From positions 1-64,000 of the IMG/VR virus record IMGVR_UViG_3300025936_000016: a stretch of DNA of 64,000 nt; one strand, 5' to 3'. Within the stretch, counting starts at the first letter, position 1; every line of letters starts with the position of its first letter. Made by a program: the position numbers and the translations under genes. Below are positions 1 through 64,000 of the stretch, in pieces. The notes below the pieces were generated by a model, which saw only the letters and a program-made list of their open reading frames with translations, was not told where the DNA came from and searched no databases. The DNA comes from a virus (taxonomy: Duplodnaviria > Caudoviricetes).

Positions 1-70
1 ACTGCCCGGGAACCGTTCCCTGGCATGGTGCCGGCACCGGGAGTCGAACCCGGCACCGGTCACTGGTGCC

Positions 71-445
71 TTACCGCCTGCCCCAGGGCCACCAACGGCG
101 CCGGGTGGGCGCCGTGGCCTGGACCGTGGCGGGTCGTGCGTGGGTCATGGTGACGGACCTCGGGCGCATCATCGCCGATAGCTCCGCGTCATCGCCGATG
201 GGGCCGGCCTCGGACGCCCATCGGGCGTATGCCTCATGGGCGCTGGTGGTGGCCTCGAATTCGTCCTCACCGTAGGTGAACGAGGTCCAGGGCGTAGGCC
301 AGAGCGTGATGCCCATGGGGCCCTGGACCCGCCGCGCGCCCATGGGCGTGATGGGCTGATGACCCGCCATCACAGCAGCGATCACTAGCGCTCCCTCAAC
401 GACCATGCCCACCACAGTCCATTCCTTGACTGTCGACTGACCCAT
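71..445 (-). CDS. hypothetical protein (cassette gene)
   Basis: 124-aa ORF with RBS AGGAAAGGGG, bounded by minihelix repeats. Confidence 0.8.
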   Translation of the reverse strand: MGQSTVKEWTVVGMVVEGALVIAAVMAGHQPITPMGARRVQGPMGITLWPTPWTSFTYGEDEFEATTSAHEAYARWASEAGPIGDDAELSAMMRPRSVTMTHARPATVQATAPTRRRWWPWGRR

Positions 446-543
446 GAGTCAGTCCCCCTTTCCTAGCTTGGTGTGTGGCCCCAGGACCGTCCTGGGGCCC
501 CGTGCCGGCACCGGGAGTCGAACCCGGCGCCGGTCACTTGGTG

Positions 544-780
544 CTAGCTGACAGGGAAGAGTGGCAACGGCACGGGCCCCATGTCCTCGGGACCGTAGCC
601 GTACACTTCCCCCTCTCCGTCTGCCTTGCGGTCGATCACTCCCCAGAGTCGACCCACACCAACCGCCGCCCAAGTGGGCAGGATCAGCATGGGCGCAACG
701 CCTGGATACTGGCGGATGCGACCGAGGCCCGGACTGTCCACGCCGGACCCCTCTGAGTAGTCCCGGACCCGTTCGTACAT
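544..780 (-). CDS. hypothetical protein (cassette gene)
   Basis: MYERVRDY...; start moved to ATG 780 after RBS GAGAGAGGA. Confidence 0.75.
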   Translation of the reverse strand: MYERVRDYSEGSGVDSPGLGRIRQYPGVAPMLILPTWAAVGVGRLWGVIDRKADGEGEVYGYGPEDMGPVPLPLFPVS

Positions 781-880
781 GGGCCGTCCTCTCTCTTGGT
801 GCTGCCCAGGACCGTCCTGGACATCGGGGTAGCGCCGGGAGTCGAACCCGGCACCACCGTTGTGCATTGTGCGGCTTGGA

Positions 881-1189
881 TCAGGCCACGGTCTCGACGT
901 CGTTTTCGACGTTGTACCGGTGCTGGTCCAGGGCCTCGGCCAACATGGCCTCTTCCTGGGCCGTGAGGCCCAGGTCCAGGACGCGCCGGACGAGGTCCGC
1001 CTGCTCCGCCGGGACCGTCAGGGTAACCTCCCGGACCTCGGTCACGTTCGTGACCCGCAGGCCCCGGTACTCGATCGGCGCGACCTGTGCCACGTACTGG
1101 TCGATGACCTCGGCCACGTTGGCGGGGCCGTTGATCGTGCCGAACCCGTCCGCGTCCACGATGCCGCTGATGATGACGTTGTAACGCAT
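881..1189 (-). CDS. hypothetical protein (cassette gene)
   Basis: 102 aa, RBS AAGGGAG, between repeats. Confidence 0.8.
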   Translation of the reverse strand: MRYNVIISGIVDADGFGTINGPANVAEVIDQYVAQVAPIEYRGLRVTNVTEVREVTLTVPAEQADLVRRVLDLGLTAQEEAMLAEALDQHRYNVENDVETVA

Positions 1190-1401
1190 GGTGCGCTCCC
1201 TTACTCACTGCTGCCCGGGACCTTGTGTCCCTGGGCATGGTGCCGGCACCGGGAGTCGAACCCGGCGCCGGTCACTTGGTACTGCCTCCCTTCCGTTGTC
1301 CGTGGGGCCCCAGGACCGTCCCGGGGCCTATGTGTCTGTGCACTGTGGAGAGTCATGGCACCGGCACCGGGAGTCGAACCCGGCACCGGCGCACCGGTCG
1401 G

Positions 1402-1791
1402 CTAGACGCTCTGCCAACCGGTGGGCCAACCGCTGTCACCGTTGCCCGGCGCCTGATCGCAGTCGTAACCCTTGTGATACGGGTTCGCCTGGACCGTGCA
1501 GACGTCGGGCAGCGTGATGCGGCCGGAGAGACTGTCATCGGTTACCATGAGTGCCAGCGGGATGACGCTCCCGTCCGGCTTGGCCATGAAGATCAGCCCG
1601 ACCGGATCGGTACCATCCAACATGGCCCGCATGAGTCCGATGTCGTCTCCGTTGCCGAACGACGGGCCCAGGACGTTGGTCACCAGGATGTCCGACACGT
1701 CGCTCACCAGAGCGTAGAAGTGCTCGCGCTCACGGTTGCTCACGTCGGGCATGTCGTCGATCGAGCGGGTGTTACTGGGGTCGAAAGGCAT
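1402..1791 (-). CDS. hypothetical protein (cassette gene)
   Basis: 129 aa, RBS GAGAGGG, between repeats. Confidence 0.8.
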   Translation of the reverse strand: MPFDPSNTRSIDDMPDVSNREREHFYALVSDVSDILVTNVLGPSFGNGDDIGLMRAMLDGTDPVGLIFMAKPDGSVIPLALMVTDDSLSGRITLPDVCTVQANPYHKGYDCDQAPGNGDSGWPTGWQSV

Positions 1792-1834
1792 GGGAAACCC
1801 TCTCTACCTGCTGCCCGGGAACCGTTCCCTGGCA

Positions 1835-2084
1835 TGGGGGTCCTAGCCGGAGTCGAACCGACTGCATCTCCCTGGGCCTACGTTGTACGCGGCCGTAGCG
1901 GCTAGCACACCATAGGGAGATCGGGCACCGTGAGCCCTTGGACCATGAAGAGTGCGCGCCCAGTTTCGGTCGGTCGCTGCCATGTCACACACGCGGATTC
2001 AGCCGCTACCCTATCCGGATTCGGCGGAGGCCCTAGCCCGCTTCCCCATCGGCGCGTGGCATTCCCTACCCGACGTTAGGCCCC
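1835..2084 (-). ncRNA. candidate ~250-nt RNA with tRNA-like ends
   Basis: 3' end GTCGG-TTCGACT-CCGGC-TAGGACC-C-CCA can pair with 5' GGGGCCTA; no convincing ORF; promoter directly upstream. Confidence 0.5.
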
Positions 2085-2132
2085 GGGCACTCCGGACGAG
2101 GTTTAGCGGCGCTCCCGGGCCGTTCTGCTATC

Positions 2133-2160
2133 AGCATACCATACGGATACTGATAGTCAA
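2133..2160 (-). promoter_or_regulatory. sigma70-type promoter
   Basis: TTGACT-16 bp-TATGCT with TG extended -10; overlaps inverted repeat CTATCAG/CTGATAG. Confidence 0.7.
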
Positions 2161-2201
2161 GTGCCGGCACCGGGAGTCGAACCCGGCGCCGGTCACTGGT
2201 G

Positions 2202-2402
2202 CTAGTAGGTGACCATCGACGTGTACCGTGAGCATGCCCGCCTGTCGTGCGCCGGATGCCTCAATGGCAACGCCGTAGGAATCGTGCGCCCACACTGCGC
2301 GCACACGTACTCGCGTCGCATCAGCTCGTTGGTGACAGCTTCCAACATGGCCCGTAGCTCAGGAATGCTGGCCTCAGTACGCACCCACCTATCAATCTCC
2401 AC
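2202..2402 (-). CDS. hypothetical protein with CxxC motif (cassette gene)
   Basis: GTG start after GAAAGGG; CAQC motif. Confidence 0.7.
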   Translation of the reverse strand: MEIDRWVRTEASIPELRAMLEAVTNELMRREYVCAQCGRTIPTALPLRHPAHDRRACSRYTSMVTY

Positions 2403-2489
2403 TGTGGACCCTTTCGTGCCTACTGACCAGGGACCGTCCCTGGCCATGGTGCCGGCACCGGGAGTCGAACCCGGCGCCGGTCACTGGTG

Positions 2490-2903
2490 CTAGTTGGTGG
2501 CCTCGGCCATGGGCACGCGGTCCAGGTCCCGGGCCTCTTCCTGGGCCCTGTCCAGCGCGACCCGCCGGACCCGGGCCATGAAGGTAGCTGGGGCCTCGCG
2601 CCGGGTGTTGACCCGCATACCCCGGTGCCGGCGCACGTCCGCCATGGTGAATGGACGGTCCGTGGCCTCACCGGTCGTCGGGTCAACCGCTTGCATGAAT
2701 GACCCGCCGTATAGGCCCTGCAGGATGACAAGACGGGCGTATACCTCTTGCTCACTGGCCATCGTGATCTCATCCATGCCCACATGTAGGCAGATGATGA
2801 TGCCTAGCCACTTGGTCACTGGGGCCAAGTCCAGACCATCGGGACCGTCAGCCCACAACTCGTCACTGTTCTCGCATCGACTCACGTCAACGTTCACAGT
2901 CAT
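2490..2903 (-). CDS. hypothetical protein (cassette gene)
   Basis: MTVNVDVSRC..., RBS GGAAGGA. Confidence 0.8.
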   Translation of the reverse strand: MTVNVDVSRCENSDELWADGPDGLDLAPVTKWLGIIICLHVGMDEITMASEQEVYARLVILQGLYGGSFMQAVDPTTGEATDRPFTMADVRRHRGMRVNTRREAPATFMARVRRVALDRAQEEARDLDRVPMAEATN

Positions 2904-2997
2904 GAGTGCTGTTCCTTCCGTGCCTACTGACCAGGGACCGTCCCTGGTCATGGTGCCGGCACCGGGAGTCGAACCCGGCGCCGGTCACTTGGTGCCG

Positions 2998-3321
2998 TTA
3001 CAGGTGGTCGCTTGCTCGATCACATTGCCCGTGACTGTCCAGGGGACGGTCACAGGTGCCTGTGCCGGTACCGCGCCGGGCGTTCGCGTCGCAACGACTC
3101 GCAACCGTGCGGACCCTGGTCACTAGCAGGTTGAACACTCCGGCCGGGTAGCTCCGACTGGTCCTGTCCTCGGGCCACATGACAGCCACCCGGCCGTCAT
3201 GACCCTCCATGTTGATCCGTTCCAACCGGACCAGCCGCGCGCCCGTACCCCGGGAGTCCGTCACCGTGTCATTGATGCTGACCTGGGCGCCAGTCCCCTT
3301 GTCGTGCGCCTGCATTTGCAT
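2998..3321 (-). CDS. hypothetical protein (cassette gene)
   Basis: 107 aa, RBS GGAAGGA. Confidence 0.8.
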   Translation of the reverse strand: MQMQAHDKGTGAQVSINDTVTDSRGTGARLVRLERINMEGHDGRVAVMWPEDRTSRSYPAGVFNLLVTRVRTVASRCDANARRGTGTGTCDRPLDSHGQCDRASDHL

Positions 3322-3418
3322 GGGTGGATCCTTCCGTGCCTACTGACCAGGGACCGTCCCTGGTCATGGTGCCGGCACCGGGAGTCGAACCCGGCGCCGG
3401 TCACTGGTGCTGCTGGTG

Positions 3419-3670
3419 CTACATGCCGTCTCGCAGGACAACCGCCAGCGCGTACATGAGCTGCGCCGCGTTGTCCCGATCCAACGGGATCCACCCGGTA
3501 CGCGACTCAACAACTTCAGCCGAGTCCTCAAAGTGGTCGGTACTACTCACAATGAGATCGACGAAGTTGTCGCCACTGTCACGCATGACCAGCCGTAGCC
3601 GGTGGCTACTGTCGGCCGTCACGGTGCCCTGCGCCACGGTCATGTCATCAATCAGGATGCGCTCCGCCAT
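3419..3670 (-). CDS. hypothetical protein (cassette gene)
   Basis: MAERILIDD..., RBS GAAAGGTG. Confidence 0.75.
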   Translation of the reverse strand: MAERILIDDMTVAQGTVTADSSHRLRLVMRDSGDNFVDLIVSSTDHFEDSAEVVESRTGWIPLDRDNAAQLMYALAVVLRDGM

Positions 3671-3760
3671 GATGTCACACCTTTCAATGCCTGCTGCCTT
3701 GACCATCAAGGCATGGTGCCGGCACCGGGAGTCGAACCCGGCGCCGGTCACTTGGTGCTG

Positions 3761-3988
3761 TTACCGCCGTGTGCTGTCGATCCTGGTCCCGCGTGGACGG
3801 CTGATGCGGTCCGCGTAGGCGTAGAACCCGTTCCGGTCCGTGTCCAGGGCCCGGTGCCCGTGGCGCCGCGTCCAGAAGTCCGCGTGTGCCTGAGCCTCGG
3901 CCATGGATCCGCAGGCCGTGACGACCAGGATGCGCTCTGGCGCCGCGTTCTCGACGTGAGCGAGAACGACGCCATACACGTTGTCCAT
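3761..3988 (-). CDS. hypothetical protein (cassette gene)
   Basis: 75 aa, RBS GAAAGGA. Confidence 0.75.
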   Translation of the reverse strand: MDNVYGVVLAHVENAAPERILVVTACGSMAEAQAHADFWTRRHGHRALDTDRNGFYAYADRISRPRGTRIDSTRR

Positions 3989-4079
3989 GATGGATCCTTT
4001 CTAGCTCGGCCAGGACCGTCCTGGCCTCGCGTGCCGGCACCGGGAGTCGAACCCGGCGCCGGTCACTGGTGCCTTGGTG

Positions 4080-4280
4080 CTACACGTCCAGATCGTTGCG
4101 CAGGGCTGCGAAACAGTCGACGTGCCATGTACCGTCCCACGCGCTCATGCCGTCGTCGCAACACAGCACGTCGTGCCCGCACCCGTCGCACTCAGCGATG
4201 GGCTGACACATGGGCCCCGGGACGTGGACGGTCTGGGCGTTGTCGCGCTCGATGTCCGCGTCAAGGATCAGGGTGAACAT
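4080..4280 (-). CDS. hypothetical Cys-rich protein (first cassette gene)
   Basis: 66 aa, RBS GAAAGGGG, CDGC...HVDC. Confidence 0.75.
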   Translation of the reverse strand: MFTLILDADIERDNAQTVHVPGPMCQPIAECDGCGHDVLCCDDGMSAWDGTWHVDCFAALRNDLDV

Positions 4281-4333
4281 GGGGTGACCCCTTTCGGTCG
4301 TGGCGGGGAACCGTCCCCGCCTTGCCTACCTCC

Positions 4334-4361
4334 AGTATATCACACGTATCAGCATACGCAA
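4334..4361 (-). promoter_or_regulatory. sigma70-type promoter for the cassette array
   Basis: TTGCGT-16 bp-TATACT with TG extended -10. Confidence 0.7.
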
Positions 4362-4412
4362 GCTGCCCCAGGGCGTCCCCAGGGCCCTGGTTTCTGGGGT
4401 ACCATGGGGGGT

Positions 4413-4607
4413 ATGGCCATGACACCCACACAGCAAGCCGAGTACCGGCGCCTACACCGGGCCATGAATGAGGGTCCAGGCCGGCGCATGGTGGCTGACA
4501 CCCTGGCAGGTAGGGGCCTGACCAGGGCAGACATTGATCAGGCAGACCGGTATCAACGCCTGATGCGGGCACTCACGACTACCGGACGGCGCGCGCCAAG
4601 GCCCTGA
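4413..4607 (+). CDS. hypothetical protein
   Basis: MAMTPTQQAEYRRL..., 64 aa. Confidence 0.55.
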   Translation: MAMTPTQQAEYRRLHRAMNEGPGRRMVADTLAGRGLTRADIDQADRYQRLMRALTTTGRRAPRP

Positions 4608-5310
4608 GAGAACAGGCCCCGGACCTCTGGTCCAGGCCCGTCGTGCAGGCCCTAGGCAAACGCCTAGGGTGGCCTGGGTACTAGGTCCCTGACCTGGGCC
4701 CCAGGCCCGGGACACACGGCATGGCGCAAGGGCCCCGGGCCCTGGGCTACGGTCCAGGCCCGGGGCCTTTGTCGTTGGGCCCAGTGTCCACGGTGGACGG
4801 TCCACGGTGGACAGTCATGGTCACGGTGGCTAGGACACGGTACGGTCACGGGCCTAGACGAGGGTGCCCAGGGCCGGTACCCTAGGACCTAGGCCCAGGC
4901 ACAGGGCCCCAGGGGTAGCTCAGGGGACCAGGGGCCTACCTGAGACCAGGGCCCAGGCCCAGGCCCCAGGGCCCACAAGTCAGACATGCCCCCTATGTCC
5001 GAGTCCCTCGCGCCCACCCCCCAGGCCCAGGCCGGAGGGCCCAGGAGCTAGCCCCTCGGACCAAAGGGACAAGCCCCGCAGGTAGGACCTTTTTCCTAAT
5101 CCGGGCGCAAAGGACCTACGCAAAGAGCCTGTACCCAGGCCCTTGATCCATTCCCTAAGACTTTGCTCCTCTTCAATGCCTTGGTTCTGACTCCGGCCGC
5201 TCGGAGAGCCCGGATACCACACCAAGATCCTATGATCTTGTACCTGGGACGATACAAATCACACATGCATGTTGCCTAGGCACATACCTATATGTGCGCA
5301 GGCACGTATC

Positions 5311-5763
5311 ATGACCAAGGTGGAAGAGCTGGAACCCACCCCCCGGGAACTGACCGACGACGACATCGCCACCGCCAAACCCCGGGTCCGTTGGCTGCAC
5401 CTGCAGCGCTACGAACAGCTCTGGGACCGCGTCCAAGAACGGGTCCAACAGGACCAGGACCACGACAACGGCCGTCCCATCGACCCCAGGTTCCTGGAAA
5501 TCGGCATCCGCATCCTGAAGGAAGAAGCCGCCCTCTACCAGATGGGCCGCGTCCTACCCCCCGTCGAGGAAGACGACGACCCCAGCATCACCGGCGTGGA
5601 CCGACAGGCGCTTGTCCTGGCCCAGCTGGAAGACCTGGAAGCTAAGCGTCAGGCCCAGGCGGAGGATCTTCGAAGAAGGACCGAAGGTCCGGCCCCGGTC
5701 CCAACGCCAGACCAAGAGTCATCGAATCAGGATCCTGGCCTGGACCCGAGCCCGCAGCCGTAG
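5311..5763 (+). CDS. hypothetical protein, possibly terminase small subunit-like
   Basis: Strong C/G3 codon bias; the helical segment RFLEIGIRILKEEAALYQM loosely resembles actinophage small-terminase-like proteins. Confidence 0.5.
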   Translation: MTKVEELEPTPRELTDDDIATAKPRVRWLHLQRYEQLWDRVQERVQQDQDHDNGRPIDPRFLEIGIRILKEEAALYQMGRVLPPVEEDDDPSITGVDRQALVLAQLEDLEAKRQAQAEDLRRRTEGPAPVPTPDQESSNQDPGLDPSPQP

Positions 5764-6217
5764 GTCCAGGAGCTGAGCCCAGGACCCGGGTGCAGGTGGG
5801 TAGGCACTGGGGGGACAGGCCACAGGAGCAGGGACCGAGCAGCTCGTCGTCATCCTCCACGATCCGGGTCAACGGAGCTGGTGCATTGGCGTGGACGAAC
5901 GGTGCCACGCCTCGTCCCCGGGCACTACGCACCACAGGCTCCAGTTCCACCCTCGGCGGCGTGAGCCCTTGGCCCCGGCCCAGGAAGTCGACTGTGATCT
6001 CCGGACCTTGGGTCCAGGTGGCCTGGACCAGGAGGACGTGAACGTCCACCTTCCTGGTGCTGACGCTGAGTCCCCGTAGATCAGCCTGGCGGTAGGTCGC
6101 GGCCCGGAAGCTGGACAGTGACCCAAAGGTGGGGATGTCAGCTAGATCCACTTCGTAGGGCCGACCGTCGAGGACCTTGTTCCACCACTCGGGCGGTAGC
6201 TTCTCGCGCCTCGGCAC
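5642..6217 (-). CDS. hypothetical protein
   Basis: 191 aa, RBS GGGAGG; overlaps the convergent gene by ~120 bp. Confidence 0.55.
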   Translation of the reverse strand: MPRREKLPPEWWNKVLDGRPYEVDLADIPTFGSLSSFRAATYRQADLRGLSVSTRKVDVHVLLVQATWTQGPEITVDFLGRGQGLTPPRVELEPVVRSARGRGVAPFVHANAPAPLTRIVEDDDELLGPCSCGLSPQCLPTCTRVLGSAPGPTAAGSGPGQDPDSMTLGLALGPGPDLRSFFEDPPPGPDA

Positions 6218-6990
6218 CCTCCCATCGTAACAGAGACAACGACAATGAACAAGGTCTTGTCACTGTTGTTGTTGTCGTCATTGTAGCTACTACGAGGCCC
6301 TCGGCCCTGGTCCAATTTGCCCACCTTTGGGCAAGGATCAACGACACCAACTCCTGTTGATCCATTCAAGATCATTTGCGTCCATCCTAGTCTCTATTAC
6401 CTGTTCCAGGTAATATTCTTTTTTTTCTATATTAGGAAGAACAATAAGAATGACTGAGTAAAGGGTATAGGGCTAGGTCCAAGGAAACGAACAAGTAATA
6501 GAAACTACGACGGGCAAAAGGGACATAGAGACCAGGGGATTGTAGTTGTCACTACTTATACGTTTCACAGGGCCAAGGGGGTCACCAAGGAAAAGGGTCA
6601 TTCTTCCTCCAGTCACTCCTCAAAGAGGCCGTGACCTGGGAAAACGTCAGGACCGGCGCCAGGAGTTCAACCCACAGTAATCAGCTATGTACTGTCGGTG
6701 GTCAAAAGAGCCTGAACCAACACCCTTGAGCCAGCGCAGCCGCGCACTCTGGTCCAGGCCAGAGAGGCCGGGCTCCAGTCGGGGCAGGGACCAGCAGCAG
6801 CCGGCGGTGGGGCCTGGGACCTGGGTGCTGGGTGGTTGGCCCGGCAGCGTGGCCCTGGGGGCTTGGAACTGGGTGCTGGGTGGTTGGTCGCGGGAGCTTG
6901 GGGCTGGGTCGTGGACCTTGGTTCCGTGGGCTTGGGGCTTGACCACAGGTCGGTCACCCAAGGGTCCAGACCTAGCCTTCGGGTAGGGTC

Positions 6991-7020
6991 TTGACCCGTA
7001 CGTGGGGGTGACGCTAGGGT
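6991..7020 (+). promoter_or_regulatory. promoter containing CCCGKACGTRGGGG motif
   Basis: TTGACC-18 bp-TAGGGT. Confidence 0.65.
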
Positions 7021-7027
7021 ATGGGGC

Positions 7028-7357
7028 GTGAAACGGGAACTGGAGTTGGAGCCGGGTGTAGTCACCCCTGGCGAGGTCCGTGTCAGTCACGTTGACCTGG
7101 TTCTCGACACCCCGGATGTTCGAGTGTGGCACATCGACCTGGACAGCAAGTACGCCGAAGTCCTGGCCTACAGTCGGGAAGAGGTCCTCCTGTACGCCAC
7201 CGATGAGACTCTCCGCACGGACGTGGGCCAGCTGGGAACGCCTACCAGCGTCAAGGTCAACGTTCCTGAAGATGATGACGACTACGCCTGGATCATGATG
7301 GTCGACTGTGGTCGTTACAGCTGTCGATTCGTTGCCTACCGGATGAGCAGGCGGTAA
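7028..7357 (+). CDS. hypothetical protein
   Basis: 109-aa ORF, phage-like codon usage. Confidence 0.7.
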   Translation: MKRELELEPGVVTPGEVRVSHVDLVLDTPDVRVWHIDLDSKYAEVLAYSREEVLLYATDETLRTDVGQLGTPTSVKVNVPEDDDDYAWIMMVDCGRYSCRFVAYRMSRR

Positions 7358-7362
7358 CAGGC

Positions 7363-7875
7363 ATGAGCTACCACGTTGGGTTCACCGGTACACGCGCCGG
7401 CATGACGTCCGACCAATGGCACATGCTACGGAAGCGCCTAGCGGCCATCAAGGCAGAGCATGGGGACGTGGTATTCCACTATGGTCAGGCCGTAGGGGCA
7501 GACGAGGAAGCAGCTCTCCTTGCCCATGAAATGGGCTTCTGGGTGGTGTCGCATCCGTCGAACCTGCCGAACCAAACATCAGTACATACGGATCTGATCT
7601 CTGAGGCCCGTGCACCAAAGGCCCCGTTGGTAAGGAACCACGACATCGTGGACGAGAGCAGCCTCATGTTCGCGACACCACGCACGCTGAACGAAGAGCT
7701 TCGGTCCGGCACATGGGCGACGATCAGGTATGCCAACAGAACCGGTGTGACGGTCGAGCAGATTCTGCCCGTAGGCGATCGGCCACAGCTCTATGGCCCG
7801 ATCCCCTCTGTCGACATAATCGGCGAGGCGGCCGACAAGCTGGACCTCCTCCTTGAGGGTGGCGAACATGCGTAG
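7363..7875 (+). CDS. SLOG-fold (DprA/YspA-like) nucleotide-binding protein
   Basis: Motifs VGFTGTR, HYGQAVGAD, RNHDIVD, SGTWATIRYA. Confidence 0.8.
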   Translation: MSYHVGFTGTRAGMTSDQWHMLRKRLAAIKAEHGDVVFHYGQAVGADEEAALLAHEMGFWVVSHPSNLPNQTSVHTDLISEARAPKAPLVRNHDIVDESSLMFATPRTLNEELRSGTWATIRYANRTGVTVEQILPVGDRPQLYGPIPSVDIIGEAADKLDLLLEGGEHA

Positions 7876-8083
7876 GCGACTGTTGCCCGCGTGGGTCCAT
7901 CAGACCTGGGCTTGGGTCGCTGGGTACTTCTGGCTACCGTGCCCTGAGTGTGGAGAGATGTTCGGTGGTCATGAGACTGCCCGCGACGGCGCATCGGTGG
8001 ATGGGCTGCTTGTGTGCCGGCGTTGCGGCCCCGAGGTCACCGCCCGCAACATAGCCGAGATCAACAGGCGGCTAGGTCTATGA
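7868..8083 (+). CDS. small Zn-finger protein
   Basis: CPEC...CRRC. Confidence 0.65.
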   Translation: MRRRLLPAWVHQTWAWVAGYFWLPCPECGEMFGGHETARDGASVDGLLVCRRCGPEVTARNIAEINRRLGL

Positions 8084-8084
8084 C

Positions 8085-16025: not shown

Positions 16026-18523
16026 CGTCGGACCGTTCCCATGATACCGAACTGGACGTCCTGCCGCAGTCCCCGCCAGTGGGCAACGCCACCGATCTTC
16101 ACCGGCTCCAGGCCCAGGGCCTTGAGTCGGTTCTGGTACCTGCGAGCGCCCAGGACCGGTTGGTGTTGCTCCGTACAGTACTGGTCGAACATGGTTCGTA
16201 GTGTTGCTGACCTGATCTCGAACTCTGGGGCTCGGATGAGGACACCCTCCTCGACCCGGTCCCGGATGAAGCAGGCCACGGAGTCCACGTCCAGGCGGTA
16301 GTTCTCAATGTCCTTGGTGACGGCGTCAGGCTCATCGAGCCCACGCAGTCGGTAGGCGTTGAGGCCCTGGAGTAGCCAGTTGAGGATGCCGTCTCGTTCC
16401 TTGGCCAGGACATCGGCGTAGCCGAGGACCTCTTCGCGGCCGTTGGATCCGAACTCAGTTCCCATGTGGATGGTCTTGGCCCGGCGCCAGATGGCGTTGT
16501 CGTCAGCCGTGACCTTGGGTAGGAAGTTAGTGGCGATCCAGATGACACACTGTGGCTTCCACTCGGAGTACAGCTCGTAGTGCCCACGTGACGTGACCCG
16601 GTCACCACCAGTCAGTCGCTTGACGAGGTCCTCGTCGAGGAGCTGACCCTCGGGAAGTTCAGACGTAGCAACGAATCTAGCCCCGCGCAGCTTGTGCAGG
16701 TCGATGGTCTCGGACTGCTTCTTCATCCGGAACGTGGACGCTGGAGCAGTAGTGCCATAGTCGCCGAACACCTGGGTCATGACGTCGGTGAGGACCGACT
16801 TGCCGGTGCCACTGGGGCCATGCAGCATGAACATGGCCCGCTCCTGGGGCTGACCCAGCATCGTGTAGCCCAGGCAGCGCTGGACGTACTCCCGCACCGA
16901 GATGTCCGGGAACGCATCAGTCATGAAGTCCAGGAACAGTGGACACTCAGCATCCTTGTCCAGCTGTGCGCCCATCGTCATGGTGATCAGGTTCGTGGGG
17001 TCGTGTGGCAGAAGCTCGTTCGACTCCAGGTCCAGCGTCCCGTTGGGCAGGTTCAGCAGGTTCGAGTCCTGGTTGAACTCATCCGACGTAATCGATATCC
17101 CAGGCTCGGAGGCGAAGCAGTTCATGGCGGCCTTGAGCTTGGGCAGGTTCTTCCCGTTGATCGCAGTGTCCCGGGCCTTGGTGAGCCGTTTGACCTCAGT
17201 CTCGTCGCCAATGGCCTCAGCCTCGTTGAGGGCGCGCTGGGCCATGAAAATGGCTCGTTCAGCGCAGACGACAGCAGCCCGATGGATGGCCAGGCGTTCG
17301 TCCTTGCGCCAGACCGTTCCGGTCCACTCGTACCACTGGCCGTCCCGAGTGTTGAAGCGGAACTGGTCACCGAACAGTTCCTTCATCCTGCGTCCGCTAC
17401 CTGTGTCGGTCAGATCCAATCCCCCTGGTGGGGGTGGTATAGACGACGATACCCGCGACTTGTCGTCGGCGAGGGGCCAGGGCTCCAGCGCCTGGAGTTG
17501 GGGCGCTACAGACAGTGGACTGCCATACCCCTCCTGCCGAAGAGCCTTGGCTGCCAGGGACAGGTCACCGTGGTGGTAATAGTGGGCAAACACCCAGAAC
17601 TTGTTCAATGGAGTCTCGGTCGGGAGCCCGGCCGAGGTGGACCAGACGTAGAGCCGATCCTTGTCCCCGGCATACCCCGTGGTGGCGGAGTGACCGTCCC
17701 GCTTGTCCTTGCCGGGACGCACCCAGAACGTCTCGTGGTGGGACCGGTGACTGACCTGCCAGCCCTGGTCGGTGAACCAGGGTTCGTCCCAGTCGTGCTT
17801 GGCTTCCCAGTCGTCCCCAGGCCGTAGCTCCCCATCCGTACGGACGGACACCTCGCGACGAGGTGCTGCTGGTGGGGGCGGGGGTGTTTCGTCCAGGACT
17901 TCGGTGATGGCGGCATGGATGGCCATGCGCTGGGACCAGGTGATGGTCGGGACCGAGCCCTGCTTGCCGGCCATGGTCTCCCAGGAGCCACCGTTAGGGT
18001 GACATGCCCCGGTGGTGGGGGCCACGATGACGTAGCCGCCTTCGCCCCGGGTCTCGGCCAGGGTCTTGCCGCTGGCGGTCGAGGCCAGCTTCGTGTTGCC
18101 CGGGATCTCGTGGTCAGAGATGCGGTACAGCAGGTGGATGCCACCAGTGGGTGTGACCTCTGAGTAGCCCTCCAGTAGCAGAGAGTCCCAGATCCCCTTG
18201 ACTCCGCGAAGGTCGCACTCCTCGCCGATCCGGAGCAGGTGAATCTCCCGGGAGGCGTCCACCTCCAGCTCGGTCATCTCCAGATTCCCGGAGACGGCCC
18301 CACAGATCACCGCTACACCCACGGGCTGCTCGGGGCGCCAGTACCAGTCGACCTCCTCGGGCAGCATCCGCTCCCGCTGGAGTGTGGACCAGTCCCGGGT
18401 TGGCCGCTTACTTCCGTTGGCCTGGATCGGCACCACCGAGGCGCCCCCGTCATACCAGGCACGGGCGATGTTGGCCGGGATGTTGGGGTTTCCTTGCACG
18501 TAACCCACAACATCTGCCATCAT
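16022..18523 (-). CDS. bifunctional DNA primase/polymerase fused to D5/P4-like SF3 helicase
   Basis: N-terminal prim-pol motifs (TPTGGIHLLYR, RGEGGYVIVAP); Walker A GPSGTGKS; VKRLTGGD. Confidence 0.95.
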   Translation of the reverse strand: MMADVVGYVQGNPNIPANIARAWYDGGASVVPIQANGSKRPTRDWSTLQRERMLPEEVDWYWRPEQPVGVAVICGAVSGNLEMTELEVDASREIHLLRIGEECDLRGVKGIWDSLLLEGYSEVTPTGGIHLLYRISDHEIPGNTKLASTASGKTLAETRGEGGYVIVAPTTGACHPNGGSWETMAGKQGSVPTITWSQRMAIHAAITEVLDETPPPPPAAPRREVSVRTDGELRPGDDWEAKHDWDEPWFTDQGWQVSHRSHHETFWVRPGKDKRDGHSATTGYAGDKDRLYVWSTSAGLPTETPLNKFWVFAHYYHHGDLSLAAKALRQEGYGSPLSVAPQLQALEPWPLADDKSRVSSSIPPPPGGLDLTDTGSGRRMKELFGDQFRFNTRDGQWYEWTGTVWRKDERLAIHRAAVVCAERAIFMAQRALNEAEAIGDETEVKRLTKARDTAINGKNLPKLKAAMNCFASEPGISITSDEFNQDSNLLNLPNGTLDLESNELLPHDPTNLITMTMGAQLDKDAECPLFLDFMTDAFPDISVREYVQRCLGYTMLGQPQERAMFMLHGPSGTGKSVLTDVMTQVFGDYGTTAPASTFRMKKQSETIDLHKLRGARFVATSELPEGQLLDEDLVKRLTGGDRVTSRGHYELYSEWKPQCVIWIATNFLPKVTADDNAIWRRAKTIHMGTEFGSNGREEVLGYADVLAKERDGILNWLLQGLNAYRLRGLDEPDAVTKDIENYRLDVDSVACFIRDRVEEGVLIRAPEFEIRSATLRTMFDQYCTEQHQPVLGARRYQNRLKALGLEPVKIGGVAHWRGLRQDVQFGIMGTVRR

Positions 18524-18726
18524 GACTCCCGTTGGGTAATGGGGGTTGCCAGAGGGGTCCGCCTGTCGACGGCGGGCCCCTCACCGCTCACAGTGACCAT
18601 GACTGTAGACCCGTTGAAGGTAGCCACGCCAGAGTCCGTCTGGGTATCTTGTAGGTCAACTCTTCCAGGGGTTGGCCGGGACCTCGGGGCTGTCGGGCAG
18701 AGGGTCACGAGGTCCCGGTGCTCGAT

Positions 18727-18960
18727 CTAGCCCTGGACCCTTTCCGGCCAGTGCCAGGTCCCTCCGGCCTTTTCGTCCTCGTCGCTCTCCACGCCCTGCT
18801 TGAAGAACTGTCCCTCGGGGTTGAGGACGCACAGGGAGACCTCGCCGTAACCCACAGCTGTGATGATGGCTGCCCGGCATACGCTCCCGTACTCTCCCCC
18901 GGGTGTGCCGTAGCTCTTGTAATGGACGATTCGTCCAACGCTGGGAGTCTGGTCAGTCAT
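18727..18960 (-). CDS. hypothetical protein
   Basis: PSVGRIVHY...AAIIT...WHWPERV, a common phage small-protein pattern. Confidence 0.75.
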   Translation of the reverse strand: MTDQTPSVGRIVHYKSYGTPGGEYGSVCRAAIITAVGYGEVSLCVLNPEGQFFKQGVESDEDEKAGGTWHWPERVQG

Positions 18961-18972
18961 TGATTCTCCTCA

Positions 18973-19713
18973 CTAGAACGGTGGGTTGTCGCCGAACTGG
19001 GCCTGCTGCTCCTGGACCTTGCGCTGCTGCTCCGCCCGCATCCGCTGGAGCATGGTCATCTCCTCGTTGCTGACCTGAGGTGAACCCTGGACCGGGTACG
19101 CCTGTGACTGCGGCTGCGGAGCCGGCTGGATGTACTGAGGTTGGGTGTACTGGGGCTGGGCGTAGTTGGGTTGGTACCCCTGTGGCTGCTGGGGTGGGTA
19201 GCTGGGTGCCGGCTGCTGGTAGCTCGGCGCTGGCGCCTGATGCTGAACCGGCTGCGGTGGCGGCGCCGCCTGGGGCTCAGCCCTGGGCGAGAAGGCACTG
19301 GGTGCGAAGTCCGGGTTGGCCTGGCCCCACTCCACGGCCCGCTGCTTGGCGCCTGGGTTGTCGAGCATGTCGACGATGATCCAGGGAGCGTTCATGCCGC
19401 TCTTGCTGACGCCCAGGCTCACCACACCCAGAATCCTGGACCCGATCATGGGTCGGAGACTTGCGATCATGTGGGCCTGCATCCAGTTGCACTGGCGGTA
19501 GACCTTGCCCGGAAGGCCAGTTGCCTCGTCCTTGTCGTCCAGGTCCACCACGTCCACGGTGATGGCGTCAGAAGGCTTGTCGGCCCGGGTGAACTTGGTC
19601 TGGATGTGGGGCACGTAGCCCAACGGGTACACGATGATCAGGTGGCCCTGCAGCTTGGCCGGGGTGATGAACTCACCCGTGGTTTCTACTGGTCGGCCCC
19701 AGCCGTCAGTCAT
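18973..19713 (-). CDS. putative ssDNA-binding protein
   Basis: P/Q-rich tail ending DNPPF; located among replication genes. Confidence 0.6.
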   Translation of the reverse strand: MTDGWGRPVETTGEFITPAKLQGHLIIVYPLGYVPHIQTKFTRADKPSDAITVDVVDLDDKDEATGLPGKVYRQCNWMQAHMIASLRPMIGSRILGVVSLGVSKSGMNAPWIIVDMLDNPGAKQRAVEWGQANPDFAPSAFSPRAEPQAAPPPQPVQHQAPAPSYQQPAPSYPPQQPQGYQPNYAQPQYTQPQYIQPAPQPQSQAYPVQGSPQVSNEEMTMLQRMRAEQQRKVQEQQAQFGDNPPF

Positions 19714-19736
19714 GGGTTCTCTCCTTCGGGGGGTTG

Positions 19737-19940
19737 CTACTCGGCGCTGTCGGCGTAGTCAGGAGCGAGCCCAGGAACCTGAGGCTCCGGCACGTCGGCT
19801 CCAGCCTGAGCGCCAAGCTCCTTGATCTTGGCCTCGGCCTCGTTCAGTGCCGCAGTCCAACGCTCGATGGCGTTGAGGCACTTCTCCCGCACCTTCATGG
19901 CCTTGGCCATGGCCTCGAACCAGTCTGCTGACTGTGTCAT
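19737..19940 (-). CDS. hypothetical protein
   Basis: 67 aa, RBS GAGGAG. Confidence 0.7.
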   Translation of the reverse strand: MTQSADWFEAMAKAMKVREKCLNAIERWTAALNEAEAKIKELGAQAGADVPEPQVPGLAPDYADSAE

Positions 19941-19952
19941 GGTTCTCCTCTC

Positions 19953-20723
19953 CTACCTGCCCGGACAGCCCTTGTCCGTGGCCGCGATGTCTGGGTCAAG
20001 ATCCTTGTTGAAGAACGGACACCATACGCATTCGTCGCCTGGTGTGGCTTCAACGAACTGGAACCGATGGGGGTTGTTCTCGATGTCCATGCCGATGAGT
20101 TGGTCGCCGATCTCATACATTCGGGCCAGGGCCTTGAGGGCAACCTCCTCGTCGTAGGGCGCGCGCCAGATGTACATGTCGTCCAGCCAGCCGCTACGGG
20201 GCAGGAACACCAGCGCCACTTCTCGTACTTCACGGCCGGCACGCTTGTGGCCAAGGCCATAGATCATGACCTGGGTCTTGTATCCCTCCGGGATTAGTCC
20301 CTTGTGGAGCTTCCGCATTCCGTTGGCTCCAGTGGTCTTCCAGTCCACCACCAATCCATCTGAGTACTTGAAGATGTCGCTTCGACCCTTGACCAGGGCG
20401 TCGGGATAGACCCTGAGTTCGGTGGCATAGCTCAGATCCTCGACCTGGCCCTGGTAGCGGTTAATGGCCTTTTCCAGCCAGTCATGGACCGAGGTGCCTA
20501 CGATGGCTGGCCAGGGGTCGGCCCAGATGTTGACCGCAGTGGTGCCGGCGATGCGATAGGCGATGCGACGGTTACATTCGTTGCCCAGCTCCGAGGGTCC
20601 GATCGCCCGTTGTTGAGACCGAGACGAGTTCTGTTCGTTCCAGAGGATGATCTTAGACAGCTCCGCCTTAAGGGCCGTGGTCCTGGGGTCCGGTCCAGGC
20701 AATCGTGCGAAGCCGTCGTCCAC
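19953..20723 (-). CDS. Cas4-like PD-(D/E)XK exonuclease
   Basis: GPSELGNEC, VVDWKT, QVMIYG, C-terminal CVWCPF...C; GTG start after AAGGAGG. Confidence 0.85.
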   Translation of the reverse strand: MDDGFARLPGPDPRTTALKAELSKIILWNEQNSSRSQQRAIGPSELGNECNRRIAYRIAGTTAVNIWADPWPAIVGTSVHDWLEKAINRYQGQVEDLSYATELRVYPDALVKGRSDIFKYSDGLVVDWKTTGANGMRKLHKGLIPEGYKTQVMIYGLGHKRAGREVREVALVFLPRSGWLDDMYIWRAPYDEEVALKALARMYEIGDQLIGMDIENNPHRFQFVEATPGDECVWCPFFNKDLDPDIAATDKGCPGR

Positions 20724-20770
20724 GCGCCCCTCCTTGACCTTGGTCCCGTCACGGTAACGAGGGGGTACGA

Positions 20771-20819
20771 CAAAAACCAGGGCCCCCTCCAAAGAATCTT
20801 GGAAGGGGCCCTGGTTCTG
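20771..20819 (-). terminator. rho-independent terminator
   Basis: ACCAGGGCCCC...GGGGCCCTGG stem followed by TTTTT. Confidence 0.75.
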
Positions 20820-20865
20820 AGCTAGGCATCCGACCTAGCGCATGTGTACATGTGGCAGATCGAGG

Positions 20866-21864
20866 CTACTCCTCGGTGGGAGTGTCCTGCTCCGTCTTCG
20901 CCTTGCGGCTGGACTGCACCTCGGACTGACCGGTCTTGCTGCCGGACCGGCGCTCCCACAGTGGGAGCGAGGTGCGGCTGTCGCGGTGCTTGTGGGTGTT
21001 GTAGCGGGTGATGATGGCGTCGATCAGGGCCGGGACGATCTGGCCGCCCTTGACCTCACGGACCGTGCGTCCGTGCCCGATGAGGCCCTGCATGCCGCCG
21101 GGGGCACCCGACAGCTTCTTGATGAGGTTGGCCTCGTCCAGCTGGCCCAGGTACCGCTCGTGCAGCAAGGCGAAGGCCTCCACGACCCGGCCGTCGTAGA
21201 CGGCGCCGCGACGGTCCATGTCGTAGATCTTCTGCATCATCTCCAGCGCCCACTGGAAGTGGGTCAGGCCACCGCGCCGACGCACGACCCTGCGGGCCAC
21301 GTTCACGGCACCGAAGCTGCTCATGCTGACGGACAGGCCGAGGGCGTCGAGGACGGCCTTGATGGCCAGCGCCTCGGAGTCACCCTCGCTCAGCGCCACC
21401 TTGAACAGCGTCTGGGCGTTGACCGACTGGCGGAAGTTGAGCTGACGGAAGAGGCGGGCCTCTTCGGCCAGGGTCAGGCCACGGTGGATGACCGCGCGGA
21501 CCTTGCCGTGCCAGCCGACCCTGAGGCACGCCGCCCGGCGCTGCTGGCCGTCGAGCAGGATCTGCTCCTCCACGCCGCCGGGAAGCTCCCGGACGCTGAC
21601 GGTCAGGGTGCCCAGGGCGCCGGGGTTGAAGTCCTCGGCGATGTTGATGATTTCGCGGGTCTGTTCCGACCGCTGGATCCGTTCGTCGATGCGGAGGTCG
21701 TCAAGGTTGACGGTTCCGAAGGTTACCTCGTGGTTCGGGTTCTCCGACTTGAAGATCCGGTTGAGAAGGTCGGTCTCGGTGGTGGTTGTGGAAACGTCCT
21801 CCACCGCCGCCGCCTTGTTCTTGCTGCTGCTTCCATCCTCGAACCGAGGCTTGGGGGCACTCAC
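20866..21864 (-). CDS. ParB/Srx-like N-terminal domain protein
   Basis: LTVSVR...ILLDGQQRRAA...EEARLF. Confidence 0.8.
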   Translation of the reverse strand: MSAPKPRFEDGSSSKNKAAAVEDVSTTTTETDLLNRIFKSENPNHEVTFGTVNLDDLRIDERIQRSEQTREIINIAEDFNPGALGTLTVSVRELPGGVEEQILLDGQQRRAACLRVGWHGKVRAVIHRGLTLAEEARLFRQLNFRQSVNAQTLFKVALSEGDSEALAIKAVLDALGLSVSMSSFGAVNVARRVVRRRGGLTHFQWALEMMQKIYDMDRRGAVYDGRVVEAFALLHERYLGQLDEANLIKKLSGAPGGMQGLIGHGRTVREVKGGQIVPALIDAIITRYNTHKHRDSRTSLPLWERRSGSKTGQSEVQSSRKAKTEQDTPTEE

Positions 21865-22838
21865 TTGGAACTCTCCTTTGGGTTGTTGGGGGTTGCGCGC
21901 TCCTCCAACAGCCTGCGGAAGGCGTGGAGGTGGGGAATGGCCAGACGCATGCGTTGGGCAAGGGCGTAGGCCTCTTGTGGACCGAGCTTGGAGTCAAGCT
22001 CGGTGAAACTCTTTGCCGAAAGACCCAGCTGCTCCAGGACCGCAAGTAGGTTCTGTGCCACTGAAACTTCGGCTATCACTGAAGGATGCTCTCTCGGCGC
22101 ATAGCGCCGGCCTACTGGCCTGTCGTCCGATGGGCGATCGGGCCTTGGTCGACCAGCACCCTTAGGCAGGTACCGATCGGCCTTGAACGCCTTCGCCTCG
22201 TCAAGGGTGACCTCACCCTTGGACAGCTTCCGAAGGAAGGTCAGTGCCGTGTGTCGGCGTCCATTGATTCGCTCGGTGTTCCTGATGATGGCCTCAGCGG
22301 CAAGCCTGTGCTCCCTGCTGATTCGTCCACAGGCACGGGCGGTGGCGAAGATCTCGCGGATGAATCGGACTTCGTCCGGCCGCTTGTCGACGATGTCGGC
22401 TATCACTTCAGAGTGACCGCCTACGGGCAAGCGTCCCTTGAGGCCATCGACAGCGCGAGGCAGAAGATGGGCCTGGATCAGGTCCTGGATCTCGGTCCAG
22501 CTCATGGGCGCCCGTAGCAACGAGGCTGCGGAACTTTCGTCCTCTTCGAGCTTCCGCACCCGTTCGAAGTGGGCGATGACATCAACCCAGTTGTCGGTGA
22601 CGAGGACGGGCACCTCGCTCCAGCCAAGCTCCTGGGCCGCGAAGAGCCGCCGGGCTCCGTCGATAACCCTGAAGTCTGGACGAAGGAGTATGGGCAACAG
22701 CATGCCATCCCTGCGCAGGCTCTCCCGCAACTTCATGGTGCCGGAACCTGGGTCCTTGCGGATCCAGGTTGAGTTGGCGTTGAACACATCCTGAAGTGGC
22801 AAGCACACATCACTCGTGTAGCGCTCACGGCTGCTCAC
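21861..22838 (-). CDS. ParB N-terminal domain protein
   Basis: LRESLRRDGMLLPILL...VIDGARRLFAAQELGWSEVPV. Confidence 0.85.
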   Translation of the reverse strand: MSSRERYTSDVCLPLQDVFNANSTWIRKDPGSGTMKLRESLRRDGMLLPILLRPDFRVIDGARRLFAAQELGWSEVPVLVTDNWVDVIAHFERVRKLEEDESSAASLLRAPMSWTEIQDLIQAHLLPRAVDGLKGRLPVGGHSEVIADIVDKRPDEVRFIREIFATARACGRISREHRLAAEAIIRNTERINGRRHTALTFLRKLSKGEVTLDEAKAFKADRYLPKGAGRPRPDRPSDDRPVGRRYAPREHPSVIAEVSVAQNLLAVLEQLGLSAKSFTELDSKLGPQEAYALAQRMRLAIPHLHAFRRLLEERATPNNPKESSK

Positions 22839-22936
22839 TTCGTTTCGCTCCTTCCTTTGATCGTTGGGGCTGGATCTCACCCCTACGTACCCAGCAAGTG
22901 TGCCCCTACGACACGCCTGCTGTCAAGCCCCAAATG

Positions 22937-22983
22937 AAAAATGCCCACGGCCCCAGATGGCAGGTCTGGGGCCGTGGGTTTTC
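22937..22983 (-). terminator. rho-independent terminator (possibly bidirectional)
   Basis: CCCACGGCCCCAGA/TCTGGGGCCGTGGG stem with A and T tracts on either side. Confidence 0.7.
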
Positions 22984-23000
22984 GGGGTGAAGGGTAAGGC

Positions 23001-23549
23001 TTATGTGGTGGTTGGTTCATCCAGGAGCTTGTCCACAGCTGCGATGAGATTGACCTCTGGTGCCCATCTGTCGGACCTGACGGCGTTGTACTTTGCCGCC
23101 CCACCTGGTGCCCAACGGCCGAGCCGGACCATCTCATTACGGTAGGCCACAGCTGCATCAATCACCCTGCGTACCACCTTGGTGGTGTCGCCAGAGCCGT
23201 CGTACCCATCCAAGACCCAGAACACGGGGTGGTCGACCCCCAACGCCTGCTGGGCCCTGGCGATGACGGCAGCAGCCTCGTCCCGGTCATTGACGACCGT
23301 GTCGTAGAGCATGACCATGGCGCCCGGATCCCAGTCGTCAGACTCACGGGCTGCGGCCAGGACTGTGCGGACATCATCTCGTTGAGCCTTCATGAGTCCA
23401 CACTCCCCCCGGAGCCTTTCGGCCTCAGCCTCGTAGAAGTCCAGGGCCTGGAGGGCAGCCTGGAGGCGTTCCTCCAGGGGCACGGCTCGGTTGCTGGCCC
23501 AGCCATGAAGCGCTGCGGCCTTTTGGCTTGGAGTCAGCTCATCGGCCAT
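23001..23549 (-). CDS. hypothetical protein
   Basis: 182-aa ORF in an operon. Confidence 0.75.
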   Translation of the reverse strand: MADELTPSQKAAALHGWASNRAVPLEERLQAALQALDFYEAEAERLRGECGLMKAQRDDVRTVLAAARESDDWDPGAMVMLYDTVVNDRDEAAAVIARAQQALGVDHPVFWVLDGYDGSGDTTKVVRRVIDAAVAYRNEMVRLGRWAPGGAAKYNAVRSDRWAPEVNLIAAVDKLLDEPTTT

Positions 23550-23775
23550 GGCGGCTCTTCCTTAAGGCTTGTCTGATTTGCCGGCGGGTTGCAAGCGGCC
23601 TGGTGCCAGACTTGTCGCTCATTTTGTGGCCCACGTGGTAGTTCACGCAATGGGTGCAGAAGTAAGCTTCCATCTCGGGATTGCTGTTGAGGTGCTCCTC
23701 GGCCTCGGCCAAGGTGCGGAACACACGCTTCGCCTCATTGGTGCGTGTCCGACACTGACGCGGGAGCCGAATCAT
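23539..23775 (-). CDS. hypothetical protein with C..C..YH..H motif
   Basis: YFCTHCVNYHVGH. Confidence 0.7.
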   Translation of the reverse strand: MIRLPRQCRTRTNEAKRVFRTLAEAEEHLNSNPEMEAYFCTHCVNYHVGHKMSDKSGTRPLATRRQIRQALRKSRHGR

Positions 23776-24028
23776 CTGCGTTGTTCCTCCCCCCAATGAT
23801 CAGGAGGTCAACGTCACGGGCACAGTTGCGGATAGCGATGGCTTCCCAGGTGAGCTTCATGCGGACCTCGGATCCGTTCTCCGCCAGCAGCATCCGTTCG
23901 CTTAGGTTATTTGCTTGCTCATGCAACCACTTGGTAAACAGAGTCAGGGCTACATCGGCCGCTTCTTCCTGGTCCAGCGCCGTGATCCGGGACTGGGCGA
24001 AACGTTGACGCAGGTTTGGCGTTAACAC
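23735..24028 (-). CDS. hypothetical protein
   Basis: 97 aa, RBS GGAGG. Confidence 0.65.
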   Translation of the reverse strand: MLTPNLRQRFAQSRITALDQEEAADVALTLFTKWLHEQANNLSERMLLAENGSEVRMKLTWEAIAIRNCARDVDLLIIGGRNNADDSAPASVSDTHQ

Positions 24029-24255
24029 TTCGGTGCCTCCGTCCAGGCGCCAGCGAACATGGCCCAGGTCCGGGATGGGGCATCAACCGGCCAGTCAATC
24101 CTGTGCCGACACAGGATCTCCTCGCTTCTGATGAGGGCCGCCTGGGCCCGGACCCGTTCCTCGCTTGGGTCGATGAACCAGCCATCGTCGAAGACGTCAG
24201 ACTTGACGGCCCATTGGATCCATTCGACCTTGGTCTCCAGCTCGGTCTCGTCCAT
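24022..24255 (-). CDS. hypothetical protein
   Basis: MDETELETK..., RBS AAGGAG. Confidence 0.65.
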   Translation of the reverse strand: MDETELETKVEWIQWAVKSDVFDDGWFIDPSEERVRAQAALIRSEEILCRHRIDWPVDAPSRTWAMFAGAWTEAPKC

Positions 24256-24269
24256 GGCCAACTCCTTCC

Positions 24270-24695
24270 TTAGTTCCACCAGCCCTTGTCCGGTCCGTGC
24301 CGGTGGTTCACGGTCCGGGGAACAACATGAACTTCCTTGCTCCCGTGGTACTCCTTCTGGGCCTTGCGACAATCGTCCCGGGCCTGGGCCCGGTCGGGAC
24401 CCCACCAGCGGAAGTGCCGGTCCTTGCGACGTGGTCCCCAGTACGGGTACCACTTGTTCCTGTTCTTGATGAATTCGTAGTCTGGGTCCCAAGTGCAGCC
24501 AATGTCCTTCCAGTGGCGCCAGTCACTGAGGCCGGGGTGCCGGCGGACAGGGCGCTCGGGAAGGTTGCAGACCCGGAACGGGTACTGACGCCGTATGTAT
24601 GGGGCCCCTTGACGCTCAGGGCAGTTGGCGGCGTGGTCAGGGCTGTAGGTTTCGGTCCGCACCCACCAGGGTGCGTCCTTGTCTGTTCTGGACAC
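24270..24695 (-). CDS. hypothetical W/R-rich protein
   Basis: 141 aa, RBS AAGGA. Confidence 0.7.
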   Translation of the reverse strand: MSRTDKDAPWWVRTETYSPDHAANCPERQGAPYIRRQYPFRVCNLPERPVRRHPGLSDWRHWKDIGCTWDPDYEFIKNRNKWYPYWGPRRKDRHFRWWGPDRAQARDDCRKAQKEYHGSKEVHVVPRTVNHRHGPDKGWWN

Positions 24696-24900
24696 GGTTT
24701 TCCTTACCGTGCCGGACCTTCCGGCACCTATAACATGCCCATGTCTCTATCTCCTTCCCTTGCTTGGTTTCATGATCCGCAGCCGGAGTCTTCCAGCTGC
24801 GATGAACAGTGCGTCGTGGTTGCGCCAGAGCAACTTCCACTTGGGCTTTGAGGTCGTCCAGATGCCGTTCTCTCGGGACTTGCCCCACGTCACGATCACG

Positions 24901-24973
24901 TGCCCCCACCCAGATTCGAACTGGGAACCCTCACCTTAGGACGATGCTGCTCTATCCGTTGAGCTATGGGGGC
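24901..24973 (-). tRNA. tRNA-Arg(CCT)
   Basis: Cloverleaf; anticodon loop GT-CCT-AA. Confidence 0.85.
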
Positions 24974-25513
24974 CTAGGCTGCGTTACTGGTACGGCTGTG
25001 ACCCAGTTTGAGTCTACGATCCAGGGCCAGTGCGTATCGCCGTGGCATGTCCCAGCCGAGGTTCAACATGCGCTGCAGGCTGTCCATGACGGAGCCACTT
25101 CCTTGGCCCTCCAGGGTCACCACGTCATTGACTTGGTTAACGGCCTCGGCATAGCCACGGTCCACCTGGAGGTAGGGCTTGACGTTGAACAGGACGACGA
25201 CAAAGGCTGCTCCAGTGGCGGTCCAGCGCCAGCTGTTGAACTCGACCGGTCCCCGGGACACGTGGACGTGGGGCTCCAGGCAGTGTTCCTTGCACTGGCG
25301 TCTGAGGTAGTCCCCAGGCACTCGGGCCAGGTTCATCTCGGCTGCGGTACCGGTCATGGCCGTCAGCTTCCGGCTGACGCTTACTTCCTTGGTGTCGACG
25401 GAGAGGACCATCTGGACTGTGTTCCGGGTTCGGTTGGCTTTCCTCAGGATCCGACCCTTCAGGTCGAGGATCCCGGCCATCCAGGCCAAGTCAAAGGTGG
25501 AGATCATTGCCAT
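24974..25513 (-). CDS. LAGLIDADG-like protein
   Basis: N-terminal helix AWMAGILDLKG. Confidence 0.6.
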   Translation of the reverse strand: MAMISTFDLAWMAGILDLKGRILRKANRTRNTVQMVLSVDTKEVSVSRKLTAMTGTAAEMNLARVPGDYLRRQCKEHCLEPHVHVSRGPVEFNSWRWTATGAAFVVVLFNVKPYLQVDRGYAEAVNQVNDVVTLEGQGSGSVMDSLQRMLNLGWDMPRRYALALDRRLKLGHSRTSNAA

Positions 25514-25643
25514 TCCCTGGTTGTTGGGCCGTGGAGACGCAGGACTGGACTAAGGCTCAGGGACCTGAAGGGAGCAAACCAAACGTAGCCCGTCATGATC
25601 CAGCCTTCAGGGATTTCGAATGAGATCACTCCCTTCACTCCCT

Positions 25644-26111
25644 GTTGACGTCTCCACGGCTCCCTGGGGGCGGAGCATGGGGAGAGGACCCGAACAGAAT
25701 CCTCTCCCCACGGGGGCCGGCATTCGGTGCCAGGAAGGAGCGCCCAACCGACACGAACCGCCGCATCCACCACCACCGCGCGGCACCTCACTGCCCTGCA
25801 CGGGGGCACAGGGGGCCGAGGTTCTGGCGCGGAGGACATAGGGGGTGGGGCCACAGCCGACCCCGGCCGTGGCCCCACCAATGGTTCCCTCAGTCGCCCA
25901 ACCGGAGAGGGAACTGGCCGGCCGGTTATCGCCAGGACCAGGCGGAAAGGTAACACCTGGGGCGACTATGGGCTGGGCGATCTGGCGCGCTCGAAGGGCG
26001 GATGAACCCGGGGAGGAATCACCCCTTCGTGCAGCGGACCGGACCGCTTGAACTCAAGTCTAGCGTCTTGCTGGTGGTCCGTGGTGGTGGTGCCCCTGTG
26101 GAGTTGTCAAC
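25644..26111 (-). ncRNA. candidate ~470-nt structured RNA
   Basis: Ends pair (GTTGAC..CTCCAC / GTGGAG..GTCAAC); internal helix CACCACCACC/GGTGGTGGTG and several hairpins; own promoter. Confidence 0.55.
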
Positions 26112-26125
26112 CTTGCTATGGCTCT

Positions 26126-26155
26126 AGGTTAGACACCCCTACGTCCGGGTGTCAA
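26126..26155 (-). promoter_or_regulatory. promoter containing CCCGGACGTAGGGG motif
   Basis: TTGACA-18 bp-TAACCT. Confidence 0.7.
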
Positions 26156-26231
26156 GGCCGAAGTCGCTGTCGTCAGCATGGCCATGAGCGATGATCGACA
26201 AAAGTGGACATACTATCTATGATCATTTCTT

Positions 26232-27668
26232 GTGGGGCTATCTCTCCAGGATAGGGTAGCTGCGCTTCCCGCTGAGGACCGCAGAGACTGGCTCGCGGCC
26301 CAGCCCCCTTATCTGATCGACGAGATTCTGCGCGGGGAGTGGTGGTGGGTCGCGAGACCCGAGCAGGTGCCACCTCCTGGTGGTTGGTTCGTGTGCCTGG
26401 CCCTGGCCGGGCGTGGATTCGGCAAGAGCAGGGCCGGATCCGAGTGGGTCATCAACCAGGTCCTGAAGCACCCGTACGACGGACACGGTGTCCCCACCGA
26501 GTGGCTGGTGATTGCGGAGACATTGTCTGATGCCAGAACCATCTGCATGGAGGGTCCAGCTGGCATCCTCCGGGTGCTGGAGCGGCGCAAGATCAAGCAC
26601 CGCTACAAGATGAGCCCCCGGCCCATGGTCCAGTTCCCGTCCGGAGCCAAGATCTACACCGAGGGCGCCGACGACCCGGACGTGGGACGTGGATACAACG
26701 CTTCTGGTGCCTGGCTCGATGAGATTTGTAAATGGAAATATCCAAAACAATCATGGGACCAGGGCATCATGCCCTCGCTCCGGGCCGATCTCATCGGCGA
26801 CCATCCCCGGGCCTTTGTCACCACCACCCCGAAGCCAGTCGACATCATCCAGGAGTGGGTGCAGCGCGACGACGGCACCGTCCACGTCATTCGGGGCTCG
26901 ACCTTTGACAACAGCGCAAACCTGTCCCAGCTGGTCATCCAAGAACTAAGGCGCCGGTACGAAGGCACCATGATCGGGCGCCAGGAGCTGTATGGCGAGA
27001 TCATTGAGTCCTTTGACGGGGCCCTGTTCAGCCGCCTGGACATCGAGAACAACCGCCGGGACCAGATCGGCGACGACATCGTGGCCACGGTCGTCGGCGT
27101 CGACCCTTCACTCACCGGCGAGGACGACGAGATGGGCATCGTCGTTGTCTCCCGCACCCGGGACAACCACCTCTGGGTCCTGGCCGATCGGTCCATCATG
27201 GCCGTGGGTCGAGAAGCAGCCCTGGAAACATGGCGTGTGGTCGCCGAGTGGGGCGCCGACATGGTCGTCTGTGAAACGACCCTGGGTAAGCGTTGGATGC
27301 AGCAGGTGTTCAACGACGCCTATTACGAGCTTGTGGGTCAGGGCGTTTTCCCGGAGCACACCAAGCCACCGGTCACTGGTATCGACTCCAAGATTGGCAA
27401 GAAGACCCGTGGCGAACCTGTCGCTATGCGCTGTGAGCAAGGCAAGCTCCATCACGTGGGTCGGTTCCCCTTGCTGGAGGACCAGATGGCCATGTTCACG
27501 GGCTGGGGAACACGGGATTCGCCTGACCGCCTGGACGCGCTCGTCCACGCCTGTCGCTTCCTGATGGATGGGGAGAGGAAGGCGGCCCGGATCGCGAGCC
27601 CACGTGATGTTCTCTCCACCACGCTCCAGTCGCTATGGGCCGAGTCGGGCAGCTACACCTGGGGGTAA
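26232..27668 (+). CDS. terL: terminase large subunit
   Basis: AGRGFGKS Walker A, AWLDE Walker B, TTTP, GVDPS and PDRLDA nuclease motifs. Confidence 0.95.
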   Translation: MGLSLQDRVAALPAEDRRDWLAAQPPYLIDEILRGEWWWVARPEQVPPPGGWFVCLALAGRGFGKSRAGSEWVINQVLKHPYDGHGVPTEWLVIAETLSDARTICMEGPAGILRVLERRKIKHRYKMSPRPMVQFPSGAKIYTEGADDPDVGRGYNASGAWLDEICKWKYPKQSWDQGIMPSLRADLIGDHPRAFVTTTPKPVDIIQEWVQRDDGTVHVIRGSTFDNSANLSQLVIQELRRRYEGTMIGRQELYGEIIESFDGALFSRLDIENNRRDQIGDDIVATVVGVDPSLTGEDDEMGIVVVSRTRDNHLWVLADRSIMAVGREAALETWRVVAEWGADMVVCETTLGKRWMQQVFNDAYYELVGQGVFPEHTKPPVTGIDSKIGKKTRGEPVAMRCEQGKLHHVGRFPLLEDQMAMFTGWGTRDSPDRLDALVHACRFLMDGERKAARIASPRDVLSTTLQSLWAESGSYTWG

Positions 27669-27726
27669 TTCCCCTTAGCCCCGTTGAGTGGCACGATGGC
27701 ATTGTCCACGCCCTAAGGGAGTGACT

Positions 27727-28596
27727 ATGCCGTCATATATCCAGTTGGCAAGTGAGCCGGTATGGGGCTGGCAGTTCGTGCCGCCCAACCTTCAGGCCAT
27801 GATTGAGCGCGTATGTGTCTTCTACAACCTGGGGCCAACGGCGGTCGGTGCGCCTGGCGACAACAACCATCTCTATGGACGACACAGGTCGGCCAACTGG
27901 GACCGGACTTCTATCTATTGCACCAATCGCAGCTATGGCACGGTCAACGCCAAGGACAAGACTGGTGACCAGAACTGGTACCGGGCTATTGATACCGGCA
28001 TCCAGGGCCAGACCCTGATTGACGCCTCCCATCGCATGGACAACCTCGTCCGGTCAGGGGCTGCACCTGGTGTGGCGGAATGGTTTGGCACCTTCGATGG
28101 CCAGGTTGTGGTTGGTTGGTACGAGGGCCGTCCGTCCAGCTCCGATGACTCTCATCTCTACCACCTACACGCTGGGCTCTGGAATCAGTATGCCAACGAC
28201 CCGGTGACCCTGAGCCTTGTTTATGGGGCAATAACTGGAGAGGATGACGGTATGCCAACGGCCGAAGAGCTATGGAACTGGGTCCCGCCCAATGACGCGG
28301 CCAGCGGGTTTCCCAACCCCAACTATTACAAGATGTACCAGATCGTCATGGGCAACAACGCCGGCATCTACGTCACGCTCCAGAACCAGGTCGGTGGCGT
28401 TCAAACCTCAGTCAACGAGGTGTTGGCGAAGGTCAATGACGTCAGCGAAAGTCTCGACGAATGCTGTTCAGGAGAAGGTGGGGGTGCGCCTATCGGTAGC
28501 GCCGTCAACCTGACCCCACAGGCCATCAATGCTGTTGCTGAGGCAACGGCTGATGAGATTCGCCGGGACCCTGAGCGCGACGGGGACGACACCTGA
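27727..28596 (+). CDS. putative endolysin (M15/LAS-type Zn peptidase)
   Basis: GDNNH..GRH, AID, SHLYHLH metal-binding pattern; upstream of membrane-protein genes. Confidence 0.65.
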   Translation: MPSYIQLASEPVWGWQFVPPNLQAMIERVCVFYNLGPTAVGAPGDNNHLYGRHRSANWDRTSIYCTNRSYGTVNAKDKTGDQNWYRAIDTGIQGQTLIDASHRMDNLVRSGAAPGVAEWFGTFDGQVVVGWYEGRPSSSDDSHLYHLHAGLWNQYANDPVTLSLVYGAITGEDDGMPTAEELWNWVPPNDAASGFPNPNYYKMYQIVMGNNAGIYVTLQNQVGGVQTSVNEVLAKVNDVSESLDECCSGEGGGAPIGSAVNLTPQAINAVAEATADEIRRDPERDGDDT

Positions 28597-28677
28597 TCGA
28601 GGCGTCATTCACTCTCGGTTTAGTGTTCATGTTCTTTTGGTAAGGTATGAGGGCCTTGCGTATCGAAGGAGGCCCTA

Positions 28678-29157
28678 TTGAGCGTCTCTGTTCACGTCAC
28701 TATTGACGGTTGCGCCTGTGGCAAACCCCTATGTTCCCCTTCACTCATTTGGCACGTTGGGCCGCCTCTCGACACCGATGAATCGGACCGAGTCATAGGG
28801 CCCGCTCCTCAATTCAAGTGTCCGCGAAAGGTGGATCTCATCATGGATCTTCAGGCCGACAAGAAGGTGGCTCTGTCCGTGGCCTTCACGGACGAGGTCG
28901 GAAACCCCGTACCTACGCCTGATGGCGAGACGGTTGCTTACACGGTGGACGACCCCAGCATCATCAACCTGACCGACAATGGCGATGGCACGGCCGAAGC
29001 CGCTGCCACCGGTACCCTGGGCACCGCGAACGTCCACGTGGACGCCACGGGACCACTGGCCGCTACGGGCGACCTCCAGCTCGTCGTGGTGGCCGGTCTG
29101 GCCGAGCGCCTGGACGTCGTGGCCGGTCCTCCGGAGGAAGTCACTCCGGACGTCTAA
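28678..29157 (+). CDS. Ig-like domain protein
   Basis: Beta-rich FTDEVGNP...DDPSII...GTANV. Confidence 0.6.
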   Translation: MSVSVHVTIDGCACGKPLCSPSLIWHVGPPLDTDESDRVIGPAPQFKCPRKVDLIMDLQADKKVALSVAFTDEVGNPVPTPDGETVAYTVDDPSIINLTDNGDGTAEAAATGTLGTANVHVDATGPLAATGDLQLVVVAGLAERLDVVAGPPEEVTPDV

Positions 29158-29184
29158 GCTTTTCTCATCCTCGGGTAGGTAGGG

Positions 29185-29220
29185 AGAGACCCAGGTCCTG
29201 GCCGGGACCTGGGTCTTTTC
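29185..29220 (+). terminator. rho-independent terminator
   Basis: AGACCCAGGTCC/GGACCTGGGTCT followed by TTT. Confidence 0.7.
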
Positions 29221-29280
29221 CTGTGGAGCAGTGGGCCCTCAGCCTACATGGGGACGTGGGGGTTTAGCTAGACTGGAAGC

Positions 29281-29646
29281 GTGGCCAGAACCAGGATCCT
29301 GAGTGTGACCGCAGCTGACTGCGAGTTCCAAACCTTCCGGTCCGGTGGCTCCGGCGGCCAGAACCAGAACAAGCGAGACACTGGCGCCCGGTACGTTCAC
29401 CGGGCCTCAGGGGCTCGTGGCGAGGCCCGGGACGAACGCAGCCAGTGGCAGAACCGGAAGCTGGCTTGGCGGCGCATGGTGGAGTCTAAGGAGTTTCAGC
29501 TGTGGCTCCGTAGGACCCTGGGCCAGCAGGCAGCCGTTGATGCTGAGGCTGCCCGCTTCGCCGAAGTCCAGGATCAGGATGTCAAGATCGAGGTACGGGT
29601 CCATGGTCGTTGGACCCAGGCCCAGGAGTCGGACCTCAGGGCCTAG
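29281..29646 (+). CDS. GGQ-domain peptidyl-tRNA hydrolase / release-factor homolog (ArfB/PrfH-like)
   Basis: RSGGSGGQNQNK...RSQWQNRKLA. Confidence 0.88.
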   Translation: MARTRILSVTAADCEFQTFRSGGSGGQNQNKRDTGARYVHRASGARGEARDERSQWQNRKLAWRRMVESKEFQLWLRRTLGQQAAVDAEAARFAEVQDQDVKIEVRVHGRWTQAQESDLRA

Positions 29647-29906
29647 ACCGGCGTTGACCGCTTGGGAATGACGTAGACCCGCATCAGGTATGCGACACCA
29701 GCCTGGAGAACCGACTTGGCCAGAGTGAGGCCCAGGGCCTTCCAGTAGGTCGGGGTCCATTCAATGGCCCCGAACGCGGTGGACAGCACCAGAATCACGG
29801 CAACAGCAATGTCGAGTGCGAAGCCTTGGGCCAGGGATCGTAGGGAGCGCTCAGCTGCATCTGCGCGAGTTGCGACTGGTTCATCACCGAAGTGAGTCAT
29901 GATCAC
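29643..29906 (-). CDS. holin-like membrane protein
   Basis: Two TM segments; RSLRSLAQG. Confidence 0.55.
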   Translation of the reverse strand: MIMTHFGDEPVATRADAAERSLRSLAQGFALDIAVAVILVLSTAFGAIEWTPTYWKALGLTLAKSVLQAGVAYLMRVYVIPKRSTPV

Positions 29907-29959
29907 AGAGTAAAGCGAAAGGTCCTCAAACTGAAGATCTAAACGTACGATGAGGTGCT

Positions 29960-30373
29960 ATGACGAGTGCTGCTTGGCGCTGGTTCCGGGCTATTGGTTA
30001 CGCCCTCATCGGCTGTGGTGGCATAGCAGTTCTGCTCTGGCCGCCTCTCACTGCCTCCAATCCTGTGTCACCAGTCGGAGGTCCGGTTATTTTCCTCTGG
30101 GCCCTTTTGCTGGCCGTGGGCGGACTGACCTCGGCTCTGGGCTCGGCCTCAGATATCTGGCTAGGAGAGTATGCAGGCCTTTGGCCCTTGATCGTCACCT
30201 TTGCGATTTTTGGCCTGGCCAGCGTATTGAGCGGGAACCTGATCGAACTGCCACTGTCGCTTGTTCTTATCGGATGGGCATGCTTGTTAACAGCTCGGTG
30301 GCGTGAAGTGGCCACTGTTCGATCCGAGGCATTGCAATTCAGCAGGTATCAACGGAGCCGAACGGGGGGATAA
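29960..30373 (+). CDS. 4-TM membrane protein
   Basis: Four hydrophobic segments. Confidence 0.7.
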   Translation: MTSAAWRWFRAIGYALIGCGGIAVLLWPPLTASNPVSPVGGPVIFLWALLLAVGGLTSALGSASDIWLGEYAGLWPLIVTFAIFGLASVLSGNLIELPLSLVLIGWACLLTARWREVATVRSEALQFSRYQRSRTGG

Positions 30374-30376
30374 TCT

Positions 30377-30697
30377 GTGCCAACCTGGGCCACGACACTG
30401 TTGACGATCCTGCTCTCTACGGGCGGGATCGCCTTCTTCTCCATGCTCGGGCGCGGGCTCTTGGCCTGGCGCAGCGGTGCAGCGGCCCGGGAACAGGAAA
30501 CCTACAGCAACATCAGGCAGATGAGAGCAGAGCAGGCCGCTGAGTTAAGGGCGGAGTCCGCCGACCGTAGGTATTGGCAGGACGTGGCTGCCCGCTACCA
30601 CTGGCAGCTGACCTCAGCCGGCTATGAGCCCAATCCCAAGAGCCCTCTGCCTCCGAGCCAGCAGCCGGCCGTCCAGCAGGGACGTAGGCGCCCCTAG
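30377..30697 (+). CDS. membrane protein with N-terminal TM and coiled coil
   Basis: Typical lysis-cassette partner architecture. Confidence 0.65.
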   Translation: MPTWATTLLTILLSTGGIAFFSMLGRGLLAWRSGAAAREQETYSNIRQMRAEQAAELRAESADRRYWQDVAARYHWQLTSAGYEPNPKSPLPPSQQPAVQQGRRRP

Positions 30698-31215
30698 GGG
30701 CTTGGTGCGCACCAGCCAGTACCGGTGCCCGGGGGCTCCAGGAGCTGATCCAGAAGCATGGTGAAGACCCGCTGCCGATCCTCGTCGGACTGGAACCAAC
30801 CGACCAGGGGTTCGTCAGGGTAGACCACTGCCTCAGGGCGGGGACCCAGGAAGAACGTCTCTCCGTAGTCCAGGCCGGCCATGAACGCGGCCTTGTGTTC
30901 GGCCATGTTGAACTTGGGGTTAATCAAGGGCAGGTCGTCAGGGCGTACGTCGATGGGTCCCACGCATAGGCTCGCGGTGGCGCTACGAATCCGGAAGTAG
31001 AACGGCCGCCCGTCCCTGAGGTAGCCCCAGTGCTGCTCTGGGCAGGCCCCGCCGCCATAGCTGGTGAAGGTCCTGGGGTCAGCAATGGTGGGGCCACGGT
31101 CGCTCATGGCGTAGACCTCAGGCATGCTTCTGGGGAAATCTGCGGGTAGTTCCACGTAGCGGATCCCGGTGACGATCCGGGCGTGGCCGGGATATGACTC
31201 CAGCCTGAGACCCAA
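30694..31215 (-). CDS. hypothetical protein
   Basis: ACPEQHWG...FYFRIR motif; true start uncertain. Confidence 0.6.
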   Translation of the reverse strand: MGLRLESYPGHARIVTGIRYVELPADFPRSMPEVYAMSDRGPTIADPRTFTSYGGGACPEQHWGYLRDGRPFYFRIRSATASLCVGPIDVRPDDLPLINPKFNMAEHKAAFMAGLDYGETFFLGPRPEAVVYPDEPLVGWFQSDEDRQRVFTMLLDQLLEPPGTGTGWCAPSP

Positions 31216-31292
31216 CGCTCATCCGCCTAGTCCACGGTGGACAGCAGTGAGGGTGGGGGTAGCACTGGCAGGCGCTACCCCCGGTGAATCCA

Positions 31293-31670
31293 CTACCAGC
31301 CGAAGCTGATCGAACTGGCCCGGTCATTGAACAGGTCGGGCCAGCCCAGGTCGTAGATGTAGGTCGAGGGGCCCAGGGTGACGTGTCGACTGCCACTGGC
31401 GCAGCCGTAGTCGTCCCAGATCGTGATGGTGAAGTCGCGCCGGTTGTCGATGGAACTGATCTGGTTGTTCCACGTCGAGCCGATGTTCAGGCACGTCCAG
31501 ATCGGTGTGGTGTAGTAGTACATCGGATCGCCGCTCATGACGTTCCAATATGTACATAGCTGCCCGCTGCTGCAGGCAGTAGCCTGGGCCGGCGCTGCTG
31601 TCACCGCGAGCGTGCCCACGATGCCAAGCACCGTGATACCGAGCGCGGCTAGAAGCCTCTTGAACTTCAA
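31293..31670 (-). CDS. secreted peptidase-inhibitor I36 / beta-gamma-crystallin-like protein
   Basis: Signal peptide ending APAQA; CSSGQLC.YW...WNNQISS; RBS GGAGGA. Confidence 0.75.
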   Translation of the reverse strand: MKFKRLLAALGITVLGIVGTLAVTAAPAQATACSSGQLCTYWNVMSGDPMYYYTTPIWTCLNIGSTWNNQISSIDNRRDFTITIWDDYGCASGSRHVTLGPSTYIYDLGWPDLFNDRASSISFGW

Positions 31671-32107
31671 TTCATCCTCCCACCGGGTAATGGATGTTGC
31701 GAAGCCGTAGTCGGAATTGAACCGACAAGCTCGCGCTTTGCAGGCGCGGCCCTTGACCACTCGGGCATACGGCCTAGACGGCAGACGAAAAGCCAGAGAC
31801 GGCTTCTCTGGGCGTTGTCACGTCCTCAAGGAGGCGCCTGAGGGTTGCCTCCAGGGCTGGATTGCCTTTGAGCTTTTCCAAATCTTTGAAGCTGAGGCCC
31901 TTGAGGTCAACCAATGGCGTTTGATCATCGGATGGGTCAAACTCGTCAGCCATCTGGATCCCTTCCCCTTGAAGACATGTGCCCAGTTCTCCCTGGCCAA
32001 TGACGATCTCATTCAGGAGAACTGGAGCTTCCGGCCCGACGATCCTTGGCGACTTGCTAGCCAGTCACCAAGGTACTGTACCGAGGCGCCATGCCTGAGC
32101 ACCTGCG

Positions 32108-32180
32108 CGCTCGTAACTGGATTCGAACCAGCGGCCTCTGCCTTCGGAGGGCAGCGCTCTATCCGCTGAGCTATACGAGC
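32108..32180 (-). tRNA. tRNA-Arg(CCG)
   Basis: CTGCC-CTCCGAA-GGCAG. Confidence 0.9.
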
Positions 32181-32554
32181 AGGGGTGGGAACCTACGTGG
32201 TTTCCATTCTATTTCACTGGGCCTGGTGATGGGTCGCAGCTGCCGCCATATGGGTCTTGTGCCTAGGCCAATGGCCGCTAGTTCACCATTGTGGTCCAAG
32301 TCGACTTCGGGGTAGAACCCGACGACTTGATCGTCGTCGTAGAAGAAGTCAATGTCGGCAAAGATGTCGCCCTCGTTACTGGTGTTCAGGAACATGCACC
32401 TGCCAACGACGGGATTCGGGGCTGGAATGAATGGAAGATCAATGAACACTGGAATTGGTAGTCGTGACCAACGAAGAGATCTTATGTAGAAAGTCCGGTC
32501 GTCAAGAGTCGGAGTCCAGGGAAGCATGATGAGTCCGGTCCAGGTCCAGTTCAC
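32171..32554 (-). CDS. hypothetical protein
   Basis: 127 aa, RBS AAGGAG. Confidence 0.6.
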   Translation of the reverse strand: MNWTWTGLIMLPWTPTLDDRTFYIRSLRWSRLPIPVFIDLPFIPAPNPVVGRCMFLNTSNEGDIFADIDFFYDDDQVVGFYPEVDLDHNGELAAIGLGTRPIWRQLRPITRPSEIEWKPRRFPPLLV

Positions 32555-32632
32555 GATGCGCTCCTTGTCTCTATGAAGTATGGGCTAGGACGCTGCTACG
32601 TTGGGCAACACCGTTCTCCTGGTCCTAGCTTG

Positions 32633-32704
32633 TGCCAGCAGAGGGAGTCAAACCCCCAGGGGCTACTGCTTTACAGGCAGCGCTGGGCTTCGGCCCATAC
32701 TGGC
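32633..32704 (-). tRNA. atypical tRNA-Tyr(GTA)
   Basis: CTGC-CTGTAAA-GCAG; 4-nt D loop, no long variable arm. Confidence 0.7.
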
Positions 32705-32724
32705 TTGAGATGTTCCTCAACAAG

Positions 32725-32797
32725 GGTGCCTGGCGGAAGTTGAATCCGCATATACCAGAGCCACAATCTGGCGCTTTACCAATTAAGCTACAGGCAC
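32725..32797 (-). tRNA. tRNA-His(GTG)
   Basis: CCAGA-TTGTGGC-TCTGG, C73. Confidence 0.85.
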
Positions 32798-32799
32798 AG

Positions 32800-32872
32800 T
32801 ACCCGTGCTAGGACTCGAACCTAGGCCAACCGGTGTGTGGAACCGGTGCTCTTGCCACTGAGCTACACGGGC
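32800..32872 (-). tRNA. tRNA-Val(CAC)
   Basis: CCGGT-TCCACAC-ACCGG (C at position 33). Confidence 0.8.
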
Positions 32873-32912
32873 ATGTTACTTAGATCCTGGACATTCCCAA
32901 GATTCGCTACCG

Positions 32913-32987
32913 TGCGCCAGGTGGGAGTCGAACCCAACCACATTCTGCTTATAAGGCAGGCCCCACCAACCGGATGGGCTCCAGCGC
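32913..32987 (-). tRNA. tRNA-Ile(TAT)
   Basis: CTGC-CTTATAA-GCAG. Confidence 0.75.
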
Positions 32988-33058
32988 GCGAGGACACAGC
33001 CCAAAGGGGCGAACTGTGCCTCTAACTGTTTGCCGTTCTGCCGTCCCCAATTCGGCTA

Positions 33059-33424
33059 CTAGGCACTCTCGACAGCTGGCGAGATTCTATTCCGGATCCT
33101 TATTCGCCCGTCGACCCGGATGTGGTCTGTCTTCAGATGACCAGCGACAATCAGCGCTGAGTACATCTGGATCTGCTGCTGGTGCCCGTTGCGGGCTGAA
33201 ACCGCTCGTCGGTACTCGTGGTTGTTGCGCAGGACCACGTCTGCCATGTAGGTGTCGGACAGTGGGGTTGAGTCAGAGTATTCCATCCGTCCCCACTGCT
33301 GGGCGGTACCCACAGCGAGCGCAATCTGCTCCATCTCCTCGATCCGCGCCTGTAGCCGTTCGACCTGGTCGGCGTGCCACGACATCTTCTGGTAGTTGGT
33401 CTCTTGCCCCACGACCATCTGCAT
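33059..33424 (-). CDS. hypothetical protein
   Basis: MQMVVGQETN... Confidence 0.65.
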   Translation of the reverse strand: MQMVVGQETNYQKMSWHADQVERLQARIEEMEQIALAVGTAQQWGRMEYSDSTPLSDTYMADVVLRNNHEYRRAVSARNGHQQQIQMYSALIVAGHLKTDHIRVDGRIRIRNRISPAVESA

Positions 33425-33431
33425 CGTTTTC

Positions 33432-33836
33432 TTACTCCGGGGAGTCGTTGCTTGTCCGCTCAGGACCACAGGCGTCGAACAGGGGCTTCAGATTCTCCGG
33501 CAGTGTCATCCTGGGCATGGGCCTCAGGCCACGCTGCCGGGCACAGAACAGGAGCGGCCCCATCCACTCGTCAGCGTCGGGGTCAATGGCCTGGACGTCG
33601 GCGATGGCCTGTTCCAGGTCCTGTGCGTTCTCGCTCGTGACCTCTTCCATGTCCGCCGTGGCCCAGGTGAAGGTGTCGTTGCACATGATGTAGAACCTGA
33701 TGAACGGTCCATAGTCATGTTCCGTCTGCCACCACAGCATGTCACGGCAGTCCAGGCCAGCGAACAGGCCCAGGATCCAGGTCATGAAGTTTTCGTTGTC
33801 GGTGACGATGTTGTCGAGTTCAACACTCTTAGTCAT
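33432..33836 (-). CDS. hypothetical protein
   Basis: MTKSVELDN...CNDTFTWATAD..., RBS GAAAGGA. Confidence 0.75.
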   Translation of the reverse strand: MTKSVELDNIVTDNENFMTWILGLFAGLDCRDMLWWQTEHDYGPFIRFYIMCNDTFTWATADMEEVTSENAQDLEQAIADVQAIDPDADEWMGPLLFCARQRGLRPMPRMTLPENLKPLFDACGPERTSNDSPE

Positions 33837-33863
33837 CGACGGGTCCTTTCTCGCTGGGTATTG

Positions 33864-33936
33864 CTCCCTCGACTGGGTTCGAACCAATAGCCTTGCGGTT
33901 AACAGCCGCCTGCTCCACCAATTGAGCTACGAGGGA
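33864..33936 (-). tRNA. tRNA-Asn(GTT)
   Basis: GCGG-CTGTTAA-CCGC. Confidence 0.9.
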
Positions 33937-34118
33937 ATGAACCTGGCCATTGACTTATTCGAATTCTGTGCGGCAGTATCCGCTTCCGTGGAATGGCCAG
34001 GTGGGCACTGGCTTCAATGAGACCATGCTTCCGCGCACGGGTGAATCACCATGTTGCTGCATCCGCCAGTACCCATTCGCATGCAGCTAGGGTCATCACT
34101 AGTCCCATTGACAACTTT

Positions 34119-34670
34119 TCAGCTCTTCGGCGTCAGCCACCAGAAACCGTCGCCGTAACAGCCGCGCATCGTGACGTACACCCCGGCGTTCGAGTTAACG
34201 CTGTCGATGCACCAGCCCGAGGCTGGGACATTCCGCTGGGCTGTGTACATGTTCATCAGGTTCCTGAGGCTGTGGTCCACTTCGCTCGGGAACCCGAGGT
34301 ACCAGACGAACCGGTACGACCCGTAGTCACAGGGCCACAGGACCACCGTCGAGCCGAACAAGTCAGCGTTCCCGGGCACCAGGCAGTACGAAGTGCCTTC
34401 GAGACGGACGAAGTACTGATACGCGCCGGTACCCGAGTCGTCGAAGATGAAGTGTTCGTTGTGGGAAGCCGGACCGCCGCAGTAGTTCAGGATCAACTGC
34501 TGGTTAAGGTTGCTGGTAGGTGCCTCCAAGCAGAGCCCGGACCGGCCATGCTTCAATTCGTATGGCCCATAGCTTGCGGCGGATGCTGGGCTTGCCAGTG
34601 CGACCGCACCGACGACCCCCAGTAGTGCTGTGGTGAGGACTGCCCCCACCCTTGTGCGGACCTTCATCAA
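34119..34670 (-). CDS. secreted ricin-B (beta-trefoil) lectin
   Basis: Signal peptide ending PASA; SGLCLE, CLVPG, WPCD, WCID repeats. Confidence 0.8.
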   Translation of the reverse strand: MMKVRTRVGAVLTTALLGVVGAVALASPASAASYGPYELKHGRSGLCLEAPTSNLNQQLILNYCGGPASHNEHFIFDDSGTGAYQYFVRLEGTSYCLVPGNADLFGSTVVLWPCDYGSYRFVWYLGFPSEVDHSLRNLMNMYTAQRNVPASGWCIDSVNSNAGVYVTMRGCYGDGFWWLTPKS

Positions 34671-34704
34671 GTTCTCCGTCCTACTGGTAGTGAGGGTTGT
34701 ACCG

Positions 34705-34779
34705 TAACGCGGACGGGATTTGAACCCGCAAATGTCCTGGGTGAAAGCCAGGCGGCTCTACCAATTCGCCCACCGCGTC
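34705..34779 (-). tRNA. tRNA-Glu(TTC)
   Basis: CCTGG-CTTTCAC-CCAGG. Confidence 0.88.
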
Positions 34780-34844
34780 GCGACGTAGACCAGGGAGGTT
34801 GGGCTTTGGAGAGTGCACGAGCCGTGGCCCTGGTACCACGTGCG

Positions 34845-34918
34845 TGTCCACGCCAGGATTTGAACCTGGGGCCGCCTGCGTGTCATGCAGGTGCTCTTCC
34901 GGGCTGAGCTACGCGGAC
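34845..34918 (-). tRNA. tRNA-Val(GAC)
   Basis: CCTGC-ATGACAC-GCAGG. Confidence 0.88.
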
Positions 34919-34977
34919 AGGGACCTAAGGGCGAGTTCAGGATGGGAATAGTGCCACGTTCGGCCCTTAGGGTTAAG

Positions 34978-35053
34978 TGGCGGTGCCCGGATTTGAACCG
35001 GGGATCTCTGGGTTATGAGCCCAGCGGGAACAGCCGAACTTCCCTACACCGCG
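34978..35053 (-). tRNA. initiator tRNA-fMet(CAT)
   Basis: CTGGG-CTCATAA-CCCAG; unpaired C1. Confidence 0.88.
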
Positions 35054-35079
35054 TCGAGGTACTGGTATCAGTGTACCAG

Positions 35080-35154
35080 TGATCCGGGTCGGATTCGAAC
35101 CGACGAACACACTGATTAAAAGTCAGGGCCTATGGACCGCTCAGGCACCGGATC
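35080..35154 (-). tRNA. tRNA-Lys(TTT)
   Basis: CTGA-CTTTTAA-TCAG. Confidence 0.85.
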
Positions 35155-35261
35155 AGCGACATGCTAGGTACGTTGCCCTTTCTCAGCTAACTGAAGGATT
35201 GTCGCACCGCGTCCGTGTGGACGTTCCCAAGGCTGACTCATGCGCATGTCAGGCACGATCG

Positions 35262-35332
35262 CGCCCCTCCCGGGAGTCGAACCCGGCGACGCTGGGCTTA
35301 GAAGGCCCGGCTGTACTTCCGGTACGAGAGGC
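35262..35332 (-). tRNA. tRNA-Arg(TCT), atypical D arm
   Basis: GGGC-CTTCTAA-GCCC. Confidence 0.75.
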
Positions 35333-44215: not shown

Positions 44216-44287
44216 TGTCTCCTGACGGAATCGAACCGCCGCCACCGGGGCTTCAACCCAGTGCTCTACCGCCTAAGCTAAGGAGAC
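44216..44287 (-). tRNA. tRNA-Phe(GAA)
   Basis: CTGGG-TTGAAGC-CCCGG. Confidence 0.85.
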
Positions 44288-44288
44288 G

Positions 44289-44362
44289 TGGGGTGTGCGA
44301 CGGGACTTGGTTTACCCGCAACCTTCCGCCAACCGGTGCTCTTTCCTTGAGCTACGCACACC
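44289..44362 (-). ncRNA. degenerate His-type tRNA-like RNA
   Basis: G-1 + GTGTGCG/CGCACAC-C-CCA, intact D arm, truncated anticodon arm, 10-nt T loop. Confidence 0.6.
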
Positions 44363-44363
44363 G

Positions 44364-44436
44364 TGGACCTACCCGGATTCGAACCGGGAACCTCCTGTCT
44401 GCCAGACAGGTGCTCGACCAATTGAGCTATAAGCCC
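44364..44436 (-). tRNA. tRNA-Ala(GGC)
   Basis: CCTGT-CTGGCAG-ACAGG; G3:U70. Confidence 0.88.
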
Positions 44437-44475
44437 TGGGAGCTTGGGCCCCTTCCGGCAAGGCCCAAGCTCTTC

Positions 44476-44757
44476 TCAGCGGTACTGCCGGTCCTGGTAC
44501 CAGTCCTTCAGTTTCCAGAACCATCCGTGGAAACGCCACCGCCACCAGGTCCAGTCAAGTTCCTGAACCACGATGGGCCAAGCGGCCACGTCACACTTGT
44601 TGCACCGGTGGAAACGCCATCGATACCAGCGATCCTCATAGTTGATCTGGAGACGGCCACTCTCACACCGGCTTTCGCCTTTGGGGTACCTCGTTCCCCC
44701 ACCAGCCCAGCCTGGGCAGCGATGGGGCTTGTCATAGCAATGACGACTTAGCCGCAT
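44476..44757 (-). CDS. hypothetical W/C-rich protein
   Basis: MRLSRHCYDK..., RBS AAGGAGG. Confidence 0.65.
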   Translation of the reverse strand: MRLSRHCYDKPHRCPGWAGGGTRYPKGESRCESGRLQINYEDRWYRWRFHRCNKCDVAAWPIVVQELDWTWWRWRFHGWFWKLKDWYQDRQYR

Positions 44758-44773
44758 CACTGCCTCCTTTCTG

Positions 44774-44944
44774 CTACGAGCTGAAATGCATAGCGATGGA
44801 GTTGTCGAAATCGACCTCGCCAATACACCATCGCAAAGTGTCATAGATGGCTTGGAGTTCCTCGTCGTCCTCGCCGCCCTCGTAGCTGCTTGCTTCAGCT
44901 TGGAGCCTACGGAAGGCTTCCTCTATCTCTTCTCGCGTTCTCAT
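44774..44944 (-). CDS. small acidic hypothetical protein
   Basis: MRTREEIEEAF..., RBS GGAG. Confidence 0.6.
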   Translation of the reverse strand: MRTREEIEEAFRRLQAEASSYEGGEDDEELQAIYDTLRWCIGEVDFDNSIAMHFSS

Positions 44945-45047
44945 GAAACTCTCCAGTTGAGTAGATGGTTGGTTCACCAAACACCCACGTGGCGTAGTTT
45001 CTGATCCCGAGAAGTCTCGGGCGTGGACCCAATCCATCATGGCGTCG

Positions 45048-45122
45048 TCGGGACGGCCGGATTCGAACCGGCGACCCCCTGGTCCCAAACCAGGTGCGCT
45101 GACCTAACTGCGCTACATCCCG
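45048..45122 (-). tRNA. tRNA-Pro(TGG)
   Basis: CCTGG-TTTGGGA-CCAGG. Confidence 0.9.
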
Positions 45123-45264
45123 ATTGTCCTGGCCCCAGGGAGCTGCCCAAGCTGATCTGGCCTATGGCCAGAGGCATGGTCTTCGACCCGGAGGCCAGGA
45201 CTTTATCACATGCTGTCCACTGTGGAATTCTCAAGAGACAGTTCCTCGGACGAACCGGGGACCG

Positions 45265-45336
45265 TGCGAACGAAGGGAATCGAACCCTCTCCAGGCAGCT
45301 TTAGAGGCTGCCGTGCATCCATTGCACGTCGCTCGC
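45265..45336 (-). tRNA. amber suppressor tRNA (anticodon CTA)
   Basis: GCGAGCG acceptor; GCAGC-CTCTAAA-GCTGC; GAGGG-TTCGATT-CCCTT. Confidence 0.8.
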
Positions 45337-45342
45337 GTTGCA

Positions 45343-45420
45343 CACACCGCACCGGGCTCGAACCGGTTGACCAGACTCCAACCTGTTGTTCCCTCTCCGG
45401 GCAGGCGCTGGGTACGGTGC
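45343..45420 (-). ncRNA. tRNA-like RNA with acceptor and T arm but non-canonical core
   Basis: GCACCGT/GCGGTGT plus ACCGG-TTCGAGC-CCGGT; the middle folds as one long interrupted stem. Confidence 0.5.
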
Positions 45421-45426
45421 GTTGCG

Positions 45427-45498
45427 CACGGGCGGAGGGACTTGAACCCCCTCGAACGGTTTTGGAGACCGCCATGCTACCGGTTACATCTCGCCCAT
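45427..45498 (-). tRNA. tRNA-Trp(CCA)
   Basis: GCGGT-CTCCAAA-ACCGT. Confidence 0.85.
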
Positions 45499-45596
45499 AT
45501 TGACCTTGTCCCATTGAGCCTAGGGGCTTGGGTTGATCCCGGGCAACCACCTTGTCAGTGTTGCCTGAGGCCGTTCCGTCAGCTCCAGACGAACTA

Positions 45597-45625
45597 AGGT
45601 TACCCCCACGTCCGGGTGTAGTCAA
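45597..45625 (-). promoter_or_regulatory. promoter of the tRNA cluster, containing CCCGGACGTGGGGG motif
   Basis: TTGACT-17 bp-TAACCT. Confidence 0.7.
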
Positions 45626-45640
45626 GGCCTTAGTCGGGAG

Positions 45641-45682
45641 ACACCGCAGCCCCCTGGTCGTGGGGGACAGGGGGCTGCGGTG
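45641..45682 (-). terminator. hairpin terminator after rsr
   Basis: ACCGCAGCCCCCTG/CAGGGGGCTGCGGT stem. Confidence 0.6.
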
Positions 45683-45698
45683 GACTGACCATTCGAAC

Positions 45699-47294
45699 CT
45701 ACTCCAGCCAAGGCCACTTCGCCTGTCGGCCAGCCTCCACCATGGAGATCATGTTGAAGGTGGCGTCCGTCAGGCCACCCAGCTGGTGCCGGGTGCTGGA
45801 CGTTTCCATCATGGCCGGCGAGTAGCCCACCATGTTGAACGAGTAGATCGGGACGTTGGCTGGAACCTGGTCACTGACGTTGCCCTGCCAGAACCCACGG
45901 CTGGGGCCGAAGGTCTGCTCATCGGTGATGATCACAACCCGGTCGTGGCCCTTGAACGTGGTCGCCAGAGCCTGGGCGGTCTGGGTGCCGCCACCGGACC
46001 GGCCGTAGAGGCTGTCGAAGCGCTCGGTCTCCCGGAGCACGCCGCCACCCTTCTTCACCTCGAACCGGTTCACGTTGGTGTCGTAGGCGTATACGTCCAC
46101 AGCCTCGCCCTTCAGGGCCAGGGCGATGCCGAACAGGGCCCCGGCCGTGGTGGCCTTGACACTGCTCTTGCCGCTCATGACCATGTGCATCGATCCCGAG
46201 ACGTCGATCAGAACCAAGGTGCGGCCCGGAAGCGGCGGGATGTTGCTCAGCGAGTACTGGAGCGCGGTCTCCAGAGGCAGTGCCCAGTACGGGCTCGTAG
46301 CCTCCTTGGACGCCGACAAGAACCGGAACGGCAGCTGCCGCGACTTACGCACAGCCTCCTCGCTTGCCAGCGTCTCCTGGATCAGCTTCATCGTCTTGGC
46401 GTCGACCCCGGCCTCCTGGATGTTGCGGAGGTTCCGGAGCAAGGCCATGTATCCCATGGTCGGAACCACGGCCTGCCAGACGTTGGCCGTGAGCTTGCCC
46501 CACGACGAGACCTGCTCCCAGGTCATGCCGGCACCCTGAAGGGCATCAGGCGCCTGGTCGGATGCCAGGAGCCGAGCCTTCTCAGCATCGGTCAGAGCCT
46601 GGAGCTTGCCCCGGTTCAGGAGCACGGTCAGTTCGGCCGGGATCTCGGTCGGGCGCCGACGACTGTCCAAAATGTACTTGAACAGGATCGACTGCTCGAA
46701 CGTGCCCGGGTCCGGGTGCGTCAGCTCGATGACGTCGGCCATCCGGACGGCGTCACCAGAACGGTCCCACTTGATGTAGTTCCGCTGGGTGTACAACCGG
46801 ACAGCAGCGTCAGCGATACCACGACGGATCGCGGCGGGGGTCTTCTTGCCGTAGGTGTTGAGCCAGTAGCTCAAGGCTTCGGCCGGCTCATCGGCACGGA
46901 CGAGGACACGGTTCATGACCTCACGCGCGTAGCCCGGCAGTCCTGGCTGAATGACCTGACCCTGGAGCACACGGGCAGCCTCCACGGCACCGACGACGGC
47001 AGCCGTACGGATGTTGCCCTTGGTCCGCAGCCACACGAGGAAGTCCACGACCCACTTGGGGTCTTCCTTGGCGACCTGCTGGACCAGTCCGGCGAACCGG
47101 GTGTTCCGCTCCTGGGCCTTCTCGTAGAAGGTGTCCTCGCCGTAGAAGTTGGTCACAGCCAGAAGGAACAGGTCCGTCTTGGCGTCACGCGACCAGGCCG
47201 GTGCGCCCTCGAACGTGACCGCGTCCTGGGCTGTGGTCTGAAGGGGGGTACGAGCACGGGCCGTCCGTGTCGTCTTGGTGTTGAGCTTTGCCAT
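45699..47294 (-). CDS. rsr: Ro60/TROVE-domain RNA-binding protein with C-terminal vWA
   Basis: DTFYE, MGYMALLRNLRN, PFRFLSA, LIDVSGSM, IITDEQ; ATG 47294 after GAGAGGA. Confidence 0.93.
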   Translation of the reverse strand: MAKLNTKTTRTARARTPLQTTAQDAVTFEGAPAWSRDAKTDLFLLAVTNFYGEDTFYEKAQERNTRFAGLVQQVAKEDPKWVVDFLVWLRTKGNIRTAAVVGAVEAARVLQGQVIQPGLPGYAREVMNRVLVRADEPAEALSYWLNTYGKKTPAAIRRGIADAAVRLYTQRNYIKWDRSGDAVRMADVIELTHPDPGTFEQSILFKYILDSRRRPTEIPAELTVLLNRGKLQALTDAEKARLLASDQAPDALQGAGMTWEQVSSWGKLTANVWQAVVPTMGYMALLRNLRNIQEAGVDAKTMKLIQETLASEEAVRKSRQLPFRFLSASKEATSPYWALPLETALQYSLSNIPPLPGRTLVLIDVSGSMHMVMSGKSSVKATTAGALFGIALALKGEAVDVYAYDTNVNRFEVKKGGGVLRETERFDSLYGRSGGGTQTAQALATTFKGHDRVVIITDEQTFGPSRGFWQGNVSDQVPANVPIYSFNMVGYSPAMMETSSTRHQLGGLTDATFNMISMVEAGRQAKWPWLE

Positions 47295-47313
47295 GGTCTT
47301 TCTCCTCTCGGGC

Positions 47314-47353
47314 AAAAAATAAGGGGCCGGTGTCCTGATGGGATCCGGCCCCT
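47314..47353 (-). terminator. rho-independent terminator between the Y RNAs and rsr
   Basis: AGGGGCCGG...CCGGCCCCT-TATTTTTT. Confidence 0.75.
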
Positions 47354-47364
47354 GGGTAGTAATG

Positions 47365-47493
47365 GCTGACAGGCAACAAGGCGTTCCAGGTGTCCGCCGT
47401 TTCAAGGCGGTGTCCGCGCCAGCGGCCATCCCAAGAGTGGGAGGGGCAGGAATTGAACCTGCGAAGTAACCCGGTACTAACGGATCTGTCAGC
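47365..47493 (-). ncRNA. Y RNA 1 (with tRNA-like module)
   Basis: GCTGACAG/CTGTCAGC ends; CAGATCCG...GTTACTTC...TTGTTGCCTG; T arm GCAGG-TTCAATT-CCTGC. Confidence 0.78.
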
Positions 47494-47502
47494 GAAGTAG
47501 GT

Positions 47503-47585
47503 GCTCCCAGGCAACAAGGCGGCGCAAGTGTCACTTTGTTTTCACCAAATTGAAAGAAGTAACTCGCACCTGCGGATCTGGGAAC
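47503..47585 (-). ncRNA. Y RNA 2 (short)
   Basis: Same conserved terminal motifs, no tRNA module. Confidence 0.72.
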
Positions 47586-47594
47586 GAAGCTGAT

Positions 47595-47706
47595 GTCGCC
47601 AGGCAACATGAGCGGCTGTGAGGGTGTCCCACCGTGGGCTGGGCCCAACGGAGGGCTTCCGTGTGAGTTGTATGAAGTAACCCCACGAGCCTTCGGATCT
47701 GGCAAC
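47595..47706 (-). ncRNA. Y RNA 3
   Basis: Same conserved terminal motifs. Confidence 0.72.
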
Positions 47707-47716
47707 CGAAGTTGAT

Positions 47717-47858
47717 GTCGTCAGGCTACAAAGGCGGCTGAAGTGTTTTTAGCGCTCTGCCAATTGAGCTACAAGGCCACAAGTGGCCTCGCTGGGACTC
47801 GAACCCAGAACCTCTCCTATATCAAAGGAAGTAACTCCTGCCAATCGGATCTGACGAC
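47717..47858 (-). ncRNA. yrlA: Y RNA 4, YrlA-like (permuted tRNA domain)
   Basis: T arm CTGGG-TTCGAGT-CCCAG, loop-closed acceptor GAGGCCAC-TT-GTGGCCTT, then D arm TAGCTCAATTGGCAGAGC. Confidence 0.85.
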
Positions 47859-47947
47859 AGATGTCAATGTGTAGTTGTCAAGTGTGCAGACCTCGGGCGC
47901 AAGGTGTACGGACTTCGGTATTGCGCTGGCCTCAGGTCTTGCTGTAG

Positions 47948-47976
47948 ACCCTACGACCCCTACGTCCGGGTGTCAA
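47948..47976 (-). promoter_or_regulatory. promoter of the Y RNA cluster, containing CCCGGACGTAGGGG motif
   Basis: TTGACA-17 bp-TAGGGT. Confidence 0.72.
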
Positions 47977-47986
47977 GGCCTATTTC

Positions 47987-49096
47987 CTACTCCCCGGCCA
48001 CCGTCGCACCCGTGGAGTCTAGGATGTTCCCAGACCACAGCGTCACATGATTACCGACGCAGCCGTTGGCGTAGCCGAAAGCTCCGGGTACGAACCTGTT
48101 GTCCAGGATGCGCACGTTGGTCACGGGCCCTTGGCGGGCACAGTAGACCGTGTACGCCCCGCCAGCGAGCAGGTTCCGGGAGATCAGGACGTTGCTGTTC
48201 TGGGGGTTTCCTTCGTCCCACTGGATGATGGCCGACGTGGTGTTGCCCCGGACATCGATGGTGTTGTGGGTGAAGTTGATGTTGGATGCACCCTGGTTGA
48301 ACTGGGCCCCGTCCGTGTGCGCATCTCCACCGTCGTATAGGTCATGGATCCATGTGTCTGTGACGATGGTGTTGCCCGGGACGTTGAGCCCGTTCTCGCA
48401 ACCATGGATGTCCGCCCGGCGCAAGGTGACTGAGCCACCGGAGCCGTTGCTGTAGCCGTTGCTACCAGGGGTGTCGTTGCACGTGATCTCCACGTCCTCG
48501 AACAAGGTGCCCGGGGCAAAGCTCCGAACCGCCCAGAAGCAAGGTGCGGCGATCCGCACGTTCCGGAAGGTGACGTTGGCGGCCTGAACCTCGACGCATC
48601 CCTGGATGTTCATGTTGCGGATCAGCTCGCCGGACGTTGCGTATGTGGTCCTAGTGGAGTTGACCAAAGTCACGCCAGGGATAGTCCCGGTGTTGTCCAC
48701 GTTCGGGAACCCACAGGCTGCCAGCCGGTGCAGGCAGTCCACGCCGCTGGGCGAAGGTGCCGGCGTTGTGGTGGCCGTGGGACTTGGCGTCGGCGGCGGG
48801 GTCGTGGGCGCCGGGGTCGTCGGCACAACGGTGGGACTTGGCGTTGCCGTTGGCGACGGGCTCGGGCTCGGGTCGGTTGGTGTCGTGAGTCCGGTCAACG
48901 TACACGTGAACGTGAACGTGCCGTTGGCCCCTGGGGTGGGGTTCGTGCAGCTGATACCGGGGGCTGGTGCGAGGACCAGCTGTTGGGTTGTGGGTGTTGC
49001 CCAGGCTCCAGGTCCGCTGAGGATCAGGAACGTGGCCATGACGCTGATCACGACGCGGCTGGCTATGCGCCAGCCGTTGATCTTGCTCTGAGTCAT
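47987..49096 (-). CDS. secreted right-handed beta-helix (pectin-lyase-like) protein with P/T linker
   Basis: Signal peptide, PT-rich linker, GFPNVDNTG...WIHDL...HTDGAQ. Confidence 0.78.
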   Translation of the reverse strand: MTQSKINGWRIASRVVISVMATFLILSGPGAWATPTTQQLVLAPAPGISCTNPTPGANGTFTFTCTLTGLTTPTDPSPSPSPTATPSPTVVPTTPAPTTPPPTPSPTATTTPAPSPSGVDCLHRLAACGFPNVDNTGTIPGVTLVNSTRTTYATSGELIRNMNIQGCVEVQAANVTFRNVRIAAPCFWAVRSFAPGTLFEDVEITCNDTPGSNGYSNGSGGSVTLRRADIHGCENGLNVPGNTIVTDTWIHDLYDGGDAHTDGAQFNQGASNINFTHNTIDVRGNTTSAIIQWDEGNPQNSNVLISRNLLAGGAYTVYCARQGPVTNVRILDNRFVPGAFGYANGCVGNHVTLWSGNILDSTGATVAGE

Positions 49097-49289
49097 GCCT
49101 CTATGCAAGCACAGATCCAGTTCACCCGCACGTGGGGGCGAAGTCCAGGGGCGAACAAGATCTGGACAGGGCTTGATCATTGGCCCCTGGACTCACCTGG
49201 GAATTGATTCTACACCCTAAGGTACGGGTGGTTATTCCTGCGTCAACCACCTGATACGTAATTCATATTCTACCGCTTATGATCTGCCT

Positions 49290-49589
49290 ATGGTGTGGTT
49301 GTCTTTTATCCTTGTGGCGCTCGCCGTAGCCAGGGTCACACGGCTAATTACAGCCGACCGCATCACGCTATGGCTTAGGCGCTGGGTCATCACCAAGTAC
49401 GGCGAAGAATCCAGCGCCGCTTACCTTGTGCATTGTCGAGCATGTTCTTCCATCTGGATCGCTTTCCCCGCCGCTGTCGGCTGGGCCCTACTGGCTCTTC
49501 CCTGGCGCCTGTGGTGGCTCGCCGTCCCAGCCTGGCTTGCTTTTTCCTACACCACGATCCTTCTCGCGCGCCTCGAAGAGGAGGAGTAA
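49290..49589 (+). CDS. DUF1360-like membrane protein
   Basis: ARVTRLITAD...C..C.SIW. Confidence 0.75.
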   Translation: MVWLSFILVALAVARVTRLITADRITLWLRRWVITKYGEESSAAYLVHCRACSSIWIAFPAAVGWALLALPWRLWWLAVPAWLAFSYTTILLARLEEEE

Positions 49590-51512
49590 ATGGCCTTCGG
49601 TAGAAAGGCACTGGCGGCTGTTCCCGATGACGCCCCGGAGCCACGTTCTACCCGATCACTTGTTGCCTCGGCCCTGAGGTTCAGGTTCGACGACGCCTCC
49701 TATAACTCTTGGCGCTTTCGAGACGAGGCCTGGCAGCGGGAACTTTGGCGTCTCTACGACATCACCCCCGAGCTTCGGTTTGCCGCCAGCTGGGTGGGTA
49801 GCTGCTGCTCCCGGGTCCGTATCTATGTCGCCGATGTCGACGAACTGGGACGGGTCCAGGGCGAGACGAAGAACAAGCAGATCCAAGCCCTGAGTGACAC
49901 CTTGCTGGGTGGCCCTACGTCCAAGGCCGAGCACCTTCGGATGATGGGCGTGGACCTGACTGTTGCCGGCGAGTGCTACATCGTTGGGCAGCCGGACCCG
50001 AACCGGGCCACGGACAAGTGGTGGGTCCTGACGCCCACGGAGTTCAGGCGCGTCAAGGGATCTGGCGGGGAGTGGGACTGGGCCTGGGGACCCAAGGGCA
50101 ACCCCATGTACCTCGACCTGGACCGGAACGTGGTCACTCGGGTGTGGACTCCACACCCACTCCGGGTATGGTGCGCGGACTCTCCCGCCAAGTCCTGTCA
50201 GATTGTGCTCCGGGAGCTGGAGCAGCTCACCAAGTACGTGGCCTCGCAGATTGACTCTCGCCTTGTTGGCGCCGGCCTCCTGATCATTCCCAATGACCTG
50301 GATATGCCCCAGGAGGAGAACAGCACCAACAACGCCGAGTCCTTGATGATTCGGTTTGCCACAGCTGCCGCCCAAAGCCTCCGGGGTGAAGGAACCGCTC
50401 TCGGCGTCTTGCCCCATATTATTGAGGCCGCTAACGCTGACGGCTTCAAGCTCCTGACCTTCGACAGTGAGCTGTCCAAGCAGGCCATGGAGCTACGGAA
50501 AGAGGCCATTGAGCGCCTGGGTGTCGGCATGGACATGCCGCCCGAAGTCCTCAGCGGGCTTGGTGGCGAGAATCATTGGAACGGCTTCCTGATCGACGGG
50601 TACGGCATCAAGGTTCACATCGAACCGATAATGACCCGGATCTGTGAGGCGCTCACCGAGGCGTACCTGTACCCCGCCCTCAAGCTCATGGGCAAGGACA
50701 CTCAGCGCTACACCTATGCCTACGACACCAGCCCGTTGGAGCTTCGCCCCCAGCGACTGCAGGACGCTCTGAACCTGTACGAGAAAGGCATCATCGGGGC
50801 CGATGCCGTTCGGGAGATTGGCAACTTCAAAGACACCTGGGCCCCGACCGAGGAAGAAGCCGGCCGGACCCTACTAATTGAAGTTCTGCTCCGGGATCCA
50901 CAGCTGATTCAGAACCAGGCCATTCGCAAGGCCGTGGGACTGGGCGAAGACATCTTGCCCCAGTTGTCCATGATTGCCCCAACTGCCCAGAGTATTGGTA
51001 TGGGCCCCGGGGGTGGCGGTGGAAGTGGTCCCCCTCCGCCTATGCCGCCACCTACCGGTATCCAGACCACGCTGCCTCCCCCGATTCCGGACACCATGGA
51101 CAAGATCGGGGCCCCGCCCGGTCCACCACCTACCGGTATCCAGGCGTCTGCCGCCGGTCTCCAGGAGATGGGCATCGTCGTCCTCGCCGAGGCCACGGTG
51201 CGCCGGGGCCTGGAGCTGGCCGGCAAGCGGCTATTGAATCAGCACAACCGGCACCGGTGGCCAGATGTGCCCCACAACGAGCTGCACACCCGCATCAAGG
51301 TCCAGGACCAGGCTCATGCCAACCGCCTATTGGCCGGGGCCTGGGACCAGTTGGATGCGATGACGAAGCTGGTCGCCGACGACTTCGACACGACCAGGCT
51401 CCAGACGACCCTGTCCAAATACTGCTCCATTCTCCTGCTCCGGGGTATCGCCCACGACCCACCGAACCTGTTCTCCACCCTTCAGGTGGATGGGGTCATT
51501 CGTGGCCAGTAG
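49590..51512 (+). CDS. portal protein
   Basis: 640 aa preceding MuF; W..Y...PELRFAASW, RVWTPHP, GMDMPPE.L.G..NHW. Confidence 0.85.
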   Translation: MAFGRKALAAVPDDAPEPRSTRSLVASALRFRFDDASYNSWRFRDEAWQRELWRLYDITPELRFAASWVGSCCSRVRIYVADVDELGRVQGETKNKQIQALSDTLLGGPTSKAEHLRMMGVDLTVAGECYIVGQPDPNRATDKWWVLTPTEFRRVKGSGGEWDWAWGPKGNPMYLDLDRNVVTRVWTPHPLRVWCADSPAKSCQIVLRELEQLTKYVASQIDSRLVGAGLLIIPNDLDMPQEENSTNNAESLMIRFATAAAQSLRGEGTALGVLPHIIEAANADGFKLLTFDSELSKQAMELRKEAIERLGVGMDMPPEVLSGLGGENHWNGFLIDGYGIKVHIEPIMTRICEALTEAYLYPALKLMGKDTQRYTYAYDTSPLELRPQRLQDALNLYEKGIIGADAVREIGNFKDTWAPTEEEAGRTLLIEVLLRDPQLIQNQAIRKAVGLGEDILPQLSMIAPTAQSIGMGPGGGGGSGPPPPMPPPTGIQTTLPPPIPDTMDKIGAPPGPPPTGIQASAAGLQEMGIVVLAEATVRRGLELAGKRLLNQHNRHRWPDVPHNELHTRIKVQDQAHANRLLAGAWDQLDAMTKLVADDFDTTRLQTTLSKYCSILLLRGIAHDPPNLFSTLQVDGVIRGQ

Positions 51513-52236
51513 GGAAGCGGAGGACTCGGTGTACCGCGCGGCCAAGGATGGACTGAAGCGGTGGCTGGGTCGTGCCCGGGATGCAGTCATGGCGCCATGG
51601 CGCCAGTACAAGGCCCAGCCCAATCCCCAGGCCATCGCCTCCACCGTTCCGGTGTGGCAGGAGCAGGTGGACCGGATCATCCGGGCATTGACCCCAGCCC
51701 TACAGGAGGGTTGGGGTGCGGCCCATTTGCCTGGCGACTACGACCCGAGCGACCCCTACATCCAGGCCAATCTCGCCTTGACCTACAACCTCCTCGTCCG
51801 GATCCCGGACGAGGTCCACGCCATGGTGGTGCGCCAGATTCTGGAGGGCACCAATGCCGGCGAGACCACGGACCAGATCGCCCACCGCGTGGACCAGGTC
51901 CTGGACTTCACCGGCTCCGAGAACTGGGACGGACGGGCCCGGGTCATCGCCATTACGGAGTCGACCCGGCACCGCAGCTCCAGTCTCCTGGCCCATGGCC
52001 TGTTGGCCCAGAAGAACGGTCGCCGGGACCTGATGAAGCTGTGGGACACCACGATGGACGGTCGCGAACGGCTGGGGCACAAGTTGGCCAACGACCAGAC
52101 CGTGCCCCTGGGTCAGCCCTTCATCGTTGAGGGCGAACCTTTGCTCTTTCCCGGGGATCCCACAGGCCACCCAGACAACGTGTGCGGCTGTCGATGCGAC
52201 CTTCGACTTGTCCATGGAGCAGAGGTGATGCGCTAA
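51502..52236 (+). CDS. MuF-like minor head protein
   Basis: RARVIAITE...W.T.MD.R.R..H...FPGDP...GCRC. Confidence 0.88.
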   Translation: MASREAEDSVYRAAKDGLKRWLGRARDAVMAPWRQYKAQPNPQAIASTVPVWQEQVDRIIRALTPALQEGWGAAHLPGDYDPSDPYIQANLALTYNLLVRIPDEVHAMVVRQILEGTNAGETTDQIAHRVDQVLDFTGSENWDGRARVIAITESTRHRSSSLLAHGLLAQKNGRRDLMKLWDTTMDGRERLGHKLANDQTVPLGQPFIVEGEPLLFPGDPTGHPDNVCGCRCDLRLVHGAEVMR

Positions 52237-53318
52237 TGGCCATCCGATTCAAGGGCCTTATCGCCCCGACCGAGGTTCCCACTGGGGACGGCCGAATCTT
52301 CGCCGCCGGCAAGATGACCCACCGCCCCACGCCCATGCCCCTGATGGTGCGGTTCGGCTCTGGGGGACATGAGGGTGCCACGGTCGTAGGCAAGATCAAT
52401 CGCATCTACCAAGGCCCAGGGGGCTACTGGGCTGACGGCGAATTCCTTGACCCGTCCATGGTGCCCGAGGTGCCCAAGGCCATCTACATGCTCAATCAAA
52501 AGGTCATGGGGCCCTCGGTAGACCTGGACCGGGACTTCACTGTGGAGGCCATCAAGCACCCGGTCCGGCCTGACAAGAAGGCTGCCCTGTTCAAGGAGTA
52601 CAACGTCATCGGCACCACCCTGGTCCCGATGCCAGCCTTCCACCAGGTCCACATGGCTGTGGATAACAGTGAGGACAAGGCACTCCTGGCCTCGGTGATG
52701 CCGGACCTGGACATTGACGCCTGGGTCAGCTTCGACGTCAACGGGGACTCCTGGAAGCACTGGCCGGTGGCCCCTCGGGACTATCGCTACGACGCGGACG
52801 ATGCCGTCAAGCGCATCGCCTACTGGGCCGGCATCGGGTCCGAGAACCCGAGCCTGGATCGGTACGCCTCGGCGTTCCTATGGCGCAATGGCAACCAGAC
52901 TGGCGACAGCCTGGCACAGGACTCTTTCCGCCTGCCGCTATGCGACATCATCAACAACGAGCCGCACCTTATCTACCACGCGGCCTATGCGGCAGCGGCA
53001 CTTCTTTCCGGCGCCCACGGCGGCCTGCCGAACATTCCCCAGGAAGACAAGCAGGCCATGGTCCCGGTCATCAACGAGATCTACGCCTCCTTGGCCCAGA
53101 CGTTCCAGGATGCCAACCTGACATCTCCATTCCAGCAGAGCATCCGGCAGGGACAGCAGGCCTCTATCAACACTGATGAGGACTGTGGCTGTTCCGAGGA
53201 ATTTGCCCCATTGCCTCCGGCGGATGTTCGCCGGAGCATAGACGAAGAAAAGGACGCCTATGACGCCGAAGGTGATCATGTCTTCGACAATGGTGTCTGT
53301 ATGAAGTGCGGGTACTAG
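52236..53318 (+). CDS. putative capsid maturation protease-like protein (N-terminal part)
   Basis: TGDGR...H.GA.VVG.I...GPSVD...TLVPMPAF; head-gene position. Confidence 0.65.
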   Translation: MAIRFKGLIAPTEVPTGDGRIFAAGKMTHRPTPMPLMVRFGSGGHEGATVVGKINRIYQGPGGYWADGEFLDPSMVPEVPKAIYMLNQKVMGPSVDLDRDFTVEAIKHPVRPDKKAALFKEYNVIGTTLVPMPAFHQVHMAVDNSEDKALLASVMPDLDIDAWVSFDVNGDSWKHWPVAPRDYRYDADDAVKRIAYWAGIGSENPSLDRYASAFLWRNGNQTGDSLAQDSFRLPLCDIINNEPHLIYHAAYAAAALLSGAHGGLPNIPQEDKQAMVPVINEIYASLAQTFQDANLTSPFQQSIRQGQQASINTDEDCGCSEEFAPLPPADVRRSIDEEKDAYDAEGDHVFDNGVCMKCGY

Positions 53319-53335
53319 GAAGAGGTTGAGAGCAA

Positions 53336-54595
53336 ATGCCTGACGTGAACATCTACGTGGGGGACGCGGCTCCCGTTACTTCCGGGACCGCCGCCACGAA
53401 CATGACGTACACCGGAACCTTCGCCGCCAAGGAGCCATACGGCAACGTCAAGTACGCCGACCCTGGCTACCAGGATGACGGCGTCAAGAGGTACCCCCTG
53501 GACTCAGAGGAGCACTGCCGGGCCGCCTGGTCCTACATCAACATGCCCAAGAATGCCGCCAAGTACAGCCCTGAGGAACTGAAGTCGATCAAGGGGCGTA
53601 TCCAAAAGGCATTGGAGAAGTACGGTGTCCAGACCGCCGATTCTGAATCAAGTCAAATGGCTAGTGGTGTCGAGGTACTGGAGACTGATCACGAAGGGGC
53701 CGCTCTCCTCGCGAGCGTTGCACCATTGTCGCCGCCGGCCGAATGGTTCCAGGACCCTAAGTTCAAGGCGCCCACGAAGCTGACCATCACCGACGACGGT
53801 CAGGTCTTCGGACACCTGGCCCAGTGGAAGGTGTGCCACGTCGGCATCGGCCGGGCCTGTGTCATGGCCCCTAAGACCCGGACCGGCTATGGCCTGTTCC
53901 GGGTGGGCACCGTCCTGGCCGATGACGGCAGCCAGGTGGGCATTGGCAAGATAACCCTTGGCACCGGTCACGCCGACGCCCAGTGGGGCATCGTGCCCAG
54001 CCGCGAGCACTACGACAACACCGGGTGGGCCGCAGCCGTCGTCAACATCGGCGAGGACCGGCACGGCATCTGGGTGTCCGGTGCCTTGACCACGACGATG
54101 ACCCCGGAGAGGGTCGCTGAGCTTCGGGCCTCGGCTCTGTCCGGCGACTGGCGTGAGGTCAACGGCAATCTGGAACTCATCGCGGCCTTGGCCGTGAACA
54201 ACCCCGGCTTCCCCATCTACCGGGAGCAAGGTGGACATGCCTTCAGCCTCATGGCCGTGGGTGTCATCGGACAGGAGGAGGAGAACGTGGGCACAGATGT
54301 CAGCACCGAGTTCTCGGGTGATTTCAATGGCGATGAGGCACCGAGCGTGGACGGAGAAGAGCCGGAGGTGGACCCAGAGCTGTCCGCCAGGGCCGCTCGC
54401 CTGGAGGCCATCGACGAGGACCTGGAGGCCTTTAACCAGGACCGTCGGGCTGCTCAGCTAGCCGCCATTGACGAGGAGAGAATGCAGCTGGCCGAGCGCA
54501 AGTCGCCGCCAGCCGGATCCGTCTCTCCTACTAACCTGGATGACGAGATCTTCATCCAGTACAACGCACGGTTCCGGGCCCTCGCTCAGGAGTAG
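53336..54595 (+). CDS. putative capsid maturation protease/scaffold-like protein (C-terminal part)
   Basis: RYPLD..H.RAAWSYI; PPAEWF..P, GHLA.W..CH, SGDWR, AVN.PGFP. Confidence 0.65.
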   Translation: MPDVNIYVGDAAPVTSGTAATNMTYTGTFAAKEPYGNVKYADPGYQDDGVKRYPLDSEEHCRAAWSYINMPKNAAKYSPEELKSIKGRIQKALEKYGVQTADSESSQMASGVEVLETDHEGAALLASVAPLSPPAEWFQDPKFKAPTKLTITDDGQVFGHLAQWKVCHVGIGRACVMAPKTRTGYGLFRVGTVLADDGSQVGIGKITLGTGHADAQWGIVPSREHYDNTGWAAAVVNIGEDRHGIWVSGALTTTMTPERVAELRASALSGDWREVNGNLELIAALAVNNPGFPIYREQGGHAFSLMAVGVIGQEEENVGTDVSTEFSGDFNGDEAPSVDGEEPEVDPELSARAARLEAIDEDLEAFNQDRRAAQLAAIDEERMQLAERKSPPAGSVSPTNLDDEIFIQYNARFRALAQE

Positions 54596-54603
54596 GTGGC
54601 TCT

Positions 54604-57600
54604 GTGGTCACGGTCGACGTTGACGGAATGTTGGACTTTTGGTCTGACGATATCGGGGCCGGCATTGCGCCTGTCACGATGCTCAGCTCTGCCTTCTCGA
54701 CCGAGTTCTCGGCCCTGGGCGATGCCGTCCGGGGCCAGTGGAAGCCGGATCTGCACCCTCGTGACTCCCACGGCCGGTTCCGGGATAAGTGGACCCTCTC
54801 TCCCAAGGCCCGACAGATTGTGGAGCGGATCCTCGCCGGGTTCGATCCAGTAGAGCTGAAGTCCGACAACCATGCCGCCAGCTACCTGAACCAACACAAG
54901 AAGCCACGCAGCAAGGGTCAGGAAGCAACCCTCGACTACTTCCTGACCCGCGAAGGCAACGAGGACATCCAGTCCTCGCTCCGGGCTGGTCTCGACACGA
55001 AGCGCCCCAGCACCCAGGGCACTCGTGTCCGGGACCTCGACGGCATGATGGCCCCACTCGACAATGACCTGATCCTGAGCCGGGTCGTGGGGCCAGACGC
55101 TTTTGGTCTTCCTCCGGAGCGTATTGGCGAGGTGGAGGAGTGGACCGGGAAGCTGATCGATGACCTGGGCTATGCGCCTACAAACATCGGCACCCCACAT
55201 CCCATCGAGGGCCCGCACATTGAGATGCGGATCCTTGCCCCCAGGGGCACCAAGGCGATTGTCAAGGGTGATGGCTCCCGGACCGTGGTGCTGGATCGGG
55301 AACAGCCGCTCCAGCTGGACAAGATCCAAAGCGATGGCCGTGGCGGCTTCTACATCCTCGCCACTGTCATGCCCCGGAGTGGTTCTGGTACTGCTCCCCG
55401 GGCCCTGGGCCGGGAACTGGCTCCTGGTGAGAAGTCTCCAGCCATTGAGGCCACGCCTGATGAGTTGGCCCGTCGTGGCCTGACCCCTGAGGGTAGTCCC
55501 CTGCCGCAGAGCCTGCCTCCGGCTGGGACGCCGGCACCGAATGAGCAGCCGGTTCAGCCCAACATCCCGCCGGCTCAGGGTCCACCAGCAGAGACCAAGC
55601 CTGTAGCTGAGGTCCCGCTTGGTGCCGGCAAGGTCGTTGGGCCGGACACAAAGGTCGCACCTCGGGAGAAGATCGCAGGGCCTGAGTCCAAGCAGGTCAT
55701 GCCCGAGGACCAGGCCCGTTTGGCCGATGAGCAGCGACGCATCGATAAGCGTCAAGCGGCATTGGACGCACGGGAAGCTCGTATGGCCCGCCTCCAGGAG
55801 CTTGACAACCAGCGCCTGCGCCAAGAGAACGAGCAACTACGTCAGCAGGTCGAGGGCACGCCGCCAGCGCCAGAGGCCCCGGCGCCCATCCGTGCCGACC
55901 GGGAAACTCAGACGAGCCTGACTCGGACCGAGGCTCAGAAGGACGCGGACGTTGTTCGCCGGTACCAGAAGCTGCGCGATGAGCCTGGGTTCCCGCGCAA
56001 CTCGGACGAGGAGCGGATCCAGCAGCGGGCCGAGCAGGTCATGGCCGGAAAGCCCACGCCCGAGCCGACGAAGCGTGCGCCCAGGAAGGCGGCGCCAGCT
56101 AAAGCAGCTCCGGTCAAGGCCGCTAAGGCTGCTCCTGCCGCCAAGAAGGCAGCCCCCGTCAAAAAGGCTGCGCCCGCTAAGGCAGCACCAGCTAAGGCTG
56201 TGCCTGAAGCAGCACCACGGCCAGCCTCTAGCGAGGTTGTCGACATTGCACTGAGGGGCGAGACCCCTGGATCCACGCCAGCTCGTGGGTACATTCAGAA
56301 CGCCAGAAGGATCAACCGGAACGGCGGCACTCCCAGCGAAGTAGCCGACGAGCTACGCCGTGGAGCCGAGGAGCTGCGTACCGGTGAACCCTTGTCCGAA
56401 GGCGACATGCCCGATCGTTTGGGGCATGACGAGCAAGATCTACGCGACATTACCCGGTCGGATGCATCCACATTGGAGCGGATGGCTGACCAGGTAGAGG
56501 CAGCTGCTGCCACGCCTGAACCGGCCAAGGCCGTTAAGGCTGCCCCCGTCAAAAAGGTTGCTGCACCCAGGGCAGCCAGGCCCACGTCCATCACCCAGCT
56601 ACGTCGCGAAGCCACCCAGCTCAAGGTTCCCGGTCGCAGCACCATGGACCGGGACCAGTTGGAAGCGGCTCTGGAGGCTCGACGGAAGCGAGAAGGCGAA
56701 AGCGACGAGGCCCATGCGGCCAGGCTCGCAGAACTCAACGCACCCAAGCGTCCAGTCAAGAAGGCTGCACCCGCCAAGGCGGCAGCGACTAAGGCCACGC
56801 CAGCCAAGAAGGTGGCACCCATTAAGGCGGCCTCGGCCGCTGAGCCTGGCAGCCTGGTCGATGAGCTGAATAACGACCCCAACGTGGACCTTGGTCGGGC
56901 GCCAGGGAACAAGCTCGACGACGCCGGGGAAACGATCCGCCGGTACGCCGGTGAGGGCTCGGACACACCAGAGTCGCTACGGGAGCGGGCCGATCTCCTG
57001 GAGCGTTCGGCTGATATCGACCGACGCCTTGCCGGAATCATCAACGACCCTGGAGAGGTTCAGGACGGGGCCAGTCGCAAGGATGCGGCAGCAGCAGCAT
57101 TTCGGCGTCGTGCCGATCGGCTAGAGGCTGGCGCCCCACCAGCCAAGAAGGTTGCCCCTGCCGCCAAGGCCACGCCTGAAAAGGCCATGACCAAGGAAGA
57201 GGCTGACGCTGAGGCCTACCGCCGACAGCGGGAGCGTGTGGCTGAGATCCGTCGCGAGACCCGGGCTCGGGACGAGGAGCGCAAGAAGAACCGGACCCCG
57301 GAACAGGTCCAACGCGACGAGGCAGAAACGGCCAGGATCCAGGAGCTGGCGAAGAGGACCGGCGCCAGGGTCGAACGCGAAAATGCTGAAGCCGATGCGG
57401 CAATCCGCGACATCACCACGCCCTGGAAGAACATGGCCAGGGTCGAGGACAAGGACCTCAGCGACTTTGACCGGGTCGGAATCGACCTAGTCGCGGATCA
57501 GCTTCGTCACAAGCGCATCTCCAAGGCCGAAGCAGCACGCCGCCTGTCCAGGCCAGATGAGCCTGACGATTCACCTATGAACCGGATCGCCAAGGCGATC

Positions 57601-60600
57601 ACGGCACCCAGGTCGATAACCCTGGCCCAGAAGAAGGCCCGCGCCCGGAAGTGGGGCCAGAAGCATGGCTATGAGGGCCGAGCTGGTGGCTGGATCCATG
57701 ACTCCAAGGGCAAGCCGGTAGCCCATGGCTGGGACGCGCTGTACAACCAGCACACGGATGCCATCGAGAAGGACACTGCACCATCCGTCAGGGCAACTCC
57801 GGCCAAGAAGGCCACTGGACCCACGTTCAAGGAGCGGGTGGCTGCCGCCAGGAAGGAAGGACCACCGCCCCCGGAGACCCCAGGGCAGGAAGCGGCCAGG
57901 GAGCGGAGGCACCAGCAGGCCCTAAGGCGCATTGAGAATAGGAAGAAGGCGGAAAGCGCCGACGTCCAGGCTCACAACGAGGCCAGAAGGATCATCACCT
58001 CTGACGGTCAGGTCAATTCCAGTAACCTGCGCCAGGCCTTGGTCGACGCCCATGGTGAGGCAGCCCGGTCGCGCGTCCTTGAGAGTCTCGACACGAACCT
58101 CAACCGACAGCGCAAGGGCACTCGGTTCTATGGTGAGAAGCTGCCGGCCACGGAATGGCGCAAGATCGCACGTGACCTTGGTGTCAAGGGCATGGCTCGT
58201 AGCGACAGCCCCACCATCAAGGCTGCCATTCTCAAGAACTTCGCCGACGTAGACGAGGCCCGCAAGGCAGACATTCAGGCCCGTAACGCATCCGTAAAGG
58301 ACCGTAGTCGGGATGTCATTGAGGCACAGGCGATCCTTGACTCCGCCAAGAAGGACCCCCACTACCACAAGCGTGGCGGTTGGGGCAGGAACTCGTTTGA
58401 CACTGACCGGGGCGGGGACCTGCTCGGCGAGAAGATAGCCGAGGCCCAGGGCTTCGACCAGCTGCCTGAGGTTGTAAGTCGGGAGGAGTTCGAGCAGCGT
58501 CGCGGCAAGGACATTGGGCTGGTCCTGTACCGGGGCGTCAACACCACGGGCCGGGCCGAGCCTGGTATGGGCGGGGAGTTCAAGGGCAAGCCAGCCTCCG
58601 AGGTTCATGACGAGTTCCGCGAAGGCCGCTACCACATGGGTATCGGGTCCTTTGGCAACGGCACCTACATGACCAGGAACAGCCAGCACGCCAAGGGTTA
58701 CAGCGACCTGACCGAAGGTGCTGTGGCCCGGTACGGCCTGTCGAAAGACGCCAAGATCGTTGAGCTTCCCGACCTGATCGATGAGCACAACAAGTACATG
58801 GAGGGTCTGCCAGAGACCAGCCGTCTGCGCAGGGTCTTCGGCGACGACATCGGCCGCTACGCCATGTCTCGGGGTTACGACGCCATCCACGTGCCCCGTG
58901 GCTCTCAGGCCATTGGCGTGGGGCCTGAGGGCGCCAAGGACCAGTACGTCATCCTGAACCGGGGCAAGGTCATTGCCGAGGCACCTGGGGCTGTTGGCAC
59001 TGTGGCTGAGGCCCGAAAGGCCGTCCGTGCCAAGAAGGCCGTTCCTCGTGCTGCTGGCAGGACTGGCGACGGGGACCGGGTCGACTTCGAGGGCATGACT
59101 CCGCCACAAAAGGCCCTCAGCAAGAGGGCTGCCAAGGGTATTGCTGCCCGGGTGGCAGCCAAGCAAGAGCCTGAGGCTCCGCCGGCCAAGGCGGTTAAGG
59201 CGGTCCCTAAGGCAATGCCTGCAGCCAAGAAGGCAGCGGCGCCTAAGTTCCTGCGCCCACTTGCTGACGGCACGCCCAGGAAGAGTGCCACGAACCTTGA
59301 AGTTGGTGACATTGCCTCTAACTCGTATCGACGGGACCGGCCCCCGATGCGAGTCACCAAGTTGGAGCGCAACGGAAACAACATCTCGGTCACTTTCGAG
59401 GATGGGTCAGTCGACCGTGCTGGCGTCAACTGGGCGTATTGGATCGGTCCCCGTGGTGGGGCCAAGAAGGCTGCTCCTGGGCCTGGGCCAGCACCTCTTC
59501 CCCCTGGCCAGGGTCGCGCTGTCACCAAGGCGCTACCGATCCAGGCCAGTACCCCAGGCGAGAACCCAGCTGTTCGACCAGGCGGAAAGATTGCCCTAGG
59601 CAGACTTCGCCAAGGCGACACAGTTCTGGTCCACAAGAACGACGATGGGACCTATCGTCCTGCCTCCCGTAAGACGGGCGCCATCCCGGTAAAGGTGGAT
59701 CGGGTCGAGCAAGTTGCCGCCACTGGCGGATTCCGGCGGACCACCAACCGGATGGCGGTCATAGGCACGGACCCGGATGGGAACGAAATCACGGTTGGCT
59801 ACAGCCCTGCCTCCCGTCGAGGGGAAGGGTTCCCTGGTCACCAGACCTTTATGTACGTCCCTAAGTCAGAGCCTGTCAAGGCAGCCAAGAAGGCCGCCCC
59901 AGCGAAGGCAGTAAAGGCTGCTCCGGCCAAGGTTGCCAAGGCTGCTGTCCCGGCCGCTGCACCTGAAGGTATCCCCGAGCAGCTGCCCACCAGCGTCACG
60001 GCCCTACGGAAGCTGGCCAAGGACAACGGCATCCCTGGTCACAACGAGTTGGGTCCTGACTCCTTGCGCGATGCCCTACGGGCCAAGCGTGAAAATCCTA
60101 ATGTCATCCCTGTTTCTGCTGAGCTGTTCCCGCCAGAGATAAGGGACAAGATCACTCCTGCCGGCCTACGGGAGATTGGCAAAAGCCAAGGAGTTGACCT
60201 CGAAGGCAAGACGACCGACGAGCTGCTTACGGACCTGGTCCGTAAGAGCATGCTCAAGGGTGCAGACGAGAAGGTCGCTAGGGCCACGCGTCAGGAGGCC
60301 CGCAAAGCAGCCGCTGCCAAGAAGCTCAGCGAGAAGAACGACAAGTATGGTCCCGACGGTCCATCACACCTCGACCTGGACAAGGTCACCGAGGGCATGG
60401 ACATTGACGCCAGTCACCGTGCTGTGCTTGATGATGCACAGGCCAGGCTGAACAGCGGCGATAGCCCGGCACAGGTAGCTAAGGAGCTGAGGGACCGGGC
60501 CCAGGGCCTGGAAACTCACAACGCCTATGTAAATGGTGGCTGGGGTCACGACGTACATCGAGCCATGGATCCCCTCACGCCGGAGGAGCGAGCCAAGGCC

Positions 60601-63600
60601 AAGGCTGACGACAAGGCTAAGTACAACGCTGAAAAGGCCAGGGCCAAGCAACTACGTGACGTTGCCGATCGCCTGGAGAAGACCCGTCGCCCAGTAGCCA
60701 GGAAGGCAGCGCCACCCAAGGCCACGCCTGCCAAGAAGGCCGCCACACCCACGCCCACGGCCAGGGTCGGTAAGGCTTCTGTTGGGCCCGAGCACCAGCG
60801 CAGTCTCCGGGAGGCGGTCAAGAAGGCAGCGCCATCGTCACGCCGTGTCTCTGAAAGGCCATACAACGCGCGTGACCGGAACCGTCTCACCGGCGCTGGG
60901 GACGAAGCGGCACAAGAGCGCATCCGCCAGCGGGCCAATGAGCTGTACGACGGGTCCCGCACTGTGGCTGCCGCCTGGCGCCAGGCCCTGGACGAGCACG
61001 AGGCAGCTAACCCGTTGCCGGGCAAGAAGGCCGTCCCTGCCGTCAAGAAGCTACCCACAACCAAGGTGTCGTTCACGAGGGGCACAAGGGTCCGCGACGA
61101 AAACGGAACCATAGGCCGCGTCACAAGCCTCAGTGACGACGGAAAGCACGTCAATGTCCGTTGGGACAATGGAGTGCTCCAGAGCCATCGCGGCATTGAC
61201 AGCGTCAAGGTCGTTCCGCCTGAGACTGTCAGGAAGGCACCCACCAAGGCAGAGATCAATGGCCTGGGCAACGAAGACGAGGTTGAGGCACTCCTCAAGG
61301 AGCGCAACCCAACCGTGGCCGAGCTTCGGAAACTGGCCACAGAGGTAGGACCTCACGTCAGCACCAAGGGCACCAAGGCCCAGCTGATGAAGAACATTGC
61401 ATCCGGGTCCGAGCCGGGCATGAAGAACCGTCCGGCCAGGCTCTTTGCTGAGCCCAAGGTGCCGGCCAAGAAGGCTGTCCCCAAGGCCACGCGGCCCATG
61501 CGAGTTGGCGACATGGTGCCCGAGGGTGAGACCATCCCTGAACCTAAGGGCCGTCAGGTTTCGTTCCGTAGCGTTCAAGGTGGAGACATTGCCACCTGGG
61601 ATGACAGGGGCACCCTTCGCCGGGGTCGGGTCGTGGACGACGGTCCTCGCCGCCGGTACGTGGACTGGGAGGGTGGACGACGGGAGCGGCTCAACTCGGC
61701 CGCACGTACGGGCGTCACCTTCCACAAGGCCGAGGCCGCTCCGACTAAGGCTGCACCAGCCAAGAAGATAGCCGCCAAGAAGGCTGCACCAGCTGCCGGG
61801 GTCCAGGAGAAGCTGCGCCAGGACGAGGCCGAACGCCTACGGGCCGAGATCAAGAAGGCCTCAGCCCTAGGAAGTCGTGGCGCCGTAAAGCGCCGCAAGC
61901 TACAGGATCGGCTTCAGGGCGTTGAGAATGCCGGACATGCTGAAGACGTAGCGCCCGAGGAGATGACTCCTGACGGCAAGCAGGCCTGGGCCGATTCCTA
62001 CCGCCAGAGCATTCGAGATGGTTTCGGTGACGAAGTAGCACGGCGCAAGGCCGACACCGACGCGTTCAAGGCCGCAATGGCAGACAGGGCTGGTGCTCCT
62101 GCTGCCAAGGTTGCTCCGTCGCCCCGCCGTGGCGAGGTGCATAGCCTGGCCTCCGACCTTGGTATGGACGAGCGCGACGCCAAGCGCATTGACCACCTTC
62201 AGGAAACCACCATCCTCAAGGGCAAGGACATTGGCCGACCTCTGACCCGGGGGGAGATGGCCGACCAGATCGATGACATGATCACGAACCCACTCACCGG
62301 GTTGGAGGAGCAAAGGAAGGACTTCATCAAGAAGCACGACCTGGACAACGCCACCGAGGCACAGGCGCGGATCGACCGCTGGCGTCAGCTTGAGGGTCGC
62401 GTCCGGGCCGCAGCATCAGCTCGTGCTGTCAAGAAGGCCATGCCCGCCAAGAAGGCGGCTCCTGGCGGTCCAGGCGACCTGGCTCCAGAAGAACTGATCG
62501 CGATTCGGGACCTCAGCGCCAAGGGCCATTTCACGGACACCGGCTGGGTCCGGAGCACGGACCTCAAGCCGGAGCAGCGTAAGCACCTGGATGGCTTGGC
62601 CGAGAAGGGCTACGCCGAGAAGCGGACCACAGCCGAAGGCGACTTCTTCCGGATCGACAAGCGTGGGTTCAAGGCCCGGCAGCCCACGGTTGAAGGACAA
62701 GCCCTTGAGGGTGATGTCATTCCGGCTAAGTTGGAGGCAGAACACAGGCTACCGCTACACAAGATCAACCGTGGCGCTGTCATCCAGGCCTATCGTGACC
62801 CCAATGATCCGTCAAAGATCACCAATGTCCCAGAAACAGGCGTAGACCCCAGCCGTGTCGTCCGGGTTCAGGTTCAGCGGATTGACCGTCTGGGCGAGGA
62901 CAAGCAGCCCGTCAAGGGTGCACAGCTGCCTTGGCATGCACGGATCGTTGGCCATGACCTTGATACTGGGCGACGGGTTGATAGTGATGTCAACAGCATC
63001 GGTTCTCATTGGAACTGGGAGCTGAACCCAGACACAGACACCAGTCCTGACATCGAGGGTGAGGTTGTTCAGCCCAAGAAGGCGGTGACGGCAGCCAAGA
63101 AGGCAGTCCCTAAGGCGGCACCAGCAGCCAAGAAGACAGCGCCCGCCAAGAAGGCCGCGCCTCGTGGTTCCACGGAACTCAGCGACCAGGCCAGGATCTA
63201 CGCCCAGGAGCGGCACGACTCCAACGTCAGGATCCAGCACGCTGTCACCCAGACCAAGAAGCCGGCCGGCTCGAACCTGGGCCTGAAGCCATTCCAGAAC
63301 CTGACCAACGACGACATCGACCGGCTGTCGGGGCCTGAGAAGCAGTCCATGACCGACGCCCTGGTCCGGGAACGGGACGCAGCCCCGACCCTGGCCGGCA
63401 AGCGCGAGGCCCTGGACCAGTTGGACCGGCTCCATGGTGGACGCTGGGAGCCACCAGAGGAGGCAACTCCTGAGGCACCCAAGGCGACAATGCCGGAACG
63501 TCGCCCCGAACTCCCACGTGCCATTGACACTTCGGCCAAGCGCCGGCTCTATGTCCAGGACCAAGAGAAGCTGACCCGGGAGCAGTTCGACGCCCTACCT

Positions 63601-64000
63601 CAGGAGCAGCGCGACCAGATCGTGTCGAACCTGCACGAGATCGGGGCCATGGACGATGTGCCCCGGGCCTTCCGCGACAGCATGGGCTCATTGGTACGGG
63701 GCGCCACCCGTTCGCCCCACAACGATGCCGCCAAGCGCCTGGAGCGAAGGTTCACTGAGCCCTACACACCTAAGCCCACCCGTCCCGCCAAGGCTGCCTC
63801 AACCCAGGAGGCTTTGGACAGGATCAAGGCCATCCCTGCCGACTCCAGCAACCCGGCCGAGGAGATCGACCGGGCCCTGAGTGGCATGACCAACCGGGAA
63901 ATCGGAAAGGTCGCCGCTGAAGGTGGTTGGTACGAGCGCGGTGGCTACGACGTTCGTGGCGAGACCCGGGCCAGCCTCATTGAGCGGATCCGGGAGAACA
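54604..64000 (+). CDS. giant (>3100 aa, truncated) polyvalent virion-associated protein with ADP-ribosyltransferase-like domains and AKKA-rich linkers
   Basis: Frame +1 appears open from GTG 54604 (RBS AGGAG) to the window end, so it is absent from the ORF track; spot-translated by hand. N-terminal HPRDSHGRF; ART-like domains at ~54930-55375 and ~58450-58980. Confidence 0.85.
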   Translation, partial: MVTVDVDGMLDFWSDDIGAGIAPVTMLSSAFSTEFSALGDAVRGQWKPDLHPRDSHGRFRDKWTLSPKARQIVERILAGFDPVELKSDNHAASYLNQHKKPRSKGQEATLDYFLTREGNEDIQSSLRAGLDTKRPSTQGTRVRDLDGMMAPLDNDLILSRVVGPDAFGLPPERIGEVEEWTGKLIDDLGYAPTNIGTPHPIEGPHIEMRILAPRGTKAIVKGDGSRTVVLDREQPLQLDKIQSDGRGGFYILATVMPRSGSGTAPRALGRELAPGEKSPAIEATPDELARRGLTPEGSPLPQSLPPAGTPAPNEQPVQPNIPPAQGPPAETKPVAEVPLGAGKVVGPDTKVAPREKIAGPESKQVMPEDQARLADEQRRIDKRQAALDAREARMARLQELDNQRLRQENEQLRQQVEGTPPAPEAPAPIRADRETQTSLTRTEAQKDADVVRRYQKLRDEPGFPRNSDEERIQQRAEQVMAGKPTPEPTKRAPRKAAPAKAAPVKAAKAAPAAKKAAPVKKAAPAKAAPAKAVPEAAPRPASSEVVDIALRGETPGSTPARGYIQNARRINRNGGTPSEVADELRRGAEELRTGEPLSEGDMPDRLGHDEQDLRDITRSDASTLERMADQVEAAAATPEPAKAVKAAPVKKVAAPRAARPTSITQLRREATQLKVPGRSTMDRDQLEAALEARRKREGESDEAHAARLAELNAPKRPVKKAAPAKAAATKATPAKKVAPIKAASAAEPGSLVDELNNDPNVDLGRAPGNKLDDAGETIRRYAGEGSDTPESLRERADLLERSADIDRRLAGIINDPGEVQDGASRKDAAAAAFRRRADRLEAGAPPAKKVAPAAKATPEKAMTKEEADAEAYRRQRERVAEIRRETRARDEERKKNRTPEQVQRDEAETARIQELAKRTGARVERENAEADAAIRDITTPWKNMARVEDKDLSDFDRVGIDLVADQLRHKRISKAEAARRLSRPDEPDDSPMNRIAKAITAPRSITLAQKKARARKWGQKHGYEGRAGGWIHDSKGKPVAHGWDALYNQHTDAIEKDTAPSVRATPAKKATGPTFKERVAAARKEGPPPPETPGQEAARERRHQQALRRIENRKKAESADVQAHNEARRIITSDGQVNSSNLRQALVDAHGEAARSRVLESLDTNLNRQRKGTRFYGEKLPATEWRKIARDLGVKGMARSDSPTIKAAILKNFADVDEARKADIQARNASVKDRSRDVIEAQAILDSAKKDPHYHKRGGWGRNSFDTDRGGDLLGEKIAEAQGFDQLPEVVSREEFEQRRGKDIGLVLYRGVNTTGRAEPGMGGEFKGKPASEVHDEFREGRYHMGIGSFGNGTYMTRNSQHAKGYSDLTEGAVARYGLSKDAKIVELPDLIDEHNKYMEGLPETSRLRRVFGDDIGRYAMSRGYDAIHVPRGSQAIGVGPEGAKDQYVILNRGKVIAEAPGAVGTVAEARKAVRAKKAVPRAAGRTGDGDRVDFEGMTPPQKALSKRAAKGIAARVAAKQEPEAPPAKAVKAVPKAMPAAKKAAAPKFLRPLADGTPRKSATNLEVGDIASNSYRRDRPPMRVTKLERNGNNISVTFEDGSVDRAGVNWAYWIGPRGGAKKAAPGPGPAPLPPGQGRAVTKALPIQASTPGENPAVRPGGKIALGRLRQGDTVLVHKNDDGTYRPASRKTGAIPVKVDRVEQVAATGGFRRTTNRMAVIGTDPDGNEITVGYSPASRRGEGFPGHQTFMYVPKSEPVKAAKKAAPAKAVKAAPAKVAKAAVPAAAPEGIPEQLPTSVTALRKLAKDNGIPGHNELGPDSLRDALRAKRENPNVIPVSAELFPPEIRDKITPAGLREIGKSQGVDLEGKTTDELLTDLVRKSMLKGADEKVARATRQEARKAAAAKKLSEKNDKYGPDGPSHLDLDKVTEGMDIDASHRAVLDDAQARLNSGDSPAQVAKELRDRAQGLETHNAYVNGGWGHDVHRAMDPLTPEERAKAKADDKAKYNAEKARAKQLRDVADRLEKTRRPVARKAAPPKATPAKKAATPTPTARVGKASVGPEHQRSLREAVKKAAPSSRRVSERPYNARDRNRLTGAGDEAAQERIRQRANELYDGSRTVAAAWRQALDEHEAANPLPGKKAVPAVKKLPTTKVSFTRGTRVRDENGTIGRVTSLSDDGKHVNVRWDNGVLQSHRGIDSVKVVPPETVRKAPTKAEINGLGNEDEVEALLKERNPTVAELRKLATEVGPHVSTKGTKAQLMKNIASGSEPGMKNRPARLFAEPKVPAKKAVPKATRPMRVGDMVPEGETIPEPKGRQVSFRSVQGGDIATWDDRGTLRRGRVVDDGPRRRYVDWEGGRRERLNSAARTGVTFHKAEAAPTKAAPAKKIAAKKAAPAAGVQEKLRQDEAERLRAEIKKASALGSRGAVKRRKLQDRLQGVENAGHAEDVAPEEMTPDGKQAWADSYRQSIRDGFGDEVARRKADTDAFKAAMADRAGAPAAKVAPSPRRGEVHSLASDLGMDERDAKRIDHLQETTILKGKDIGRPLTRGEMADQIDDMITNPLTGLEEQRKDFIKKHDLDNATEAQARIDRWRQLEGRVRAAASARAVKKAMPAKKAAPGGPGDLAPEELIAIRDLSAKGHFTDTGWVRSTDLKPEQRKHLDGLAEKGYAEKRTTAEGDFFRIDKRGFKARQPTVEGQALEGDVIPAKLEAEHRLPLHKINRGAVIQAYRDPNDPSKITNVPETGVDPSRVVRVQVQRIDRLGEDKQPVKGAQLPWHARIVGHDLDTGRRVDSDVNSIGSHWNWELNPDTDTSPDIEGEVVQPKKAVTAAKKAVPKAAPAAKKTAPAKKAAPRGSTELSDQARIYAQERHDSNVRIQHAVTQTKKPAGSNLGLKPFQNLTNDDIDRLSGPEKQSMTDALVRERDAAPTLAGKREALDQLDRLHGGRWEPPEEATPEAPKATMPERRPELPRAIDTSAKRRLYVQDQEKLTREQFDALPQEQRDQIVSNLHEIGAMDDVPRAFRDSMGSLVRGATRSPHNDAAKRLERRFTEPYTPKPTRPAKAASTQEALDRIKAIPADSSNPAEEIDRALSGMTNREIGKVAAEGGWYERGGYDVRGETRASLIERIREN

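Follow-up and report, generated by a model that had tools for sequence, protein, structure and literature searches.

The window analyzed here, 64,000 nucleotides of a 104.6-kb phage record, begins with an array of small genes whose boundaries are marked by repeated hairpins resembling the top half of a tRNA, which raises the question of what role these structures play in the expression, or the rearrangement, of the genes that they separate.

Architecture of the array

The T-arm core GGTTCGACTCC occurs 12 times on the minus strand between positions 26 and 4066, compared with approximately 0.05 matches expected by chance in 4 kb, and is found elsewhere in the window only in three true tRNA genes. 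Eleven of the 12 cores belong to free-standing minihelix hairpins, near-identical copies of an acceptor stem joined to a T arm, in agreement with the 11 copies of an approximately 38-bp element counted in a previous, sequence-only reading; the remaining core (1835-1869) has no adjacent 5′ arm and forms the 3′-terminal part of a larger tRNA-like RNA. In the window, the array is truncated where the contig ends. Metagenome contig L077, which is 100% identical to window positions 1 to 4692, continues past base 1 and adds six minihelices and eight ORFs (L077:1-5068), giving a full array of 17 minihelices and one larger tRNA-like RNA, i.e., 18 elements over 8.6 kb. The source is an uncultured soil actinophage in which tRNA-top-half hairpins separate 17 or more small genes of a single operon, and the part of the operon that lies within the window comprises the following features:

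4334..4361, minus: promoter P1 for the array operon, sigma-70 type, TTGCGT-N16-TATACT plus TGn (identified by eye; not called by the strict scan)
4302..4321, minus: hairpin-2-type 5′-UTR hairpin of the first ORF, no hairpin 1 ahead, approximately 10 nt past the predicted transcription start
4080..4280, minus: cassette ORF 1, 66 aa, orphan; 40%-identical homologue at the same first position in related phage G002
4029..4063, minus: minihelix without CCA, ends ACGC
4008..4026, minus: hairpin 2
3761..3988, minus: cassette ORF 2, 75 aa, orphan
3714..3748, minus: minihelix plus ACCA
3695..3713, minus: hairpin 2, UGG loop variant
3419..3670, minus: cassette ORF 3, 83 aa, orphan
3367..3401, minus: minihelix plus ACCA
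3344..3366, minus: hairpin 2, 10 bp, loop CGG, begins right at the CCA end
2998..3321, minus: cassette ORF 4, 107 aa, orphan; strain contig L052 has a different 3′ part
2951..2985, minus: minihelix plus ACCA
2928..2950, minus: hairpin 2
2490..2903, minus: cassette ORF 5, 137 aa; homologue in the G002 array, 29% identical
2447..2481, minus: minihelix plus ACCA
2424..2446, minus: hairpin 2
2202..2402, minus: cassette ORF 6, 66 aa, GTG start, orphan
2159..2193, minus: minihelix without CCA, in whose place the −35 box of P2 stands
2133..2160, minus: internal sigma-70-type promoter P2, TTGACT-N16-TATGCT (strict promoter scan)
1945..2132, minus: structured stretch without ORF, downstream of P2; no Rfam family match
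1835..1944, minus: approximately 110-nt tRNA-like RNA in the hairpin-1 slot, ends C-CCA; acceptor GGUCCAA/UAGGACC, D-like arm, long central arm, T arm GUCGG-UUCGACU-CCGGC
1812..1834, minus: hairpin 2, adjoining the CCA end of the tRNA-like RNA
1402..1791, minus: cassette ORF 7, 129 aa, orphan
1356..1390, minus: variant minihelix with a 14-bp stem, G1·U72, and discriminator G before CCA
1306..1328, minus: hairpin 2, 27 nt past CCA, no ORF before the next minihelix
1238..1272, minus: minihelix plus ACCA
1212..1237, minus: hairpin 2 variant, 5-nt loop
881..1189, minus: cassette ORF 8, 102 aa, orphan
824..858, minus: minihelix with a different pairing acceptor stem, GGUGGUG/CGCUACC, ends CCGA
803..823, minus: hairpin 2
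544..780, minus: cassette ORF 9, 78 aa, orphan
500..534, minus: minihelix without CCA, ends ACGG
477..499, minus: hairpin 2
71..445, minus: cassette ORF 10, 124 aa, orphan
26..60, minus: minihelix plus ACCA, U6·G67 variant; the array goes on in L077
3..25, minus: hairpin 2 belonging to the following cassette, with its ORF beyond the window

The cassette ORFs are, on their coding signatures, real genes, GC3 being higher than GC1 and GC2 and synonymous changes outnumbering nonsynonymous changes 50:12. Modules follow one order, namely, stop codon, 8 to 12 nt, minihelix, CACCA, hairpin 2, Shine-Dalgarno sequence, and AUG, with stop-to-helix distances that mostly fall within those limits (range, 8 to 22 nt); the earlier description of a stop a few nucleotides ahead of most copies, followed by a second hairpin, a ribosome-binding site, and a different small ORF, was thereby confirmed. 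Every copy points the same way as the genes and lies at a set distance from a stop codon, exactly at a cistron boundary, and CACCA stands on both sides of each cassette. Hairpin 1 measures 12 bp and hairpin 2 measures 8 to 10 bp; the latter, which starts without any spacer after CCA, has a lower stem that covaries beneath an invariant apex, GA-CGG-UC (GACGGUC), and lies at the start of the downstream 5′ UTR, just ahead of the Shine-Dalgarno sequence. A terminator or promoter role for the hairpins was rejected, as U-tract terminators are absent from the array and only two promoters are present within it. No ribozyme motif is present at the boundaries.

Fold and derivation of the minihelix

The minihelix forms an 11- to 14-bp stem capped by the canonical T loop UUCGACU, which is invariant in all 18 copies of the array, and is followed by hairpin 2. 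Pair 1:72 of the consensus is an A·C mismatch, and in the RNAfold prediction for the consensus copy, A1 is bulged and C72-A73-C74 pair with the leader GUG; among RNase P substrates, such a mismatch and such leader pairing are expected to reduce cleavage. The 12-position (7+5) stem described previously is clean in the copy at 824-858, with its deviating acceptor stem, but is interrupted in the consensus by the 1:72 mismatch. CCA is present in 12 of the 18 modules, where it directly adjoins hairpin 2, and is missing from six; seven of the 11 minihelices in the window end in a discriminator (A or G) plus CCA, precisely as had been noted, and the twelfth T-arm element is also CCA ended.

The minihelix corresponds to tRNA-Lys(UUU) of soil Actinomycetota minus nucleotides 8 to 48: across acceptor stem, T arm, and A73, it is identical at 30 of 32 positions to the tRNA-Lys(UUU) found in MAGs of Solirubrobacteraceae and further Actinomycetota, the G7·U66 wobble and A73 being common to both. 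By this alignment, hairpin 1 in this lineage is what is left of a tRNA-Lys(UUU) gene once all but the acceptor stem and T arm has been lost. Its 17-nt T arm agrees at every position with the T arm of a tRNA encoded by the phage itself, tRNA-Arg(UCU), and both minihelix arms are themselves near-palindromes (CCGGCGCCGG, GGTGCCGGCACC). The sole Rfam family with weak matches was mascRNA (RF01684; E values of 0.085 to 0.3 and 20 to 26 bits), the copies scoring below its gathering threshold of 42.5. The tRNA-like RNA at 1835..1944, detected by ARAGORN only at a lowered threshold, is separately derived; it brings its own T arm and CCA to the hairpin-1 slot and is directly followed by a UG-hairpin 2. 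An alternative 5′ partner for this RNA lies approximately 240 nt upstream.

Conservation among relatives and selection on the RNA strand

The related phage G002 (terminase, 79%) shares hairpin 2 in its 17 modules, while its hairpin 1 is an ordinary 12- to 13-bp GNRA-type stem and not the tRNA form; in more distant metagenomic phages, the hairpin-1 slot is likewise filled by ordinary hairpins with GNRA-type or other loops. What is conserved is, therefore, the module of two hairpins, for whose basic job tRNA features are not needed; the tRNA form of hairpin 1 is, across the genomes compared, specific to the lineage of this phage. Linkers in the relatives (UGCGA, CACAA, and CACUA) differ from CACCA by no more than one or two changes, which weakens CCA as independent evidence.

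G·U pairs in the G002 modules number 30 on the sense strand versus 5 on the antisense strand (p=2e-5), the sense strand is the more stable one in 15 of 16 modules of G002 and in 17 of 18 of this phage, and hairpin 2 displays six covarying pairs across the two phages beneath its invariant apex, with compensatory changes seen even between strains. This combination of G·U asymmetry, strand-specific stability, and covariation assigns the function to the mRNA. Between strains, the minihelix diverges by 0.6% and the ORFs by 2.2% (p=0.004), making the former 3.6-fold more conserved; recent amplification or gene conversion, instead of selection, may account for how nearly identical the copies are.

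Proposed message punctuation and competing explanations

We propose, with evenly divided confidence, that the two-hairpin modules represent t-element-like punctuation for mRNA processing and stability, most likely marking the points at which a long message is cut and protected. The array is a single operon of small orphan genes that has the module at every gene boundary and appears to be transcribed by the host RNA polymerase; its polycistronic transcript would be cut into single-gene messages with ends defined and protected by the module, hairpin 1 closing the upstream cistron as a 3′ cap and hairpin 2 opening the downstream 5′ UTR as a 5′ cap. The primary transcript carries hairpin 2 by itself, without hairpin 1, close to its 5′ start, in keeping with this reading. 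RNase P, 3′-end trimming enzymes, and the CCA-adding enzyme recognize the acceptor/T-arm half of tRNA, and since hairpin 1 is this half, host tRNA-maturation enzymes may make or maintain the message ends, as with plant-mitochondrial t-elements. Among the phage's own genes there is none for a CCA-adding enzyme, RNase III, or an RNase Z-like protein, and any processing would, therefore, depend on the host. Homologous recombination between the near-identical repeats would, as a side effect, add, delete, and reorder cassettes. The earlier proposal of hairpin-protected monocistronic mRNAs generated by tRNA enzymes is thus favored by selection on the mRNA strand, by position at cistron boundaries, and by the abutment of CCA on hairpin 2, but the part played by tRNA enzymes is only inferred, as non-tRNA hairpins occupy the same slot in G002.

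The minihelix may instead be a tRNA relic retained as a plain stem-loop, one of many interchangeable hairpin-1 families serving as a 3′-exonuclease barrier or as a transcription pause or partial terminator, with the T loop and CCA as baggage unused by tRNA enzymes. We regard this as possible, if doubtful: the 12- to 13-bp GNRA-type or other hairpins in the same slot of relatives, the 12-bp stem length common to all hairpin-1 families, the six copies without CCA, and an A1·C72 mismatch and leader pairing that disfavor RNase P are all consistent with it, but it leaves unexplained the invariant T loop, the conservation of the minihelix in excess of that of the ORFs, the second, independently derived CCA-ended element in the same slot, and the 12 copies in which CCA replaces the usual GCGA-type linker of the family, while the missing U-tract argues against a terminator. 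Alternatively, processed CCA-ended minihelices might accumulate as decoys or sponges for defense toxins or enzymes whose substrate is tRNA-Lys or the 3′ end of tRNAs (CapRel/toxSAS or MenT-type nucleotidyltransferases). Twelve CCA-ended, tRNA-Lys-like top halves in an apparently host-polymerase-driven (early) operon provide only circumstantial evidence for such a role, which is nonetheless very unlikely given that relatives do without tRNA features and that the minihelix has no anticodon loop, upon which known tRNA-Lys nucleases act.

The repeats also act as recombination substrates, as cassette order varies between this phage and G002 with orientation kept, strain contig L070 contains one extra 374-bp cassette bordered by identical minihelix copies, and the two terminal-repeat copies of G002 differ by one cassette. 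The sequence-only reading had the repeats driving integron-like shuffling; cassette order, when compared with that of G002, indeed proved not to be fixed, but the 104.6-kb record encodes no tyrosine or serine recombinase (integrase or resolvase) and no Y1 transposase, and the shuffling looks homologous and PeSL-like rather than integron-like. That the elements serve mainly as recombination sites for anti-host cassettes (integron- or PeSL-like), their RNA role being secondary, would also accommodate the CACCA at both cassette flanks, yet it is improbable in light of the missing recombinases and of a G·U asymmetry and hairpin-2 covariation that reflect selection on RNA and not on duplex DNA; moreover, recombination will occur between any identical repeats 45 nt in length, so that cassette shuffling may be a by-product. 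A function as duplex DNA, whether in protein binding (palindromic operators or other sites) or as signals for replication or packaging, is suggested by the near-palindromic arms but is extremely improbable, since the conserved G7·U66 and other G·U pairs become A·C mismatches on the opposite strand, which is also the less stable one in 17 of 18 modules, and the copies keep their orientation and distance relative to genes and stop codons.

Punctuation of the message, our preferred reading, has precedents, and other known systems resemble the array in part. At T7 RNase III sites, a long irregular hairpin at gene boundaries is cut by RNase III to yield single-gene mRNAs. RNA elements likewise occupy each gene boundary of a phage polycistron in hammerhead-flanked prophage genes, where a self-cleaving ribozyme cuts the polycistron into single-gene mRNAs (Perreault et al. 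2011, PMC3088659); in contrast to both, the present array has no ribozyme motif, and its hairpins are short. Plant-mitochondrial t-elements, at which RNase P or RNase Z cuts create mRNA ends and which receive CCA once released, share with the array an anticodon-less tRNA-like structure, the GGTTCRANYCC T-arm motif, and a location at mRNA boundaries (Forner et al. 2007, PMC1920247). They are, however, organellar, single copy, and mostly noncanonical cloverleaves (PMC1920247), whereas the phage elements are bare 12-bp minihelices with an encoded CCA, in 17 near-identical copies always accompanied by a second conserved hairpin, and with processing that is presumed. PeSL cassettes of T4-type phages similarly place repeated regulatory motifs around small orphan genes in a hyperplastic region, with repeat-bounded indels between close relatives (Arbiol et al. 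2010, PMC2839356; PMC4122927), but a PeSL consists of an early promoter and a terminator stem-loop (PMC2839356), while most units here lack a promoter and a U-tract and carry a tRNA-derived hairpin. The tRNA-like domain (TLD) of tmRNA and mascRNA also stack an acceptor stem on a T arm and carry CCA; the minihelix has no tag reading frame, D-loop analogue, or homology to them. Integron attC sites and REP/BIME elements are, finally, likewise repeated imperfect hairpins found just past the stops of operon genes or of cassettes sharing one orientation, and REPs stabilize the mRNA upstream of them; the array has neither an IntI integrase and attC R/L box architecture nor a RAYT transposase and GTAG head.

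Minihelices and predicted promoters of the small-gene array

The T-arm core GGTTCGACTCC is present in 12 copies on the minus strand between positions 26 and 4066, where ~0.05 chance matches would be expected, and elsewhere in the window only within three real tRNA genes. Eleven of these copies form free-standing 35-nt hairpins, here termed minihelices, with the consensus A-CCGGCG-CCGGG-UUCGACU-CCCGG-UGCCGG-C-A-CCA. The absence of D and anticodon arms, reported by the sequence-only reading, was borne out by the finding that the 5′ acceptor strand directly abuts the T stem, and its count of seven minihelices with a discriminator-CCA tail among the 11 of the window was confirmed. The proposed architecture of a 7-bp acceptor and a 5-bp T stem is present, with the reservation that the consensus copy has A·C at pair 1:72; in the RNAfold structure of this copy, that A is bulged and the leader GUG is paired with C72-A73-C74. 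The copy at 824-858 harbors a different acceptor stem (GGUGGUG/CGCUACC) in which pairing is retained, representing covariation within the minihelix family. Identity as canonical tRNA genes was rejected, as the minihelices lack a D-arm/anticodon-arm cloverleaf; ARAGORN detected no tRNA in window positions 1-4300, and Rfam returned no tRNA match at E<1 in the array region, the only matches being sub-threshold ones to mascRNA.

A single pattern scan of metagenomes yielded four contigs of the same lineage (L052, L056, L070, and L077), while its remaining single matches were dismissed as tmRNA or tRNA 3′ ends. Contig L077 is 100% identical to window positions 1-4692 and extends 5 kb beyond window base 1, and the full array comprises 18 T-loop elements (17 minihelices and one tRNA-like RNA) over 8.6 kb. 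The T loop UUCGACU noted previously is kept in 18 of 18 elements, and 12 of the 18 possess an NCCA end. The distance from stop codon to helix is mostly 8 to 12 nt (range, 8 to 22), often in the form UAG-CACCA(A)GUG. The minihelix is followed by CACCAUG and then by a second hairpin (hairpin 2); the CCA abuts hairpin 2 (UGNCC...GGGA-CGG-UCCC...GGNCA) without a spacer; CAGUAGG, a Shine-Dalgarno sequence, and AUG ensue. The existence of this second hairpin was upheld by RNAfold, which yielded the stem plus hairpin 2 in every copy tested. An intrinsic terminator function was discounted because the hairpins lack a U tract, and no terminator-like site was found on the minus strand of window positions 1-5000.

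The intervening cassette open reading frames (ORFs) display GC3 values of 0.68 to 0.94, exceeding GC1 and GC2, and comparison between strains revealed 50 synonymous versus 12 non-synonymous differences; they, therefore, look like real genes. Pfam and PHROGs searches left 16 of 18 without a match, the remaining two comprising one DUF2637 match and one sub-threshold AmpE match only, and a search with the DUF2637 cassette protein found no related locus.

Only two promoter-like sites were apparent in the array, and neither inspection by eye nor scanning revealed an acceptable -35/-10 pair within the minihelix.

Predicted promoters and RNA features of the array
4361-4334, minus strand: promoter 1, sigma-70-like (TTGCGT-N16-TATACT), at the start of the array operon
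2160-2133, minus strand: promoter 2, occupying the CCA position of the copy at 2159-2193
1835-1944, minus strand: tRNA-like RNA of ~110 nt, closed by the twelfth T-arm copy, CCA-ended
1945-2132, minus strand: unclassified structured part of an ORF-free stretch

A hairpin-2-type stem-loop, with no preceding first hairpin (hairpin 1), lies within ~10 nt after promoter 1. Both promoters contain the 9-mer ATGCTGATA (4355-4347 and 2138-2130, minus strand), which could be the site of a shared regulator. The ORF-free stretch (1835-2132, minus strand) sits behind the internal promoter and includes the twelfth T-arm copy (1835-1869), which consists of the T arm, the 3′ acceptor strand, and C-CCA without an adjacent 5′ strand. 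The 5′ partner of this acceptor strand is ambiguous, being either GGUCCAA at 1944 or GGGCCUA ~240 nt upstream, and the tRNA-like RNA was recovered by ARAGORN only at lowered thresholds. No Rfam family matched the RNA of 1830-2160, and a tmRNA reading of this region was rejected, as ARAGORN was blank at default settings and produced only implausible models at lowered thresholds.

tRNA origin of the minihelix and the two-hairpin module of related phages

The minihelix shares its entire 17-nt T arm with the tRNA-Arg(UCU) that the phage itself encodes. When 185,579 species genomes were scanned with the T arm and 3′ acceptor strand as the query, mostly two Actinomycetota tRNA types were returned, tRNA-Thr(UGU) with U73 and tRNA-Lys(UUU) with A73, in addition to partial tRNA-Thr-like copies and some other matches. 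When nucleotides 1 to 7 and 49 to 73 of tRNA-Lys from several Solirubrobacteraceae and uncultured Actinomycetota metagenome-assembled genomes are joined, 30 of the 32 positions agree with the minihelix, the G7·U66 wobble and the discriminator A among them. On the strength of this match, the minihelix is best read as a tRNA-Lys gene minus nucleotides 8 to 48. The match also provides a host lead for this uncultured phage (Solirubrobacteraceae-like Actinomycetota), albeit only a weak one, since the search pattern was built from the minihelix itself.

The terminase of the phage is common to 28 IMG/VR loci at 31 to 100% identity (most at 56 to 81%). Across 24 related IMG/VR records, the minihelix covariance model R1 detected no arrays, but only tRNA T arms and one hairpin of the related phage G002, and the exact minihelix pattern retrieved nothing in IMG/VR beyond the phage's own record; the 33 single matches to the IMG/VR pattern "T arm-N11-CCAUG-N4-10-ACGGU" were all discarded as ordinary tRNAs. 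G002 (120 kb; terminase identity of 79%) carries ~10-kb terminal inverted repeats with 17 modules each, and these obey the same grammar as those of the studied phage: stop codon, hairpin 1, a 4- to 5-nt linker, hairpin 2 with the apex GACGGUC, Shine-Dalgarno sequence, and AUG. Eighteen modules of this grammar, with an 11- to 14-bp hairpin 1, were counted in the studied phage, the two-hairpin intercistronic module being a category defined in the present analysis rather than a published family. Hairpin 1 of G002 possesses a 12- to 13-bp stem with GNRA-type or other loops and falls into several sequence families, followed by UGCGA, CGCAA, CACAA, or CACUA linkers. A homologue search with a 280-aa cassette protein produced many low-complexity matches and three useful, distant metagenomic contigs (L208, L209, and L213), which display similar two-hairpin gene boundaries with other hairpin-1 loops and a hairpin 2 that differs from GACGGUC; no tRNA-like arrays were found in them. 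Given that G002 and the distant contigs retain two hairpins with other forms of hairpin 1, the conserved unit is the two-hairpin module, with the tRNA form of hairpin 1 specific to the studied lineage.

Once per terminal repeat (L165:5663-5695, and L166), G002 harbors a hairpin, CCGGUACCGGG-GUUGCG-CCCGGUACCGG-UACCA, with a minihelix-like stem and an ACCA tail but without the T loop; it may be homologous to the minihelix and, like copy 2159-2193, is followed by a promoter-like sequence. At one gene boundary of L208 (7867-7965), a CCGGGG-UUCGAGG-CCCCGG hairpin closed by a GAGCG/CGCUC stem represents another T-arm-like hairpin 1, without CCA.

Probable function of the module at the RNA level

In the G002 modules, G·U pairs number 30 in the sense RNA fold versus 5 in the antisense fold (p=2e-5), and the sense fold is the more stable in 15 of 16; the same holds for 17 of 18 modules of the studied phage, whose copies are non-independent. 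Among 29 hairpin-2 copies from the two phages, the apex G-A-(C/U)GG-U-C is invariant, while the six lower pairs show 66 double-sided changes with 98% pairing, a percentage inflated by the selection of the set for the presence of the stem. The covariation beneath the fixed apex is nonetheless real, and compensatory substitutions in hairpin 2 were also observed between strains, which diverge by 0.6% in the minihelix, 2.2% in the ORFs, and 3.4% in the hairpin-2 zone. Such G·U asymmetry, sense stability, covariation, and strain divergence, coupled with the missing U tract, place the function of the module on the mRNA and argue against a role as terminator, promoter, or duplex-DNA site.

It is, in our estimation, probable that the module acts on the RNA, affecting its processing or stability, while the fuller reading of an intercistronic processing/stability module that includes host tRNA enzymes is given about an even chance. 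The acceptor/T-arm part of a tRNA is recognized by RNase P, 3′-trimming enzymes, and the CCA-adding enzyme. According to the fuller reading, cleavage of the long transcript would occur within or next to the short linker, leaving hairpin 1 at the 3′ end of the upstream mRNA and hairpin 2 at the 5′ end of the downstream mRNA; host tRNA-maturation enzymes would probably make or maintain these ends, and a free ~36-nt CCA-ended minihelix might be released. No CCA-adding enzyme, RNase III, or RNase Z-like fold is encoded by the phage.

The main rival, in which the stem-loop is generic and its tRNA features go unused, is regarded as a less likely but substantial alternative. Any inference from tRNA shape alone is weakened because the 12-bp length and the CACNA linker are traits of the family as a whole, whereas the invariant T loop, the tRNA-Lys identity, and an independently derived tRNA-like RNA ending in CCA-UG-hairpin 2 are specific to the studied phage. 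G002 represents a natural control in this regard, as its modules are the same but devoid of tRNA features. A role of the minihelix as a decoy is considered highly improbable. Nearly as doubtful is a joint reading in which the early polycistron is cut by host tRNA-maturation enzymes at the 17 tRNA-Lys-derived minihelices and the ~36-nt CCA-ended RNAs are effectors; these abundant RNAs would soak up defense toxins or enzymes acting on tRNA 3′ ends or tRNA-Lys, and the same cuts would also yield hairpin-capped mRNAs.

As a precedent, the plant-mitochondrial t-element comes closest: there, tRNA-like structures that include a T arm guide cleavage by RNase P or RNase Z at mRNA ends and acquire CCA (PMC1920247). 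As in t-elements, the T-arm motif GGTTCRANYCC is enclosed by an acceptor-like stem, no functional anticodon arm is present, and the element is placed at a cistron boundary, the next ribosome-binding site being 35 to 50 nt downstream. The hammerhead ribozymes that flank prophage genes represent a functional analogue (PMC3088659). The PeSL differs, as each unit combines a strong sigma-70 promoter with a terminator stem-loop, a composite that is not seen in the phage array, and the REP/BIME elements have a RAYT partner, a Y1 (IS200/IS605-type) transposase (PF01797) that is absent from the phage record. No account of tRNA-minihelix arrays in phages emerged from a full-text literature search. If host tRNA enzymes do cut the transcript, this would constitute tRNA-style punctuation of a bacterial-virus message, a principle known from mitochondria and for which that search returned no phage example. 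The 35-nt element plus 23-nt hairpin is, furthermore, compact and portable and may insulate genes in actinobacterial operons.

Cassette variation and genome context

Integron-like shuffling, as advanced by the sequence-only reading, was sustained insofar as the cassettes are co-oriented, promoterless, and variable in order among relatives; an integron, however, combines IntI with attC cassettes, and integrase/tyrosine recombinases (PF00589; IntI type) and resolvases (PF00239) are absent from the 104.6-kb record. The suggested comparison of cassette order with a relative revealed a difference from G002, in whose array seven cassette proteins have homologues. The first two homologous cassettes (o413 and o1790) and the last retain their relative order, and orientation is kept throughout, while the middle cassettes run [o4713, o5571], o6662, o7124 in the studied phage versus o7124, o6662, [o4713, o5571] in G002. 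In strain contig L070, an additional 374-bp cassette lies between identical minihelix copies, one ORF of L052 shows an internal replacement, and the two terminal repeats of G002 are distinguished from each other by a single cassette. Homologous recombination between repeats, as described for the PeSLs of T4-type phages, is the simplest account of this variation, and the array illustrates repeat-driven shuffling of an orphan-gene region.

The right end of the record (104530-104655) is an exact inverted copy of window positions 6916-7041, the distal array end abuts window positions 4573-10172 in L070, and the last array ORF shares its C terminus with a plus-strand gene at 4571-4681. From these observations, the ~10-kb array seems to be flanked by ~2.5-kb inverted repeats (window positions 4573-7041) on a ~112-kb map and might be able to invert, with assembly ambiguity as an alternative explanation. 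Terminal inverted repeats are also present in G002 and another relative, G021. Short repeats rich in CCCAGG/GGGCCC (repeat families D4, D6, D10, and D12-D14) are dense at 4600-5100 and 6700-7000, within the putative inverted repeat.

The source is read as a novel, uncultured actinophage-like virus. Its record totals 104,655 bp, the initial 64 kb of which make up the window, with a G+C content of ~62%; DNA similarity searches against 50,697 deposited phage genomes (INPHARED) in near and distant modes returned no match, and its primase/polymerase reaches no more than 32% identity to proteins of Arthrobacter phages. ARAGORN identified 35 tRNA genes at 24.9 to 45.5 kb, among them a tRNA with anticodon CUA (45264-45336, minus strand; labeled Pyl), which may be an amber suppressor. 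UAG is the stop codon of half or more of the array ORFs, and an in-frame UGA often occurs as the third codon after it (UAG-CAC-CAG-UGA). Beside the tRNA island, a Ro60/TROVE-vWA gene (45699-47705, minus strand) adjoins a T-arm-like motif, GGGTTCGAGTCCC, at 47805 (region ~47780-47830), and this locus looks like a phage Ro60 with one or more putative tRNA-like Y RNAs.
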